64,000 nt of DNA, from positions 186,938 to 250,937 of the forward strand of contig CACIRX010000001.1 in assembly GCA_902589175.1 (NCBI GenBank), given 5' to 3'. Positions 1-64,000 of the stretch are shown here, one piece after another (positions within the stretch are counted from its first letter, which is position 1; the number at the start of each line of letters is the position of its first letter). A model generated the notes under the pieces. The model did no database searches. It was not told the DNA's origin and worked only from the letters and a program-made list of their open reading frames with translations. Source of the DNA: an uncultured Pelagibacteraceae bacterium. Its GTDB lineage: Bacteria; Pseudomonadota; Alphaproteobacteria; Pelagibacterales; AG-422-B15. The position numbers and the translations under genes are program-made.

Positions 1-1
1 A

Positions 2-1003
2 AGACTGAAATCAATTAACATTGGCGGTGTATTGGTATCAAACGCTACATTGCATAATTTTGAAGAAATAGAAAAAAAAGATATTCGTGAGGGTGACTCT
101 GTTATTGTTGAAAGAGCAGGTGATGTAATTCCTCATATTCTTGAAGTCGTATCTAAGAATAAAAAAAATAGACCAAATCTTTTTAAACCACCCAAATCTT
201 GTCCAATATGTAAATCACCAATAGTTATTGACCCTGATGAAGTTGTAGTCAGATGTTCAGGTACTTACGTATGTGATGCTCAAAAAATTGGCAGGCTAAA
301 ACATTTTGTATCAAGAAGTGCGCTAGATATCGAGGGCTTGGGAGATAAGCAAATTAATCTATTTTATAATAAGGGACTAATAGAGGAATACGCTGATATT
401 TTTGACCTTGAAGCAAAAAGAGATGTAATTGTCAATATTGAAGGATGGGGCACACTTTCCTATAACAATTTAATAAATGCAATAGATCAAAAGAAAAAAA
501 TTGAATTATCAAAATTTATTTATTCCTTGGGAGTTCGTTTCGTGGGGCAAATAAATGCAAAATTAATCGCATCAGCTTTTTCAAACATTAAGAGCTTTAT
601 AAGTTTTTTTGAAGGAAAGAGCGATATACTTAGCACCCTTGAGAATACAGATGGACTGGGTCCAAAAGTTATTCAATCATTTATAGAATACTCATCAATT
701 AAATCTAATAAGAAACAAATATTAAAACTAACCCAGAGGGTTGATCTATTTATAAAAAAAATAGATACCGTTAAATCAAAAATAACTGGAAAGAAGATAA
801 TTTTTACTGGAACACTGTCATCAATGTCTAGGGCTGAGGCAAAAACAAAAGCTGAGAAACTCGGCGCAAAAGTCGTTTCATCAATAAGTAAATCAACAGA
901 TATACTCGTTACAGGTGAAAATTCTGGATCAAAGTTAAAAAAAGCAAAAGAATTAGGTGTCAAGGTAATGAATGAGAAAGAATGGTCAAATTTAGCTAAT
1001 TAA
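2..1003 (+). CDS. ligA: NAD-dependent DNA ligase, C-terminal part (5' truncated by window edge)
   Basis: Open frame from position 2. Contains SNATLHN, RAGDVIP, a Cys4 Zn finger (CPIC...C...C), HhH repeats and a C-terminal BRCT domain (FTGTL...GSKLKKAKELGV). Confidence 0.97.
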   Translation, partial: RLKSINIGGVLVSNATLHNFEEIEKKDIREGDSVIVERAGDVIPHILEVVSKNKKNRPNLFKPPKSCPICKSPIVIDPDEVVVRCSGTYVCDAQKIGRLKHFVSRSALDIEGLGDKQINLFYNKGLIEEYADIFDLEAKRDVIVNIEGWGTLSYNNLINAIDQKKKIELSKFIYSLGVRFVGQINAKLIASAFSNIKSFISFFEGKSDILSTLENTDGLGPKVIQSFIEYSSIKSNKKQILKLTQRVDLFIKKIDTVKSKITGKKIIFTGTLSSMSRAEAKTKAEKLGAKVVSSISKSTDILVTGENSGSKLKKAKELGVKVMNEKEWSNLAN

Positions 1004-2741
1004 TCAGGGGGGAAGTTTGGTTTATCAGCCATTTTTTCTCCTGTTCATTCATAAATCGCAATAGATTTGATTTTACATCTGAGTGATACTTATCAATCCA
1101 CTCAATTTCCTTTTTATTCAACATTTTTTTATTTATTAAATCTCTCTCGAACGGAGCCATTGTTAATGTTTTAAAATGCAAATAACCTTTACTTATTTGA
1201 GACATAATTAGGCTCTCAATCCTTATACCGTAGTCATTTTTTTTATAGAAACCAGGTTCATTTGAAACAACCATACCTTCTTCAAAAGATATTCTAGAAA
1301 ATTTTGAAATAGAAGGGGGACTTTCGTGTACATTTAAGAAACAGCCTACTCCATGTCCTGTTCCGTGTTCAAAATTACAATTTATTTCTTTGAGATATTT
1401 TCTTGCGAGATTATCTAATTTTTTACCTTTTTCTCCGTACTTAAATTTACTACGTGCAACTGCAATATGACCTTTTAGGACTCTTGTATACATATCTATT
1501 TGATCTTTGCGTGGCTTATTAAAACTTATTGTTCTCGTTACATCAGTTGTTCCATCAAAGTACTGAGCGCCAGAGTCAACTAAAAATAAATCAGATTTTC
1601 TTATTTTTTTGTTTGTTAATTTATTTGCACGATAGTGAACAATTGCTCCATTTGAACCTGTACCTGCAATAGTTGGAAAGCTGAGTGAAAAGAAATTTTT
1701 ATTACCCTTTCTTAAATTATCTAAATATTTAATTGCATCCATTTCTGTTATTTTTTTATTTTGTACTTGGTTTTTAATCCAAAAAATAAATTTTGTTAAT
1801 GATGCACCATCCCTTTTATGAGAATTAAGCATACCCTTTTGCTCAGTTTTATTTTTTTTCGATTTTAGTAACTGTATGACATCCCCTTGAAGTTTTAATG
1901 TCCCATAATTTTTAATTGCATTAGCTAGATTAAAATTAATCGTATTGATATCACACATGAATGATTTATTAATTCCACCCTTTTTAATGAATGGATAAAT
2001 ATCTTTTTGCTTTTTAAAAGAGACATCAATTTTTAATTGCTTTCTTAAATTGTTTTTGCAATCAGAAAAAATATAACATTTTCCAGTTTTATGAATAATT
2101 GCTTGAGATAGAAATATAGGTGTATACTCAATATCATTTGATCTTATATTGAATACCCACGAAATTGAATCACATGCAGTTAAAACATAGTAATCTGTTT
2201 TAGATTTTTTTAAAAAATCGACAATTTTATTTATTTTACTTTTAGTGCTTTCTCCCGCAAAACTTTTATCTAAAACAAATGGCCTTGAGATGCTTTTCTT
2301 TGGTTTCGTTTTCCAGATTTGATCAATGAGATTTTTCTCTAGTGGTATTAAATTTGTTTTTTTACCTAAAGATTTTGAATATGATTTAATTTTAAAATAA
2401 GGCAAAATGTTACCATCAAACCCAACATTTTTAGCTTTTTTTAATTTTAGCAAATTTAATGGAGTGAGTTTATTGTAATTAAATATCTTATATTGCCCTT
2501 TATTTACTTCATTCTGAGCTTGGATGGTATAACGTCCATCAACAAATAAATATGCTTCTTTTTTACCTATGATGACATCTCCAGCTGATCCAGTAAAGTT
2601 GCTAATCCACTCTAGTCGTTTACTGTAATTTGGCAAAAATTCATTCTGATATTCGTCTGAGTGTGGAATTAAGTAATAATCAATTTTATTTTTAATTAAC
2701 AGTTTTCTTATTTCAGCAATTTTTTTTGAGGTATTCAACAT
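996..2741 (-). CDS. Xaa-Pro aminopeptidase (aminopeptidase P, M24B)
   Basis: Motifs DSGAQYFDGTTD, HGTGHGVG, VHE, NEPG and GIRIE; creatinase-like N-terminal domains. Confidence 0.93.
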   Translation of the reverse strand: MLNTSKKIAEIRKLLIKNKIDYYLIPHSDEYQNEFLPNYSKRLEWISNFTGSAGDVIIGKKEAYLFVDGRYTIQAQNEVNKGQYKIFNYNKLTPLNLLKLKKAKNVGFDGNILPYFKIKSYSKSLGKKTNLIPLEKNLIDQIWKTKPKKSISRPFVLDKSFAGESTKSKINKIVDFLKKSKTDYYVLTACDSISWVFNIRSNDIEYTPIFLSQAIIHKTGKCYIFSDCKNNLRKQLKIDVSFKKQKDIYPFIKKGGINKSFMCDINTINFNLANAIKNYGTLKLQGDVIQLLKSKKNKTEQKGMLNSHKRDGASLTKFIFWIKNQVQNKKITEMDAIKYLDNLRKGNKNFFSLSFPTIAGTGSNGAIVHYRANKLTNKKIRKSDLFLVDSGAQYFDGTTDVTRTISFNKPRKDQIDMYTRVLKGHIAVARSKFKYGEKGKKLDNLARKYLKEINCNFEHGTGHGVGCFLNVHESPPSISKFSRISFEEGMVVSNEPGFYKKNDYGIRIESLIMSQISKGYLHFKTLTMAPFERDLINKKMLNKKEIEWIDKYHSDVKSNLLRFMNEQEKKWLINQTSPLIN

Positions 2742-4960
2742 GGTTTTAGAAAATCAGATATTAATTTTTTTGTACCATGTTTATCAAAATCCACAACTGC
2801 CTTTGTGCCGTCAATATCTTTTATTCGACCAATACCAAATTTTTTGTGTTCAACCGTTTGCCCTATTTGAAGTAAAACATCATCGTTTATATCTCTAACA
2901 TTTTCTATTTCCATATCAACTATCGTTCGATAACTTGAAGATGGATTATTTTTAAAATCTAATTTTCTTGGTTTAAAATCAAAATCTTGATTAAATTCAT
3001 CAAATTCTTGATTTTGGAATCTGTCCATATGGCTTGACGCGTGATTAATAGTTTTTATTAATTCTTGATCTAACTCCTCAATAAATCGAGATTGCAATGA
3101 AGGCATCCAATTATTTTGAAATCGCCGACTCATTGATGTCGAGATGTTTATTATTTTTTTAGCTCGCGTTATGCCGACATATGCAAGTCTTCTTTCTTCT
3201 TCAATTCCTTTATTGCCAGTTTCATCAATTGTTTTTTGGTGAGGAAAAAGACCTTCTTCCCAACCTGGCAAAAAAACATAATCATATTCAAGACCTTTTG
3301 CGGCATGAAGCGTCATGATACTTACTTTATTGTCTTCATTATTTTCATCTATGGCTGTAACTAAAGATACATGCTCTAAAAACTCCTCAATGCTGTTATA
3401 GTCTTCCATCGCAATTATTAATTCCTTAATATTTTCTATTTTTGTTTGGGCAGAGACATTTTTATCATTTTTAAGCATATTCATATAACCAGACTCATCG
3501 AGCAGCATTTTTAAAATGTCATAAAACTGCATATTATCGATAGATGATTTTCCTCTATCGATAACAGAAATGAATGCTTTTAAGCTTGCAGATATTTTTT
3601 TGGTAAATTCATCTGTATCAACCATTTCTTTTGATGATTGATACAATGAAATTCGTTTTTGTTTTGAGTAAGATAAAATATGATTAAATGATTTTTCTCC
3701 TATGCCTCTTTTAGGGACTGTTAAAGCTCTTTCAAATGCGACATCGTCTTGACTTTCATAGACCAGCCTAAGATATGAAACAGCATCTTTTATTTCTGAT
3801 CTCTCATAGAACCGAATACCACCTACAATACGATAAGGAATTGAATATTTAATCAGAGACTCCTCTATTTCACGTGATTGAAATACTGCCCTTACTAATA
3901 TTGAGATATTGTTGAGGTCAGGGTTATCGTCACTATACTTCATAATATCCTGAGCAACTAAATCAGCTTCGTCTCTACTTGAATTAACTAAATGTAAATG
4001 TATGGGCTCTCCATCACCCTGGTCCGAAACAAGCTCCTTGCCAAGTCTATATTCGTTATAACTAATTAATGATGATGCAGACTTAAGTATATTGTTTGTT
4101 GATCGATAATTTTGTTTAAGTCGTATTACCTTTGCATTTTCGAATTCTTTTTCAAATCGAAGCATATTATCAACTTCAGCGCCACGCCAACTATAAATTG
4201 ATTGATCATCGTCTCCAACACAACAAACATTTTGATGGTGAGAACCAAGAAGTTTAAGCCATTTATATTGTGCAGCATTGGTATCTTGGTATTCATCCAC
4301 ATGAATATATTTAAAATTATTGCTATAACGTTTGTGAATATCTGGGACTTTAAAAAGATTGATACATTGTAAAAGCAAGTCACCAAAATCTAAGCAATTA
4401 ATTTCAAACAACCTTGCTTGGTAAATTTTATAAATAGAGAGACTCTTTTCATCGACTAAATTATCTAGTGACTCAGATTTTATATCATTTGGATTAAGAG
4501 CTTTATTTTTCCAATGATCAATTTTAGATTGTATTAATTTTGGTGAAAACTGAGATTGGTCTAAGTTTTCAGCTTTTATGATTTGCTTGATCAGGGAAAG
4601 CTGATCATCCTTATCAAGTATCGTAAAACTTTGTTTAAGACCAATTACCTCTGCGTGGTTTCTAATTATTTTTGCTCCAATTGAATGAAAGGTTCCCATC
4701 CAAGGCATCTTTTCCATATTTCGACTTACCAGTTTTTGAACACGTTCGGACATTTCTCTGGCAGCCTTGTTAGTAAAGGTTACGCAAAGAATCTGAGAGG
4801 GGAATGCTAAGTTATTATCTATGATATGAGCAACTCGCGTAGTAAGTACTTTAGTTTTTCCAGTTCCAGCTCCTGCAATAATCAGATTTGGACCCTCGGT
4901 ACTACAAACAGACTCATATTGTAGTGGGTTAAGACTTTCTAGGTAATTTACTTCAGTCAT
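2735..4960 (-). CDS. uvrD: UvrD/PcrA family DNA helicase II
   Basis: AGAGTGKT, TFTNKAA, DEYQD, VGDDDQSIY, QNYRS, HAAKGLE, EERRLAYVGITRA; C-terminal Tudor-like HKKFGIG. Confidence 0.96.
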   Translation of the reverse strand: MTEVNYLESLNPLQYESVCSTEGPNLIIAGAGTGKTKVLTTRVAHIIDNNLAFPSQILCVTFTNKAAREMSERVQKLVSRNMEKMPWMGTFHSIGAKIIRNHAEVIGLKQSFTILDKDDQLSLIKQIIKAENLDQSQFSPKLIQSKIDHWKNKALNPNDIKSESLDNLVDEKSLSIYKIYQARLFEINCLDFGDLLLQCINLFKVPDIHKRYSNNFKYIHVDEYQDTNAAQYKWLKLLGSHHQNVCCVGDDDQSIYSWRGAEVDNMLRFEKEFENAKVIRLKQNYRSTNNILKSASSLISYNEYRLGKELVSDQGDGEPIHLHLVNSSRDEADLVAQDIMKYSDDNPDLNNISILVRAVFQSREIEESLIKYSIPYRIVGGIRFYERSEIKDAVSYLRLVYESQDDVAFERALTVPKRGIGEKSFNHILSYSKQKRISLYQSSKEMVDTDEFTKKISASLKAFISVIDRGKSSIDNMQFYDILKMLLDESGYMNMLKNDKNVSAQTKIENIKELIIAMEDYNSIEEFLEHVSLVTAIDENNEDNKVSIMTLHAAKGLEYDYVFLPGWEEGLFPHQKTIDETGNKGIEEERRLAYVGITRAKKIINISTSMSRRFQNNWMPSLQSRFIEELDQELIKTINHASSHMDRFQNQEFDEFNQDFDFKPRKLDFKNNPSSSYRTIVDMEIENVRDINDDVLLQIGQTVEHKKFGIGRIKDIDGTKAVVDFDKHGTKKLISDFLKPC

Positions 4961-5172
4961 AACTGACCCTTTAAGTGATTCAGAACATATAGTCTAATTG
5001 CGCTTGATAAATTGGAAGTGTTCTTCGTCTTATCTATTTTTGAGATTATTTTATCTGGAGTAGTATTTTCTTTTTTGCTTAGTTTTAATATTTCTTCCCA
5101 AAATTCAGTTTCAAGAAATACACTTGTAATGTGGCCATCTATCTTGACAGTGCGCTTATTAGAATTGGGCAT
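4957..5172 (-). CDS. Ribbon-helix-helix (RHH_4) family protein
   Basis: KRTVKIDGHITSVFLETEFW...NLSSAIRLYVL pattern; this family typically lies downstream of fumC in alphaproteobacteria. Confidence 0.85.
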   Translation of the reverse strand: MPNSNKRTVKIDGHITSVFLETEFWEEILKLSKKENTTPDKIISKIDKTKNTSNLSSAIRLYVLNHLKGQL

Positions 5173-5179
5173 GAACGAA

Positions 5180-6574
5180 CTATGAAGAAGAAATCATTTT
5201 TGATGGATTGAGAAGAGACTTCATCTTTCTCACATCAATATATTTTAGCATTTTATTTGCCTCAATTAGCGTAATATTTTTCTTATGTGCAAGCTTTGCG
5301 AGTTCTGCAGCTTTTTCGTACCCAATCTCAGGGGCAAGAGCAGTCACGAGCATTAAAGAGTTCTCAACACCTTCTTTTATATTTCTTAAATTCGGTTTAA
5401 TTCCCTTTAGGCACTTATCGCAAAAGTTTGTAATCCCTGAGGATAATAAATTGATTGCATTAATTATGTTAAAACCAATTACTGGTTTAAATGCATTAAG
5501 TTCAAAATGACCTTGAGTTCCTGCCATTGATATTACGTTATGACTACCCATAACCTGTAAACAAGCCATTGTTAAAGCTTCACTTTGAGTTGGATTTACC
5601 TTACCAGGCATTATAGATGACCCGGGTTCATTCTCAGGTAAATTCAGTTCTCCTAGACCTGATCTTGGTCCAGAAGCTAACAGCCTAATGTCATTTGCTA
5701 TTTTGAAAAGATCCGTTGCAATAACATTTAATACTCCCGATAGTTCTACAAGAGAGTCATGAGAGGCCAAGGCTTGGAATTTATTGTTTGCAGGTTTAAA
5801 TTTAATTTTATTAATTTTACTTATTTCATTTGCAACAAGTCTATCGAACCCTTTTTTTGTATTCAGACCTGTTCCAACGGCCGTCCCTCCTTGGGCTAAA
5901 TAATTTAAGTTAATCAGAGCTGTCTTCAGTCGTTTAATGTTCATATCAATCTGAGATTGATAACCTGAAAATTCTTGTCCAAGTGATAAGGGAGTTGCGT
6001 CTTGCAAGTGTGTCCTACCGATTTTGATGATACTTTTCCATTTCTTAGACTGGCTACCTAAAGTTTTTTCCATTTCATTTAAAGCCGGAATAAGTTCATC
6101 TGTAACTTTTTTTGAGGCCGCAATATTAATTGCAGATGGAAAACTGTCATTAGTTGATTGACTTTTGTTGACATGATCATTCGGGTGAACTGGACTATTC
6201 GTTCCAAGTTTTCCGGTAAGTTTTTTATTGGCAAGATTAGCGATGACTTCATTTACATTCATGTTAGTTTGAGTTCCAGATCCAGTCTGCCAAACCGAAA
6301 GAGGGAATTGATCATCATGCTTACCGGTAAGAATATTTTTTGATGCACTAATTATTGCATTTGCTATTTTAGGAGCTAAAGACTTTTGTTTTTGATTTAC
6401 TTTCGCGCAGGCCATTTTTATTGTGACTAGTGCATGTATAATCTCTATAGGCATTAAATTATTGCCAATTTTAAAATTCTTTAATGATCTTTGAGTTTGA
6501 GCTCCCCAAAAATTACTATTTGAAACTTTTATTTTGCCGATACTGTCTTGTTCTTGTCTTGTTTTTTGATTCAT
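5180..6574 (-). CDS. fumC: Class II fumarate hydratase
   Basis: GAQTQRS, QTGSGT, HPNDHVN, GRTHLQDA and the GSSIMPGKVNP signature. Confidence 0.98.
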   Translation of the reverse strand: MNQKTRQEQDSIGKIKVSNSNFWGAQTQRSLKNFKIGNNLMPIEIIHALVTIKMACAKVNQKQKSLAPKIANAIISASKNILTGKHDDQFPLSVWQTGSGTQTNMNVNEVIANLANKKLTGKLGTNSPVHPNDHVNKSQSTNDSFPSAINIAASKKVTDELIPALNEMEKTLGSQSKKWKSIIKIGRTHLQDATPLSLGQEFSGYQSQIDMNIKRLKTALINLNYLAQGGTAVGTGLNTKKGFDRLVANEISKINKIKFKPANNKFQALASHDSLVELSGVLNVIATDLFKIANDIRLLASGPRSGLGELNLPENEPGSSIMPGKVNPTQSEALTMACLQVMGSHNVISMAGTQGHFELNAFKPVIGFNIINAINLLSSGITNFCDKCLKGIKPNLRNIKEGVENSLMLVTALAPEIGYEKAAELAKLAHKKNITLIEANKMLKYIDVRKMKSLLNPSKMISSS

Positions 6575-6646
6575 TTGAATTGTAGTATACTACCTTACGT
6601 ATATATATGGTAACGATTTAAGTTTTTTAAAGGCCGAGTGACGAAA

Positions 6647-6662
6647 AGTGGGAGACTTCTGT
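6647..6662. repeat. Copy 1 of 16-bp direct repeat AGTGGGAGACTTCTGT (tmRNA 3'-end duplicate, att-like)
   Basis: Exact match to 8947-8962. Confidence 0.95.
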
Positions 6663-6819
6663 TTTTCTCACATATTTGAAATATAAGACTATATCTCATT
6701 ATTCAATTCTTCGTTACAGACTTCGTTGCAAGTTTGCGTGATTCAGCACAAACTCTGTTTTCTGACTTCTTTAAAATCTAATTTATAGTATAGTTTTTTT
6801 GTATAAAATTAGTGAATAC

Positions 6820-7779
6820 GTGAAAAAAATTATCTTATCTTTCATATTAATTTTCATCTTTCCATCATATGCACCAGCACTCGATAGTTATGGTATTTAT
6901 GAGGCGCTGAATAAATCAATAGTTAGAATAAACATATGGCAGGATTTTGAGAGTGATAACGCCTATACAATTACTGGGGGGAGTGGGGTCGTTATCAATG
7001 AAAAAAATGGTGTTTATTTTATATTAACTAATGCTCATGTTTTACTGGAAGAATTTTGTTTAGTTAATGAAGACGGTTGTATAGAAAAAATTTGGGGCGA
7101 AGATTTTACAATTGCAATTGATACACCGGATACAGAATTTGAATATCCAGTAAATAATAACGACTTTATGTATTGGTCTGATTATGATTTTGCCGTGATA
7201 AGAGTTGATATGAATAATTATATTATAGAAGATCAATATCATGATTTTAGTCCTATTGCGATTGGTGGCAATTGGCACCCTCTAATGAGTGTGTATGGCG
7301 CTGGTTTTCCATCTATTTTAGGAAATTACGATAAAGATTATGCTGAATTAGTTTTCTGCTCTGGAGTTGTTAATACAATGTTCATGGATGAAGATTCCTT
7401 ATACCAACTTGGTAATTATTCTATCGCGCATAGTTGTACGTTAGCAGGAGGCATGAGTGGTGGACCACTTGTCGATGATGAAGGGTTATTACTTGGAATA
7501 AATGGATTATCTGGAGGAGAAGAACTCTACACTGATGAGCAGGGTAACTTAGTAGATGTTGATATTGCTTCTGCCCGATTTGATTATGCCATGGATATTT
7601 GGGAATTATATCGTCTTGAAATAATTAGTTTTGAGGATGAGGATGGTCACTTTAATCCTGATAGTCCTTTTTACGAGTATTTGCCAAAGTTATCTTATGA
7701 TTACCATGCCGACTTTTATGATAGTTATGTTGAGTTATATCCGGAGGAAATAGATAAAACTAGATTGCTATTTGACTAA
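6820..7779 (+). CDS. Secreted trypsin-like (S1) serine protease, strongly acidic
   Basis: TNAHV (His), DFAVIR (Asp), GGMSGGP (Ser); signal-peptide-like N-terminus from GTG 6820; D/E-rich. Confidence 0.85.
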   Translation: MKKIILSFILIFIFPSYAPALDSYGIYEALNKSIVRINIWQDFESDNAYTITGGSGVVINEKNGVYFILTNAHVLLEEFCLVNEDGCIEKIWGEDFTIAIDTPDTEFEYPVNNNDFMYWSDYDFAVIRVDMNNYIIEDQYHDFSPIAIGGNWHPLMSVYGAGFPSILGNYDKDYAELVFCSGVVNTMFMDEDSLYQLGNYSIAHSCTLAGGMSGGPLVDDEGLLLGINGLSGGEELYTDEQGNLVDVDIASARFDYAMDIWELYRLEIISFEDEDGHFNPDSPFYEYLPKLSYDYHADFYDSYVELYPEEIDKTRLLFD

Positions 7780-7791
7780 ATAAAATAGTGA

Positions 7792-7807
7792 AGTGGGAGA
7801 CTTCTGT
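7792..7807. repeat. Copy 2 of the 16-bp tmRNA-end repeat
   Basis: Exact 16-mer. Similarity to tmRNA extends to 7818 (25/27 identical: ...TTaCCCtGTGTC versus ...TTgCCCgGTGTC). Confidence 0.95.
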
Positions 7808-7827
7808 TACCCTGTGTCCTCTAAAAT

Positions 7828-8061
7828 TTATTTTTCATCTTCTTTTGTTGCCTGTATATATAAATAACCTCCTATTCCGAAAATAATCGGAAAAAAAGGG
7901 ACTGGAAAAAGAATCCAAGATATTATCTCTCCATCAGAAAAAGTTAAGTTTATCCAGTTGTATACATCAGGCAAAATCGGATAATTGCCAAACGTAGTTA
8001 TATAGATAACACCTACAGCTCCTCCTATAAAAATATATAGAATTAGTTTCTTATCAGTCAT
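7828..8061 (-). CDS. Small two-TM membrane protein of unknown function (paralog of 8124-8348)
   Basis: YIFIG..VGVIYI..FGN.P.LP and P.P.FPI.FGIGG.LY are shared with the neighbouring ORF. Confidence 0.8.
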   Translation of the reverse strand: MTDKKLILYIFIGGAVGVIYITTFGNYPILPDVYNWINLTFSDGEIISWILFPVPFFPIIFGIGGYLYIQATKEDEK

Positions 8062-8123
8062 TTTTTATTATTAATATTTGAAAATAGAATTGTTTAGCAA
8101 AGTTTTATCTAAATTTATTATTC

Positions 8124-8348
8124 TTAATCTTCTTTTATAGACTCAAGATATAAAGAACCCCCAATGCCAAAAAATATAGGAAAAGCAGGTATCGGATAAA
8201 GAAGTAATCCCCAAACCTCATTATCCATTGCTTTGTGCAACTCTGGTAATAATGGATCATTTCCGAACAAGTTAATATATATAACACCTACAACAAGTCC
8301 GATAAAAATATAAAACCAACGACGATTATTTAATTGTTTTTTTGTCAT
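8124..8348 (-). CDS. Small two-TM membrane protein of unknown function (paralog of 7828-8061)
   Basis: Same shared motifs; AAGGA SD-like sequence upstream. Confidence 0.8.
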   Translation of the reverse strand: MTKKQLNNRRWFYIFIGLVVGVIYINLFGNDPLLPELHKAMDNEVWGLLLYPIPAFPIFFGIGGSLYLESIKED

Positions 8349-8408
8349 GATCCTTAAATTAATTTATTTTTACTTTAAGTGCACTTTCAAAATTAGTCAT
8401 CTAAATTT

Positions 8409-8424
8409 AGTGGGAGACTTCTGT
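8409..8424. repeat. Copy 3 of the 16-bp tmRNA-end repeat
   Basis: Exact match to 8947-8962. Confidence 0.95.
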
Positions 8425-8573
8425 GCTTCGTCTTATGTCTCCTATGTCTTACTATACATCATATATTAAAAACTTCGTGCAAAACTTCGAGAAGAGAAAT
8501 TAGGGTTTTCAAAGAATTTTGTGATTATTCTTTTTTTATTTCCTCTTTTGTAAAATAGTATAAATTGAAAAAT

Positions 8574-8933
8574 ATGACTTTTGGTGAATCAATATCTACA
8601 TGTTTTAAAAAATACGTTGATTTTAACGGAAGAGCAACTCGATCAGAATTTTGGTTTTTTACTCTATTTTGTTGGATCGTAAGTTTTATTTTGCTGCCTT
8701 TAGATATCGCAATCTTTCCTTACCAGGATTGGGGACCGCTTGGTACGGCATTTTCGCTTGCAATTTTTTTTCCTTCTATTGCTGTTGGATCAAGAAGACT
8801 ACATGACTCAAACTATTCTGGTTGGTTACAACTTTTAGCAATTACCATAATAGGTTTAATTCCTCTTTTAATTTGGTTTATTCAAAAAGGGGATATTGAA
8901 GATAATCGATTTGGTTCTGATCCTCTAAGATAA
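8574..8933 (+). CDS. DUF805 (YhaH-like) inner membrane protein
   Basis: KYVDFNGRATRSEFW, RRLHD.N.SGW, N.FG.DP; ATG at 8574 (alternative TTG at 8565). Confidence 0.92.
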   Translation: MTFGESISTCFKKYVDFNGRATRSEFWFFTLFCWIVSFILLPLDIAIFPYQDWGPLGTAFSLAIFFPSIAVGSRRLHDSNYSGWLQLLAITIIGLIPLLIWFIQKGDIEDNRFGSDPLR

Positions 8934-8946
8934 TTATAGTTTAATT

Positions 8947-9202
8947 AGTGGGAGACTTCTGTTGCCCGGTGTCTCCCGAACCGCGCTTACCTAATTAGAT
9001 TAAGCAGCGAGCGCTAATTCATCGTTAGCATTTATAAAATAGCCCGATAACGGTGGTACAATACCGAGAGAAAAACTTACCTTTAAGCATTCGTCGATCC
9101 TATATCACCCCCCAATTTATGGTGGAGGTGCCGGGTACCGCCCCCGGGTCCGTAATGGGTATTACGCAAGCCGTTTATCCCTATAGCTGGGATATCCCCA
9201 GC
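8947..9202 (-). ncRNA. ssrA: Two-piece (circularly permuted) tmRNA; tag ANDELALAA
   Basis: Acceptor piece ends ...CACCUCCACCA at 9120. Coding piece starts GGGGGUG at 9112 (7-bp acceptor stem with G3.U70). Tag ORF GCT AAC GAT GAA TTA GCG CTC GCT GCT TAA at 9029-9000, preceded by ATAAAT. 3' hairpin GGGAGAC/GTCTCCC contains GGCAACAGAA. Outer ends approximate. Confidence 0.95.
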
Positions 9203-9208
9203 AATCTG

Positions 9209-9237
9209 AATATAGTTGGATATTGAGACTTTTTAAA
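9209..9237 (-). promoter_or_regulatory. Putative sigma70 promoter of ssrA
   Basis: TTTAAA-N17-TATATT on the minus strand directly upstream of the acceptor piece. Confidence 0.55.
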
Positions 9238-9283
9238 GAGAGTAATCTTAATATAGTATGTGTTTATTATTTGATTCAAAAAA

Positions 9284-10219
9284 ATGCCGGTAAACAAAGA
9301 ACAACTTGATGAAATTGAAGCCTTAAGGTCTGAAATATCAGAAACAGCTCGTGTTACAGCCCCTGAGTTAGAAGCAGTTTTGTACAGGCCAATAGAAGTG
9401 CTCGATCATGGCTTTATTCGTGTCATTGATTATATGGGGGATGACAGTTCAATAGTGCAGTCGGCAAGAGTATCATATGGTAAAGGCACAAAGAAGATTT
9501 CAAATGACAAAGGGCTTATTAAATATTTAATGAGGCACCGTCATTCAACCCCTTTTGAAATGTGTGAAATTAAATTTCATATTAAACTTCCAATTTTCAT
9601 TGCTCGACAATGGATACGACACAGAACGGCAAACGTTAATGAGTACTCGGCTCGCTACTCAATTCTTGATAAAGAGTTTTATATTCCATCAGCAGAAAAT
9701 CTGGCAGCACAGTCTGCGATCAATAATCAGGGTAGAGGGGATGCCTTAACAGATGATGAAGCCTCTAATGTTATTCAGATACTAAAAAAGGATGCCGAGC
9801 AGACATATTCTAATTACGAAACTCTATTAAATGAGAGTTCTGAGGGCAACATAATTGATGAAAGTAAATCTGGAATTGCAAGAGAATTGGCCCGAATGAA
9901 TCTTACCCTCAATACCTATACACAATGGTACTGGAAGATTGACCTGAATAATTTATTGCACTTTCTTGCTCTAAGAGCTGACGACCATGCGCAGTATGAA
10001 ATACGTGTTTATGCGGATGCCATGTTAGATATTGTAAAAAAATGGGTTCCTCTTACTTACGAAGCATTTGAAGATTATAGAATTGGTGGGACAGAACTCT
10101 CCGCCAAAGAGGTAAATCTAATGAGAAAACTTCTAAAAGGGGAGAAAGTATCTTTTGAAGAAGAAGGTCTGTCTAAAAGAGAATGGAGCGAACTGCAAAG
10201 AAAGTTTGAAATTAGTTAG
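9284..10219 (+). CDS. thyX: Flavin-dependent thymidylate synthase
   Basis: [14 protein letters not shown] (RHRX7S) motif, HSTPFE, HAQYEIR. Confidence 0.97.
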
Positions 10220-11297
10220 TATTTGCTAATTGTTCTAATTTTAATCGTTTTAATAAATTCTCAGCCAATTCAATAAACATTTGGCTGACTTTATGATCTG
10301 GCACTAAATCTGTAAGAGGGTGACCTTTTTCGCATTGCTCAAGAAGCAATGGATCATGAGGAAGATTTGCGAGTATTTCATAATCATATTTTTCAGCAAC
10401 TTCATTTGTTTTACTTTCACCGTAAAGTTTATATTCTTTGCCTGTATCAGGTGCCAAGAAGTAACTCATGTTTTCTACAATGCCAAGAATGGGGACTTTA
10501 GTTTTTTCAAACATCTTTAAACCTCTGATTACATCAATTAAAGCAATATCTTGAGGTGTAGTAACTATTAAACTTCCAGAGATTTTTAGTTTCTGAATCA
10601 GAGACAGTTGAACATCGCCTGTGCCTGGGGGCAAATCAATGACCATAATGTCTGCAGCTCCCCAATTTACTTTATCAATCATTTCATTAATTGCTTTCAT
10701 GACCATGAGACCTCTCCAGATGATTGGATTTTCATCATTGACCATGTAACCCATAGACATTGTCGATAGTCCATATCGATTGATTGTTTCAATTTTTTGT
10801 CCATCAGAATGAGGCTTTTCATTAATCCCAATCATTTTGGGAATTGAAGGACCATAAATATCAGCATCAAGTAAACAGGTTTTTAAACCAAGTGATTTAA
10901 ACGCGCACGCAAGATTTGATGCGACTGTTGATTTACCAACTCCTCCTTTTCCTGATGCAACTGCAAGAATATATTTTATTTGATTAGTGCCAACGCTATT
11001 TGTTTTGTTATCTGAATTCACTTCATCATTTGCATGTGTTGAATTTTCCTTATGTAAAGTTGTGATGATATTAACTTTAGTTACACCTGGAATCTCTTTG
11101 AGTGCTTTTTGGGCATCCTCAAAAATTTTTTCATTTTTTTTCTGATCATTTTCTTTGAATTCAATAATACAATCTATCTTTCCCTCACTCACAGATACAT
11201 TTTTAACCATACCCATAGCAACTATGTTCTCACCTGCTTCTTCGTTAACAACTTGTCCAAGGAGGTGTAAAGCTTGATTTTCCAGAGTTTCTGCCAT
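10212..11297 (-). CDS. mrp: Mrp/ApbC Fe-S cluster carrier ATPase
   Basis: [30 protein letters not shown]. Confidence 0.93.
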
Positions 11298-11403
11298 TTT
11301 TTTGATCTTGTATTTATGTAATTAATTACAATATATCATAGTATAAGTGTAAATAATTGCTTTTAAGCATTTTTACCATATATAGGTAATAATTCTAAAT
11401 TAT

Positions 11404-12477
11404 ATGTCTTGGTCTGATAATAACAATAACGATCCTTGGGGTTCTTCGGGAAATGGAAGCGGTAGACGTGGTCCAGGTCCAAATATGGATGATGTGATCC
11501 GGAATGCACAGAACCGTTTTAAAGGAATGATGCCAGGTTCTTTTTTTGGAAAGTTAGGACCAATGGTCATCATTGGTATATTAATACTTATATGGCTTGC
11601 AAGTGGTTTTTATAGGGTTTTACCGGACGAGCAGGGCGTAGTTTTACAATTTGGAAAATACACCAAAACCACACAACCTGGACTAAACTATCACTTACCA
11701 TATCCTATAGAGCGTGTATTCACACCCAAAGTAACCAAAATAAATAGAATAGATGTTGGTTACAGACAAAGTCCAGACTCTAGAGTCACTGCGATTAGAG
11801 ATGTAGAAGAAGAAAGTTTAATGTTAACTGGTGACGAAAATATTGTTGATATTGACTTTTCAGTATTCTGGTTAATCAATGATGCGGGTAAGTTTTTATT
11901 TAATGTTCAAGCTCCCGAACTTACCGTGAAAAGTGCTGCTGAGACTGCAATGAGAGAGTCTATCGGACAGGGAGGTCTTCAATCCATTCTGACAGAAGGA
12001 AGAACAGAAATAGAGGAACAAACTAGATCAATTATACAAGAAATTTTAGACGAATACGGTACAGGAATTACAATAACACAGGTACAAACTCAAAAGGCTG
12101 ACCCGCCAGCACAGGTAATTGATGCATTTAGAGATGTACAAGCTGCACGGGCTGATATGGAACGGCAAAGAAATGAAGCAGAGGCATATGCTAACGATAT
12201 AATTCCAAGAGCAAGAGGTGAGGCAGAGCAAATTCTTCAATCTGCTGAGGGTTATAGACAAAAAGTCATTGCTGACAGTGAAGGTAAAGCAGCAAGGTTC
12301 CTATCAATTCAAACAGAGTACGCAAAAGCACCACAAGTGACAAAGAAAAGAATATTTTATGAGACAATGGAAGATGTATTCTCTGATATGGACAAAGTTA
12401 TTATTGATAAAGCTGGAGGTGACTCAGTTGTCCCTTATTTACCTCTCCCCGAATTAAGCAAGAAGTCACAGGAGTAA
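11404..12477 (+). CDS. hflK: FtsH protease modulator HflK
   Basis: N-terminal W...DPWG low-complexity segment, SPFH domain, EAEAYAN. Confidence 0.96.
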   Translation: MSWSDNNNNDPWGSSGNGSGRRGPGPNMDDVIRNAQNRFKGMMPGSFFGKLGPMVIIGILILIWLASGFYRVLPDEQGVVLQFGKYTKTTQPGLNYHLPYPIERVFTPKVTKINRIDVGYRQSPDSRVTAIRDVEEESLMLTGDENIVDIDFSVFWLINDAGKFLFNVQAPELTVKSAAETAMRESIGQGGLQSILTEGRTEIEEQTRSIIQEILDEYGTGITITQVQTQKADPPAQVIDAFRDVQAARADMERQRNEAEAYANDIIPRARGEAEQILQSAEGYRQKVIADSEGKAARFLSIQTEYAKAPQVTKKRIFYETMEDVFSDMDKVIIDKAGGDSVVPYLPLPELSKKSQE

Positions 12478-12479
12478 TT

Positions 12480-13340
12480 ATGAGCACTACTAGAATATCA
12501 TTGATAGTATTAGGATTTATAGCAATAGTCGCTTATTTCACCCTGTTCACAGTACTTGAAGTAAAAAATGCAATCGTATTGCAGTTTGGTGATCCAAAAA
12601 GAGTAATTACTGAACCAGGTCTTAATTTTAAAATACCATTCATTCAAAATGTTATATTTATTGATAATCGTATTCTAGACATAGATGCACCTGCAGCTGA
12701 GGTAATCGCATCTGATCAAAAAAGACTTATTGTTGACGCTTATGTAAAATTCAAAATTGTTGATGTTTTAGAGTTTTATAAGGCATTTGGTAATGAAAAT
12801 GTTGCTAGATCAAGAATTTCTGCAGTTGTTAATTCAAGAATAAGGGGCGTTTTAGGTGAGGAACCTCTAGCCGCCGTATTATCAGATGATCGTTCGAAAC
12901 TAATGAAACAAATTACGTCATTAGCCGAAGCAGAAGTGAAGAATTTTGGAATAGAAATTGTTGATGTAAGAATTAAACGAGCTGATTTACCGGAAGCAAA
13001 TAGCCAGGCGATTTTTGGTAGAATGCAAACTGAACGTGAACGTGAAGCCAGAGAGTTCAGAGCAAGAGGTGCTGAGATGGCTCAAAAAATTCGTTCAACT
13101 GCTGATAAGGAAGTTACGATTATAAAGTCACAGGCAGAGAAAGAAGCCAACATAATTCGTGGTGAAGGCGATGGAATGGCTAATAAAATTTTTGCGGATG
13201 CATTTGGAAAAGACCCTGAATTTTTTGCTTTCTACAGAGCAATGCAAGCTTATGCTGAAGGGTTGAAAAGTTCTGATACTACTATGATCTTGTCTCCTGA
13301 AAGTGAATTCTTTCAATATTTTGGAACTTACTCTGAGTAA
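12480..13340 (+). CDS. hflC: FtsH protease modulator HflC
   Basis: SPFH domain, RMQTERERE, DPEFFAFYRAM. Confidence 0.96.
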   Translation: MSTTRISLIVLGFIAIVAYFTLFTVLEVKNAIVLQFGDPKRVITEPGLNFKIPFIQNVIFIDNRILDIDAPAAEVIASDQKRLIVDAYVKFKIVDVLEFYKAFGNENVARSRISAVVNSRIRGVLGEEPLAAVLSDDRSKLMKQITSLAEAEVKNFGIEIVDVRIKRADLPEANSQAIFGRMQTEREREAREFRARGAEMAQKIRSTADKEVTIIKSQAEKEANIIRGEGDGMANKIFADAFGKDPEFFAFYRAMQAYAEGLKSSDTTMILSPESEFFQYFGTYSE

Positions 13341-13360
13341 AATTATTTAATTTTCCTAGA

Positions 13361-13549
13361 ATGATTCAATTTATATTAGGTTCTCTTGGATTACTTTTAA
13401 TTATAGAGGGCCTTCTTTATGCCTTATTTCCAAATAGAATGAAGAATATGATTAGATCTATGTTAGAGATGAACAATGACACTCTAAAATGGGGAGGTCT
13501 AGCATCAGCAATAGTAGGATTTCTAATGTTATGGACTGCAGTCAGATGA
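13361..13549 (+). CDS. DUF2065 small membrane protein
   Basis: GLLLIIEGLLYALFP motif; conserved position after hflC. Confidence 0.88.
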   Translation: MIQFILGSLGLLLIIEGLLYALFPNRMKNMIRSMLEMNNDTLKWGGLASAIVGFLMLWTAVR

Positions 13550-14949
13550 AATTAGATATCAAAATTATACCAGTCGTCTTTTTTTTGTTTATTTGTTCTA
13601 CGTTTCAAACTTTAAGCTTTAATGGTCCTGATACCTTCTCTGATTTAGCTGAGCGAGTTTCTCCTTCAGTTGTTAACATTTCAACGACTGGTGTTATTGA
13701 AAATACAGGGCCCCAAGTTCCATCGATTGAAGATTTCTTTAATTTCCCGTTTAATATGCCTAGCCCAGAACCATCAGAAAGAGAGTTTAGTTCATTAGGT
13801 TCAGGCTTTGTAATTTCTACAGATGGCTTTATTGTTACAAATAATCATGTTGTAGAAAACGCTTCAGACATACAAGTTACTTTTACAGATGGATTAAAAT
13901 TAGAAGCCAAATTGATTGCTTCTGATGCTGAGACTGATTTAGCACTTTTGAAAGTTGATGCAAATAACCTTCCATTTCTAGAGTTTGGTGACTCAGATAC
14001 TGCAAAAGTAGGTAATTGGGTGATGGCAATCGGTAATCCACATGGATTAGGAGGTACAGTTACAGCAGGTATTGTCTCAGCAAGAGGAAGAATGCTTGGT
14101 GGAAGATATGACGACTTCATACAAACTGATGCATCAATAAATAGAGGCAATTCAGGAGGACCATTATTTGATTTAGATGGAAAAGTGATTGGAGTGAATT
14201 CAATGATCATTTCTCCAAGCGGTGGATCTATTGGAATTGGTTTTGCTATTCCATCAAATCTTGCAAATAACATTATTCAGCAACTGCAAGAAACAGGAGA
14301 AATTGAAAGAGCCTGGTTAGGCGTAAGAATTCAAGAAGTAACTGATGAAATTGCCGAGAGTTTGGGTCTTGGTAAAACTTATGGTGCCTTAGTTCAGGGT
14401 TTAACTACAGATAGCCCGGCACTTAAAGGCGGAGTTAATGAGGGTGACATCATTATTGAATTCAATGGCAAAGAAGTTGAATCTGTTCAAACGCTTCCAA
14501 AACTTGTGGCCGAGGCTGATATTGGTCAATCTACAAAGGTAGTTGTCTGGCGGGATGAAAAAGAAGTTCAGTTATTTGTAAATTTAGGAAAACAACCGTC
14601 TCTTGAGGAACTTGCCTCAATTGAAAATAATGGATCAGCTGTTTTAATAAAAGAACTAGGAATAAAAGTCAGAACCTTGACAGATGAAGATAAGTCCAGA
14701 TTGGATTTAGCTAAAACTTTACAGGGAGTAATTATATCTGAAATCAATAATGACTCTTTCCTAATACGACAAAATATTAAGAAAGACGACATTATTATTG
14801 AAATACAAAATAAATCAGTGAAAGCATCTGGGGAAGTATTACAAATAATTGATGAGGTTGTTTCTCAGGGAAAAGAAAATGTTTTAATTGTTTTTTATTC
14901 TGGCCCTAACTCTAAAAAATATATAGGCGCTAGGTTGTCTCTCGACTAA
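13546..14949 (+). CDS. degP: DegP/DegQ (HtrA) periplasmic serine protease
   Basis: TNNHVV, DLAL, NRGNSGGP, two PDZ domains; ATG 13546 overlaps the upstream stop (ATGA). Confidence 0.93.
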   Translation: MKLDIKIIPVVFFLFICSTFQTLSFNGPDTFSDLAERVSPSVVNISTTGVIENTGPQVPSIEDFFNFPFNMPSPEPSEREFSSLGSGFVISTDGFIVTNNHVVENASDIQVTFTDGLKLEAKLIASDAETDLALLKVDANNLPFLEFGDSDTAKVGNWVMAIGNPHGLGGTVTAGIVSARGRMLGGRYDDFIQTDASINRGNSGGPLFDLDGKVIGVNSMIISPSGGSIGIGFAIPSNLANNIIQQLQETGEIERAWLGVRIQEVTDEIAESLGLGKTYGALVQGLTTDSPALKGGVNEGDIIIEFNGKEVESVQTLPKLVAEADIGQSTKVVVWRDEKEVQLFVNLGKQPSLEELASIENNGSAVLIKELGIKVRTLTDEDKSRLDLAKTLQGVIISEINNDSFLIRQNIKKDDIIIEIQNKSVKASGEVLQIIDEVVSQGKENVLIVFYSGPNSKKYIGARLSLD

Positions 14950-14954
14950 ATAAA

Positions 14955-15833
14955 ATGGAAAAAAGGGACATACTGGTTATCTTTGGTCCCACAGCAAGTG
15001 GAAAGTCAAAGCTTGCAACTCAAATTGCTTCTAAACATAAATCAGCAATAATTAATTTTGATAGTCTACAGGTATACAAAGATCTAAAGATACTAACTGA
15101 TAGACCAGACAATGAGATATGTAAAAAATTTGACCATCGTCTTTATGGTATGCTTAAAGGCAATGAAAGTTGCTCAGCAGCTATTTGGCTAGAAAAAGCT
15201 GAACATGAAATTAATAATTGTTTCGATAATAAGTTGCTTCCAATTGTTGTAGGTGGAACAGGTTTGTATTTAAAGGCCTTGATGGATGGACTTTCAGAAA
15301 TTCCTTCTATAAAAAAAAATATAGAAGAACAAGCAAAGCTGGATTTAGAAACCTATGGTCTTGATCATTTATACAAAAAAATCTTAATTAAATACCAAGG
15401 CACAAAAATTAATCCTAATGATAAACAAAGAATAATGCGTAGTTATTCATTACTGCTTCAGACTGGAAAAGTTTTAGAAGAATGGCAATTTAATCCAAAC
15501 AAAAAAATTGATAATGTAAATTATAGAGTGATCCTAACTGGCAATTTACGTGAGAAGCTATATGAGTCAGCTGAGCAAAGAGTTGATAATATGTTTCATG
15601 ATGGTGCTGTCGATGAGGTTCAATCTTTAATTGAGAAAAATTATAGCGCTGAATTATCTATTATGAAGGCAATTGGAGTTCGTGAAATAACCAACTTTAT
15701 TGATGGAAAAGTCAGTTTAGATGAAGCCAAAAGCATAATGAAGAAAAACACGAGAAACTATATCAAAAGACAAGATACTTGGATAAAAGGTAATAATATT
15801 ACTCAAAATGTTGATATAAAGAAATATTTATAA
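14955..15833 (+). CDS. miaA: tRNA dimethylallyltransferase
   Basis: GPTASGKS, DSLQVY, GGTGLY, KRQDTW. Confidence 0.95.
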   Translation: MEKRDILVIFGPTASGKSKLATQIASKHKSAIINFDSLQVYKDLKILTDRPDNEICKKFDHRLYGMLKGNESCSAAIWLEKAEHEINNCFDNKLLPIVVGGTGLYLKALMDGLSEIPSIKKNIEEQAKLDLETYGLDHLYKKILIKYQGTKINPNDKQRIMRSYSLLLQTGKVLEEWQFNPNKKIDNVNYRVILTGNLREKLYESAEQRVDNMFHDGAVDEVQSLIEKNYSAELSIMKAIGVREITNFIDGKVSLDEAKSIMKKNTRNYIKRQDTWIKGNNITQNVDIKKYL

Positions 15834-15926
15834 ATTATCTATAAAATATTCTTTTCATATATTTAAAATATTTGACTTATTAAGTAAATCTCCATAAAAC
15901 GTCACTTCTTATTAGGGGTATAATTT

Positions 15927-17696
15927 ATGGTTAATATGCAAATGACTGGCGCACAAATGGTTCTTAAGGCCTTGGAAGATCAACAAGTTGATACAATATT
16001 TGGCTATCCTGGTGGCGCAGTTTTGCCAATATATGATGAATTAGCAAAAACTAAGGATACAAACCATCAAATACGCCATTTTTTAGTAAGGCATGAACAA
16101 GGTGCGTCCCATGCTGCTGAAGGGTATGCAAGGTCAAGTGGTAAAGTTGGAGTAATGTTAGTTACTTCTGGCCCTGGAGTTACTAACGCAGTGACTGGAT
16201 TAACTGATGCTATGATGGATTCAATTCCTCTTGTTTGTATTAGTGGACAAGTTCCTACACACTTAATTGGAACGGATGCATTTCAGGAATGTGATGCGGT
16301 TGGAATTACGCGTCCGTGCACAAAGCATAATTGGCTAGTAAAGGATATAAGTGATCTATCTCGAATATTACACGAAGCTTTTTATGTAGCTTCAAGCGGC
16401 AGACCTGGACCTGTTCTCGTAGATATACCCAAAGATATTCAATTCCAAACCGGAACATATATTGGGCCTGATACAGTTAAACATAAGTCCTATAGACCAA
16501 AATTAAAAGCGAACATTGATAATATTGATGATGCTCTAAAGTTAATCGCAGAATCTGAAAAGCCAATCTTTTACACTGGAGGGGGAGTGATCAATTCAGG
16601 AAATGCAGCCGTTCAACTACTAAGAGAGTTCGTTCGTCTTACTGGTTTTCCAATTACATCCACCCTTCAAGGACTTGGTGCGTTCCCAGGTGATGATACA
16701 CAGTTTGTTGGAATGCTTGGCATGCACGGTACATACGAAGCTAACATGGCGATGAATAAATGTGACCTCATGATAAATATTGGTGCACGCTTTGATGATA
16801 GAATCACTGGAAAAATTGATGAGTTTTCACCAAATTCAAAAAAAATCCATATCGATATTGATCCATCATCAATTAATAAGGTCGTCGATGTAGATGTTGC
16901 TCTTGTTGGTGACGTTGCTCATGTGCTTGAAGATGCCATTAAGCTGTGGAAATCAAAAGTTTATAAAGTTAATAAATCTCAGATTAAAGACTGGTGGAAA
17001 CAAATAGATACATGGAAAGAAGTTGATTCACTTGGGTTTAGTGAAGGTAAAAAAACAATTAAGCCGCAGTATGCAATACAAAGATTGTATGAACTGACTA
17101 AAGAAAAAGATGTCTTTGTAACCACTGAGGTTGGTCAGCATCAAATGTGGGCTGCGCAATATTATAAATTTAATAAACCTAATAGATGGATCACATCTGG
17201 AGGTTTAGGTACTATGGGCTTTGGATTGCCTGCTGCGATAGGTGCTCAAGTTGCTCATCCCGATAAACTCGTAATTGATATTGCAGGAGAAGCTTCAATA
17301 TTGATGTGTATACAAGAAATGTCGACAGCCATTCAACACAAACTGCCTGTAAAGATTTTCATTATTAATAATCAATACATGGGGATGGTAAGGCAGTGGC
17401 AAGAGCTTCTTCACGACAAAAGATACTCTCACAGCTATACAGATGCTTTACCTGATTTTGTAAAGCTTGCTGAAGCTTACGGCGCTAAGGGTATAAGGGC
17501 CCAAAGTCCAAGTGAACTTGACAAGGCAATAAATGAAATGATTGATTATGATGGCCCTGTAATATTTGACTGCGTAGTTGATGAAAATGAAAATGTTTTT
17601 CCAATGATACCATCTGGAAAGGCCCACAATGAAATGTTGCTTGGCGATGAAACAGAAAAAGAAGAGATCTCAGATGAAGGAAAAGTATTAGTATAA
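15927..17696 (+). CDS. ilvI: Acetolactate synthase large subunit
   Basis: FGYPGGAVL, RHEQGA, TSGPG, GQHQMW, GMVRQWQ. Confidence 0.95.
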   Translation: MVNMQMTGAQMVLKALEDQQVDTIFGYPGGAVLPIYDELAKTKDTNHQIRHFLVRHEQGASHAAEGYARSSGKVGVMLVTSGPGVTNAVTGLTDAMMDSIPLVCISGQVPTHLIGTDAFQECDAVGITRPCTKHNWLVKDISDLSRILHEAFYVASSGRPGPVLVDIPKDIQFQTGTYIGPDTVKHKSYRPKLKANIDNIDDALKLIAESEKPIFYTGGGVINSGNAAVQLLREFVRLTGFPITSTLQGLGAFPGDDTQFVGMLGMHGTYEANMAMNKCDLMINIGARFDDRITGKIDEFSPNSKKIHIDIDPSSINKVVDVDVALVGDVAHVLEDAIKLWKSKVYKVNKSQIKDWWKQIDTWKEVDSLGFSEGKKTIKPQYAIQRLYELTKEKDVFVTTEVGQHQMWAAQYYKFNKPNRWITSGGLGTMGFGLPAAIGAQVAHPDKLVIDIAGEASILMCIQEMSTAIQHKLPVKIFIINNQYMGMVRQWQELLHDKRYSHSYTDALPDFVKLAEAYGAKGIRAQSPSELDKAINEMIDYDGPVIFDCVVDENENVFPMIPSGKAHNEMLLGDETEKEEISDEGKVLV

Positions 17697-18202
17697 TGAG
17701 TGAATTAATTTCAAAACATACAGTATCAGTTCTTGTTGATAATGAGCCAGGTGTTCTTGCGCGAGTAATAGGTTTAATTTCAGGTAGAGGTTACAACATT
17801 GATAGTCTTACAGTTGCTGAAGTAGATGCAGAAAAACATATCTCTAGGATTACAATTGTGGCGCCAGGCACAGAAGAAACAGTAAATAAAATGATTAGCC
17901 AATTACAGAGAATTGTACCTGTAAAAAGAGCGGTAAACGTCACATTTGAGAAACAGGGTATTGAAAGGGAGATGGCCTTAGTCAAAATTGTTTCAACTGG
18001 AGAAAAAAGAGTAGAGTCAATGCGGTTATCTGATGTGTTTAGAGCCAAAGTTATAGACACAACACACGACTCTTTCGTCTTCGAATTGAATGGTTCTCCA
18101 AGAAAAATTGATGCTTTCATCGATTTAATGAAGCCATTAGGTCTCTCTGAGGTATCAAGAACTGGTGTAGTAGCTATTGCACGCGGAACAGAAAAGATGT
18201 AA
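17696..18202 (+). CDS. ilvH: Acetolactate synthase small subunit
   Basis: ACT domain NEPGVLARV...RGYNIDSL. Confidence 0.95.
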   Translation: MSELISKHTVSVLVDNEPGVLARVIGLISGRGYNIDSLTVAEVDAEKHISRITIVAPGTEETVNKMISQLQRIVPVKRAVNVTFEKQGIEREMALVKIVSTGEKRVESMRLSDVFRAKVIDTTHDSFVFELNGSPRKIDAFIDLMKPLGLSEVSRTGVVAIARGTEKM

Positions 18203-19231
<1,029 letters not shown>

Positions 19232-19300
19232 CTCATCAATTCTTCAGTTCAGTAATTTCCTTGATTTATGCCTGAAAATTAGGTTTTTTTACTAATACGT

Positions 19301-19326
19301 TGAAAATTAACGAATTTTCATATAAT
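19301..19326 (+). promoter_or_regulatory. Palindrome TGAAAATT-N4-AATTTTCA abutting a TATAAT -10 box upstream of leuA
   Basis: Perfect 8-bp inverted repeat at 19301-19320, TATAAT at 19321-19326, extra half-site TGAAAATT at 19273. Confidence 0.45.
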
Positions 19327-19407
19327 TATCAAAATATCTCAAACAATTAGAAAGTGCAATAAAACAGAGTGGTAAAATTGAATAAAAATTTTGAAAATCA
19401 ATTAACT

Positions 19408-19470
19408 GTGAATAGCACTTCTCAATCTCTATTGCTGTTAAATCTGCTTAGCAGCCCCTGGGTAATATAA
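19408..19470 (+). CDS. Putative leuA leader peptide (MNSTSQSLLLLNLLSSPWVI)
   Basis: Six Leu codons within seven positions (CTA TTG CTG TTA AAT CTG CTT); overlaps a GC hairpin; alternative in-frame starts at 19369 and 19378. Confidence 0.7.
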   Translation: MNSTSQSLLLLNLLSSPWVI

Positions 19471-19495
19471 CATTACTGCAGGGGGTACTTAATTT
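19455..19495 (+). promoter_or_regulatory. Attenuator-like hairpin of the leuA leader
   Basis: CCCCTG-GGTAAT...ATTACT-g-CAGGGG followed by a weak T-rich tail. Confidence 0.55.
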
Positions 19496-19528
19496 AAACA
19501 CAATTTAATTTTATTAAGAGGATGAGAG

Positions 19529-21088
19529 ATGAATAAAGAAAATAATTACATAAAGATTTTTGACACTACATTAAGAGATGGTGAGCAGTCTCCTGGTGCT
19601 TCAATGAACATTGAAGAAAAATTAAAAATTGCAGAAGCTTTAGAAGATTTGAAAGTTGATATTATTGAAGCAGGATTTCCCGCTGCATCAAAGGGAGACT
19701 ATGATGCAGTTTCTGAAATTTCAAAAAAGATTAAAAATTCATCAATATGTGCTTTGAGCAGGGCTTCAAAAAATGATATTCAAACAGCTGCGGATGCTTT
19801 AAAAAATGCAGCGGCTCCAAGAATTCATACATTTATCTCAACGAGTGAACTTCACATGAAACACAAGTTACAATTGAATTCTGATGAAGTTTACCAGAAG
19901 GTAATTGATAGTGTATCTTTTGCTAGAAATCTATGTGATGACGTTGAGTGGTCTTGTGAAGATGGCACCAGGACAGACTTAGACTTTATGTGTAAGACTG
20001 TAGAAGCGGCGATTAAGAATGGTGCATCTACAATTAATATTCCTGATACGGTAGGTTATTCAATTCCAGACGAATTTACCAATATTATAAATCATCTAAT
20101 GAATAATGTTCCAAATATTGATAAAGTTACTATTTCGACACATTGCCATAATGATCTTGGATTAGCTGTAGCAAATTCTCTAGCGGGCGTGAGAGCTGGG
20201 GCAAGGCAAATTGAGTGTACGATTAATGGTTTGGGTGAAAGAGCTGGAAATGCTGCAATGGAAGAAGTTGTCATGGCAATCAGAACTAGAAATGACATGA
20301 TGCCTTTTCAAACGAACATACAGACTGAAAAATTAACAAAAACATCTAAGCTTGTATCAGCAGTTACAGGTTTTCCGGTACAATTTAATAAAGCTATCGT
20401 TGGAAAAAATGCTTTTGCACATGAAGCAGGTATTCACCAAGATGGAATGTTAAAAAATAATAAAACCTATGAAATTATGACTCCAGAAAGTGTTGGAGTT
20501 TCAGAATCAAATCTTGTAATGGGCAAGCACTCAGGCAGACATGCATTTAAACAAAAAATAATCGAACTTGGTTACTCAATCAATGACAATGTAATTGAAG
20601 AGGCATTTGAAAATTTTAAAAATTTAGCTGACAAAAAGAAAAATATTTATGATGAAGACATCATTGCCATTATTGATGATCAGGTAATTAGAGTTAATGA
20701 TTCTATTTTACTTCAAGATTTGCAAGTTATTGCTGGAACGAAAGGACCTCAAAAAGCTGAGATTAGTCTTTTAATTGATGATCAGCATAAGACTGTAACT
20801 TCAACTGGAGATGGACCCGTTGACGCAATCTTTAATGGTTTAAGTCAACTTGTCCCACATAAAGGAAAATTATTACTATATCAAGTTCATGCTGTTACAG
20901 AGGGTACTGATGCTCAAGCGGAAGTATCTGTTAGGTTGGCTGAAGATGGCAAAACTGTTGTTGGACTTGGTGCCCATACGGATACACTTGTTGCGTCAGC
21001 AAAAGCATATATAAATGCTTTAAATAAATTAATAATTAAAAGAGAAAAGTCTGCTCCTGCTAGTATGTCAGGTGTCACTGGAGTTTGA
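19529..21088 (+). CDS. leuA: 2-isopropylmalate synthase
   Basis: DTTLRDGEQ, HCHNDLG, GERAGN, HEAGIHQDG, C-terminal regulatory GDGPVDA. Confidence 0.97.
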   Translation: MNKENNYIKIFDTTLRDGEQSPGASMNIEEKLKIAEALEDLKVDIIEAGFPAASKGDYDAVSEISKKIKNSSICALSRASKNDIQTAADALKNAAAPRIHTFISTSELHMKHKLQLNSDEVYQKVIDSVSFARNLCDDVEWSCEDGTRTDLDFMCKTVEAAIKNGASTINIPDTVGYSIPDEFTNIINHLMNNVPNIDKVTISTHCHNDLGLAVANSLAGVRAGARQIECTINGLGERAGNAAMEEVVMAIRTRNDMMPFQTNIQTEKLTKTSKLVSAVTGFPVQFNKAIVGKNAFAHEAGIHQDGMLKNNKTYEIMTPESVGVSESNLVMGKHSGRHAFKQKIIELGYSINDNVIEEAFENFKNLADKKKNIYDEDIIAIIDDQVIRVNDSILLQDLQVIAGTKGPQKAEISLLIDDQHKTVTSTGDGPVDAIFNGLSQLVPHKGKLLLYQVHAVTEGTDAQAEVSVRLAEDGKTVVGLGAHTDTLVASAKAYINALNKLIIKREKSAPASMSGVTGV

Positions 21089-21091
21089 TAA

Positions 21092-22144
<1,053 letters not shown>

Positions 22145-22157
22145 TTAAAGTCTGACA

Positions 22158-22997
22158 GTGAGGACATCACGTAATTTTTACACAAGATATGTTAACAAGA
22201 ATAGCTACATGTCTATTCTTATTCCTATAGGTTTAATCATATTTTCCCTTATTTTTTATTTTGGACGATTTGACAATAGTAATCTTTTAAATGAATTTAG
22301 AGCTAAAAGTATTAATAGCGTTTACTCGATTACTTCTATTGTTTCCAGTCCTATTAGTTTAATCAAAAATGGACTTGAAAGCATTTACGAGATTCAAAAT
22401 ATTTATGAAGAAAATCAAAGATTCAAAGAAATGCAATTAATTGACTCCGCTAGTTTTCAAGAGATAGTCTCTATGAAACTAAAAATAGCTCAATATGAAA
22501 GTTTATTAAACGCATCTAATGATATTGAATATGATTTTAGAACTTCAAGAATAGTTGGTGATTTTTCTAATAACTTTAACGCTACCTTAATTGTTAATTC
22601 AGGAAAAGAAGAAAATATAAAAGAGGATATGCCAGTTTCAGGATCTAATGGAATAATTGGCAGAATATCTCATGTTGGCGAAAGCTTTTCACGCGTACTT
22701 TTAATAAGTAACATTAACAGCAGAATACCAGTGATAATTTCTGAAAATGGTCATCATGGCGTGCTAATAGGTCAAGGTCGAGAAAACCCAACTATAGAAT
22801 TTGTTGAACATATTGAAAAAATTAGCATTGGAGATTTAGTTACAACATCAGGAAAAGGTGGAATTTTTCCTCCGTTCCAATTAATTGGCCAAGTAGTTGG
22901 AAAAAAATCAAATGAAATTGAGATTAGTATATTTGAAAATATAGCAGCTTTATCACATGTGAAGATATTAAATTATAAATTAAAAAAAGAAGATTAA
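22158..22997 (+). CDS. mreC: Rod shape-determining protein MreC
   Basis: N-terminal TM, coiled coil, GIIGRI, GDLVTTSG.GGIFP; operon position. Confidence 0.9.
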   Translation: MRTSRNFYTRYVNKNSYMSILIPIGLIIFSLIFYFGRFDNSNLLNEFRAKSINSVYSITSIVSSPISLIKNGLESIYEIQNIYEENQRFKEMQLIDSASFQEIVSMKLKIAQYESLLNASNDIEYDFRTSRIVGDFSNNFNATLIVNSGKEENIKEDMPVSGSNGIIGRISHVGESFSRVLLISNINSRIPVIISENGHHGVLIGQGRENPTIEFVEHIEKISIGDLVTTSGKGGIFPPFQLIGQVVGKKSNEIEISIFENIAALSHVKILNYKLKKED

Positions 22998-23000
22998 TAA

Positions 23001-23486
23001 ATGTATTTAAGTTTCAGAGGCTATTTACAATTAAATGGATTTCTTCTTTTTTTTATTTCGTTTAACAATGTATTTAATTTTGATCTAATTGATTTTACTT
23101 TAATTCTGTCAATTTTTTTGTATTCAATAAAATGGAACAAAAGCGAATGGTTAGTCCCTCTTTTTCTATTTGCCTGGGGTATTTTTCAAGATATTTTGCT
23201 CGGAATGAATTTATGTTATTCCGGAAGTATTTTTTTATTTTTTTATGTTTTAAGTCAAATTACTTCAATTAATGGCTTATTCGAACAACAAAAAATAAAA
23301 TTTATTGTATTTGTCACAGCATTATTAATATTATTTATTTTCAAAAACTTATTAATCTATATTAATTACCAACTCAATTATTTATCTGTTAGTGAATTGG
23401 CAGCTTTCTTAATAGTGGTTTTATTGTACCCACCATTAAATTCAATAATTGTATATAATCAGAAAAAAAATGAAAAAATCAGGTAA
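23001..23486 (+). CDS. mreD: Rod shape-determining protein MreD (divergent)
   Basis: Polytopic membrane protein with GIFQDILLG; lies between mreC and mrdA. Confidence 0.75.
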   Translation: MYLSFRGYLQLNGFLLFFISFNNVFNFDLIDFTLILSIFLYSIKWNKSEWLVPLFLFAWGIFQDILLGMNLCYSGSIFLFFYVLSQITSINGLFEQQKIKFIVFVTALLILFIFKNLLIYINYQLNYLSVSELAAFLIVVLLYPPLNSIIVYNQKKNEKIR

Positions 23487-25341
23487 ATTTATTTTCCAAA
23501 AATATGATACTGAAAATTTAATCAATAGAAGAGCAGCGCTTGTAACTATTGCTAAAGTTGGTATATTCTCTGTACTTGCTGGAAGACTAGCTTATTTACA
23601 AATTGCTGAGAATAGTAATTATAAAAAATTATCTGACAAAAATAGAATAACACACAGATTTCTCGAACCTGAACGAGGTATTATTTTTGATTTGCAAGGG
23701 CGACCAATAGCGATCAATAAACAAAAATATGAAATTATAATAATAAAGGAAGAAACTAGAGACGTAGAAAGATCATTAATTAATTTAAAATCACTTTTAC
23801 CTCACGCAAATATTGATATGGAGAAAGTATTAAAAGAAGTAAATTCAAGAAAAAAATTTATTCCTATCGGAATTGTAGATGACTTGACATGGGAGGACTT
23901 TTCTAAAATAAATGTAAATATTCATAAATTAGAGGGAATTTATCCTCAGATTGGCTTCAAAAGATATTATACTCAAGGAGAATCGCACTCACATTTAATT
24001 GGGTATGTTTCTCCAATAAGCAAAAGTGAAGAAGAATCTAACCCATTGTCTAAACTAAGCACAGCGAAAGCAGGTAGGATAGGTGTAGAAAAAGCCAAAG
24101 ATGCAATTTTACGTGGTAAACTTGGCAATAAGAATATTGAAGTTAATGCCAGCGGACGAGAAATAAGAGAACTTGATCGGGTAAATAGTGTTCAAGGAAA
24201 CTACATACAACTTACAATAGACTCAGAACTACAAAAGTTTTGTTATGAAAGATTAAAAGGGCTTAGTGGAAGCGTTTCTGTTATTAATGTAAAGAATGGC
24301 GAGTTTTATGCGCTAGCTTCATCACCGTCCTATGATCCAAATATATTTAGTAAATCTATTTCCAGTGAAACTTGGGAAAATCTTTTATCAAATAAGTATA
24401 AGCCATTGATAAATAAATCGATATCTAATCAATATCCTCCTGGATCAACCATAAAACCATTTGTTGCTCTTGCAGCCCTAGAGTCAGGAGTTTCTCATAA
24501 AGAAACTTTTTTTTGTAATGGGAAACACCTGATAGAAGATACTAGTCTAGACTCAGGATACAAAACATTTCATTGCTGGAAGAAGGAAGGACACGGAAAT
24601 GTAGATATGACAGAGGCTATAAAGGTTTCCTGTGATGTTTATTTTTATCAAATTGCAAGAAGAATAGGTATTAATAAAATTGCAGAGGTTTGTAAAAGAT
24701 ATGGGTTAGGAGAAAAAGTTTTTAAATCTCTTTTCGAAGAAAAAAGTGGAGTAGTTCCAAACAAACAGTGGAAATTAGAAAATCTTGGTAGTAAATGGAT
24801 GGTAGGAGAAACATTATCTGCTGGTATAGGTCAAGGATATTTTTTAACAACCGCAGCACAGCTGTCTCTCGCGTTAGCTCAACTAATAAATAATGGAAAT
24901 AGGCTTAATCCAAAATTAATATATGATAATGATATTCCAAATGTTTATGATGAGCAAATTATTGCAGATCCCAAATATCTAAAAATTATTAAAAACGCAT
25001 TAGACGAAGCTACTAATGCTCCTGGGGGGACTTCTTATAGATCTAGAATTATCGGTAAGTATAAAATGGCTGGTAAAACAGGTACATCTCAAGTAAGGGC
25101 AATATCAATTAAAGAACGAGAAGAAGGTTTAATAAAAAATAAAGATTTGCCGTGGGAAAAAAGAGATCATGGACTTTTTATTGGATACGGCCCAACCACA
25201 GATCCTAAGTATGCAGTTTCTGTAATTGTTGAACACGGGGGAAGTGGATCAGGATCTGCAGCTCCAATTGCATCAGACATATTTAAATATTTATTTGAAA
25301 AAAAACTAAATCTAAAGCGTAACGAAATATTTAATGTATAA
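23470..25341 (+). CDS. mrdA: Penicillin-binding protein 2
   Basis: STIK (SxxK), SCD, KTG motifs; PERGII; ATG at 23470. Confidence 0.95.
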   Translation: MKKSGKFIFQKYDTENLINRRAALVTIAKVGIFSVLAGRLAYLQIAENSNYKKLSDKNRITHRFLEPERGIIFDLQGRPIAINKQKYEIIIIKEETRDVERSLINLKSLLPHANIDMEKVLKEVNSRKKFIPIGIVDDLTWEDFSKINVNIHKLEGIYPQIGFKRYYTQGESHSHLIGYVSPISKSEEESNPLSKLSTAKAGRIGVEKAKDAILRGKLGNKNIEVNASGREIRELDRVNSVQGNYIQLTIDSELQKFCYERLKGLSGSVSVINVKNGEFYALASSPSYDPNIFSKSISSETWENLLSNKYKPLINKSISNQYPPGSTIKPFVALAALESGVSHKETFFCNGKHLIEDTSLDSGYKTFHCWKKEGHGNVDMTEAIKVSCDVYFYQIARRIGINKIAEVCKRYGLGEKVFKSLFEEKSGVVPNKQWKLENLGSKWMVGETLSAGIGQGYFLTTAAQLSLALAQLINNGNRLNPKLIYDNDIPNVYDEQIIADPKYLKIIKNALDEATNAPGGTSYRSRIIGKYKMAGKTGTSQVRAISIKEREEGLIKNKDLPWEKRDHGLFIGYGPTTDPKYAVSVIVEHGGSGSGSAAPIASDIFKYLFEKKLNLKRNEIFNV

Positions 25342-26461
25342 TCAAAATAATATATATAGTTCATCCTTTGCTAAGCTTCAAAGTATAAATTACCCCCTGC
25401 TGGGTTTAATATTTACATTATTTTTTGTAGGCTTAGTTGCATTATATAGTATTTCAAATGGTGAGTTTAACTCGTGGCCAATGAAGCACTCTCAGAGATT
25501 TATACTAGGATTAATCATTTTTTTCATAGTCATATTTTTTGATTTAAGGTTAATATTTGGATATGCATATGTAATTTTTTTCCTGAGTATTATATCTTTG
25601 GCCGTCATTCCTTTTTTTGGAATTGAAAGTAACGGTGCTACTAGATGGATCAACATAGCTGGTATAAGTCTACAGCCTTCCGAATTTGTAAAATATACTC
25701 TAATCTTAGCTTTGGCTAAGTATTTTCATTCAATAAATAACGATAGTAGTTTTATTAAGACTTTGATTATTCCACTCATCATTACTATAGTTCCAGTATT
25801 TTTAGTAATTACACAGCCAGATTTAGGTACGGCTCTAATAATTCTAATTGGCGGAATAAGTCTTTTTTGGATCTCAGGTTTAAATTATAAATATTTTATA
25901 GTGGGTGTATTCACAATTTTATGTTCTTTACCAGTTTTGTGGCAATATCTCAAAGATTATCAGAAAGACAGAGTGCTCACTTTTTTTAATCCTGAGCGTG
26001 ATCCTCTTGGAAATGGTTACCACATAATGCAATCAAAAATTGCTCTTGGCTCTGGCGGTATTTTTGGTAAAGGCTACATGGAAGGTACTCAGAGCCATCT
26101 AAATTTTCTTCCTGAAATGCAAACAGATTTCATATTTACAATGTTAGGTGAGGAATTTGGTTTCATAGGGACTTTACTTTTATTATTACTATATGCAGCC
26201 TTGATTATGATTTCTATTCGTCTTGCACTTAAAAGTCGTAGTTTATTTAGTAAATATTTGTCTTTAGGAGTATGTAATGTTTTTTTTATTTACGTTTTTG
26301 TAAATATTGGAATGGTTACAGGCTTGCTTCCGGTAGTAGGTGTTCCACTTCCATTTATATCCTATGGAGGAAGTTCGATGTTAGCGGTTATGTTTGGATT
26401 TGGACTATTAATGAATTGTTATATCAATAGAAACATCATAATTGAAAAAACAAATTATTAA
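25334..26461 (+). CDS. rodA: SEDS peptidoglycan polymerase RodA
   Basis: QPSEF, QPDLGT, LPEMQTDF, PFISYGGSS. Confidence 0.96.
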   Translation: MYNQNNIYSSSFAKLQSINYPLLGLIFTLFFVGLVALYSISNGEFNSWPMKHSQRFILGLIIFFIVIFFDLRLIFGYAYVIFFLSIISLAVIPFFGIESNGATRWINIAGISLQPSEFVKYTLILALAKYFHSINNDSSFIKTLIIPLIITIVPVFLVITQPDLGTALIILIGGISLFWISGLNYKYFIVGVFTILCSLPVLWQYLKDYQKDRVLTFFNPERDPLGNGYHIMQSKIALGSGGIFGKGYMEGTQSHLNFLPEMQTDFIFTMLGEEFGFIGTLLLLLLYAALIMISIRLALKSRSLFSKYLSLGVCNVFFIYVFVNIGMVTGLLPVVGVPLPFISYGGSSMLAVMFGFGLLMNCYINRNIIIEKTNY

Positions 26462-26464
26462 AAA

Positions 26465-27571
26465 TTATTGTTTTGTAAAGTAATCCTCCTGACTACTTTC
26501 ACGATAAACATCAGTTGTTGCACAGTGTAAAGCGCCACCAAATGGATAGGCATCCCTGAAAGGGACCGGAACAACTTCGAAATTTAACTTATCTAGTTGA
26601 TCCATCTGGTGAACCTCAGTTTCTTCAACGCAAACTGTTTTTGGATCCAACATGAGAACGTTCATGCTCAGCCATACGCTTGAATAGCATAATGGAGGTG
26701 GAGAATTGTGAGCAGGTCTAGCGGCTTCAATTATTTCCCAGTCATTATCGTGAAAGATTTTTCTTTGTTCATCAGGCAGTCTTCTTTCAGGATTATTTAA
26801 TATCAATCCTGGCCTCAATGGGGTAAATGTCGCATCAATATGTGTAGGAAAAGGATCAGTAGGGAAATTTAGTACATGAATACGTTGATCTGGAAAGTGT
26901 CTTTTAATCCACTCAATACCTTTTAAATTAGTTGTGAAACCGTGTTGAATAAATAAATCTTTTCCCATTCTTAATACGTCGGCTGCATCAAATAGTGGCT
27001 CTTCCTCAGTGGTAACAAATTTTTTATCGGCAACCCATTCATATCTTTGGTCTATTGTTATTTCATCTGCAAGATAATTTTCTCTGTATGATTTATTCGT
27101 TAACCTTGGTTTTGGAGCAGTTTCCCATTTCATTTCAGGGTCTTGGTCAAAAAAGCTCTGTAATAGCGGTCGATAACATAAATACTCAAACCATCTTGAA
27201 CGAAAGGACATAGTAGCCTCAAGCATCTCACTACCTAAAGTAAGTATAACATCTCGAGGAGGCATACAGCCAAACATTGTTTCGATGCTCCAATCTGGGG
27301 TACCAATTTTCTGATTGAAATCTAGCGGTGATGGACGATCCACTTTTATTCCTCTTTTCTCTAAAATATTAGAAAAATTATCAAGTAAATAATTTGCTCT
27401 ATCAATTGTATGTTTTGGCCTTGGTCCAAATTTACCTTTCATGTCAGAGTCTTCAGGTATTTTCGGAGCCATTGCAGGTTCAACTGGAGCAATGCAACAA
27501 TTATCTGCTTTTCCGACAATTATGTGTTTTAGAGGATCCCACTCATTCCATGAATTTACTATTTTCACCAT
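26465..27571 (-). CDS. Amidinotransferase (glycine/inosamine-phosphate amidinotransferase family)
   Basis: SWNEWDPLK, PRD, FDAAD, HID, GGALHCAT (Asp-His-Cys triad). Confidence 0.9.
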   Translation of the reverse strand: MVKIVNSWNEWDPLKHIIVGKADNCCIAPVEPAMAPKIPEDSDMKGKFGPRPKHTIDRANYLLDNFSNILEKRGIKVDRPSPLDFNQKIGTPDWSIETMFGCMPPRDVILTLGSEMLEATMSFRSRWFEYLCYRPLLQSFFDQDPEMKWETAPKPRLTNKSYRENYLADEITIDQRYEWVADKKFVTTEEEPLFDAADVLRMGKDLFIQHGFTTNLKGIEWIKRHFPDQRIHVLNFPTDPFPTHIDATFTPLRPGLILNNPERRLPDEQRKIFHDNDWEIIEAARPAHNSPPPLCYSSVWLSMNVLMLDPKTVCVEETEVHQMDQLDKLNFEVVPVPFRDAYPFGGALHCATTDVYRESSQEDYFTKQ

Positions 27572-27661
27572 TTCAAATCTTTTTTATGAAATTAAATAAT
27601 GGCTTGAATTCAAACTAAATTGAAAGTAAGAGTCAAGCGATTTCATTATCTTGGAGTAGTT

Positions 27662-29188
27662 TTGGCCAGTAAAATTAATCAATATGATGTTGCAATTGTA
27701 GGCTTTGGGCTAATTGGTCAAATCTGTGCTAAAGTATGCAGCCAATATAACCTTAAAACACTAGTTATTGAGTCAAGATCGGACACTGAATTTTCTTCAA
27801 ACGCCGTATCATTCGATGATGAAAGTTTACGTTTACTGGAATGTATTGGTTTATATGATGCTCTAAAAGCATATCTAAATAAACCAGATTTTACTGACAT
27901 TATACTAACTAATGGAAAAGTGATCCAACGTAATCCAGTATTAAACACTGATAACGACTTTCCATCTATTTGTACCTTTTTTCCACCAGAAATTGAAAAG
28001 ACAATAAGAGAAATATGTAAAGCTGATGAAAACATAGATTTACTATTTGATAACGAACTTATTAATTTTAATTTTAATGAAAACAAAGTAGGGCTTGATA
28101 CAAAAAGTAATAATAAATTAAAATATTTTGAAGCCCATTATCTAATTGCATGTGATGGTGCAAATTCTTTCGTAAGAAATAAATTAGACATTGAGTCCGT
28201 TGATCAGAGATACTCAAAAAACTGGCTTCTTATTGATATATTACTCAAACACAAAGATAGTTTAGAAAATGTTTTTAGGCAAATTTGTGATGATAAAAGA
28301 CCCACTTCTTATATCTCTCTTTCAAATAGAAGACATAGATTTGAATTTCAATTACTTGCTGGTGAACAGCATCAAAAAATAATTCAAAAAAATAATATAC
28401 AAAACTTAATTTCAAAATGGATTGAGCCTAATCAGTACGAGATTGAAAATATATCAATTCAAAATTTTAGAGGATCTTTTGCTAAAACTTTTCAGAAAAA
28501 TAATATTTTTTTAATAGGTGACTCTGCTTACCAAATGCCGCCCTATGCAAGTCAAGGACTAAATACAGGCATTAGAGATATATTAAATCTAATATGGAAA
28601 ATTAATTTGGTTGTTAATTTTAATTGTAACAAAAAATTGCTACTTTCTTATGATTTAGAGCGAGCTCAACCAATAAAGCAAACAATAAAATCATCAATTG
28701 CACTTGGACAATTGATTGATTCACTATCTATGGCATTTCAGAAAAATATTCCATTAGAGGAGGCAATCGCGCCAGAGGCTAGAGATCAAGCTTTTGGAAG
28801 AAATAAAAATATTGAAGAAAGGAACCCAAAAAAAGGGATTTTTAGTCATTCACACAGTGAAATGACCATAAACAGAAGGCTTTCTAATAGAGAGATTACT
28901 GATAAACAAGGTATTGCCTGTTTAGATAAAATGGTTGGAAACTGTTTCGCAATATTTTCAAAAAAAGATGTAAGAAATAAATTAAATGAAAATATTTATG
29001 AAAAACTAATTAAACTAAATTTTAAATTTATTTTTGACTATTCAAATCTTAATATCGGCCCCGAGTTGTCTGAATATTTGGAAACAGGGGAAGTAATTAT
29101 TAGGCCAGATAAGAAGATCTACGGACTTTCATCAACTGGGTTAGATATTAATAAACTTGTATCTGAGTTGTTAATGCAGATTGAATAG
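27662..29188 (+). CDS. FAD-dependent aromatic hydroxylase (MhpA-like)
   Basis: GFGLIG, CDGANS, GDSA..MPP..QGLNTGIRD, IRPD; TTG 27662 follows GGAG. Confidence 0.8.
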   Translation: MASKINQYDVAIVGFGLIGQICAKVCSQYNLKTLVIESRSDTEFSSNAVSFDDESLRLLECIGLYDALKAYLNKPDFTDIILTNGKVIQRNPVLNTDNDFPSICTFFPPEIEKTIREICKADENIDLLFDNELINFNFNENKVGLDTKSNNKLKYFEAHYLIACDGANSFVRNKLDIESVDQRYSKNWLLIDILLKHKDSLENVFRQICDDKRPTSYISLSNRRHRFEFQLLAGEQHQKIIQKNNIQNLISKWIEPNQYEIENISIQNFRGSFAKTFQKNNIFLIGDSAYQMPPYASQGLNTGIRDILNLIWKINLVVNFNCNKKLLLSYDLERAQPIKQTIKSSIALGQLIDSLSMAFQKNIPLEEAIAPEARDQAFGRNKNIEERNPKKGIFSHSHSEMTINRRLSNREITDKQGIACLDKMVGNCFAIFSKKDVRNKLNENIYEKLIKLNFKFIFDYSNLNIGPELSEYLETGEVIIRPDKKIYGLSSTGLDINKLVSELLMQIE

Positions 29189-29330
29189 AATCAACTCAAC
29201 TCACATAGCTAAAAGAATGTTGTATAAATGTGACATTTTTAAAAAAAATGTAAAAAATATAGCAAATTCAATCACTTAAATTATAACAAGAATCTTGTTT
29301 TACCATATTTTGGATATACTGTTCAACTAT

Positions 29331-29346
29331 GTACTAAATATAGTAC
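29331..29346. promoter_or_regulatory. Palindrome GTACTA-N4-TAGTAC upstream of the small membrane protein pair
   Basis: Perfect 6-bp inverted repeat about 35 nt before ATG 29381. Confidence 0.3.
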
Positions 29347-29380
29347 TGCTATCTAAATAAACATAACGAGGGGGAAAGTT

Positions 29381-29596
29381 ATGATTAGAAACGCACAGAA
29401 CGCGATAAAGGCTTTAACTAGCCTTGGTCTTTCACTGCTAGCTTTGGGTATTGTTGTTGGCCTGTTAAGCGGAGGAAGTATTCCATTTGTTGGCAATATA
29501 GCTAGCAATATCGTATCTCTTGTGAACCAGTTAGGAAATGCCGGAGTTGTTGGATTAATTGCTGTTGGTGTTATTCTCTGGTTATTTAGAGATTAA
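29381..29596 (+). CDS. Small Gly-rich membrane protein of unknown function
   Basis: Strong SD (GAGGGG); PF.GNI..N.V.L.NQLG..GVVG.I shared with the next ORF. Confidence 0.85.
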   Translation: MIRNAQNAIKALTSLGLSLLALGIVVGLLSGGSIPFVGNIASNIVSLVNQLGNAGVVGLIAVGVILWLFRD

Positions 29597-29601
29597 ACAT
29601 A

Positions 29602-29637
29602 TTATCACTTCCCATGTTTGCGCATGGGAGGTGATAA
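29602..29637 (+). terminator. Hairpin between the paralogous small membrane genes
   Basis: TTATCACTTCCCATG / CATGGGAGGTGATAA 15-bp stem with one G.U pair; lacks a strong U tail. Confidence 0.6.
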
Positions 29638-29648
29638 AATATTAGAAT

Positions 29649-29876
29649 ATGATCTCAAGGATTAAGCAAATATTAAGGGAAATCATTGATTTTGGCTTAT
29701 TGTTGATAGCAATAGCTATAATTTTAGAAGTACTCTTTGGACCATCATCACCTTTTTTAGGAAAAAATATTACTCAGAACTTAGTAGGTTTGATTAACCA
29801 ACTAGGAAGTGAGGGTGTTGTGGGTATAATTTCTATAGCAATCATTATATATCTTTGGAATAGACTTCAAAAATAA
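29649..29876 (+). CDS. Small membrane protein, paralog of 29381-29596
   Basis: SPFLGKNITQNLVGLINQLGSEGVVGII. Confidence 0.82.
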   Translation: MISRIKQILREIIDFGLLLIAIAIILEVLFGPSSPFLGKNITQNLVGLINQLGSEGVVGIISIAIIIYLWNRLQK

Positions 29877-29960
29877 TAAGTAAAACTAACATTTTTCTTG
29901 CTCATTTAGTAATTTTAATAGACCCTATCCCTCTGTTTATTTCAAATTGGAGGAAATTTA

Positions 29961-30794
29961 GTGAAAAATTTAAAATTATTAATAATTGGATTGGCTATAA
30001 GCGCTATATCTTCAATGGCATTAGCGGACGGTCATTGGTCAAAAATTAGAATTGGGACAGAAGGCGCTTACGAACCATGGAACTTTACAGATGCATCAGG
30101 AAATCTCGTTGGCGCTGAGTTAGATCTTGCAAGAGATCTATGTAAAAGAATGAACGCTGAATGTGAGTTCGTCCAACAAGACTGGGATGGAATTATTCCT
30201 GCTCTAGTTAATGGTAAATACGATGTAATCATGGCAGGTATGTCAGTAACTGAAGAAAGAAAAAAAACAATTAGTTTTTCTAAAGCTTACATGACAGAAC
30301 CTGCTAGATTTTTCACACTTAATAGTTCACCATTAAGCACTTTTACTTCAGCAAAAAACTTAAATCTTGATGATGATAGCAGTGCTACTTCTGGTACTAT
30401 AAGTGCGTTAAACAATGCAATGAAAGGTATGAATATTGGAGTAACTGTTGCGACAATCCACGAGGATTTTGCAAATAAATACTTAGATTCAAACTTAAAG
30501 GTTTATCCAACACAAGACGAAATGAATCTTGATCTTGCGGCTGGTAGAATAGATGCAATGTTATGTGATGTTGGAACAGCAGAAGCATTTATGGAAACTT
30601 CGGGTGGTTCTAATGTAGTAACTTTTGGTCCAAATGTATTTGGAGGACTTTTAGGTGAAGGTGTTGGCGCAGGTATCAGACAAGGAGATGCTGATCTTAA
30701 AGCGATGTTTGATAAAGCAATAGCTGATGCAGCTGCAGATGGAACAATTTCTAAAATATCAATGCAATGGTTTGGTAAAGACCTAGCACCGTAA
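29961..30794 (+). CDS. Polar amino-acid ABC substrate-binding protein (Lys/Arg/Orn/His/opine type)
   Basis: Signal peptide, IGTEGAYEPWN, QDWDGIIPAL, DLAAGRID. Confidence 0.92.
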   Translation: MKNLKLLIIGLAISAISSMALADGHWSKIRIGTEGAYEPWNFTDASGNLVGAELDLARDLCKRMNAECEFVQQDWDGIIPALVNGKYDVIMAGMSVTEERKKTISFSKAYMTEPARFFTLNSSPLSTFTSAKNLNLDDDSSATSGTISALNNAMKGMNIGVTVATIHEDFANKYLDSNLKVYPTQDEMNLDLAAGRIDAMLCDVGTAEAFMETSGGSNVVTFGPNVFGGLLGEGVGAGIRQGDADLKAMFDKAIADAAADGTISKISMQWFGKDLAP

Positions 30795-30812
30795 TTTTGA
30801 AATTAATAATGT

Positions 30813-30849
30813 AAAAAAACGGCTGACTTACACTCAGCCGTTTTTTTTT
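30813..30849 (+). terminator. Intrinsic terminator after the binding-protein gene
   Basis: AAAAAAACGGCTGA-loop-TCAGCCGTTTTTTTTT. Confidence 0.85.
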
Positions 30850-30861
30850 ATATAAATAAAT

Positions 30862-31575
30862 ATGTTTGAAGTATTTTCCTTTGGTGCATCCGGATGGGGA
30901 GATGAAATGCTTATGGGTACACTGATGACAGTTCTCGTAAGTGCGTCATCCTTATTTTTAGGTATTCTAATAGGAATTATTTTTGCAGCGTGCAAACTAT
31001 CAAATATTTTTATACTCAGAATAATAGCAAATACATACACAACAATAATAAGAGGAATTCCTGAGCTTTTAGTCATATATCTTCTTTTTTTTGGTGGCAG
31101 CGGTGCAGTTATGTATATTGCTAAAATTTTTGGATATGATGGTTATATTGAATTAAATGCATTTACAATTGGCACAATTGCTGTCGGTGCAATTTCAGGG
31201 GCTTATTCTACAGAAGTCATTCGAGGTGCGGTTAACTCAGTTCATAAGGGCCAGTTTGAGGCAGGTAAAACACTTGGATTAAATGGATATGGTCTTTATG
31301 GAAAAGTAATATTTCCGCAGGTTGCAAGAATTGCACTGCCAGGTATTGGTAATGTATGGCAAATCACACTTAAAGATACTGCACTCATTAGTGTTACAGG
31401 GTTAGTTGAAATTATGCGACAGTCGCGTATTGCCGCGGGTTCGACACATGAACCATTTATATTTTATACAGCTGCTATTATTCTATATTTGGTAATAACC
31501 AGGCTTTCTAACATTTTATTTGATAAGGCTGAGAATACTTACTCTAAAGGTTTTGTATCTAAGGGGGTGTTATGA
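30862..31575 (+). CDS. Amino-acid ABC permease (HisQ/OccQ-like)
   Basis: RGIPELL, EAA loop (GQFEAGKTLG), LKDTAL. Confidence 0.9.
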   Translation: MFEVFSFGASGWGDEMLMGTLMTVLVSASSLFLGILIGIIFAACKLSNIFILRIIANTYTTIIRGIPELLVIYLLFFGGSGAVMYIAKIFGYDGYIELNAFTIGTIAVGAISGAYSTEVIRGAVNSVHKGQFEAGKTLGLNGYGLYGKVIFPQVARIALPGIGNVWQITLKDTALISVTGLVEIMRQSRIAAGSTHEPFIFYTAAIILYLVITRLSNILFDKAENTYSKGFVSKGVL

Positions 31576-32255
31576 GATTTGAATTAATGTATGAGTCATT
31601 TTTCAAAATAATTGAGGGTATTCCTCTTACATTACAAGTGGTTTCTATTTCAACAGTACTTGGACTAGCATTAGCAATAATCGTGGCATTGATGAGAATT
31701 TCTGGCAAAAAATCAATGTCAATTCCTGCATATTATTTTGTCTATTTAATTAGGGGGACACCTCTGTTACTGCAATTGTATTTTGTTTATTATGGTCTTG
31801 GTCAATTTTCATTTATTCGTGAAAGCATATTGTGGCCAATCTTAAAAGAGCCATACTGGTGTGGTATTATTACATTGACTATCAGCACTGGTGCTTATTC
31901 CTCTGAAATAATTCGAGGAGGTATCCTTTCTGTGTCAAAAAATTTTATAGAAGCATCAGGAGCATTAGGGCTGAATAAAATTAAGACATTTTTACTAATT
32001 ACACTTCCAATTACCGTACGACAAGCATTGCCAGCTTATGGTAATGAGTTGATATTAATGGTTAAAGCCAGTTCATTGATATCAATTATCACGCTTATGG
32101 AAATAACTGGAATAGCTAGAACTATAATCTCAAAAACCTATGCACCTGTTGAAATATTTTTAGTAGCGGGATCAATATATTTAATTATTAACTTCATTAT
32201 AGTTTTAGCTGTTGGGTTAGCGGAGCGAAAATTAGGGACAGTGAAAGCTAATTAA
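31572..32255 (+). CDS. Amino-acid ABC permease (HisM/OccM-like)
   Basis: RGTPLLLQ, AYSSEIIRG, LPAYGNE. Confidence 0.9.
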   Translation: MRFELMYESFFKIIEGIPLTLQVVSISTVLGLALAIIVALMRISGKKSMSIPAYYFVYLIRGTPLLLQLYFVYYGLGQFSFIRESILWPILKEPYWCGIITLTISTGAYSSEIIRGGILSVSKNFIEASGALGLNKIKTFLLITLPITVRQALPAYGNELILMVKASSLISIITLMEITGIARTIISKTYAPVEIFLVAGSIYLIINFIIVLAVGLAERKLGTVKAN

Positions 32256-32721
32256 TTACTTTTTGGAAGGCATATTCGGTTGTGTTGCTTATGTCATTTA
32301 ACTTTCTTGTTTTCGACATTTTTTTGTAATTTAATTTTTTATACATTTTGTGAGCTTCCTTAAATCTAGTATCAGTCCATAGCACTATCTTTCTTTTTTT
32401 ATATTTCTTTGCGATACTCTCAATCCTTAACATTAGTTTTTTTGCCAAGCCTCTCATTCGATAATTTTTATCTATATATAGCTTATGTATTTCTAAGTTT
32501 TTTTTTTCATGTGGTAGATAGCCCATGCATCCGATAATTTTATTTTTATCAACATATACCCAGAACTTTCCCTTTTTATTTTTAAAGTAAGAATAGACGT
32601 TTCTTAACTCTGGAGAGTCGTTGTCTACATCAAGGTAGCAATTTTTATAATCTTTAAAACATCTTTTGATTAAGTTGATTATTTGATTTCCGTCTTTATT
32701 TCTTGCTAGTCTTAGTTGCAT
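32248..32721 (-). CDS. GNAT N-acetyltransferase
   Basis: LYID..YRMRGLA acetyl-CoA motif; WTDTRF..AH..Y. Confidence 0.85.
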   Translation of the reverse strand: MQLRLARNKDGNQIINLIKRCFKDYKNCYLDVDNDSPELRNVYSYFKNKKGKFWVYVDKNKIIGCMGYLPHEKKNLEIHKLYIDKNYRMRGLAKKLMLRIESIAKKYKKRKIVLWTDTRFKEAHKMYKKLNYKKMSKTRKLNDISNTTEYAFQKVIN

Positions 32722-32742
32722 AATGTTAGATTATATAATTCT

Positions 32743-33555
32743 ATGAGCTATTTTCATAATAAAAGAATATGGGTCACGGGCGCTTCATCTGGCATAGGTC
32801 GATCAGTCGCGATTAAGTTATCAAAATTAGGTGCAGAAGTAATATTAACTGCGCGAAATAGAGATAAATTAGAGGAAGTAAAAAAAGAATGTGGAAATGC
32901 AAAAGCACATATTTTTGATCACGATCTCTCAAAATTGGAGTCCATTGATGATTTAGTTAATAGAGTCACTCGTGAGGTTGGTTCAATAGATATACTCTTT
33001 AATAATGCAGGAGTATCTGCTTATTCAGCGGCAAATGAAACAGATTTTAATGTGTATACACAAGTTATGAATCTAAATTTTCTCTCTGTTGTTAAATTAA
33101 CTAAGTGTTTGCTGCCACAAATGATATCAAATAAAAAAGGTCAGATAGTAACGAATACTAGTTTGTCTGGAAAATTTGGATCAAAAAAAAGAACTGTTTA
33201 TGCTTCATCAAAACATGCATTGCACGGTTTTATGGACTCGCTTCGAGCTGAAGTTTATGAACATAATATTAAAGTTAATACTGTCGCTCCAGGATTTGTT
33301 AATACTGAGATAGGTATGAAAGCCTTAACTGGAGACGGCACTCCTTATGGTGCCAATGATAGAGGTCATGAAAGTCAAGGTATGGATTTGGATAAAGCCT
33401 CAGAAATGATTATTAAATCAATTGAGGCAAATAAAAGAGAAGCTTATATTGTTCCTAGAGTAAGCTTTCCAAAAATAGCATTATATATATCAAGATATTT
33501 CCCTGGTTTAGGGGCTATTATTGCTCGTAATTATAATGAAGAGGATAATGGCTGA
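32743..33555 (+). CDS. SDR oxidoreductase (DHRS7-like)
   Basis: TGASSGIG, NNAG, YASSK. Confidence 0.9.
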   Translation: MSYFHNKRIWVTGASSGIGRSVAIKLSKLGAEVILTARNRDKLEEVKKECGNAKAHIFDHDLSKLESIDDLVNRVTREVGSIDILFNNAGVSAYSAANETDFNVYTQVMNLNFLSVVKLTKCLLPQMISNKKGQIVTNTSLSGKFGSKKRTVYASSKHALHGFMDSLRAEVYEHNIKVNTVAPGFVNTEIGMKALTGDGTPYGANDRGHESQGMDLDKASEMIIKSIEANKREAYIVPRVSFPKIALYISRYFPGLGAIIARNYNEEDNG

Positions 33556-33558
33556 TTA

Positions 33559-34143
33559 TTAATTTTTTAAATATTCAACAAGAAATTTCATACTGTCAAT
33601 GCCCCAATACATTTCATCATCGATGTAAAATGTTGGTACTCCAAACGCTCCTTTATTAATAGCAAATTCAGTATTCTCTCTTAATTTATTTTTAATTTCA
33701 TCACTTGAAATTCCTTCAGCAAAACTATTTGCATCCATTCCAGATTCAGTGGCGACTTGGGTAAGAAGTTCCTGATCATTAAGATTCATTGCTTTTGTCC
33801 AAATAGACTCAAACATAACTTGCATGTAATTTTCTAAAATATCATTTTTTTGGGCTAAGACCGCCCCTCGCATGTGAGGTACTGTTAATATTGGAAAATA
33901 GGGATTCATCTTAAATGGAATATTGAGTGATTTTGTCCAACGAGTAATATCTTTAAACATATATTCTCCCTTTTTTTGGACAGTTGCAGGCGGTTGATTT
34001 CCTGTAGCCTTAAATATGCCCCCCAACAGAACAGGCATAATTTCAATTTTAGCTCCTTCGTCCTTAATTACTTTAAGATTATTGTAGGCTAGGTAGGAGT
34101 AAGGACTTCCAAAATCAAAGCAAAATGTTACGTTTTTCGACAT
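33559..34143 (-). CDS. 2-hydroxychromene-2-carboxylate isomerase / GST-kappa (DsbA family)
   Basis: FDFGSPYSY, P.LLGGIF, GAFGVPTF. Confidence 0.88.
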   Translation of the reverse strand: MSKNVTFCFDFGSPYSYLAYNNLKVIKDEGAKIEIMPVLLGGIFKATGNQPPATVQKKGEYMFKDITRWTKSLNIPFKMNPYFPILTVPHMRGAVLAQKNDILENYMQVMFESIWTKAMNLNDQELLTQVATESGMDANSFAEGISSDEIKNKLRENTEFAINKGAFGVPTFYIDDEMYWGIDSMKFLVEYLKN

Positions 34144-34184
34144 ATATAATGTTATAAATATAAACAATTAGATCAAATAGTAAA

Positions 34185-35321
34185 ATGAAGATTGTAGTAA
34201 TAACCGGTGAAGAGTCTGGCGATAAATTAGCCGCATCAGCCATAAAAGAACTAAAAAAAATTTCAAATGAGCCTCTTAAAATTTTCGGTATTGGTGGTCG
34301 AGCCCTTGAAAAAGAGGGTATTCAAAAATTTTTTGATATATCAGAAATTAACGTGATGGGATTAATTGAAGTTATTCCTAAGATATTTAAAATAAATCGC
34401 ATAATAAAATCAGTGGTTAATCAAATTATTGAACTTGATCCTGATATTATTTTCACAGTTGATAGTCCAGATTTTACATTGAGAATTGCTGAACAGATAA
34501 AAAAACGAAACAATAAATTAAAAATTCTTCATTATGTGGCTCCAAGCGTTTGGGCATGGAGGCCTGGACGTGTCCATACAGTAAAAAAATCAGTAGATCA
34601 CTTACTGACAATTCTACCTTTTGAGAAGAAAATATTTGATAAATATGAAGTGCCGACAACTTTTGTAGGTCATCCGATAACAGAGATAAATATTGAAAAC
34701 TTTAAAAAGAATCAAATTACTGAGGGAGACAGAGAAGTTTTCTTAATTTTACCGGGGAGTAGAAAAAAGGAAGTTGTGTCTCTTTTACCAATTTACTTAG
34801 AAGTAATAATGGCCATGAAGTTAGATGACATGTATGAGCTTGTAATGCCACTTACAAAAGAAATGACTTTTTATGTAGAAGATATCTTAAGTCAACTCGG
34901 TTTTCAAAATAGAATAAAAATAATTCTAGATGAGCATATTAAATACTCTTATTACTATCATGCAAAACTTGGCATTGTGACCTCAGGGACTGCAGCTCTA
35001 GAAGTTTCATATTTTAATACACCATATGTGACAGCATACAAATTCAATCCTGTAACCTATTTTATACTGCAATTCCTTATTAAAACTAGAATGGGTAATT
35101 TAATTAATATTATACAAGGGAAGTTTATTATTCCTGAGCTGCTACAAAGTAAAAGCAATAAAGATAATATTATGTATTATTTAAAAAAATTTTTAGATGA
35201 TAATGATTACCTTCAAGAAGTTCTATCAAATGCAAGTGAAGCTACTGCGAAGCTCAAATCTCAAAACACACCAAGTATAATGGCAGCAGAAAAAATAATT
35301 CAGATAGTTAATGAAAAATAA
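34185..35321 (+). CDS. lpxB: Lipid-A-disaccharide synthase
   Basis: GEESGD, DSPDF, YVAPSVWAWR, LPFE, FVGHP, PGSR, SGTAALE. Confidence 0.95.
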   Translation: MKIVVITGEESGDKLAASAIKELKKISNEPLKIFGIGGRALEKEGIQKFFDISEINVMGLIEVIPKIFKINRIIKSVVNQIIELDPDIIFTVDSPDFTLRIAEQIKKRNNKLKILHYVAPSVWAWRPGRVHTVKKSVDHLLTILPFEKKIFDKYEVPTTFVGHPITEINIENFKKNQITEGDREVFLILPGSRKKEVVSLLPIYLEVIMAMKLDDMYELVMPLTKEMTFYVEDILSQLGFQNRIKIILDEHIKYSYYYHAKLGIVTSGTAALEVSYFNTPYVTAYKFNPVTYFILQFLIKTRMGNLINIIQGKFIIPELLQSKSNKDNIMYYLKKFLDDNDYLQEVLSNASEATAKLKSQNTPSIMAAEKIIQIVNEK

Positions 35322-35841
35322 ATCTAATTATACTGAAATTGAGTCAAAAGCTTTATGGTACTTACAAAGATACGCATCAAGCTCAGAAAACTTAAGAAAT
35401 TATCTAAGACGAAAAGTTAAAGATAGCCATTTAAGTATTAACTCAGAAGAAATTATCAATGAAATAATATTTTCATTAGAAAGACAAAAAATTCTTAATG
35501 ATCAGCTATTTTCTGAGAGTAAAATCAGGAATTATCTAAATAAGGGTTGGTCACTAAAAAAAATTGAATTCAAACTTAAGGAACTATACGTAAAGGATAA
35601 TATAATTATTGATGCGATACAGAACATTAGAGATTCAGTTAAAAATATTGATCTTATAGCCGCTTGTAGGTTAGCAAAAAAGAAATCTATAGGACCTTAT
35701 AGGAAAAATGAACTTACAGAAAAAATAAAAATGAGAGAGCTTGGAGTTTTGTCAAGAGCAGGTTTTTCATATAACATTGTAAAGAAGATATTATTTGAAA
35801 TGAGCAAGGAGGAGCTGGAAGATATTTATGATCAAAGATAA
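35311..35841 (+). CDS. recX: RecX-family regulator (alphaproteobacterial type)
   Basis: AL.YLQRYASS..NL...L.RK, LND..F, L.RAGFSY. Confidence 0.75.
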   Translation: MKNKSNYTEIESKALWYLQRYASSSENLRNYLRRKVKDSHLSINSEEIINEIIFSLERQKILNDQLFSESKIRNYLNKGWSLKKIEFKLKELYVKDNIIIDAIQNIRDSVKNIDLIAACRLAKKKSIGPYRKNELTEKIKMRELGVLSRAGFSYNIVKKILFEMSKEELEDIYDQR

Positions 35842-36583
35842 AACAGTTATTGTTACAGGTGCTGCAAGAGGCTTGGGACAGAAATATGCCCTTGAATTTG
35901 CGAAAGCAGAAGCGAATATCATTTTTGCAGATATATCTGATTGTTCTGAGACAGAGAAAAAGGTGAGCGAAGTTACAGATAAATTTTTAAGTCTAAATCT
36001 CGATGTGACAGATATAAACTCATGCAACAATATGATGGCGAGGGCTGTTGATAAATTTTCTAAAATAGATGTATTGGTAAATAACGCCGCATTATATGGA
36101 GCATTAAAAAGCTCACGATTTGAAGATATTGATCCAGATCAATGGGACAAAGCGATGAATGTTAATGTCAAAGGACTTTGGAATTGCTGCAGAGCAATAT
36201 CTCCAATAATGAGAGAAAACAAAAGTGGCTCAATAATAAATATCGCTTCTCTAGCAGCCAAATTTGGCATGCCTTACGCCGCAGATTACGCTACATCAAA
36301 AGCTGCTGTGATTGGACTGACTCGGGTTATGGCGAGAGAAATGGGAAAAGATAACATTCGTGTGAATGCAGTAGCACCATCTATGGTAAGAACTGAGTCG
36401 GCAAAGGAATTTTTAGGAGAAAAAGCAGAACGTGGTTTTGAGGTTATTTCTAAAGGGCAGATATTACAAAAGACACTTGAAGTTGATGATATATATGGAA
36501 CTGTTCTTTATCTTGCAAGTGATCAAAGTAAATTCGTTACAGGACAAACCCTGATGGTAGATGGAGGCAGTGTGCTTCTGTAA
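35828..36583 (+). CDS. SDR oxidoreductase
   Basis: TGAARGLG, NNAA, YATSK, TGQTLMVDGG. Confidence 0.9.
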   Translation: MIKDKTVIVTGAARGLGQKYALEFAKAEANIIFADISDCSETEKKVSEVTDKFLSLNLDVTDINSCNNMMARAVDKFSKIDVLVNNAALYGALKSSRFEDIDPDQWDKAMNVNVKGLWNCCRAISPIMRENKSGSIINIASLAAKFGMPYAADYATSKAAVIGLTRVMAREMGKDNIRVNAVAPSMVRTESAKEFLGEKAERGFEVISKGQILQKTLEVDDIYGTVLYLASDQSKFVTGQTLMVDGGSVLL

Positions 36584-36586
36584 AGA

Positions 36587-36718
36587 ATGAAAAAGAAAAA
36601 AAGTAAATTAAAAAGTAATCCTATTGCAAGACAGTTAAGGACAGATAAGTTTAGACCAAAAAAGGTCGCAAATAAAAAAAAACTTCATGAAAAAAAAAGA
36701 ATAAAAATTAAATTATGA
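36587..36718 (+). CDS. Small basic protein, ArfA-like (43 aa; not in the ORF track)
   Basis: MKKKKSKLKSNPIARQLRTDKFRPKKVANKKKLHEKKRIKIKL; fills the intergenic gap and its stop overlaps the next start (ATGA). Confidence 0.7.
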   Translation: MKKKKSKLKSNPIARQLRTDKFRPKKVANKKKLHEKKRIKIKL

Positions 36719-37377
36719 CAACTGTTTCAGAGGCCGTAAACAATCGCCAATCAGTCAGAGCTTTTACAAAAAAGCAGGTATCGAATGAAATACTAGAAAG
36801 CCTAATTTATAAATCTTCTAGATCCCCATCGGGAGGCAACTTACAGCCATGGAGAATATTTATAATAAATGGGAACTCGATGAGACGTTTTCTTGAATTT
36901 CAGGATCAATGGAAGGGTACAGACACACCTGAGTACCCAATTTATCCTGCAAAACTAAAAGAGCCTTATAGAACTTCACGGTTTGAAGTTGGTGAACAGT
37001 TATACGGTTCTATTGGAATTGAAAGATCAGATTCGCAAGCAAGGGTAGATCAAATGCTTAAAAATTTCACTTTTTTTGGTGCACCTGCAGCATTATTCTG
37101 TTTTGTAGACCGCCAGATGAATCAACCTCAGTGGTCAGATTTAGGAATGTTCCTACAGACATTTATGCTACTTGCTCAAGAAGAAGGGATTGATACTTGT
37201 GCACAGGAATCTTGGTCACTTAGGCAGAAAATGGTATCTGAATTTGTTGAAGCTGACTCTGATCTCATGTTATTCTGTGGTATGGCAATTGGATACAGAG
37301 ATGTTTCCTCGCCATTAAACAATTATAAAACTAATAGAAGATCACCAGAAGATTGGTGTACATTTATAAAGAAGTGA
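36715..37377 (+). CDS. Nitroreductase family protein
   Basis: RQSVRAF, SPSGGNLQPW, FFGAP, DLGMFLQ. Confidence 0.9.
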   Translation: MTTVSEAVNNRQSVRAFTKKQVSNEILESLIYKSSRSPSGGNLQPWRIFIINGNSMRRFLEFQDQWKGTDTPEYPIYPAKLKEPYRTSRFEVGEQLYGSIGIERSDSQARVDQMLKNFTFFGAPAALFCFVDRQMNQPQWSDLGMFLQTFMLLAQEEGIDTCAQESWSLRQKMVSEFVEADSDLMLFCGMAIGYRDVSSPLNNYKTNRRSPEDWCTFIKK

Positions 37378-38234
37378 TGGATAAAAAATTTTTTACTCAT
37401 AAAAATAAAAGAATTGCATATGTTGATACTGGCACAGGTGATCCAATAATCTTCTTTCACGGAAACCCAAGCTCATCCTACTTATATAGAAATATTATTA
37501 AAAACTTAGATAGTGGTTACAGATGTATTGCAGCAGATATGATTGGTATGGGCGACTCTGATAAGTTAGATAATCCTGGTCATATGACTTATACATTTGA
37601 TACCCATTTTGAATACCTATCTGAATTAATAAAAAGTCTAAATTTAAATGAAAAAATTACCCTGGTAGGGCAAGACTGGGGAGGACCATTAAGTATTAAA
37701 TGGGCTAGAGAAAATTCAGATAAAGTAAGAGGTATATGTTACTTTGAAACAGTTATTGCGCCTATTAAATCTGAAGAAATGCAAGAACCGCTCAAAAGTT
37801 TATTTATGATGTTAAGGTCCGAAAAGGGTGACAAAAAGGTTTTAGAAGAAAATTTCTTTGTTGAAAAAATGTTGGGAACAGACCCAATTACTCCTCTAAG
37901 TGAAGAAGATATGGCCGTTTATAGAAAACCGTTTCTTAATCCTGGGGAGGATAGAAGGCCAACTTTGGACTGGCCTAGACAAATACCAATTGATAAAGAA
38001 CCGAAGCATGTCCATGAAGAAGTTAAAAAAAACCTATCTTTCATGATGGAGACAGAAATACCAAAACTTTTAATCATTGCAGAGCCAGGCCGTTTAATGC
38101 CAAAGCCTTTAATTGAATTTTGCAGAAAATTTAAAAATCAATCCGAAGCGACAGTAAAAGGAAACCATTTTGTTCAAGAAGACTCACCTGACGAAATAAG
38201 TGAAAATATAGATAATTGGTTGAAGTCTATTTAA
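37377..38234 (+). CDS. Haloalkane dehalogenase (LinB/DhaA-like)
   Basis: HGNPSSSY, QDWG nucleophile, RRPTLDWPRQIP, HFVQEDSP. Confidence 0.9.
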   Translation: MDKKFFTHKNKRIAYVDTGTGDPIIFFHGNPSSSYLYRNIIKNLDSGYRCIAADMIGMGDSDKLDNPGHMTYTFDTHFEYLSELIKSLNLNEKITLVGQDWGGPLSIKWARENSDKVRGICYFETVIAPIKSEEMQEPLKSLFMMLRSEKGDKKVLEENFFVEKMLGTDPITPLSEEDMAVYRKPFLNPGEDRRPTLDWPRQIPIDKEPKHVHEEVKKNLSFMMETEIPKLLIIAEPGRLMPKPLIEFCRKFKNQSEATVKGNHFVQEDSPDEISENIDNWLKSI

Positions 38235-38235
38235 A

Positions 38236-39465
38236 TTAACCCTCTTCAGCGTCTGGATACAATTCCATAGAAACAGGCGAAGCTCTACTGCTTACAAGCA
38301 CAGTGCTTCCTTGATCCTCTAATGGAACAGCAGTTCTTATCGTCATTCTGTATATCCCAAACAAACCTAGGCTGGTGTGAATTAGGAATAAATATATCCA
38401 AAAACCTGAAGCTCCAATTATATCGATTGCCAGCCCTCCCAAGATAGGTCCAATTGTAAGGCCTATGCCTCCTGCCAGTTGAAGCCCTGAGCTTGCTGCA
38501 ACCATTTCTCTTTTTGATAAAAAGTCATTTGTATGTGCAATCGAGAGAGCATAAAGGGGCACAGTCAGACCTCCAAATATGAAAGTAATTGCTACGAGGA
38601 CTGAGAAAGTATTACCAAAAATTAGAGCTAAAATGGAGAAGCTACCTGCTAAAAAAGCAACAATTACGATAATAGTTCGTCTATCATACTTATCTGATAA
38701 ATAGCCGATAAGATACTGATTTAGTGCTCCCCCAATAATAAATGTAAACATAAAAATTGATACCTGCTCAATTGATAGTCCACTTTTTAAACCATATATG
38801 GTTCCGATTCCCCAGAGAGTTCCATGGGCCAAACCTGTCATCATAGCAGCAATTACTCCAAGAGGTGATGCTTCATAAAGCTGTTTGATATTTAAAAACT
38901 CAGTAACACTGAAATCTGGCTGTTTACTAACAACAATTAATATTGGTACAAGAGATATGGAAATTAGAATTGAAACAAGCATGAACAAAGATGCGGTTTC
39001 TGGGTTTGCTAGATTCAGAAATAACTGACCTACTGCACTTCCAGCCATACTAACCATCATATAAATAGATAAAGCTTTACCTCTATTATTATTTTCTGAA
39101 AGGTCATTGATCCAACTTTCTGCAACGGTGTACATGCCTACAAAACACATTCCAGATATAAAACGCATTAAAAACCATCCAAAGAAACTTACATGAATTG
39201 AATGCAAGAGAATTGAGATAGAAGCAATTGATGCAAGAGCTGCAAACATTCTTACATGTCCAACACTTTTTATACGACGGGGTATCAAAAGGGCTCCAGA
39301 TAAGAATCCAGCATAATATCCAGTAAGTATAATACCCGCTGATGCAGCGGAGTACCCTTCGATTGATGCTCTGACTCCAATCAAGCTGCCTTGAAGCCCA
39401 TTCGCAAGCATTATCATTGCAACACCAAAAAATAGGGCCCACGTTCCCTTAAGCAAACTATACAT
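38236..39465 (-). CDS. MFS transporter (YcaD-like)
   Basis: About 12 TMs; ESW.N, G.LSDKYDRR. Confidence 0.88.
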   Translation of the reverse strand: MYSLLKGTWALFFGVAMIMLANGLQGSLIGVRASIEGYSAASAGIILTGYYAGFLSGALLIPRRIKSVGHVRMFAALASIASISILLHSIHVSFFGWFLMRFISGMCFVGMYTVAESWINDLSENNNRGKALSIYMMVSMAGSAVGQLFLNLANPETASLFMLVSILISISLVPILIVVSKQPDFSVTEFLNIKQLYEASPLGVIAAMMTGLAHGTLWGIGTIYGLKSGLSIEQVSIFMFTFIIGGALNQYLIGYLSDKYDRRTIIVIVAFLAGSFSILALIFGNTFSVLVAITFIFGGLTVPLYALSIAHTNDFLSKREMVAASSGLQLAGGIGLTIGPILGGLAIDIIGASGFWIYLFLIHTSLGLFGIYRMTIRTAVPLEDQGSTVLVSSRASPVSMELYPDAEEG

Positions 39466-39487
39466 ATTTAAAATTTATGAAGTTATT

Positions 39488-39985
39488 TCAAAGCCATCTT
39501 CTGACGGTCTTCTTGTAGTCTAAGTAAACATTTCCGAATTCTTTTTCAAGATATTTTTCCTCTGGAATTATTACTCCATAAGTCAATAGTGGTATTGATA
39601 TAGCTGCACTAATTACATACCACCATGAATTGAATGCTAGTCCGCAACTTAATAGAATTATTACCATTGCTAAGTAAATTGGATTTCTTGAATATTTAAA
39701 TGTTCCACCAACAAACAATTGATTTTGAACTGATTTTGGGTGAGGGTTTTCTTCATTGTCAGAAAATATTTTTAAGGTGTAAATAGCCATTAAAAAAGAG
39801 GAAACAGCAATAATTAATCCGATGATTAAAACTATCATACTTCCTTTAAAGAGAGGCAAATGTATAAAAAAACTGTCAAGGAGGCTTGATGCTATCAACC
39901 CAATCATTAGGGCATATGGAGGAAAAAACGTTGTCTTAGCGCCTTGGGCTCTGACAGGTTTTATAGGATCTTTATTGTTTGTCAT
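39488..39985 (-). CDS. ICMT/PEMT-family membrane methyltransferase
   Basis: G.FKYSRNPIY, EEKYL..EFG..Y..YKK.VRRW. Confidence 0.88.
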   Translation of the reverse strand: MTNNKDPIKPVRAQGAKTTFFPPYALMIGLIASSLLDSFFIHLPLFKGSMIVLIIGLIIAVSSFLMAIYTLKIFSDNEENPHPKSVQNQLFVGGTFKYSRNPIYLAMVIILLSCGLAFNSWWYVISAAISIPLLTYGVIIPEEKYLEKEFGNVYLDYKKTVRRWL

Positions 39986-40059
39986 ATTTATGTTTAATTA
40001 ATTGAATTATTTAATTTTTTAAGTTAAACCCACCCTAAATTATTTGACAAGTATAAATT

Positions 40060-40524
40060 ATGTTTAAGAAAAGACAATCAGTACAACAAGTTGAAGAGAG
40101 CAATGAACTAGCCCCTAAATTCGATGATAATGGTTTGATAGTTGTTACAACAGTTGACTATAGAACTAATGAAATTTTAATGACAGGTTTTATGAATGAA
40201 GAGGCACTTGAAAAAACTATTACAACAAAAGAAGCTTTCTACTTTAGCAGAAGTCGAAATGCATTATGGCATAAAGGAGCTAAAAGTGGATATACTCAAA
40301 AAGTAAAGGAAATCCTAATTGATGATGATCAAGATGCCCTATGTTTGAAGGTTGATATAGGAAAAAATGGCGCTAGTTGTCATGTTGGTTATAAGTCTTG
40401 TTTTTACCGCGAAATTGACTTAGAAGATACTGCAAATAAGTCTGGATTAAGGTTCACCACAGAAGAAAAAGTTTTCGATCCTAATGAAGTTTACGGAGAT
40501 GAACCAAATCCAACTAAACTATAA
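40060..40524 (+). CDS. hisI: Phosphoribosyl-AMP cyclohydrolase
   Basis: SRSR..LWHKG..SG, DDDQD, CHVGYKSCF. Confidence 0.93.
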   Translation: MFKKRQSVQQVEESNELAPKFDDNGLIVVTTVDYRTNEILMTGFMNEEALEKTITTKEAFYFSRSRNALWHKGAKSGYTQKVKEILIDDDQDALCLKVDIGKNGASCHVGYKSCFYREIDLEDTANKSGLRFTTEEKVFDPNEVYGDEPNPTKL

Positions 40525-40535
40525 AGGAAAATAAA

Positions 40536-40721
40536 ATGGCTGTCCCAAAGAGTAAGATATCGAATTCTAAAAGAGGTATGAGAAGATCTCATTTACGTCT
40601 AAAGGGAAAAAATTTTATCGAAGATAAAGAGTCTGGTGAAATGAGACTTTCTCATCATGTTGATATGACGACCGGCACTTACAATGGAAAGAAAATCTTT
40701 ACACCAAAAGCAGAAAAATAA
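40536..40721 (+). CDS. rpmF: 50S ribosomal protein L32 (Zn-free type)
   Basis: MAVPK.K.S.SKRGMRRSH; lacks Cys. Confidence 0.95.
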   Translation: MAVPKSKISNSKRGMRRSHLRLKGKNFIEDKESGEMRLSHHVDMTTGTYNGKKIFTPKAEK

Positions 40722-40722
40722 T

Positions 40723-41706
40723 TTAACCCCAACAAAGATCTTCCTTAACTAGCATCATACCGTTTTCATAAATTAGTCCATTTTTTCTATCATTAGCTAT
40801 AAAGCTAGGTCCATCGAGATCTATAAAATCAGCGTATTCATATAGCGGTAATAACGGCAACATTGATAAGGAACTGGAGACCATGCATCCAAGCATGATA
40901 TTTAGATCTAACTTTTTTGCTTCTTTGACTATTTTTATTGCTTCTGAAAGGCCGCCAGTTTTGTCGAGTTTAATATTTATCGTATTATATTTATTAGCCA
41001 TTTTTGCCAAATCAGAACTGTCATGAAATGACTCATCTGCACATATAGAAATAGGAAAATTTAATCCTTTTAACTCATTGTCATTTTCAGATATCAGTGG
41101 TTGTTCTATTAAATCAATCTTTGTTTTTGCAAATAAATCAGCGTTTGATTTTAAGTCATCTATATTGAATGCCTCGTTAGCATCAACGATTATTACTTTA
41201 TTTGGAGAAAGCTCTCTTGTTTTTGTTAAGATTTTGTGAAGATTGTTTTTATTAACTTTTAATTTTAATGTTGGAAATTCTTGATGATTGCTAACATCCT
41301 CTATCATTTTTTCTGGCTCATCTAATACTACAGTATAGCTACCAGGTAATGTAGTTGGCTTTGTTACTCCCATTAATTTCCAAATCGAGGTATTTTTCAT
41401 TTTGCATTTGAGATCCCACATCGCACAGTCTATTGCATTTCTCGCTGCTCCATTTTTTAAGAAACTATCAAGATTAGTTAAGTTGATATTACCTTTTTCA
41501 ATATCTGGTTTTAAATTGTTTATTTCCGAAGTTACGCTATCAATAGTTTCATCATACCTTTTATAAGGAACACACTCGCCATAACCATAAAAATTATTTG
41601 TTTCTATCTTTACTTCAATTGTTTCAGCTGTAGTTTTAGAGCCTCTAGAAATATTAAATGATTTATTTAAATCCCAAGATATATGCTTTATCTGAATATT
41701 TGACAT
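40723..41706 (-). CDS. dgcA: Dipeptide epimerase / N-acetyl-Glu racemase (enolase superfamily)
   Basis: KLK, DANE, EQP, DES, KLDKTGG, GCM, DLDG; adjacent to the DUF1611 gene. Confidence 0.8.
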   Translation of the reverse strand: MSNIQIKHISWDLNKSFNISRGSKTTAETIEVKIETNNFYGYGECVPYKRYDETIDSVTSEINNLKPDIEKGNINLTNLDSFLKNGAARNAIDCAMWDLKCKMKNTSIWKLMGVTKPTTLPGSYTVVLDEPEKMIEDVSNHQEFPTLKLKVNKNNLHKILTKTRELSPNKVIIVDANEAFNIDDLKSNADLFAKTKIDLIEQPLISENDNELKGLNFPISICADESFHDSSDLAKMANKYNTINIKLDKTGGLSEAIKIVKEAKKLDLNIMLGCMVSSSLSMLPLLPLYEYADFIDLDGPSFIANDRKNGLIYENGMMLVKEDLCWG

Positions 41707-41713
41707 TAATGTT

Positions 41714-42709
41714 TCAAATTTTTTCAATAATCCGAATGAATGGGTCAAGGCTGTCTTGTAAAGGGTCTAAACATGGTAAGCCATATTCTTTGGATAATCT
41801 GTCCTTATGATCACTTGCCTCAGACTGACAATTAGATGTATTAAGTGCAATGCCAATACATTGTATTTGGTTATTAGTAAGCTTACCATTTTGTATTGTC
41901 TGATCGATAACTTCTCTGATGCTCGGTAAAGGTGTATCCACGCCCCTCATATTAGTTCGTGTTGGTTCATGACATACAACAAATGCATCCGGTTGGCTTC
42001 CATGAAGCAATCCTAGTGAAACTCCTGCGAATGAAGGGTGAAACAGAGATCCTTGACCTTCAATAATATCCCAGTGATTATTATCATTATCAGGCGATAA
42101 CCATTCGACTGCTCCTGAGATAAAATCAGAAACAATAGCATCAATTGCAATGCCACTTTCTGCAATTAAGATTCCAGTTTGTCCAGTTGCTTTGAAAGAT
42201 GCATCTATTTGACTACTCTGCATCGCTCTTTCAATTGCGAGTGCTGTATATTTCTTTCCCACAGAACAGTCTGTTCCAACAGTAAGTAGTCTTTTGCCTG
42301 ATCGTTTTATTCCTTTTCCTGTCTGAAATTGTTTATTACTAAACCGTAAATCATGAAGTTGAACATTATTTCTTTCAGCCGCTTCTGCAATTTCACTAAA
42401 CGAGGATAGTTTTGTATGCATTCCACTGGCTACATTCATTCCAGATGATATTGCATTAATTATAATAGATTTCCATTCTTCAGGCATAACGCCCCCGGCA
42501 TTCACCACGCCAATAACAAATGTCTTGGCGCCATTCTTAACAGCTTCTTCTATACTCATTTCCTTTAAACCTAAGCTAGATTTGGCATTTGGAAGGCTCA
42601 TTTGACCGATACACCAATCTGGACGCCAGTAATTAATTCCTGCAGCAGTCTTTATTGCCAAATCATCTTTTGCGTCTCCAAGAAATAATAAATACGGTTT
42701 TGATATCAT
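41714..42709 (-). CDS. dgcN: DUF1611 protein / D-glutamate N-acetyltransferase
   Basis: GTDCSVGKK, ATGQTGILI, EGQGSLFHP, LLHGSQPD. Confidence 0.85.
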   Translation of the reverse strand: MISKPYLLFLGDAKDDLAIKTAAGINYWRPDWCIGQMSLPNAKSSLGLKEMSIEEAVKNGAKTFVIGVVNAGGVMPEEWKSIIINAISSGMNVASGMHTKLSSFSEIAEAAERNNVQLHDLRFSNKQFQTGKGIKRSGKRLLTVGTDCSVGKKYTALAIERAMQSSQIDASFKATGQTGILIAESGIAIDAIVSDFISGAVEWLSPDNDNNHWDIIEGQGSLFHPSFAGVSLGLLHGSQPDAFVVCHEPTRTNMRGVDTPLPSIREVIDQTIQNGKLTNNQIQCIGIALNTSNCQSEASDHKDRLSKEYGLPCLDPLQDSLDPFIRIIEKI

Positions 42710-42730
42710 GTTAATAAGTTAATGTTTGAA

Positions 42731-42762
42731 TGGGGATAAGTGTGCTTAATTCGTGTGGATAA
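42731..42762. promoter_or_regulatory. Two DnaA-box-like sites
   Basis: TGTGGATAA (perfect) at 42754-42762 and TGGGGATAA (one mismatch) at 42731-42739, same orientation. Confidence 0.6.
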
Positions 42763-42783
42763 CTTTTTTGCATAAATAATCCC

Positions 42784-42812
42784 TTGTTTCAAAAAAAATA
42801 CCTTCCTAGAAT
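42784..42812 (+). promoter_or_regulatory. Putative sigma70 promoter
   Basis: TTGTTT-N17-TAGAAT. Confidence 0.55.
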
Positions 42813-42817
42813 TACAG

Positions 42818-42905
42818 TTCGCAATGAGACGTTCATGCGTTTCGGGGTTCGACCGGCCCCAGAAAAAGCGCTAAAGTGAGAAAATTCTTGCTTTGGCGCT
42901 TTTTT
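42818..42905 (+). ncRNA. Candidate small RNA or attenuating leader with three hairpins ending in an intrinsic terminator
   Basis: GC-rich patch in an AT-rich spacer; stems at 42826-42843, 42844-42860 and 42863-42904; the G.U pairs work only on the + strand; T6 tail. Confidence 0.6.
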
Positions 42906-42960
42906 GATGTATTTGATCCCCTTAAGCAATGCATTTTTAAATATTCTTAAAAAAATCTCA

Positions 42961-43281
42961 ATGGCAAAGATCAAATATATCGAATTTAGCGGCGCGGAGC
43001 ACGAAATTGATGTTAGTAGTGGGCTGACTGTCATGGAGGGTGCGATCAAGAATAAAATACCTGGTATTGATGCAGATTGTGGCGGTGCATGTGCATGTGC
43101 TACTTGTCATGTATATGTAGCAAAAGAATGGATAGAAAAACTGCCTCCGAAAGAGGACTCTGAGGAAGATATGTTGGATTTTGCTTTCGACGTTAGAGAT
43201 AACAGCAGATTAAGTTGTCAAATTACTGTCTCTGATGAGCTAGACGGTTTAATTGTTAATATGCCTGAGAAGCAGTTTTAA
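42961..43281 (+). CDS. 2Fe-2S ferredoxin (adrenodoxin/putidaredoxin type)
   Basis: [11 protein letters not shown]...RLSCQ; start MAKIKY. Confidence 0.93.
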
Positions 43282-43805
43282 GAACCCTCAAGTTTACAGT
43301 CTAAACTATTTTGTATCTCATTTAATTTATCAAGTTTAGAACCATTTCCTATAAATTGTCTCATTAACATAAGGCCTTTATTAGACGGGGAAACAACAAT
43401 AAACCCGTCATTTACCTTTGTTGGCATAGAATTTGGTCCAAACAAATAAATTTTAAGCTTACCAAAGTTGTGCGCATTTTCATTTATTGTAGAAAAGTTG
43501 TCAGTGTTTTCTGAAAAGAATGATATCGACCAGTAAGACTCAGGTACTTCAGTTTCTATAACCAATGGAAAGTAAGTAACGTCATAAGCACATCCACCAT
43601 AAAGTATGTCAGCGCTTGGTCTTATAACTTCAGTAAATTCTGAGTTAGGTAAATCACGAGCAAATGAATTATTAATCATATTTTGCTCTTCCCAATTTCT
43701 GCCGATAAACTTCATCATTAAACTAGGTGTGTAGTAAATTATCACTAAATGAAGTGAAAACCCAATGAATACAAGTGCAAATAATTTTTTAACTAAATTA
43801 CTCAT
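43278..43805 (-). CDS. DUF1254-like membrane-anchored protein
   Basis: N-terminal TM; P.AD..Y..C.YDV, YWSISF; paired with the DUF1214-like gene. Confidence 0.7.
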
Positions 43806-44397
43806 CACCACACTCCAATTTTTCAATAACTGGCAAATCCACTCTCTTCAATTTTGAGAAATATTCTTCACCTGGTAAATAAATTCTTAATGCGACGGAA
43901 AAACTCTCATCACTAGGTGTTCTCATCCAATTTTTATCAGCTACTTTTGAAATAAAATTATTGTCATTAGTTAAAAAAATATCGAACCCGCCATCGATAT
44001 TGAAATCAATTGTTTCACTATTTAAAGCATATATTTTTTCATTATTTTCAACTAAATAACCGTCCTCATTGTAGACGGTGATACTCCACCATCTAGATTC
44101 AATATCATTTCCAAATAAATGATAATTGCAGTTGCCTTGTAATTCTAGTTCTTCAATGTCATTAAATGCATGGAAATATGCAGCTTCAGGCTTTGCCAAA
44201 GCAAATGTTCCTCTCATTGCGACAGCGGCCCTTGTGTAAATATCTCTATTTTTATCGCCTGGAGATGGCAAAATTTGCCAATTGTCGTTCTTGATAAATG
44301 CAAATTCTTCGTAAAGCTTGGCGGAGGCATAAGTAAAGGCTACAGCAATCAATATTACTGCAATTAAATATAATAGGTATCTGCGCAATAAAATCAT
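43798..44397 (-). CDS. DUF1214-like membrane-anchored protein
   Basis: YTRA.VA, EA.YF, WWSITVY, NW, LRIYLP. Confidence 0.78.
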   Translation of the reverse strand: MILLRRYLLYLIAVILIAVAFTYASAKLYEEFAFIKNDNWQILPSPGDKNRDIYTRAAVAMRGTFALAKPEAAYFHAFNDIEELELQGNCNYHLFGNDIESRWWSITVYNEDGYLVENNEKIYALNSETIDFNIDGGFDIFLTNDNNFISKVADKNWMRTPSDESFSVALRIYLPGEEYFSKLKRVDLPVIEKLECGDE

Positions 44398-44449
44398 TGT
44401 ATAATCAATAAGTAATATTATTTATTATCATATAACAAGGAATAAATAT

Positions 44450-45475
44450 ATGTCTGAAACTATCAAGACAGATTGTCTAATAATTGGAGCAGGCCCTGTG
44501 GGTCTGTTTGCAGTATTTGAGTTGGGTATATTAGGACTTGATAGTCACGTTGTAGATAATCTTGACAAAATTGGAGGACAATGTGCTGAGTTATATCCAG
44601 ACAAACCAATTTACGATATACCTGCGCTTCCAGAGTGTACTGGATTGTCATTAATTGAAAATTTACAAAAACAAATCAAGCCATTTAATACGCCGTTTCA
44701 CCTAAATGAAAGAATTGATGAAATAATAAATACTGGCGACTTATGGAAACTTAAAACTACGGGCAATAAAGTTTTTGAAACTCCTAATATATTTATAGCT
44801 GGTGGCGTTGGCTCATTCGAGCCACGAAAACCACCAATTGAAAATGTATCTAAATATGAAAATAAAGGTATTCAATATTCGATACCTGATAAAAACTTTT
44901 ATAAAGATAAAAAGATTATAATTTTTGGTGGAGGTGATAGCGCGCTTGACTGGACCGTTGAACTTTCAAAAATTGCTTCTCATGTAACATTAGTTCATAG
45001 ACGTGAAGAGTTTAAAGCAGCTAATCACACGGTTAATTTAATGAAACAACTTGTTAAAGAAGGTCAAGTTGACTTGATCACAAAAAATCAGATTAGTGAT
45101 GTTAAGGGTAGTGATACAATTGAAAAAGCAATCATAAAAGATAATGACGGAAATGAAAAAATTATAGATTGTGACGAAATCTTAATTTTTTATGGACTTA
45201 AAATGGAGCTAGGACCCATTAATGATTGGGGCCTAAATTTGAATGAAAAACAAATTGAGGTAAATACGGAAAATTTTGAAACGAATTTATCAGGTGTATT
45301 TGCAATGGGAGACATTTCTTATTACCCAGGTAAACTAAAGTTAATTCTATCAGGCTTTCATGAAGCCGCCCTAGCAGCACAGAAAGCATTTATACGCGCT
45401 AGACCAGATGAAACGCTAACTTTTCGATACACAACGTCATCAAGCGATATTCAAAAAAAATTAGGTGTAAAATAA
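44450..45475 (+). CDS. Ferredoxin-NADP(+) reductase (TrxB-like, no CxxC)
   Basis: GAGPVG, GGQC..LYPDKPIYD, GGGDSALDW, YPGKLKLI. Confidence 0.9.
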   Translation: MSETIKTDCLIIGAGPVGLFAVFELGILGLDSHVVDNLDKIGGQCAELYPDKPIYDIPALPECTGLSLIENLQKQIKPFNTPFHLNERIDEIINTGDLWKLKTTGNKVFETPNIFIAGGVGSFEPRKPPIENVSKYENKGIQYSIPDKNFYKDKKIIIFGGGDSALDWTVELSKIASHVTLVHRREEFKAANHTVNLMKQLVKEGQVDLITKNQISDVKGSDTIEKAIIKDNDGNEKIIDCDEILIFYGLKMELGPINDWGLNLNEKQIEVNTENFETNLSGVFAMGDISYYPGKLKLILSGFHEAALAAQKAFIRARPDETLTFRYTTSSSDIQKKLGVK

Positions 45476-46102
45476 TTGCTGCAAAAACTATACGATAAAT
45501 ATATTTGTCCGCATCTCATTAATTATGCGATGCAAATGAAACCATTCAGAAAACAAAGAGAAAAAGTAATACCCTTTGCGTCTGGTAGAATATTAGAAAT
45601 AGGTATTGGTTCAGGATTAAATTTTAATTATTACAATAAAGCAAATGTTTCTGAGGTGTTTGCTGTTGAGCCAGACGGCGTGCTGTTGAAAAAAGCAAAA
45701 CAAAATGCAGAATTAAACAATATAGATTTGAATATCCAACAACTTAAGGCTGAGGAGTTGCCTTTCGATAATAACTCATTTGATACAGTGATTAGTACTT
45801 ACACAATGTGTTCCATTTCTGGTTTAGGCAGTGCCATGTCTGAAATAAACAGAGTTATGAAACCAAACGCTAAATTTCTATTCTCTGAACATGGCAAATC
45901 TCCTGACTCAAATGTTTTGAAATGGCAAAAAAGAATGAACGGGATTCAAAAAAGGATAGCGGGCGGTTGTCATCTTGATGTAGATATTCCAAATGAAATA
46001 ACGAAAGCTAATTTTAAAATAGATAAAATAGACTGCATGTATGTTCCTGGACCAAAATTTTTAAGCTATCATTACTGGGGCGCCGCTAGTCCGCTAAAAT
46101 AA
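45476..46102 (+). CDS. Class I SAM-dependent methyltransferase
   Basis: LEIGIGSG, FDTV, EHG, GGCHL. Confidence 0.87.
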   Translation: MLQKLYDKYICPHLINYAMQMKPFRKQREKVIPFASGRILEIGIGSGLNFNYYNKANVSEVFAVEPDGVLLKKAKQNAELNNIDLNIQQLKAEELPFDNNSFDTVISTYTMCSISGLGSAMSEINRVMKPNAKFLFSEHGKSPDSNVLKWQKRMNGIQKRIAGGCHLDVDIPNEITKANFKIDKIDCMYVPGPKFLSYHYWGAASPLK

Positions 46103-46105
46103 GTT

Positions 46106-46735
46106 ATGTTGATGCGACAAACTTTGGATTATGTTTTTTCAAATGCTGAAAGAAACAATCCGAAATCTATACTGCAAACAATAGATAATTTTGTGTTAGA
46201 GAGTGGTCAATTCTTAATGAATGTCGGTCCAGAAAAAGGAGAAATTTTAAAAAATCATCTTTTAAAGTCAGAACCAAATAATGTAATAGAGTTAGGAACT
46301 TTTATTGGATATTCAGCAGTATTAATCTCATCAACTATTGGAGAAAAAAGTCAATTAACTTCGATTGACTCAGACATTCACTCTATAGAAATAGCGAAAG
46401 AATTAATTAACTTTGCTGGACTAGATCATAAAGTAAGCTTGATGCACGGAAGTGCTGAGGAAATAATACCAAAATTAAATTTCAATGCTGATTTTGTATT
46501 TATTGACCATGCGAAGAAAAAATATCTTTCGGATTTAAAACTTTTGGAATCAAAGGGCATAATTGTCAAAAATTCTGTGGTATTTGCTGATAATGTTGGG
46601 ATTTTTAAAGATGAAATGGCTGAATATTTCGACCATGTGAGAGAATCCGGGGAATATCTGTCTCAAAATTTTAGCTCGAAATTAGAGTATAGAAATAATA
46701 TATATGATGCAGTGGAAATATCGATTAAGAATTAA
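46106..46735 (+). CDS. Catechol O-methyltransferase-like protein
   Basis: MNVGPEKG, ELGTFIGYS, FIDH.K..Y, ADNV. Confidence 0.85.
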   Translation: MLMRQTLDYVFSNAERNNPKSILQTIDNFVLESGQFLMNVGPEKGEILKNHLLKSEPNNVIELGTFIGYSAVLISSTIGEKSQLTSIDSDIHSIEIAKELINFAGLDHKVSLMHGSAEEIIPKLNFNADFVFIDHAKKKYLSDLKLLESKGIIVKNSVVFADNVGIFKDEMAEYFDHVRESGEYLSQNFSSKLEYRNNIYDAVEISIKN

Positions 46736-46740
46736 TATCA

Positions 46741-48207
46741 ATGGAAAATAGCAATCATTTTAATGTAATTGTAATTGGCGCTGGAATCTCGGGTATAGGA
46801 GCTGGATATTACTTAAAAAAAAATTGTCCTAATAAATCCTTTTGTATTATTGAAGGGAGAGAGAATATAGGCGGTACATGGGACTTATTTAAATATCCAG
46901 GAATAAGATCTGACTCCGATATGTTTACACTCGGGTATGCATTTAAGCCATGGAAAGAGCAAAAAACAATTGCGAACGGACCTTCCATCTTAAGTTATTT
47001 AGAAGAAACAGTTGAAGAAAATAATTTACGCGAAAAAATAAAATTTAGTCATAAAGTCTTAAGCGCAAACTGGAATTCAGCAGAGCGAAATTGGGAAGTA
47101 AGAGCTGCTCATCATGAGCAGGAAATATTATTAACAGCAAATTTTCTATTCATGGGGACAGGATACTATAATTATGATGAAGGATACACACCTGAATTTG
47201 ATGACCTAGACAAGTACGAAGGTAAATTAATACATCCTCAGAAGTGGCCTGAAAATTTTGACTACACAGATAAGAAAATGGTTGTTATCGGTAGTGGCGC
47301 AACAGCAGCAACTATAGTTCCCGAACTATCAAAAAAAGCTAAACACGTAACGATGTTACAACGTTCACCAACATATTATTTTCCAAGTCCAGATGAAGAT
47401 AGATTTGCGAATTTTTTAAAAAAAGTTTTACCACAAAAAATGTCTTACACTCTTGTTAGGTTACGAAATGTATTCTTTCAGCAGCTTCTCTACAGAATTT
47501 GTAGATCATATCCAAAATATGTAAAACGAAAGCTCATAGATGGAGTTAAAGAATTATTGCCTAATCACGATATTTCAAAACATTTTACTCCGCGATATTA
47601 TCCATGGGAACAGAGGATGTGTCTTATTCCAAATGGCGATTTGTTTGAGTCCATAAGAGACAATAGAGCGTCAGTCGTTACAGATCATATCGATAAGTTT
47701 ACTAGCAAGGGAATAAAGCTAAAATCTGGGCAAAATATTGAAGCTGATGTTGTCGTAACTGCTACAGGCTTAAACTTACAATCTTTTGGCGGTGTCCAAG
47801 TTCATATCGACGGCAAATTGGTCGAGCCTTCTGAAACAATGACTTATAAAAGTATGATGTTCAGCGGTATTCCAAATTTCGTAAATTCTTTTGGTTATAT
47901 TAATGCATCTTGGACCTTGAAAGCGGATTTAACCTGTGAATATGCTTGTAGATTAATTAATTATCTTGATAAGAATAACTACAGTCATTGTGTACCAAGG
48001 GTTCCAGTGGATGTGAAAGCTGAAAAAGATTGGCTCGCGACTGAGTTTTCCTCAGGATATATACATCGAGCTATTCATTTATTCCCCCAACAAGGCAGCA
48101 GGTCACCATGGATCAATACACAAAATTATTTTAAAGATTTCCTTGGTATTAAATTTGGCAGACTAAATGACGACTCTATTCATTTTCTTAAGCGTCGGCG
48201 GCTTTAG
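46741..48207 (+). CDS. Baeyer-Villiger/EthA-type flavin monooxygenase
   Basis: GAGISG, GGTWDLFKYPGIRSDSD, YEGKLIHPQKWP fingerprint, GSGATA. Confidence 0.92.
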   Translation: MENSNHFNVIVIGAGISGIGAGYYLKKNCPNKSFCIIEGRENIGGTWDLFKYPGIRSDSDMFTLGYAFKPWKEQKTIANGPSILSYLEETVEENNLREKIKFSHKVLSANWNSAERNWEVRAAHHEQEILLTANFLFMGTGYYNYDEGYTPEFDDLDKYEGKLIHPQKWPENFDYTDKKMVVIGSGATAATIVPELSKKAKHVTMLQRSPTYYFPSPDEDRFANFLKKVLPQKMSYTLVRLRNVFFQQLLYRICRSYPKYVKRKLIDGVKELLPNHDISKHFTPRYYPWEQRMCLIPNGDLFESIRDNRASVVTDHIDKFTSKGIKLKSGQNIEADVVVTATGLNLQSFGGVQVHIDGKLVEPSETMTYKSMMFSGIPNFVNSFGYINASWTLKADLTCEYACRLINYLDKNNYSHCVPRVPVDVKAEKDWLATEFSSGYIHRAIHLFPQQGSRSPWINTQNYFKDFLGIKFGRLNDDSIHFLKRRRL

Positions 48208-49831
48208 CCATTTCTCTCAGTTCGTATTTTAATATCTTACCTGTTGAAGTTTTTGGTAGTTCAGTAAAAACGACTTTTTTAGGACACTTAAAGCCAGCAA
48301 GAGTTTCTTTGCAAAACGAAATAATATCGCCTTCACTCACGCTATCATTTTGATCTTTTAATTCGATAAAAGCACATGGTGTTTCACCCCATTTTTCATC
48401 TGGTTTTGCAACCACTGCAGCAAATAATACAGATGGATGTTTATAAAGTGTATTTTCTATTTCAACTGATGAGACATTTTCACCACCAGAGATGATTATA
48501 TCTTTACTTCTATCTTTTATTTGAATGTAACCATTTGGATGCATTACAGCCAGATCACCTGAGTGAAACCAGCCTCCTGCCATAGCTTTATCTGTTTCTT
48601 CCTTATTTTTTAAATATCCCTTCATTACACAGTTGCCGCGTATCATGATCTCACCTATTTCTTCACCGTCATTCTTAACGTGCTCCATAGTCTCAGGGTT
48701 CATAATTGCTAGGCCATCCATCATAGGAAACTTTACGCCCTGCCTTGATCTAAGCTTTGACTGTTCTTCAACTGATAGCTCATTCCATTCATCCTGCCAT
48801 GCGCATAATGAAATATGTCCGTATGTTTCAGTCAGTCCATAAACATGAGTAACGTCAAAACCCATTTTTTGAACCGCTTCTAATGTGGCTGCGGGTGGAG
48901 GAGCTCCTGCTGTGACTACATATACTTGTTGAGAGTATTCTCTTTTTTCCTCAGATGTTGCTTGTGCTAGAAAATTTAGAACAATTGGTGCGCCACCAAA
49001 ATGTGTTACTTTATGATCTGCAATAGCATCAAACATATTTTTAGCTGAAACATATCTAAGGCATACACTCGTGCCTGCTAGGGCTGTAAGCGTGTAGGGA
49101 TTACCCCAACCATTACAATGAAACATTGGAACAACCCACATATAAGTAGGATGCATTGGCATACTAAAAGCAGTAACAGATCCAAGTGCCATCAAGTATG
49201 AGCCTCTGTGATGATAAACAACCCCTTTTGGTAATCCAGTGGTGCCTGACGTATAGTTGAGCGCTAATGATTGCCATTCATCATCTGGCAAACTCCATTC
49301 AAGATCACTGTCACCTGTTAAAAGAAAATCCTCGTAATTAATTTCTCCAAGATTCTCTCCAGCTCCCTCAGGATGATTTGCTAGCTCATCATCAATATCT
49401 ATTACAAGAATTTTATTTTTCATCTTATCGAGTACTTGTTTTATCGTCGGTGAAAGCTCATTGTCAGTAATCAATGCTTTTGCTTCACCGTGCTCAAGAA
49501 TATAGCTAATTGTATCTACGTCTAATCTGATGTTTATCGTATTTAATACAGCGCCTATCATCGGAACACCAAAATGTGTCTCATATATTTCAGGAGTATT
49601 AAAACATAGAACCGCAACAGTATCTCCCTTTCCTATACCTCTTTTAGAAAGTGCGCTAGCAAGTTGTTTGCTTCTTTTATATGTTTCAGACCATGTAAAT
49701 TGTTTTTTGCCATGTATAATCGAAGTTCTGTTTGGATAAACTTCCGCTGCTCGTATGAGAAAACTTAAAGGAGACAACGGTGTAAAATTTGCATCGTTTT
49801 TGTCTAGATTTGTATCATACATGTGAGCCAT
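48188..49831 (-). CDS. Acyl-CoA synthetase (AMP-forming)
   Basis: YTSGTTGLPKG, YGLTE, HSGD, ISGGEN, PKTSTGKI. Confidence 0.92.
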   Translation of the reverse strand: MAHMYDTNLDKNDANFTPLSPLSFLIRAAEVYPNRTSIIHGKKQFTWSETYKRSKQLASALSKRGIGKGDTVAVLCFNTPEIYETHFGVPMIGAVLNTINIRLDVDTISYILEHGEAKALITDNELSPTIKQVLDKMKNKILVIDIDDELANHPEGAGENLGEINYEDFLLTGDSDLEWSLPDDEWQSLALNYTSGTTGLPKGVVYHHRGSYLMALGSVTAFSMPMHPTYMWVVPMFHCNGWGNPYTLTALAGTSVCLRYVSAKNMFDAIADHKVTHFGGAPIVLNFLAQATSEEKREYSQQVYVVTAGAPPPAATLEAVQKMGFDVTHVYGLTETYGHISLCAWQDEWNELSVEEQSKLRSRQGVKFPMMDGLAIMNPETMEHVKNDGEEIGEIMIRGNCVMKGYLKNKEETDKAMAGGWFHSGDLAVMHPNGYIQIKDRSKDIIISGGENVSSVEIENTLYKHPSVLFAAVVAKPDEKWGETPCAFIELKDQNDSVSEGDIISFCKETLAGFKCPKKVVFTELPKTSTGKILKYELREMAKAADA

Positions 49832-51498
49832 TAAAACAATCCCTCTATGTCGCCATTTTTATTTAAGTGTATAGCATTTGCAGCTGGAACTCTAGGCAGA
49901 CCTGGCATAGTCATAATCTTATCGCATACAACTACAAGAAATTCTGCACCAGCTGCTAGTCTAACTTCTCTGATAGGAACTACATGGTCTTTTGGAGCGC
50001 CTCTTAGATTTGGATCAGTTGAGAAGCTGTATTGAGTTTTAGCTACACATATCGGGTAATGGCCATATTTTTCCTCCAGGTCGTCAAACTGCGTTCTTAT
50101 TTTTTGGTCAGCAATAATATCGCTCGCTCCATATATTTCTTGTGCAATTTTTTTCATCTTATCCCACAATTTCATTTCGTCCGGATACAGGTGCTTTATC
50201 TTTGGAGCATTTTGCTCAGTAATTTCTACTATGTGCTTTGCTAGGTCCTCTGTGCCTGCACCACCATTGCTCCAATGTGTGCAATTAAATGACTTTACAT
50301 TTAATGAATCACAGCAGTCGCTGATTGCTGACAATTCTTTTTCACTGTCAGATATGAAATGATTAATAGCAACTGTAACAGGCGCCCCATACATTTGCAT
50401 ATTTGCAATGTGCTGCTTTAAATTTGATAAACCTTTTTTTACAGCTTCAACATTTTCATTTTTTAATTCTTTTTTATCCATACCGCCATGCATTTTTAAC
50501 GCTCGAACTGTTGCAACTATTACTATTGCTGAAGGATTTAATTTTCCTTTACGGCACTTTATGTCTAAAAATTTTTCTGCTCCAAGATCTGCGCCAAAGC
50601 CTGCTTCTGTTACAACATAATCACTTAATTTAAGAGCAGTTTGAGTAGCAACTAAAGAATTGCATCCATGGGCAATATTTGCAAAAGGACCCCCATGAAT
50701 GATGGCAGGATTTTTCTCCAGTGTTTGAACAAGATTAGGTAAGAAAGCATCTTTTAGCAAAGTAGTCATCGCGCCGTCTGCATTTAAGTCTCGCGCCGTA
50801 ATTTCTTTTTTCTCCCTTGTATAACCAACAATGATATTGCCAAGTCTATTTTGTAAATCGTCTAAACTTGTAGATAAACAAAAAATTGCCATCACTTCAG
50901 ATGCAACAGTAATATCGAATTTATCCTCACGAGGGTATCCGTTGGCTATACCGCCTAAATTAACATTAATATTTCTTAAAGCACGATCATTTAAATCTAC
51001 AACACGTCCCCAAACCACTCTTCTTGTATCAATTCCTAAATCGTTTCCCCAATAAATATGATTATCAATCATCGATGCAAGGAGGTTATGTGCTGATGTG
51101 ATCGCATGGAAATCACCTGTGAAATGTAAATTAATTTTATCCATTGGTACTACTTGGGCGTAACCGCCTCCTGCAGCACCCCCTTTGACACCAAAGCAAG
51201 GTCCTAAACTAGGTTCTCTCAAGCATACCAATGATTGTTTTCCAATTTTATTTAAGCCATCACTAAGACCGACTGATGTAGTAGTCTTTCCTTCACCCGC
51301 TGGGGTAGGCGAAATGGCCGTCACTAAAATGAGTTTTCCGTTTTTGCTATTACTTTCTATATTTTGAGTATCAATTTTAGCAATGTGGTGGCCAAATTTT
51401 TGGAGATTTTGATCATTTAAGTCTAATTTTGAAGCAATTTCTTCAATAGGAATCATGCTATTTTCTCTAGCAATTTCAATATCTGAGAGTACAGCCAT
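49831..51498 (-). CDS. fhs: Formate-tetrahydrofolate ligase
   Basis: [34 protein letters not shown]; start MAVLSD. Confidence 0.97.
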
Positions 51499-51600
51499 AA
51501 ATAATACTAATATTAAAAACCTAGACAACTTAAGAACTTTACAGATAGGAGTCTACAAAAATGTATTGCTATAGAACAAATTTTTACTTAAGTTTTGTTT

Positions 51601-51691
51601 TAGGAGACTCAAATAGCGCTGCAAAATTAAGCCAAGCAGTGCAATTGAAAATTCGCGTGGCTTAAGCGGTACACTCATTTACAGCATTATG
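51601..51691 (+). promoter_or_regulatory. Structured 5' leader (riboswitch candidate) of the metF-like/GcvT-like operon
   Basis: Upstream TTGCTA-N17-TAAGTT (51566-51594); stem TTAAGCCA/TGGCTTAA; outer imperfect stem reaching the AUG. Confidence 0.45.
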
Positions 51692-52429
51692 GGAAATGTA
51701 AATTTTTCATTGGAAGTTACTACAAGAACAAATCTGTCTGATTTGCCTAAACTCAGTGATATTTATATTACATTTTTGCCTGGCACAAGTTATCTTGACG
51801 TTATTGAACAAACCAAAGCGTTAGCTAGTGCAGGTTATAATCCCATTCCTCACTTTCCAGCTCGTTCAATTACTGATTCAGATATGTTAAAATCATATAT
51901 AGAGCAAGTTAAAGAGGCTGGAGTTAAACAAGTTTTAATAATTGGTGGCGATCGAGATATTTTAGGAAAATATCATTGTTCACTACAACTTATAGAAACT
52001 GGATTGTTTGATGGAATGAAAATAGGTATTGCTGGTCATCCTGAGGGATCTCCAAATATGAGCGATGCAGCTATTGAAGAAGCAATGAAATCAAAGGCCC
52101 CATTTGCTGACTATATTGTGACACAGTGGACACAAGATACAGACGCATTATCCTCTTTTATTTCTGGAGCACCACTTCCTGTTCATGTAGGCGTTGCGGG
52201 TCCGGCTTCTATGAAGACACTAGTAAAATTCGCTGGATTTGTTGGATTAAAGAATACGCTTAATTTCGCAAAAAAAAATGCATCTAAAATTTTTGATTTA
52301 TTGACTGTTCAGACACCTGATGATGTAATTCAAGAATTAAAAGAGAACGTTGAACATTTTCACATTTATGCGTTTGGTGGAATAAAAAAAGCAAACGAAT
52401 GGTTAGAAAAGGAGAACTACTATGTCTAA
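51689..52429 (+). CDS. metF: Short methylenetetrahydrofolate reductase-like protein
   Basis: YITFLPG, PHFPAR, IGGD, AGHPEG, VTQ, GVAGPA, HIYAFGG. Confidence 0.8.
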   Translation: MGNVNFSLEVTTRTNLSDLPKLSDIYITFLPGTSYLDVIEQTKALASAGYNPIPHFPARSITDSDMLKSYIEQVKEAGVKQVLIIGGDRDILGKYHCSLQLIETGLFDGMKIGIAGHPEGSPNMSDAAIEEAMKSKAPFADYIVTQWTQDTDALSSFISGAPLPVHVGVAGPASMKTLVKFAGFVGLKNTLNFAKKNASKIFDLLTVQTPDDVIQELKENVEHFHIYAFGGIKKANEWLEKENYYV

Positions 52430-53765
52430 AAAAATAGAACATAACACTACTGTTGATCAAAGCGACAGACATGTTCCTTACAATTTACGCCAAAGTGGAC
52501 CAACAAAAGTTGAAATGTTGATTTCAACTCGAGTGAGAAAGTCACCATATTGGCATAAGTCGATGGAGGCAGGATGCTGGAGAGCAACAGTTTATAACCG
52601 TATTTATCATCCAAGAGGTTATGTAAAGCCTGAAGATGGTGGAGCAATGGTTGAATATGAAGCAATTAAAAATCATGTGACTATGTGGAATGTTGCAGTT
52701 GAAAGACAAATACGTGTAATTGGTCCAGATGCTGAAAAATTTACAGACTATGTAATTACAAGGGATGCTACAAAGATATCACCATTACGAGCTAGGTACG
52801 TAATATTATGTAACTATAAAGGCGGAGTCTTAAATGATCCTATTCTCTTAAGAATCTCGAAAGATGAGTTTTGGTTTAGTTTGTCAGACTCAGATATTGG
52901 ACTTTATTTGCAAGGCGTAAACGCTGATAAAAGATTTGATGTGGAAATTGATGAAATTGATGCATGCCCTGTTCAAATTCAAGGACCAAAAGCCATTGCC
53001 TTGATGAAAGACTTAGTGGGTGATCAAGTTGATCTTGATAATATTCCTTTCTATGGTCTAGCAGAAGTTACAGTTGGTGGAAGAAGTTGCGTGATTTCTC
53101 AAACTGGTTTCTCTGGCGAGTCCGGTTATGAAATTTATTTACGAAATGCGACGCTCTATGCCGACGATATGTGGGATGCTGTTTTGGAAGCAGGCAAGAA
53201 ACATAATCTAATGGTTATAGCACCTGCTCACCACAGAAGAATACAAGCAGGTATTTTATCCTGGGGTCAGGACTTAGATCATGAGCACAATCCTTTTCAA
53301 TGTAATCTTGGTTATCAAGTTTCTTTATCTGGAAAAGGTGAATGGGAGAAAAAAGGTGATTATATCGGTAAGCAAGCGCTTGAAAAGATGAAGGCTGACT
53401 TGAAAGATGGTCATAAGCCATACAAGTTACAATTGGTGGGATTTGAGATTGGTGGTAAACCAATTGATGAGTATGCGCCTGATTTTTGGCTTGTATCTCC
53501 TGGTGACGGTGGAGACCCATGTGGCTTTATTACTTCACCTTGGTATCATCCTGAAAAAGGAAAAAATATAGCTATGGGTTATATACCTTTTGATGGAACT
53601 CTTAATGCAAATGGCTTTCCAAAATGGGAACTAGGTAAAAAATTTAAAGTTCATTTACCTGATATTTATGCTGATGAGCCAGGAGTACCAGTAGACGCTG
53701 TAACAGTTGATGTACCGTTTACTGAGTCTTTCAACGCGAATACAAGAGAAGTTGTAAAGGGCTAG
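52422..53765 (+). CDS. GcvT/DmdA-family THF-dependent aminomethyl/demethyl transferase
   Basis: TVYN, WNVAVERQ, GPDA, NDP, QIQGP, TGFSGESGYEIY, RRIQAGILSWG. Confidence 0.88.
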   Translation: MSKKIEHNTTVDQSDRHVPYNLRQSGPTKVEMLISTRVRKSPYWHKSMEAGCWRATVYNRIYHPRGYVKPEDGGAMVEYEAIKNHVTMWNVAVERQIRVIGPDAEKFTDYVITRDATKISPLRARYVILCNYKGGVLNDPILLRISKDEFWFSLSDSDIGLYLQGVNADKRFDVEIDEIDACPVQIQGPKAIALMKDLVGDQVDLDNIPFYGLAEVTVGGRSCVISQTGFSGESGYEIYLRNATLYADDMWDAVLEAGKKHNLMVIAPAHHRRIQAGILSWGQDLDHEHNPFQCNLGYQVSLSGKGEWEKKGDYIGKQALEKMKADLKDGHKPYKLQLVGFEIGGKPIDEYAPDFWLVSPGDGGDPCGFITSPWYHPEKGKNIAMGYIPFDGTLNANGFPKWELGKKFKVHLPDIYADEPGVPVDAVTVDVPFTESFNANTREVVKG

Positions 53766-53776
53766 TTTATATTAAT

Positions 53777-53804
53777 TGCTCAGCACAAATCAGCGTGCTG
53801 AGCA
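53777..53804. terminator. Hairpin between convergent genes
   Basis: TGCTCAGCAC-N8-GTGCTGAGCA perfect 10-bp stem. Confidence 0.75.
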
Positions 53805-53820
53805 TTAATAATAATACAAT

Positions 53821-54315
53821 TTAGGATTTGTGTTGTACGTAAAGTTGGTGATAGCAAACTTTACCATTTTTTTCTATGAAGTCTTGGTGGTATTCTTCAG
53901 CAGGCCAAAATTTAGCATTCTCTCTTAATTCTGTAACTACTTCGTTTTGATGTTCGCCTGAGTTATTAATCTCATCAATTTTGCTTTCTGATATTCTTCT
54001 TTCTTCATCAGAATTACAAAAAATAACTGATTTGTATTGTTCACCAATGTCTGGACCTTGACGATTCATCTGAGTTGGATCATGAATAAAGAAAAACTTG
54101 TCTAACAATTCCTCAAACTTTACTTCACTATTATCATACTCAATCTCAACAACTTCAATGTGCCCTGACTTTCCTGTACAGACCTCTTCATATGTAGGAT
54201 TTTCTGTATGTCCGCCGGCATATCCTGAAATTACTTTTTTAACGCCAGACATTTCTTCAAAAAGAACTTCTACTCCCCAAAAACATCCTGCGCCTAGTAT
54301 TAACTTTGAAATCAT
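53821..54315 (-). CDS. msrA: Peptide methionine sulfoxide reductase A
   Basis: GCFWG, NPTYEEVC, HDPT, AEEYHQ. Confidence 0.96.
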   Translation of the reverse strand: MISKLILGAGCFWGVEVLFEEMSGVKKVISGYAGGHTENPTYEEVCTGKSGHIEVVEIEYDNSEVKFEELLDKFFFIHDPTQMNRQGPDIGEQYKSVIFCNSDEERRISESKIDEINNSGEHQNEVVTELRENAKFWPAEEYHQDFIEKNGKVCYHQLYVQHKS

Positions 54316-54390
54316 ACCTTAACATAAGGTTTTTTTTATATATGTTAAAGATCAAATTAAATTATATTCCATCTAATATTAATACTGATA

Positions 54391-55536
54391 ATGAATAATC
54401 AAGATATAAGCATTGGCAAACTCTCAAGGTTAAAGATCTGGATAACTGATAATCATCTTTCTGATGATCAATGGTCAAATACAAAAAAATTTATCATCAT
54501 AAAAATAACTACTGTAGATGGAATTGAAGGTTGGGGAGAAGCGTTCTCTATTAATTTTAGAGAAAAAGGTATTGCGATTATTATAAAAGAGCTATTTAGA
54601 GAAATTTCGAATATTCCAAATCTATCAATTAATTCATTTTATAATAAAATTTCATTGTTAAGTGATGGTCACAGAGGTTTAGATTTCAGCTCTGCTACAA
54701 GTGCCATTGAAATTGCATTATGGGACATATCAGGGAAGTTAAAAAATCTTCCTTTAAATTCTTTACTAACAAAAAGCCCCAAACCAAATGTTCCCATTTA
54801 TGCTACGTGTTGGAGCGATTTAAAAAAAGACACAAATGACTATTTGAGACAAATAGAAAAATTTTATGGAAAGAAATATGGGGGGATCAAGATATATCCA
54901 ATGCTGGATAACGTATCAATTTCAATTCAGTTTGTTGAAAAAGTTAGAGAAATAGTAGGAGATGAATTACCGCTAATGCTTGATTTAGCTGTACCTAAAG
55001 ATTTAGATCAGACAAAATCTTTTTTAAAAGAAGTATCGTCATTTAATCCTTACTGGATAGAAGAGCCTGTTGATGGTGAGAATATAAGCTTACTTACTGA
55101 GATCAAAAATGCTTTTAATATGAAAGTTGTAACAGGTGAAAAGCAATCAGGCTTGGTCCATTTCAGAGAATTAATAAAGAGAAATGCAGCAGATATATTT
55201 AATCCTGATATTTCAGGTATGGGCGGACTCATTGATATTATCACGATATCAAATGAAGCATCAAATAATGGCATCTCTATTTCTCCACATTGCTGGAATT
55301 CAATGTCCGTTTCAGCATCTGCGATGCTTCATGTTTGCTCAAGTATTTCTAATTCAGAAAAGGCTGAAATATTTCCAGATTATATAAACTTTTCAAAGAA
55401 ATTTTGTGAGTTACCTTTTGATATTGTAGATAATAAAGCACATATAAATAAATCAGCTGGACTTGGTATAGTTATTCATGAAGATATTTTATCTCGGTTG
55501 AGTATTTATTCATTGGATGAAAAGAGTAATGACTGA
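54391..55536 (+). CDS. Mandelate racemase-subgroup enolase-superfamily enzyme
   Basis: GWGE, IALWD, metal ligands in D/EEP/GE, PD, PHCW; KIY where MR has KxK. Confidence 0.88.
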   Translation: MNNQDISIGKLSRLKIWITDNHLSDDQWSNTKKFIIIKITTVDGIEGWGEAFSINFREKGIAIIIKELFREISNIPNLSINSFYNKISLLSDGHRGLDFSSATSAIEIALWDISGKLKNLPLNSLLTKSPKPNVPIYATCWSDLKKDTNDYLRQIEKFYGKKYGGIKIYPMLDNVSISIQFVEKVREIVGDELPLMLDLAVPKDLDQTKSFLKEVSSFNPYWIEEPVDGENISLLTEIKNAFNMKVVTGEKQSGLVHFRELIKRNAADIFNPDISGMGGLIDIITISNEASNNGISISPHCWNSMSVSASAMLHVCSSISNSEKAEIFPDYINFSKKFCELPFDIVDNKAHINKSAGLGIVIHEDILSRLSIYSLDEKSND

Positions 55537-57040
55537 ATCAAACTATCTATTTGACAAAATATTCAAATCTAACGAAACGAGTCCAAATATTTTTTTGATC
55601 AATGAAACTAAAGAGATAAGTTACTTAGAATTCAATGAAATTGTAAATCAAATTTCTAATTACTTAATAGATATAAATTTATTACCAGGTGACCGCGTGG
55701 CCATACAGGCAGAAAAGAATGTAATTCAACTTGCTACATATGTAGCGACCGTTAAAGCTGGAGGTGTTTATCTGCCACTCAATACTGGCTATACCCTAAG
55801 TGAACTTGAATATTTCTTCAATGACGCCAAACCTAAGGTGATAATTGTCGATGACAAAATTCAAAATGAAGTAAAAAACTTAGTGAGCTATTCTTCGGTT
55901 TCAATTTTATCATTAAATTTAGATGAAACTGGTTCATTGATTGAGCAGATAAAAAAATATCCAAAAAAATTTCAATCTATTAAAAGAAACAAAAATGACT
56001 TAGCTGCCATTTTATATACATCCGGTACTACTGGAAAATCAAAAGGAGCAATGCTATCGCATAGAAATTTGGTTTCAAATTCTGAAGTTTTAAGAAAATT
56101 TTGGAAATTTACAGAAAATGATGTTCTTTTACATATGCTACCTATTTATCATACGCACGGTCTTTTTGTTGCATGTAATCTTCTTGCAATTGTCGGAGGA
56201 TCAATGATTTTCTTGGAAAAATTTGATGCTGAAAAAGCCTTGCTTTGGATGAAAAGAGCCACATCCATGATGGGTGTGCCGACTTTTTATACAAGATTGT
56301 TGGCAAATGAAAAATTAAATAATGAGTCAGCAAAACACATGAGACTATTTATTTCTGGTTCAGCACCTTTACTTTCAGAAACCCACATTGAATTTGAAAA
56401 AAGAACTGGTAAAAAAATTCTTGAGAGATATGGCATGACAGAAACAAATATGAATATTTCAAATCCATATGACGGATCACGGAAAGCAGGCACAGTGGGC
56501 ATACCTCTTCCAGGTATTGAAATAAGAATAGTCAATGAAGAAGGTAATGAAGTAAAGGTGGGTCAAATAGGAACTATTGAACTTAAGGGCGAAAATATTT
56601 TCAAGGGTTACTGGGGAATGGAAGAAAAGACCAAAGAATCATTTAAAGATGATGGTTTCTTCATAACAGGTGATCTCGCAAAGAAAGATGAAAATGGCTA
56701 CTTTACTATTGTTGGTAGAGATAAAGATATGATTATAAGCGGTGGACTAAATGTTTATCCTAAGGAAATAGAAGATGTGATAAATGAGTTACCAAATATT
56801 ACAGAGTCAGCAGTTTTTGGTGTTCAACATGATGATTTTGGCGAAGCAGTTGTTGCGGCAGTAGTGACAACAGATGGTAAAAATGACGGTAGTCAAATAT
56901 TGGATTATACAAAAGATAAAATTGCTAAATATAAACAGCCAAAAAAAATAATATTTATGTCAAATTTACCTAGAAATTCTATGGGCAAAGTTCAAAAAAA
57001 TAAATTGAGAGAAAATAATAAAAGTTTATTTAAGAGTTAA
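55529..57040 (+). CDS. matB: Malonyl-CoA synthetase
   Basis: YTSGTTGKSKG, LPIYHTHGLFV, MGVPTFYTRL, ERYGMTE, MGKVQK. Confidence 0.9.
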   Translation: MTESNYLFDKIFKSNETSPNIFLINETKEISYLEFNEIVNQISNYLIDINLLPGDRVAIQAEKNVIQLATYVATVKAGGVYLPLNTGYTLSELEYFFNDAKPKVIIVDDKIQNEVKNLVSYSSVSILSLNLDETGSLIEQIKKYPKKFQSIKRNKNDLAAILYTSGTTGKSKGAMLSHRNLVSNSEVLRKFWKFTENDVLLHMLPIYHTHGLFVACNLLAIVGGSMIFLEKFDAEKALLWMKRATSMMGVPTFYTRLLANEKLNNESAKHMRLFISGSAPLLSETHIEFEKRTGKKILERYGMTETNMNISNPYDGSRKAGTVGIPLPGIEIRIVNEEGNEVKVGQIGTIELKGENIFKGYWGMEEKTKESFKDDGFFITGDLAKKDENGYFTIVGRDKDMIISGGLNVYPKEIEDVINELPNITESAVFGVQHDDFGEAVVAAVVTTDGKNDGSQILDYTKDKIAKYKQPKKIIFMSNLPRNSMGKVQKNKLRENNKSLFKS

Positions 57041-58022
57041 CTTCTATCCAGTTGTTGATTTCCTCAACAAAGAAATCATCTTGTGGGGAGTTTAGAATTC
57101 CAATAATATCATGATAATTAAAGCCTCCTAAATTAGTATCGTTATTAATTATTTTCTTGGGTCCTTTCCATTGTTCAAATATTTTTTTAACTCCTTCAGC
57201 GTTTACTACTTTATCTTTTTCTTCATAAAATACTAATAGTGGAATCTTAGTCTCTTGAAATTCAAGTTTCCTTCCAGAAAATGCCGCCACCCAAAGCTGT
57301 CTTGGAAGTTCCCTGTGAAATTCGTTGACCCAAAAAGGATCCCATTCTTCATTTGGCAAGTCAAACATTCTAGGAAAATTAAACTTGTATTGGCTTTTAA
57401 AAAATAACCCAGTCGCCGCTAAGAAATAAGGAGGAGATAGCTTGGGTGTCCATGGCGCCACAAGTACCAAATGATCAATTTTTTCACTTAAATTCTGATC
57501 TTTTGCAGCCATTAATGCAAATGAACCTCCAGCTGAAAAACCCATTAATATAACTTTGTTTCCGATTTTATTGCCTACTGCAACGGCTTCGGCTGCATCT
57601 TCGAGAAAATTTTTGGCCTCCAGAGATTTTGTAGATTCAAAGCCAGAGCCATGGCCAGCTAGTCTTGATATAAATAAATTAGCTTTTAATTTTTTGGCAA
57701 TCTTTACCAAAACTTCTTCTTGTTGACGCCCCGTCGCAAAACTTCCATGAAGATAAACAATTGAATATTCAGTTTTAATTTTCGCATCATCATGCCATAT
57801 GATTTTTTTCTTTGCTCGGGGATCAGTATTCTCAAAAAGCAGTTCTTTTTCAGCAATATAGCTTTCAACATCTTTATCAATGACAATATCAGGAAAAGTT
57901 ATTTTTATTGTATTAAATAAATAAGGCAGAGTAATTCCTACAATAAAGATGACTGGTACTATTAAAACAATAGCAACTATGAGCAATGCTCGATATAATT
58001 TAAACCTGGTAGCCCTAGACAT
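57030..58022 (-). CDS. Membrane-anchored alpha/beta hydrolase
   Basis: N-terminal TM, YLHG, GFSAG nucleophile elbow, D.VV, late His. Confidence 0.82.
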   Translation of the reverse strand: MSRATRFKLYRALLIVAIVLIVPVIFIVGITLPYLFNTIKITFPDIVIDKDVESYIAEKELLFENTDPRAKKKIIWHDDAKIKTEYSIVYLHGSFATGRQQEEVLVKIAKKLKANLFISRLAGHGSGFESTKSLEAKNFLEDAAEAVAVGNKIGNKVILMGFSAGGSFALMAAKDQNLSEKIDHLVLVAPWTPKLSPPYFLAATGLFFKSQYKFNFPRMFDLPNEEWDPFWVNEFHRELPRQLWVAAFSGRKLEFQETKIPLLVFYEEKDKVVNAEGVKKIFEQWKGPKKIINNDTNLGGFNYHDIIGILNSPQDDFFVEEINNWIEVNS

Positions 58023-58398
58023 TTACACTTGTATATGAGCAAATTTTGTTACCATCTGGGTCTCTGATGTATGCATAATAAACATTACTGTCGCTTGGTC
58101 TAAAACCTGGATCCCCTTCATTTTGTGCTCCAAGTCCTAAAGCAGTTTTGTGAAACTTATCAACTTGTTCTTTTGACTCGGTCAAAAAGGATATCTGTGT
58201 ACCATTTCCAAATGTAACAGGCTTTCCATTTGCCGGTTTGGTTATATAGAACTCAACATCTTCTTTCCCCTCTCGAGCATAACCTACACACACCTCATCC
58301 TCATAAATTGAAACTATTCCCATTACTGCGAGGACAACATCGTAGAATGCTTTAGATTCTTTTAAATTACTTGACCCAACCATTACGTATCCTCTCAT
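58015..58398 (-). CDS. VOC/glyoxalase family protein
   Basis: GNGT, EGDPG.R, YIRDPDGNKI. Confidence 0.88.
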   Translation of the reverse strand: MRGYVMVGSSNLKESKAFYDVVLAVMGIVSIYEDEVCVGYAREGKEDVEFYITKPANGKPVTFGNGTQISFLTESKEQVDKFHKTALGLGAQNEGDPGFRPSDSNVYYAYIRDPDGNKICSYTSVNV

Positions 58399-58410
58399 TA
58401 TCTATCCTTT

Positions 58411-59574
58411 CTATGAATATTGCTTTGATGTTACTTCCTCAAGCATCAGAATCATTTTGGCTTTATAGTCTTCATCAGTTGCTGAGTCGGTTTCTAAAAC
58501 AGAAAAAAAACTTGCAACAACATTTGTTTCTAAGTTAATCATTAAAAATTGCCCACCGTATCCAGAATGCCCAATCCAATTATTAGATTTCATAGTTTGA
58601 TTTGCATAATAAACATATTTTTCATCTTTTAAGTGCATATATTTTGGACCTTTTTCAGAAACTGTATCATAAATAAATTTACGAGAGCCAGCTAATCTAT
58701 TTCTGATCCCAAGACCTTTTCTTGAGAAATGCAGTCCCATGCGTAGCAAATCTCTTGCAACAAGACAACCACCACCGGACAGCCATGGCATCCCACCTCT
58801 ATCTGTTGCCATATACAAACCATCTTCAAGACCCATTGCTTCTACTGACGAGAGAAGCCACTCTCGCAGCTCTCTTCCACTTAATTTTTCAATTAGTAGA
58901 GCAATCACATCGCTGTTTGCTGACTTATAAAATGCTTTATCAGAATTGTTTATTACAGAATTAGTTCCATCTGTTTGAATACTGTTCAAGAAATCTTCTT
59001 GAAACTTTTCATCTTTATCTTTATCTGGTATTCGCCAGCCACCAACAGTTTCATGCATAAATGATGTTGAATACGGGTCAGTATAATCTTCGGTAAAAGC
59101 ATTAATAATGTTCATATTTAATACGTTTTGAACCGTCGCTTTTGAATATCCTTCTCCAATATTGGGCAAATAATAACCAATAGATTTTTCCAATTGCAAT
59201 TCACCTTTCTCAACTAATTCACCGACAAATAGATTTAAAAACATCTTTGAAATTGACATTATTGTATGCGGTGTTTCAGAAGAGAAATCTTTTGCATATT
59301 TCTCAAAAAATATTTCTTGCCCTCTTCCAACTAATAAAGAACAAAAAGATTTATGGCTCGTCATTTCCCTTACTGAGTTTATTTTATCTATTTCATCTTT
59401 ACTGTTCTCATTAAGCAAAAGAACGTAATCTGATCTTAACAAAAGACCATATCTGTTTATTTTATGAAGATTCCTATAGCCAGTTCTTCTATATTCAGGA
59501 AGGTTCCATTTAGCTTTATTGTCGCGTAATGTTACAAGAGTTGGGTTTGGGGTATCGACTAACTTATTAACCAT
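58411..59574 (-). CDS. Beta-lactamase-fold serine hydrolase (NylB-like)
   Basis: SISK (SxxK), YKS, HSGYGGQ. Confidence 0.82.
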   Translation of the reverse strand: MVNKLVDTPNPTLVTLRDNKAKWNLPEYRRTGYRNLHKINRYGLLLRSDYVLLLNENSKDEIDKINSVREMTSHKSFCSLLVGRGQEIFFEKYAKDFSSETPHTIMSISKMFLNLFVGELVEKGELQLEKSIGYYLPNIGEGYSKATVQNVLNMNIINAFTEDYTDPYSTSFMHETVGGWRIPDKDKDEKFQEDFLNSIQTDGTNSVINNSDKAFYKSANSDVIALLIEKLSGRELREWLLSSVEAMGLEDGLYMATDRGGMPWLSGGGCLVARDLLRMGLHFSRKGLGIRNRLAGSRKFIYDTVSEKGPKYMHLKDEKYVYYANQTMKSNNWIGHSGYGGQFLMINLETNVVASFFSVLETDSATDEDYKAKMILMLEEVTSKQYS

Positions 59575-60991
59575 TAATTATATTAGGTTTTATTTTTGAA
59601 TGATTAAAGATTTCTTCATAATATTTTCCAATTTGTATCACTTTTTCATCTGATTTATTTTTTCCAATTAATTGCATACCCATTGGTAGTCCCTCAGCAT
59701 TAAAGCCAACTGGTAATGATATGGTAGGCAATTGAAACATGCTTGCAAATACCGTAACTTCCATCCAGCGATGGTATGTGTCCATCTGGGTTTTTGAAAT
59801 ACTTTTTGGAAAATCTATTTCTTTGTTAAATGGAAATAATTGTGCTGATGGTAAAGCAATAAAATCATATTTTTCAAATATACTATCGACATATTTTTTA
59901 TAATTATGATACCAATCAATGGAATTAGAAACTTGATCGTCTGAAACTTTACTTCCTTCCTCGTATTCCCATTTAGCTGGAAAGCTTAGTTCATTAAAAT
60001 CCTTAATTTGCATTGCAGAAATATCATTAAATGTGATTTTTGACCTGAGAGTGCACCATGTATCCCATAGTTTATCTGGATCAATATTAACTTTGCATTG
60101 TTCTACAAATATCTTTTTGTCTGTTTCCACGAGTTTGTTTAAAGAAGCTTCGCATAATTCTATAATTCCTTCTTCAAAAGAATAGTGTTCAACAAAGTTA
60201 CTAATCCAACCAATCTTTATTTCACTAGATAAATTTTTAGTTATTGACTGAAATGAACCCTCAAAGTTGAACGAGTAGGGATCTTCTATATCTTTTCCAA
60301 CGACGGTATCTAAAAAAATACTTAAGTCATCAGGTGTTCTGGCAATTCCACCTGGAGTCGTCAATACAGGAAATTTACTGGTTTCTCTTTTATCAGATAT
60401 CAGTCCAGGAGATGGTCTAAAACCATATAGATTTGTGAAAGCTGCAGGGTTTCTGCAAGAGCCCATCATGTCCGTACCATCAGAAAATGGTATGAGGCAG
60501 CTGGCTACAGCTGCTGACGCTCCTCCGCTTGAGCCGCCAGGTGATAGATTATAGTTATAAGGATTTGAAACTGGATCAAATAATTTATTCTTTGTATGAG
60601 ATCCAATTGCTAGTTCTGCCATATTTGATTTTCCAATAATTGTGGCTCCTTGATGCTTTATTTTTTTTACAATTAACGAGTCATTTTGTGGAAAATTATT
60701 TCGATATTCAAGTATTCCATAAGTAGTTGGCAGTCCAGTTACGTCGAATAATTCTTTTGAAACAAATGGAAGTCCAAATAAAATTTGTTTTCTTGTAACA
60801 TCAACTTTTTGTTCATCCTGTGCCTTTGCTTTATCAATAATCCAATCTTTGTCTCTAAGTGACACAATGGCGTTAAGCTTAGGATTAAGCTTTTCAATAT
60901 TGGATAAGTATTCTTGAAAAAGTTCTTCAACTTTTATTTCTTTTTTAGAAATTAAATCAATTTGATCCCGAACAGATAAATGAGTAATCAT
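59567..60991 (-). CDS. Amidase signature family enzyme
   Basis: KELFD, GGSSGG, GTDMMGSCRNPA. Confidence 0.9.
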   Translation of the reverse strand: MITHLSVRDQIDLISKKEIKVEELFQEYLSNIEKLNPKLNAIVSLRDKDWIIDKAKAQDEQKVDVTRKQILFGLPFVSKELFDVTGLPTTYGILEYRNNFPQNDSLIVKKIKHQGATIIGKSNMAELAIGSHTKNKLFDPVSNPYNYNLSPGGSSGGASAAVASCLIPFSDGTDMMGSCRNPAAFTNLYGFRPSPGLISDKRETSKFPVLTTPGGIARTPDDLSIFLDTVVGKDIEDPYSFNFEGSFQSITKNLSSEIKIGWISNFVEHYSFEEGIIELCEASLNKLVETDKKIFVEQCKVNIDPDKLWDTWCTLRSKITFNDISAMQIKDFNELSFPAKWEYEEGSKVSDDQVSNSIDWYHNYKKYVDSIFEKYDFIALPSAQLFPFNKEIDFPKSISKTQMDTYHRWMEVTVFASMFQLPTISLPVGFNAEGLPMGMQLIGKNKSDEKVIQIGKYYEEIFNHSKIKPNIING

Positions 60992-61003
60992 CTACGAGGT
61001 TTT

Positions 61004-62194
61004 TTATCGAGCTCCAAAAATACTGACCTTGACGAGCTCTCTAACATCATCCAATGTGGCTGAACGAGGGTTAGTGCCAAAGGCTGTATCAATCATTGAC
61101 TTTTCAGATATTCTCTCAATACAATCTTCTGGAACACCAATTTCATTTAAACCCTTGGGTATCTTAATTCGATCTAGTATTTTTTCCATGCTTTCGATGA
61201 AATGATTTGCAGTATGATCTTTATATTGCATTGCCTGAGCCATTCTCATCACTTTCTCTTCCATATCTGGTAGGTTGTATCTTAGAACTGCTGGCAAAAT
61301 AATAGCATTAGTTAGTCCGTGATGCGTATTAAATTCTGCCCCAACCATATGTGCAATAGCGTGAACAAGACCCAGCCCTTTTATAAAAGAAACTCCCCCC
61401 AAACACGAAGCAACAAGCATAGCCCCTCTTGCTTCAAGATTATTTGGTTCTTCTACAGCTGTAATGAGTGATTTAGAAATTAAGTTTAGACTTTCGAGCG
61501 CGGCACCGTCACATAAGGGGTGAAAACCTGGAACACAATAACCCTCAATTGAGTGGATCATTGCATCTGCACCTGTCCATGCTGTAAGATTTGAGGGTAA
61601 TCCCAATGTTAGTTCAGGATCGAGCAATGCCAATGAAGGCTTCAATTCAGGATGCATTATACAAAGTTTAATTCCTTGTTTGGTATCTGTTACCATTGCT
61701 GTACTTTCTGTTTCAGCGCCTGTTCCAGCTGTTGTAGGAATTGTAATAAGTTTAGGAAATTTATTATCTGGTCCAATGACTTGAGGTGTCTTTTCCCACT
61801 CAAAGTCAAATAACTCAATTTCATTATTAGCGGTTAGACAAATTGACTTGCCACCATCCATGGCACTTCCGCCGCCAATAGCAATTATTGCATCGTGATT
61901 GTTATCATTGTAAAGTTTTTTTCCTGATGCAATTTCATCATCTCTTGGGTTGGGTGAAATTTTTGAATAAATACCTGAATTAATTTTCGATTTTTTTAAA
62001 ATTTCGACCAAGTTATCAATGAAGGGAAGATCAACACTGCCACTATCAGTGACAATTAGTGGATTGGTTATCTTATTCTCAGAACAATAAGTTCCAATTT
62101 CGGAAAATCTACCTGGACCATATGCTATCGGTACTGGGAAGCCCCAATCTTGGGGGGCAAGAATTTCTTCTTTGTTCAAATTGAAAAGCGTCAT
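61004..62194 (-). CDS. Iron-containing alcohol dehydrogenase
   Basis: GGGSAMD, PTTAGTG, D..H, H...H..HHG. Confidence 0.9.
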   Translation of the reverse strand: MTLFNLNKEEILAPQDWGFPVPIAYGPGRFSEIGTYCSENKITNPLIVTDSGSVDLPFIDNLVEILKKSKINSGIYSKISPNPRDDEIASGKKLYNDNNHDAIIAIGGGSAMDGGKSICLTANNEIELFDFEWEKTPQVIGPDNKFPKLITIPTTAGTGAETESTAMVTDTKQGIKLCIMHPELKPSLALLDPELTLGLPSNLTAWTGADAMIHSIEGYCVPGFHPLCDGAALESLNLISKSLITAVEEPNNLEARGAMLVASCLGGVSFIKGLGLVHAIAHMVGAEFNTHHGLTNAIILPAVLRYNLPDMEEKVMRMAQAMQYKDHTANHFIESMEKILDRIKIPKGLNEIGVPEDCIERISEKSMIDTAFGTNPRSATLDDVRELVKVSIFGAR

Positions 62195-62214
62195 GGTTTA
62201 TTTATTCAAATTAA

Positions 62215-63255
62215 TTAAGATGTCATTGATTTTAAGACTATTGACCGATCAATTTCACCAATTAGTTCTCCTGAAACTGAATCGATTACAGGATATTTTT
62301 TGTCAGTGTCAGCTATCTGATTAATTAAAGTATCGATTTTAACGTCACTTTTAATACACTCATTGCCTTGGGCAAAAAGGGTTTTTGTATCTTCGCAGCA
62401 TTCTTTTCTTGCGCATTTACCCGCACTTAAAACTTTGTATTTGGGAACATCTTCTGTGAAGTCTTTTACGTATTGATCTACGGGATTTGCAACAATTTCC
62501 TCTGGTGTACCAACTTGTGATATTTCTCCATCTTTCATAATCGCAATATGATCACCCATTTTAATAGCTTCAGAAAAATCATGCGTAATGAATACCATTG
62601 TTTTTTGAACCATTTTTTGAATGCTAATTAACTCGTCTTGCATTTCCCTTCTTATCAATGGATCCAGTGCTGAGAAAGGTTCGTCAAAAATTAGAATCTC
62701 TGGATCAACTGCTAGAGCTCTAGCTAGTCCAACTCTTTGTTGCATCCCACCTGACAATTCACGAGGGTAATGTTGATCCCAACCTTCTAGTCCTACAAGT
62801 TTAAGTGTTTCCATTGACTTATCTAATCGATCTTTTTTCTTTACCCCCCTTATTTCAAGTCCATAGCCAATATTTTCTATCACTCTTCGATGAGGGAAAA
62901 GACCAAAGTGCTGAAATACCATACTCATTCTATTACGTCTCAGATCTGTTAAATCTTTATTGCTCATCAATGTTACATCTTGATTGTCAATTTTTACCTC
63001 ACCTGCTGTTGGCTCAATCAGTCTTGATAAACATCTTACTAATGTAGATTTACCACTACCTGATAAACCCATTACAACGAACGTTTCACCTTTTTGAACT
63101 GAGAAACTTACATCTTTAACTGCAACCACATGTCCAGTTTTTTCTTGCACTTCACTTCTTGAAAGATTTTTATCTAAATTTGTAAGAACATTTTTTTCAT
63201 TTGGCCCAAATACCTTCCATATATTTGTGCATACTATTTTGTCATTTTTTTCCAT
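62215..63255 (-). CDS. Glycine betaine/proline-type ABC ATP-binding protein (ProV/OpuAA-like)
   Basis: GLSGSGKS, LSGGMQQRVGLARA, DEPFSALDPLIR. Confidence 0.93.
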   Translation of the reverse strand: MEKNDKIVCTNIWKVFGPNEKNVLTNLDKNLSRSEVQEKTGHVVAVKDVSFSVQKGETFVVMGLSGSGKSTLVRCLSRLIEPTAGEVKIDNQDVTLMSNKDLTDLRRNRMSMVFQHFGLFPHRRVIENIGYGLEIRGVKKKDRLDKSMETLKLVGLEGWDQHYPRELSGGMQQRVGLARALAVDPEILIFDEPFSALDPLIRREMQDELISIQKMVQKTMVFITHDFSEAIKMGDHIAIMKDGEISQVGTPEEIVANPVDQYVKDFTEDVPKYKVLSAGKCARKECCEDTKTLFAQGNECIKSDVKIDTLINQIADTDKKYPVIDSVSGELIGEIDRSIVLKSMTS

Positions 63256-63341
63256 TATTTTTGAGTGCTTTATCTGCTGAATGTTATACTATGTTGAGGA
63301 TTTTTGAATAATTTATTTAACCTTGAGGGATACTATTTTAC

Positions 63342-64000
63342 ATGGCATTGACCCAGGATACATCGCTTTTATCTTCTAAAAGTAGTACTCAGAATCTAAT
63401 CATTCCTGGGCTAATTTTTGCTGCAATTCTAGCTTCAATCTGGCTTGCATTCCAAGGTGAAGATGTTTCAGAGTTTCCAGTCTTTATAACAGATGCTTTT
63501 ACTTTTACAGCTTGGGTCAATGCTGGTGAAGATTTTTTAAAAGATAATATTAAAGTTTATACAAGGATGGTTGCTGGTTATGTAAAAGATCTTTATTGGA
63601 TGCTCGAGGATTTTTTACTAGATTCATCTTGGGTATTTATAGCGGCGCTATTACTTATTCCATCACTTGCATTCGGGGGAATTAAATTAGGTTTTCTTGT
63701 TCTTTTTGGCACCATGTATTGGGGAATGGTTGGGCTTTGGGATTCTGCTATGGAAACTCTTGCTCTTATGGGTCTATCAGTATTCTTATCTGTGGCCGTT
63801 GGAGTGATACTTGGTATTTTCTGTGCATTAAGTGATCGTTTTGAGAGAAATATGAAACCAGCTCTCGATATAATGCAAGTGATGCCTGCATTTGTTTATT
63901 TAATCCCTGCAATGTTTTTCTTTGGAATCGGAGGCGCACCTGCAATTCTTGCAACAATGATTTATTCAATGCCTCCTATTATTCGTCTGACAAACTTAGG
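63342..64000 (+). CDS. Glycine betaine/proline-type ABC permease (ProW-like), 3' truncated by window edge
   Basis: Manual translation MALTQDTS...LDIMQVMPAFVYLIPAMFFFGIG..PAILATMIYSMPPIIRLTNL; absent from the ORF track because no stop falls in the window. Confidence 0.9.
   Translation, partial: MALTQDTSLLSSKSSTQNLIIPGLIFAAILASIWLAFQGEDVSEFPVFITDAFTFTAWVNAGEDFLKDNIKVYTRMVAGYVKDLYWMLEDFLLDSSWVFIAALLLIPSLAFGGIKLGFLVLFGTMYWGMVGLWDSAMETLALMGLSVFLSVAVGVILGIFCALSDRFERNMKPALDIMQVMPAFVYLIPAMFFFGIGGAPAILATMIYSMPPIIRLTNL

Follow-up and report, generated by a model that had tools for sequence, protein, structure and literature searches.

Introduction

SAR11 genomes are almost devoid of canonical mobile elements, and the origin of their small variable cassettes is described as unresolved (PMC11796062; 10.64898/2026.10.07.757358). 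Several kinds of genomic island offer parallels. Additive flexible genomic islands have been reported from Alteromonas (PMC4898812), Methylopumilus (PMC10872708), and SAR11 gMED (PMC11796062), and the last of these reports also describes SAR11 islands marked by partial repeats of tRNA genes, as well as a single island linked to a tmRNA gene. CIMEs lack an integrase and keep their att sites, piling up in tandem through site-specific accretion—that is, by insertion at the attR beside the target gene (PMC5704250). The ssrA islands of Dehalococcoides are likewise arranged in tandem, with repeats of about 20 bp, and 15 of them have no integration module (PMC3146451). The tDNA islands in Islander restore their target gene, leave a displaced 3' fragment at the far end, and have an att region of roughly 250 bp (PMC4383910). 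In streamlined marine bacteria, islands at tRNA and tmRNA genes are seeded by tycheposons (10.1101/2020.12.28.424599) and by the marine phage satellites known as VEIMEs (PMC9618062), integrase elements that are both rare and transient; some VEIMEs carry a tyrosine integrase together with a serine recombinase, occur in Pelagibacter, or are integrase-free (PMC9618062).

In the current work, we describe a locus in a stretch of 64,000 nucleotides (hereafter, the window) from an uncultured Pelagibacteraceae bacterium, in which copies of the end of a permuted tmRNA gene delimit a stack of three small units. The original prediction for this locus likened the stack to an integron. Integrons hold arrays of one- or two-gene units in variable order, with stop codons near the recombination site. 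As for permuted tmRNA genes of the alphaproteobacteria, the account of tmRNA gene variation by Mao et al. in 2009 reportedly contains few islands.

The tmRNA Locus and Its Three Units

The permuted two-piece tmRNA gene (ssrA) lies on the minus strand at 8947..9241 and encodes a tag read as ANDELALAA. The Rfam alpha_tmRNA match runs from 9241 to 8947 and covers model positions 1–355 of 355, with the tRNA-like CCA end at 9120. The final 16 nt of the gene (8947..8962, annotated on the minus strand), which we call the live core, recur exactly and in direct orientation, giving four copies that start at 6647, 7792, 8409, and 8947. Copies 1 (6647..6662, +; a displaced ssrA 3' end) and 3 (8409..8424, +) are exact 16-mers unique to the locus, and copy 2 (7792..7818, +) aligns with the ssrA end over 27 bp with two mismatches. 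Shuffled sequence yielded 0.37 matches to the 16-mer with up to three mismatches, and at least five matches in none of 100 shuffles. In the 1.12-Mb source assembly (32 contigs, 77.7% complete), the only matches with up to two mismatches were these four copies, all in one orientation, and the inner 11–14-mers of the core were likewise confined to them. The core forms the 3' strand of a predicted terminal hairpin in the ssrA coding piece, whose fold (-13 kcal/mol) is no better than that of shuffles (z -1.1); the duplicated part is the end of the coding piece, about 160 bp away from CCA.

The locus is bounded by two conserved anchor genes, the distal fumC (5180..6574, -; Pfam Lyase_1 and FumaraseC_C) and the proximal thyX (9284..10219, +; Pfam Thy1), and a Pelagibacteraceae record carrying the same locus has FumC 81% and ThyX 91% identical to those of the window. 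Between fumC and the first core lies a native flank of 72 bp (6575..6646), which abuts the ssrA end directly in the empty sites of relatives.

Measured from core to core, the three units are 1145, 617, and 538 bp long. Unit 1 opens with the relic of a type-A att arm (6663..6775, +) containing a pair of direct repeats that lie about 47 and 59 bp away from the core, followed by an acidic trypsin-like serine protease (6820..7779, +; PF13365, E 9e-16; D+E 18%) with an N-terminal hydrophobic segment and the His, Asp, and GxSGG motifs, and its stop codon falls 12 bp ahead of core 2. Unit 2 has no arm repeats after its 27-bp core copy, and encodes a 77-aa protein (7828..8061, -) and its 74-aa paralogue (8124..8348, -), which are 49% identical to each other; each ORF translation has two predicted membrane segments and no Pfam match. 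A protein search linked the 77-aa protein to a single other cluster (67%), and a 46% homologue of the 74-aa protein sits within another cassette (L113). A 14-bp AT-rich stretch close to where unit 2 ends also matches a right arm (E 0.002), but this is a hint only. Unit 3 opens with the relic of a type-D arm (8425..8510, +; paired direct repeats at 48 and 60 bp from the core) and carries a DUF805 membrane protein (8574..8933, +; PF05656, E 2e-24), with its stop codon 13 bp short of the ssrA end. When the cassettes of relatives are included, cargo stop codons often lie 3–16 bp from a core. A promoter scan returned 22 sites, compared with 13.7 expected, an uninformative result.

No integrase, transposase, or phage family appeared at E<=1e-5 among the matches listed for the other 56 ORFs of at least 80 aa in the window, four of which had no match. 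Integrase-family and resolvase matches were also absent from the 77.7%-complete assembly; its sole PF00589 match is a 33-aa C-terminal fragment on a different contig, which we take to be Xer-like. The original prediction had read from the sequence the four direct copies and the unit sizes, the position of the 16-mer at the end of the coding piece and not at the CCA end, the protease, small membrane protein pair, and DUF805 cargo, and the lack of integrase, transposase, and phage genes in the window, and all of these were recovered. Two corrections apply: copy 2 continues beyond the exact 16-mer, to 27 bp with two mismatches, and the units do not consist of cargo alone, as two of them begin with an arm relic.

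Metagenome contigs reproduce the array, which is therefore not a single-cell artefact. One contig from run X1, possibly the source sample, covers 6613-8976 with 0 differences; in a 2014 study (X3), the junctions at 7792 and 8409 are bridged by metagenome contigs. Contig depth was about 6–10 over the array and about 50–150 over near-identical flanks, depth not being equivalent to the share of cells.

Variation at the Locus in Relatives

Among 47 genomes of the genus, the core was found in 40, and fumC and ssrA share a contig in 39 of these, with the source genome included and one genome (G008) tallied manually owing to a 1-nt insertion in its ssrA copy. The site is empty in 14 of the 39; nine, including the source, have two or more cores with differing cargo and order, and 16 have an insert with a single core and no distal core. 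In the empty sites, a flank of 71–73 bp is followed by the core in 13 close relatives, and a flank of 77 bp in one more; 13 of the 14 share the source genome's own flank, matching the join of 6646 to 8947 that had been predicted. Extra copies of the 16-mer in relatives are situated at this same locus. The order of cargo is protease, small-protein pair, and DUF805 in the source; thioesterase, DUF805, and protease in G010; and DUF805, protease, and a small lipoprotein-like gene in G015. The whole of unit 1 is 91% identical to a core-to-core unit in G010, where its neighbours differ, and is seen from the core onward in L155; in all, it has three different upstream and three different downstream neighbours. 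In L059 (G013), two successive units each hold a paralogous gene of 436–437 aa that ends 7 bp before the core.

The search of metagenomes gave 94 distinct loci, of which 30 were retained as SAR11-like and 64 were discarded as probable chance matches; because the search pattern was built to leave out plain ssrA, frequencies cannot be drawn from these loci. Across the genus genomes and the 30 metagenome loci, flanks pair at the core in 61 junction types, with a few recurrent sequences found to the right of internal cores. The empty flank adjoins ssrA, arm A, or arm B across the core, for example, and the protease end adjoins ssrA, arm A, or unit 2 of the source genome. One exchange departs from this pattern: L188 has DUF805 DNA that is 99% identical but a different arm in front of it, and the breakpoint lies about 126 bp off the core. 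The expectation that breakpoints coincide with the 16-mer is borne out for the flank junctions but not for this arm switch, and the predicted variability in content and order is evident in the 39 genomes and the metagenome loci, contrary to a fixed array.

The neighbouring family has a different ssrA end, with only the last 6 bp in common with this core. That family's own ssrA end is repeated in the same orientation in 7 of 21 genomes examined (24 were drawn) and on the other strand in none; the copy in G055 was seen only after the region was widened.

Att Arms, Geometry, and Crossover

Four integrase-bearing elements share one layout, with two direct repeats on one side of the core (+49-53 and +60-63 bp) and three on the other (about 53-62, 65-74, and 76-103 bp), while the repeat motif itself varies from element to element. 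Lambda-type integrases bind arm sites flanking their core, and by analogy these repeats may be the arm-binding sites of the integrase. The type-A arm of unit 1 is 84–93% identical to arms of other cassettes, with homology stopping at unit position about 126-133, and has the repeat motif and spacing of the integrase-bearing element G249. The type-D arm of unit 3 is 87–97% identical to arms in L124, L181, and L147, and its spacing is that of integrase-bearing elements. This layout is also found in G036 and G053, which have no integrase, and three integrase-free cassettes of ~1 kb (G036, G063, and L132) combine both arms and the G249 motif with unrelated genes inside. In three of four runs, the arms were covered far more deeply than the G036 cargo.

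Three junctions are informative with respect to the crossover. In L086 (G063; at about 8852 and 11272) and in L170 (at about 404), a type-A arm meets the right arm of another element, which brings its own hairpin and overlaps the core by only 10 bp. Because the last 10 bp of the core are all that the three junctions have in common, the crossover probably falls within 8953-8962. Those 10 bp coincide with the conserved loop motif of the Rfam consensus. A symmetry test picked out no single spacer, with a perfect 7-bp inverted repeat around the core's last 7 bp in L172 only. Some displaced copies reach 27–45 bp into ssrA (L062, L065, L218, and 7792-7818 in the window), which suggests that crossover may also take place at another site, deeper in the terminal hairpin.

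Gene-less units of ~115 bp also occur (L092:12054-12170, in window orientation; L147; and L178) and consist of two arms fused through a common repeat; comparable arm-to-arm joints were seen in runs X3 and X14.

The 16-mer was further found in 12 viral contigs. As candidates for phage attP sites these were rejected, as ten (L072-L074, L076-L079, and L081-L083) are tmRNA-like gene ends and two look like chance; ARAGORN called a permuted tmRNA in five of five viral contigs scanned. Two-piece tmRNAs are known in phages (PMC9004378), and phage tmRNA genes could make the same att site available on a phage genome. Neither relatives of the integrase described below nor type-A arms were found in viral contigs, IMG/VR pattern scans included.

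A Divergent Integrase Family

The original prediction had the units mobilised in trans and proposed a search for a recombinase next to the 16-mer. Supply of an integrase from outside this genome is supported by G022, where a 9865-bp element flanked by two cores encodes a resolvase, a methyltransferase, and a 415-aa ORF. The ORF had no meaningful match in Pfam, PHROG, NCBIfam, or PDB sequences, and was recognised by alignment and fold alone. R245, K278, R355, H356, and Y387 are invariant among 17 homologues, and its structure model (pLDDT 78.6) matched tyrosine recombinases only, among the 34 matches listed, including lambda Int, Tn1549 Int, Xer, and Cre, at modest scores (best E 4e-5, TM 0.24-0.33). 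On its predicted catalytic residues and modelled fold, the ORF is a divergent tyrosine recombinase. Homologues in G249 and L144 gave weak PF00589 matches under the cut-off.

A profile search of the order returned 16 places in 15 of 401 genomes. Full-length homologues lie between two ssrA-end copies in G022, G249 (9413 bp), and G055 (13888 bp), and fragments lie behind ssrA in G240 (0.8 kb from the gene), G353, and G338; sister elements therefore occupy the equivalent ssrA end in the neighbouring family. Of the other ten places, six hold full-length genes elsewhere and four are weak or cut matches. The six (L207-L211 and L213) lack a nearby core, and the surrounding 12–19 kb contains neither a tRNA nor a tmRNA gene. 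The ssrA-linked proteins are 27–38% identical among the pairs listed and do not form one clade; judged by where its genes lie, the family is not ssrA-specific. A class-wide search matched 1 of 401 genomes, without a tmRNA in its 4-kb locus, and only three of those 401 belong to the neighbouring SAR11 family.

In four metagenome contigs (L146, L143, L162, and L172), attP-type junctions link both ends of one integrase-bearing element, as would a circle, a concatemer, or a tandem copy. No integrase matching arms A and D was found in this genus, and the nearest match to that of arm A belongs to the neighbouring family. Of 87 cargo ORFs, not one was homologous to anything in nine integrase-bearing elements or fragments, the four matches obtained being arm sequence; descent of the cargo from these elements is thus unsupported. 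A serine resolvase is common to L057:4671-5390, L144:3981-4700, and the G249 element. A phage polymerase processivity factor (phrog_223) is weakly matched in G022 (E 5e-5), a hint that the integrase-bearing element may be a satellite of large phages, and no conjugation genes were among the families matched in the partner elements. A 2.9-kb contig labelled Bacteriovoracaceae and probably misbinned carries the SAR11-family core, an arm, and an integrase (L094:40-2012).

Proposed Assembly of the Stack

The stack is a population-variable set of small units lying at the 3' end of the permuted tmRNA gene. Most likely it arose through successive insertions driven by an integrase, and deletion then probably locked it in place. 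Recombination would be carried out by a rare element of 9–14 kb, or by a two-armed mini-cassette that borrows the element's enzyme, and would fall in the final 10 bp of the 16-mer, so that the ssrA end is restored and one core copy is displaced. Deletion would then strip the arm nearest ssrA as far as the stop codon of the cargo, often sparing the distal arm; a newcomer would insert at the live core and shove older units toward fumC, where old cores and arms would erode. One-armed units would spread through homologous recombination, or by hitch-hiking with a complete element downstream (cis mobilisation), and not alone. With just the two-repeat arm left in units 1 and 3, and no arm in unit 2, the three look like locked relics of serial insertion. 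The serial site-specific insertion at the coding-piece 3' end that had been proposed gains support from the junction types, the core-bounded elements, and the empty sites in relatives. As counterpoints, the evidence for recombination is wholly comparative, the cargo has no counterpart in the nine integrase-bearing sequences, the integrase family is not specific to ssrA, erosion of the distal core is assumed for the 16 single-core inserts, arms A and D are without a matching integrase in the genus, and the DUF805 arm switch took place away from the core.

The original prediction also took the three units to be intact cassettes mobile in trans in the manner of an integron. For this to hold, a core and one arm would have to suffice for excision and re-insertion by a visiting integrase. 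The varied neighbourhoods of unit 1, the differing protease and DUF805 order, and the very regular abutment of cargo and core speak for this idea, and the recurrence of unit 1 from core to core fits free cassettes as well as hitch-hiking or homologous exchange. We nevertheless judge it unlikely: the proximal arm repeats missing from units 1-3 are present in all four integrase-bearing elements checked, and neither a circle junction joining the end of any of the three units back to its own start (four runs) nor a junction between right and left arms that are both of type A (13 type-A junctions and four runs) was seen, although these negatives are weak, as contigs drop rare forms. Two-armed integrase-free cassettes do occur in relatives, so trans mobility remains plausible for the system as a whole. 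It is conceivable, if doubtful, that SAR11 has a satellite-powered system in which such mini-cassettes (with one or two host-like genes) and the 115-bp gene-less units are moved in trans by divergent integrases targeting the loop motif of the coding-piece hairpin, with the stacks as its archive.

A different reading regards the cores as old scars, with the integrases now inactive and current variation arising only by homologous replacement between fumC and ssrA. It would account for the inserts that have no second core beside them, for the scarcity of intact integrase-bearing elements (1 of 46 genus genomes), and for the near-identical recurrence of the three-unit array in samples from 2014 and 2021; moreover, in another SAR11 lineage, variable regions are not enriched at tRNA or tmRNA genes (10.64898/2026.10.07.757358). 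Internal cores are mostly exact 16-mers, however, and arms remain 84–97% alike despite different cargo. Homologous replacement alone makes no new core-arm junctions, yet a wide range of them is seen, and end-to-end junctions of integrase-bearing elements exist; we hold this reading to be improbable. The incomplete, fragmented assembly and the position of the core as half of a hairpin might raise the suspicion that the 16-mer is a terminator or some generic repeat, or that the array is an assembly artefact. The confinement of the 16-mer to four like-oriented copies at the locus, the placement of relatives' extra copies at that same locus, and the metagenome contigs refute this suspicion and leave it a negligible chance. 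Insertion at the live core followed by locking remains our preferred explanation.

Significance and Comparison with Known Systems

The locus identifies where insertion is targeted, how the att sites are laid out, and which integrase family, missed by standard annotation, goes with them, and the question of where SAR11 cassettes come from thereby becomes directly testable. For permuted tmRNA genes it points to a likely further subsite of integration, one lying outside the tRNA-like domain, and it suggests a route by which streamlined bacteria swap genes for predicted surface proteins; together with the two-armed mini-cassettes, the site and its annotation-invisible integrases make this a concrete, testable route of gene exchange in SAR11. 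Because SAR11 variable regions show no overall tie to tRNA or tmRNA genes in a preprint of 2026 (10.64898/2026.10.07.757358), the route is a local one and not an explanation of the whole pangenome. The coding-piece-hairpin subsite and this integrase family were not described in the literature searched, although supplements (PMC11796062, Fig. S2; PMC9618062; PMC4383910) could already show the site; the available text of the tmRNA database paper and of the Sinorhizobium paper does not mention the subsite, and the word "tmRNA" is absent from the 135-genome Pelagibacter preprint.

The partner elements resemble tycheposons or VEIMEs, but their integrases fall below Pfam, NCBIfam, and PHROG thresholds. 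With Islander islands the locus shares restoration of the target, a displaced 3' fragment, and an att region of roughly 250 bp (PMC4383910). The subsites that the available Islander text lists are the anticodon loop, the T loop, and the T/acceptor junction, whereas the site here is the end of the coding piece; an internal integrase, absent from the units and the 77.7%-complete assembly, is present in G022, G249, and G055. Because Islander rejects islands that are under 2 kb or lack an integrase, the units described here would be missed (PMC4383910).

Integrons resemble this locus in their arrays of small units, their stop codons close to the recombination site, and their variable order, but the likeness is one of analogy only. 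There is no integron integrase (IntI) or attI beside the array, and no attC-type hairpin: when 56-nt stretches spanning the internal copies were folded, on one strand and in one window each, they did no better than shuffles (z -0.2 to -1.8). The sites themselves duplicate the end of a host gene and have lambda-type arm repeats.

As an array, the stack is an unremarkable island, of a kind known from additive islands, CIME accretion, and the Dehalococcoides ssrA islands. Additive islands likewise vary in cassette number and order at a tRNA or tmRNA gene with repeats of the gene end, and here a fixed tmRNA locus carries strain-variable cassettes with gene-end direct repeats between them. For SAR11, the available text on such islands gives no att arms, crossover site, or cognate integrase, and its tmRNA-linked island is missing from those listed with a partial repeat (PMC11796062). 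CIMEs by definition keep attL and attR and ride conjugative elements (PMC5704250); units 1-3 similarly lack integration and transfer genes, but have cores on both sides without proximal arm repeats, both arms being retained in G036 and other relatives. The Dehalococcoides islands depend on the serine recombinase DsiB, a T-loop crossover, and a one-piece tmRNA (PMC3146451), in contrast to the tyrosine recombinase and the site about 160 bp from the tRNA-like end found here. The stack behaves like an additive island grown by CIME-type accretion, and comes closest to the ssrA islands of Dehalococcoides.

Follow-up and report, generated by a model that had tools for sequence, protein, structure and literature searches.

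Repeats in stacked, integrase-less gene cassettes behind the tmRNA 3′ end of a SAR11 bacterium as likely arm-type sites of a lambda-like tyrosine integrase

SAR11 bacteria possess a very large accessory gene pool and almost no recognised mobile elements, and the accessible part of a 2026 SAR11 preprint calls the mechanism behind single-gene cassettes unresolved. Tandem islands at tmRNA genes, islands of SAR11 and Prochlorococcus that contain partial tRNA repeats, CIMEs and marine satellites of Pelagibacter have already been described, as far as the consulted portions of these texts go. The window, i.e. the whole stretch of 64,000 nucleotides analysed here, contains an array of three small cassettes at the end of a tmRNA gene, none of which has integration or transfer genes of its own, as in CIMEs. 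The locus raises the question of how such units can be moved. A sequence-only reading had proposed that a spaced signature shared by cassettes 1 and 3 represents the element-side att arms of a reusable cassette backbone. In this study, this proposal was followed up in genomes of the same genus and order, in marine metagenomes and in viral sequences.

The 16-bp core of the array, AGTGGGAGACTTCTGT, is the reverse complement of the final 16 nt of a permuted alphaproteobacterial tmRNA, the 3′ end of which folds as a hairpin, and four copies are present in the window (Table 1). The gene on the left flank, which we take to be fumC-like from its sequence, is conserved. Within the genus, the core was found in 40 of 47 genomes; one-mismatch cores in three genomes (G026, G011 and G010) were excluded because they lie inside an unrelated gene. 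The unpublished genome G114 was not drawn on for any conclusion. When the interval between the fumC-like gene and the tmRNA was mapped in the 40 loci, 14 were empty (72–78 bp), nine contained at least two cores and 17 contained extra DNA without an intact distal core. The core repeated at both insertion ends, together with the empty site in relatives, is what characterises an att system. The portion TTCTGT is common to the window core and to the cores of Pelagibacteraceae, and we infer that it is the 6-bp overlap of the crossover. In one marine sequencing run, which may be the source sample, the whole array was found on a single contig with no differences, at a depth of about 10 versus about 100 in the flanks, and a second run contained a loose end compatible with an empty site. 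Among 12 viral matches to the core, 10 were phage tmRNA genes with an identical 3′ core.

Table 1. Features of the cassette array and its flanks in the window
Feature	Position	Strand	Details
fumC-like gene, conserved left flank	5180..6574	-	72–78 bp from the tmRNA core in 14/40 genus loci
Core copy 1, distal, attR-like	6647..6662	+	TTCTGT at 6657–6662
ACTATA, cassette 1, in AT-rich spacer between core and arms	6688..6693	+	+41 from core start
Type A arm repeats 1 and 2, cassette 1	6707..6728	+	CTTCG at 6709/6721; +62/+74 from core start, +52/+64 from TTCTGT
Degenerate third type A repeat, cassette 1	6764..6773	+	+109 from TTCTGT; half-lost CTTCG at 6766
Cargo 1, trypsin-like serine peptidase	6820..7779	+	Pfam Trypsin_2, E 9.5e-16; GTG start at +173
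Core copy 2 with degenerate tmRNA-like tail	7792..7821	+	Arm repeats absent on both sides
Cargo of cassette 2, a pair of related small hydrophobic ORFs (7828–8061, 8124–8348)	7828..8348	-	Pfam: no match
Core copy 3	8409..8424	+	TTCTGT at 8419–8424
ACTATA, cassette 3	8451..8456	+	+42 from core start
Type E arm repeats 1 and 2, cassette 3	8470..8491	+	CTTCG at 8473/8485; +64/+76 from core start, +54/+66 from TTCTGT; third repeat absent
Cargo 3, DUF805 membrane protein	8574..8933	+	Pfam DUF805, E 2.1e-24; ATG start at +165
Permuted alphaproteobacterial tmRNA gene	8947..9241	-	Rfam RF01849, 242 bits; ARAGORN
Core copy 4, target site, last 16 nt of tmRNA	8947..8962		
thyX, right flank	9284..10219	+	Pfam Thy1, E 9.6e-59

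The positions that the sequence-only reading had given for ACTATA, for the first CTTCG repeats, for the start codons and for the stop codons, which lie 12 and 13 nt ahead of the next core, were all reproduced, and the two cargo genes are unrelated, as it had stated. The pattern CTTCG-N7-CTTCG occurs three times on both strands of the 1.117-Mb genome versus 0.34 expected, and two of the three copies are those of the window; the control spacings N5, N6 and N8 gave one, zero and zero occurrences. Aligning the leaders of cassettes 1 and 3 yielded a score of 83, compared with 54.4 ± 8.5 for shuffled sequences, and two of 1000 shuffles scored as high. An additional CTTCG is located at +17 in cassette 3.

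Behind cores other than that of the tmRNA, at least five families of repeat words were detected, with A = CTTCGTTG, B = GTGCGAAGT, C = CTTCGTAG, D = GTGTCTAGT and E = CTTCGTG; cassette 1 is of type A and cassette 3 of type E. In a set of genus units found by the core alone, the CTTCG tandem was present in nine of 16 core-bounded units (7/13 excluding the window genome), and most of the others had another tandem at the same place. With no occurrence in 20,000 random windows as background, the enrichment of the motif behind cores in other genomes, on which the sequence-only reading depended, was confirmed. A metagenome scan gave at least 116 loci, of which 24 were kept by eye as lineage-related and 92 were dropped as chance matches, other organisms or phage tmRNA. 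The resulting count of 18/44 is partly circular because the metagenome loci were picked by eye, and the genus count was relied on instead. The arm word alone was also tried as a marker in viral contigs and rejected: none of 19 stretches had a core nearby, so it is not specific.

Not every part of the proposed signature held. While the CTTCG tandem stood, ACTATA, which is common in A and E arms of the window's host family, is missing in the type A arm of Pelagibacteraceae and thus does not belong to a universal signature. The supposedly shared promoter-like T-tract is TTTTGTATAAAAT at +150 in cassette 1 versus TTTTGTAAAAT at +137 in cassette 3, so that neither the pattern nor the offset is the same, and it is not universal either; it may still be a real promoter.

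Complete elements with an integrase were found in relatives. G249, which belongs to the other host family (Pelagibacteraceae), carries a 9,413-bp element inserted at the tmRNA with the A word at both ends (integrase P0072). An element of 9,865 bp at the same tmRNA site in G022 has the type B word at both ends (integrase P0001), and L129 is a type D element of 7,059 bp (integrase P0018). Each of the three encodes an integrase of about 400 amino acids (27–34% mutual identity) and a small serine recombinase. Measured from TTCTGT, CTTCG is located at +56/+68/+113 and −85/−74/−62 in G249, and at +54/+66/+111 and −86/−75/−63 in L118, an integrase-less unit of 1,001 bp. Cassette 1 of the window (+52/+64 and the damaged +109) matches the G249 element in word and spacing, and cassette 3 has its repeats at +54/+66. 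The occurrence of the same arms at the same spacing on an integrase-bearing element supports the earlier interpretation of the repeats as putative element-side att arms.

Arm repeats on both arms at a fixed distance from the crossover were found in G249, G022, L129 and L118 and also in elements at a further site. At the groEL 3′ end, related integrases in G042, G051 and G355 each come with their own word at both ends at a similar distance. This site adds three further arm words, and the A word itself is present there in G121 and G055 (+55/+67). Because the word changes with the element, occupies both ends and keeps its distance from the crossover, as in the accessible description of lambda (PMC4880445), the tandem repeats fit arm-type sites.

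The candidate partner protein has a tyrosine recombinase fold with the catalytic residues: R245, K278, R355 and Y387 are invariant across 32 sequences of the family, while the usual HxxR motif lacks a conserved first His and the His positions are atypical. The structural model (pLDDT 89.5) matches XerA, lambda Int and Tn1549 Int with E-values of 1e-6 to 1e-4, and P0072 matches a PHROG1 integrase (E 4.8e-13). In the model, the N-terminus consists of strands followed by a helix, and residues 1–75 of P0072 show feature look-alikes of the arm-binding families PF02920, PF09003 and PF14657 (at 0.94), which is a lead only. The family was matched in 27 of 401 genomes of the order, with full-length strong matches at nine places in eight genomes. 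Pfam gave no integrase match for P0001 and matched three of 17 relatives to Phage_integrase (best E 1.2e-4), and PDB sequence searches were without match; by these profile and sequence searches, the family is divergent and mostly missed by Pfam. No relatives were detected among IMG/VR viral contigs and INPHARED phage records, in searches that need close matches. In the window genome G000 (77.7% complete) the family was not found, and the sole PF00589 match there is a fragment on another contig, presumably XerC/D-like from its motif; two HU/IHF-family genes are present. In none of the 47 genus genomes was a type A or E integrase element found; the known type A integrase is from Pelagibacteraceae, and a type E integrase was not found anywhere searched.

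A search of the order for the distal-arm pattern gave 49 places, spread over 45 of the 401 genomes (control: 2), with 31 places at a core copy and 18 dropped as chance matches in coding sequence. Seventeen of the latter belong to one conserved, trigger-factor-like coding sequence (nine inspected, eight judged from the match), and one to another coding sequence. For 16 of the 22 genomes outside the genus with the pattern at a core, a tmRNA was present within the examined stretch. The reciprocal, proximal pattern occurred at 14 places, 12 of them at a core (control: 8). Arrays reach six units, and the median unit length is 747 bp (n = 67).

Units can be compared across species. The type A arm is 83–93% identical between species around unrelated cargo, and the similarity ends at about the third repeat (one G010 row with incorrect coordinates was disregarded). 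Over its initial 101 nt, cassette 3 shares 88% identity with L107, a unit with a different cargo, and a gene with 86% identity to this L107 cargo follows a type B arm in G008. Both host families (G070 and G219) contain a type E-like unit with the same pair of cargo genes. Judged from these alignments, arm and cargo are shuffled, with the same arm next to different cargo and the same cargo behind different arms. The order of cassettes varies as well: cassette 1, which is 91% identical to a G010 cassette across 1,148 nt, carries the trypsin gene distally in G000, while it is proximal in G010, and the DUF805 gene (93% amino acid identity) is proximal and has an arm in G000 but is distal and arm-less in G063. 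Thereby, one part of the claim that a cassette backbone is conserved independently of the cargo was borne out, namely the shuffling, but a single backbone was not, as the window contains type A and type E arms and the distal half of each only. Cassettes 1 and 3 retain both cores and lack the tmRNA-side arm of complete elements, and they are therefore better described as a half-chassis.

Integrase-less units with two arms also exist. Such minis of 0.6–1.3 kb have the same arms as integrase elements and unrelated cargo, and those in G036, G063, L118, G388 and G275 keep both attL and attR. In three of four runs, the sequencing depth of the distal-arm part of L118 was far above that of its cargo. 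The third type A repeat is intact in G010, G036, G063, L118 and L145, while the arms of the window are eroding, with the third repeat damaged or lost.

Repeats upstream of genes could also be operators. Direct-repeat LexA boxes are known in Alphaproteobacteria, and in the window both CTTCG-N7-CTTCG and ACTATA are located upstream of the cargo starts, with sigma-70-like hexamer pairs at 6762–6809; the tandem could accordingly be a LexA-like operator, with ACTATA and the T-tract as promoter elements of the cargo. This is very improbable, since the genome contains only three tandem copies, the repeats are also located beyond the stop codons of cargo genes and at the two ends of elements, and the word varies with the element while its spacing to the crossover is fixed; a LexA-like operator was rejected on the two-ended geometry and the changing word. 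We give hardly any credence to an integron-like system either, in which a unit would consist of a gene and an attC-type site, folded from a single strand and derived as a copy of the hairpin at the tmRNA 3′ end. Genes do end a few bases from a core, many arm-less units have a tmRNA-like tail with the gene oriented like the tmRNA, and the tmRNA end folds as a hairpin. However, the distal cores fold unlike one another and unlike the tmRNA end, with a notable z-score in one only; the flanks of the array are the fumC-like gene and tmRNA/thyX without a resident integrase; and the integrases detected are located within two-armed elements and have an N-terminus that may be arm-binding-like. The integron explanation was rejected because neither a resident IntI beside attI nor a conserved attC fold among the core copies was found.

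That the cassettes are dead remnants is a serious alternative, although we consider it unlikely. According to this explanation, the repeats originated as arm sites, deletions wore down larger elements and spared useful cargo, and homologous recombination via fumC and tmRNA/thyX is now the sole means by which the blocks spread. Several observations agree with it: the cassettes of the window lack one arm and have a damaged third repeat, the 17 of 40 genus loci with extra DNA have no intact distal core, collapsed arm-to-arm stubs were seen, and an Arctic SAR11 preprint, in its accessible part, sees little sign of recent element-mediated transfer. Against decay stand the high identity of the arm region across species around unrelated cargo, with its end at about the third repeat, and the differing order of the trypsin and DUF805 cassettes among G000, G010 and G063. 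Moreover, the distal arm has also been retained where it is situated at the cargo's 3′ end (G371, G317, G378 and G052); as this holds for both gene orientations, promoter retention does not explain it.

With these explanations weighed, we consider it likely that the repeats are arm-type sites of a lambda-like tyrosine integrase, located on integrase-less cassettes that are stacked at the SAR11 tmRNA 3′ end. The cassettes of the window are likely non-autonomous, CIME-like units moved by helper elements, as far as can be told from sequence. The N-terminal domain of the integrase would bind the repeats and its catalytic part would cross over within TTCTGT, while a DNA-bending protein would bridge the spacer of about 50 bp between core and arms. 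A new element would land at the tmRNA end and push older units outward, and a visiting integrase of the matching arm type would act in trans on two-armed minis, excising and inserting them.

The loss of one arm has to be accommodated in such a scheme. In the unbiased but small genus set of 16 units, seven have the distal arm only (two of them gene-less stubs), seven have both or partly both arms, one has the proximal arm only and one has none; the Pelagibacteraceae set is biased because its units were found via the distal-arm pattern. Altogether, 24 units with the distal arm only were collected, 21 with a gene, and in 19 of these 21 the ORF ends 10–27 nt from the next TTCTGT. Loss of the proximal arm would lock a cassette in place. 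A matching element inserting on the tmRNA side of a one-armed unit could then supply the missing arm, and the pair would co-excise (cis-mobilisation); in the accessible text on CIMEs, movement together with a neighbouring element has been proposed (PMC5704250). Going further, one-armed cassettes might be working deliver-and-lock units: an element would co-excise via the distal arm of the cassette, insert both in a new cell and leave alone, so that a single gene is fixed behind the tmRNA. Several arm words would then be parallel channels at one site, and phage tmRNA genes with an identical core could be docking sites that carry elements between cells. We offer this as a tentative possibility that is more doubtful than not. 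Among the metagenome matches listed, attP-like junctions were present for types B and D, which could be tandem copies or assembly loops, and none was present for type A or E. Sequencing runs showed no excision joint of cassettes 1 or 3, and a type A attP was absent from four runs, which is uninformative either way because contigs drop rare forms. In the loci examined, no one-armed cassette was found immediately on the distal side of an autonomous element that shares its arm type.

Comparison with known systems refers to the parts of the cited texts that were accessible. Like lambda-type heterobivalent att sites (PMC4880445), the SAR11 sites combine a short core and overlap with repeated arm sites at a distance on both arms, and their integrase combines a small N-terminal domain with a tyrosine recombinase fold. 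Unlike in lambda, the putative overlap is 6 bp instead of 7, many arm words are used at one target, and most users of the site have no integrase. Tandem units bounded by direct repeats at a tmRNA or tRNA end, some of them without integration genes and thought to travel with neighbours, are shared with CIMEs and tandem accretion (PMC5704250) and with the ssrA islands of Dehalococcoides (PMC3146451), but the SAR11 units are mostly single genes. CIMEs by definition keep attL and attR (PMC5704250), whereas the units of the window have one arm only, and the Dehalococcoides islands rely on a serine integrase and on a tmRNA of the standard form (PMC3146451), whereas the SAR11 units target a permuted tmRNA at its coding-piece end.

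Tycheposons (bioRxiv 2020.12.28.424599) and VEIME satellites (PMC9618062) are integrase elements at tRNA/tmRNA genes of streamlined marine bacteria, leave partial tRNA copies in islands and pair a tyrosine integrase with a serine recombinase; the helper elements found here likewise combine a site-specific integrase at the tmRNA with a small serine recombinase. However, what the accessible texts describe are elements with an integrase and scattered remnants; arm sites and minis without an integrase do not feature in them. As for a replication or packaging module, nine of the proteins of each helper (G022 and G249) were scanned and gave a match to a processivity factor (sliding-clamp-like) only, with no helicase, primase, terminase or capsid. 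In the additive islands of SAR11 and Methylopumilus (PMC11796062, PMC10872708), partial tRNA repeats mark cassettes in almost integrase-free genomes, but the accessible parts are silent on arm sites, on an integrase family and on the mechanism. In the consulted portions of the literature on SAR11 and marine islands, CIMEs and satellites, no description of the arm sites, the one-armed cassettes or this integrase family was found; supplements and the journal version of the tycheposon study could bear on this. What is new is a miniature, often one-armed form of tandem accretion at tmRNA, accretion itself being known in outline.

For SAR11, the locus points to the permuted tmRNA, at its coding-piece end, as a target, and to a divergent family of integrases with its likely arm sites and with naturally occurring cargo units that lack an integrase, within a scope of one or two sites and not the whole SAR11 pangenome. 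It makes the question testable by a plasmid assay and provides a candidate tool for site-specific insertion in SAR11. Arms that flank integrase elements in relatives would let streamlined cells gain single genes.

Gene-less stubs of about 130 bp were found in G070, G072 and G137 and at locus L182, and also as joints in metagenome reads. Each resembles the product of a deletion that ran from the distal to the proximal arm repeats. Arm-less units are exemplified by cassette 2, whose genes have the same orientation as the tmRNA gene and stop close to a degenerate tmRNA tail. In Pelagibacteraceae, the start codon of many units of this type lies only 13–27 nt from the next core, the repeat from the 3′ end of tmRNA; these units may be expressed by read-through from upstream.

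The integrase family of the tmRNA elements appears to have a second target in Pelagibacteraceae, the 3′ end of groEL, which was identified by the GGM repeats at its C-terminus. The groEL-end sites have the sequence TTACAT in common, and their arm words differ, each element having its own. More distant integrase relatives lie near tRNA-Leu (L268, L269 and L262 in G107, G060 and G068) and have tandem words of their own, e.g. TCGTACAC. Arrays built of tmRNA-end copies occur in G172, G345 and G140 (L300, L310 and L316), where no tmRNA gene was found within the fetched stretches; possibly, these occupy another target site, a tmRNA-end look-alike.

Among 12 viral matches to the core, 10 were phage-borne permuted alpha tmRNA genes whose 3′ end is the core of the genus studied here. 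In L061, the gene is flanked by genes for a helicase loader, an exonuclease and a thymidylate synthase. No insertion at the core was seen in these 10 viral loci. In L110, a type E-like spacer comes before another arm word, AGTGTGACCA, and genes of phage type; this may be a prophage that uses the same core.

Loci and features discussed in the text
Locus	Genome	Coordinates	Feature
Window	G000	7792-8408	Cassette 2, arm-less
L061		5950-6383	Phage tmRNA (RF01849, 117 bits), long intervening sequence
L062, L063, L065-L068, L070-L072			Other phage tmRNA loci carrying the core
L110		661-2969	Perhaps prophage
L258, L259, L261	G042, G051, G355		groEL end
L255, L256	G121, G055		groEL end

Type D elements, as in L041 (G063), leave the left half of the core as GAAAGAC instead of GGGAGAC, and the terminal hairpin of tmRNA would thereby be altered whenever such an element is the proximal one.
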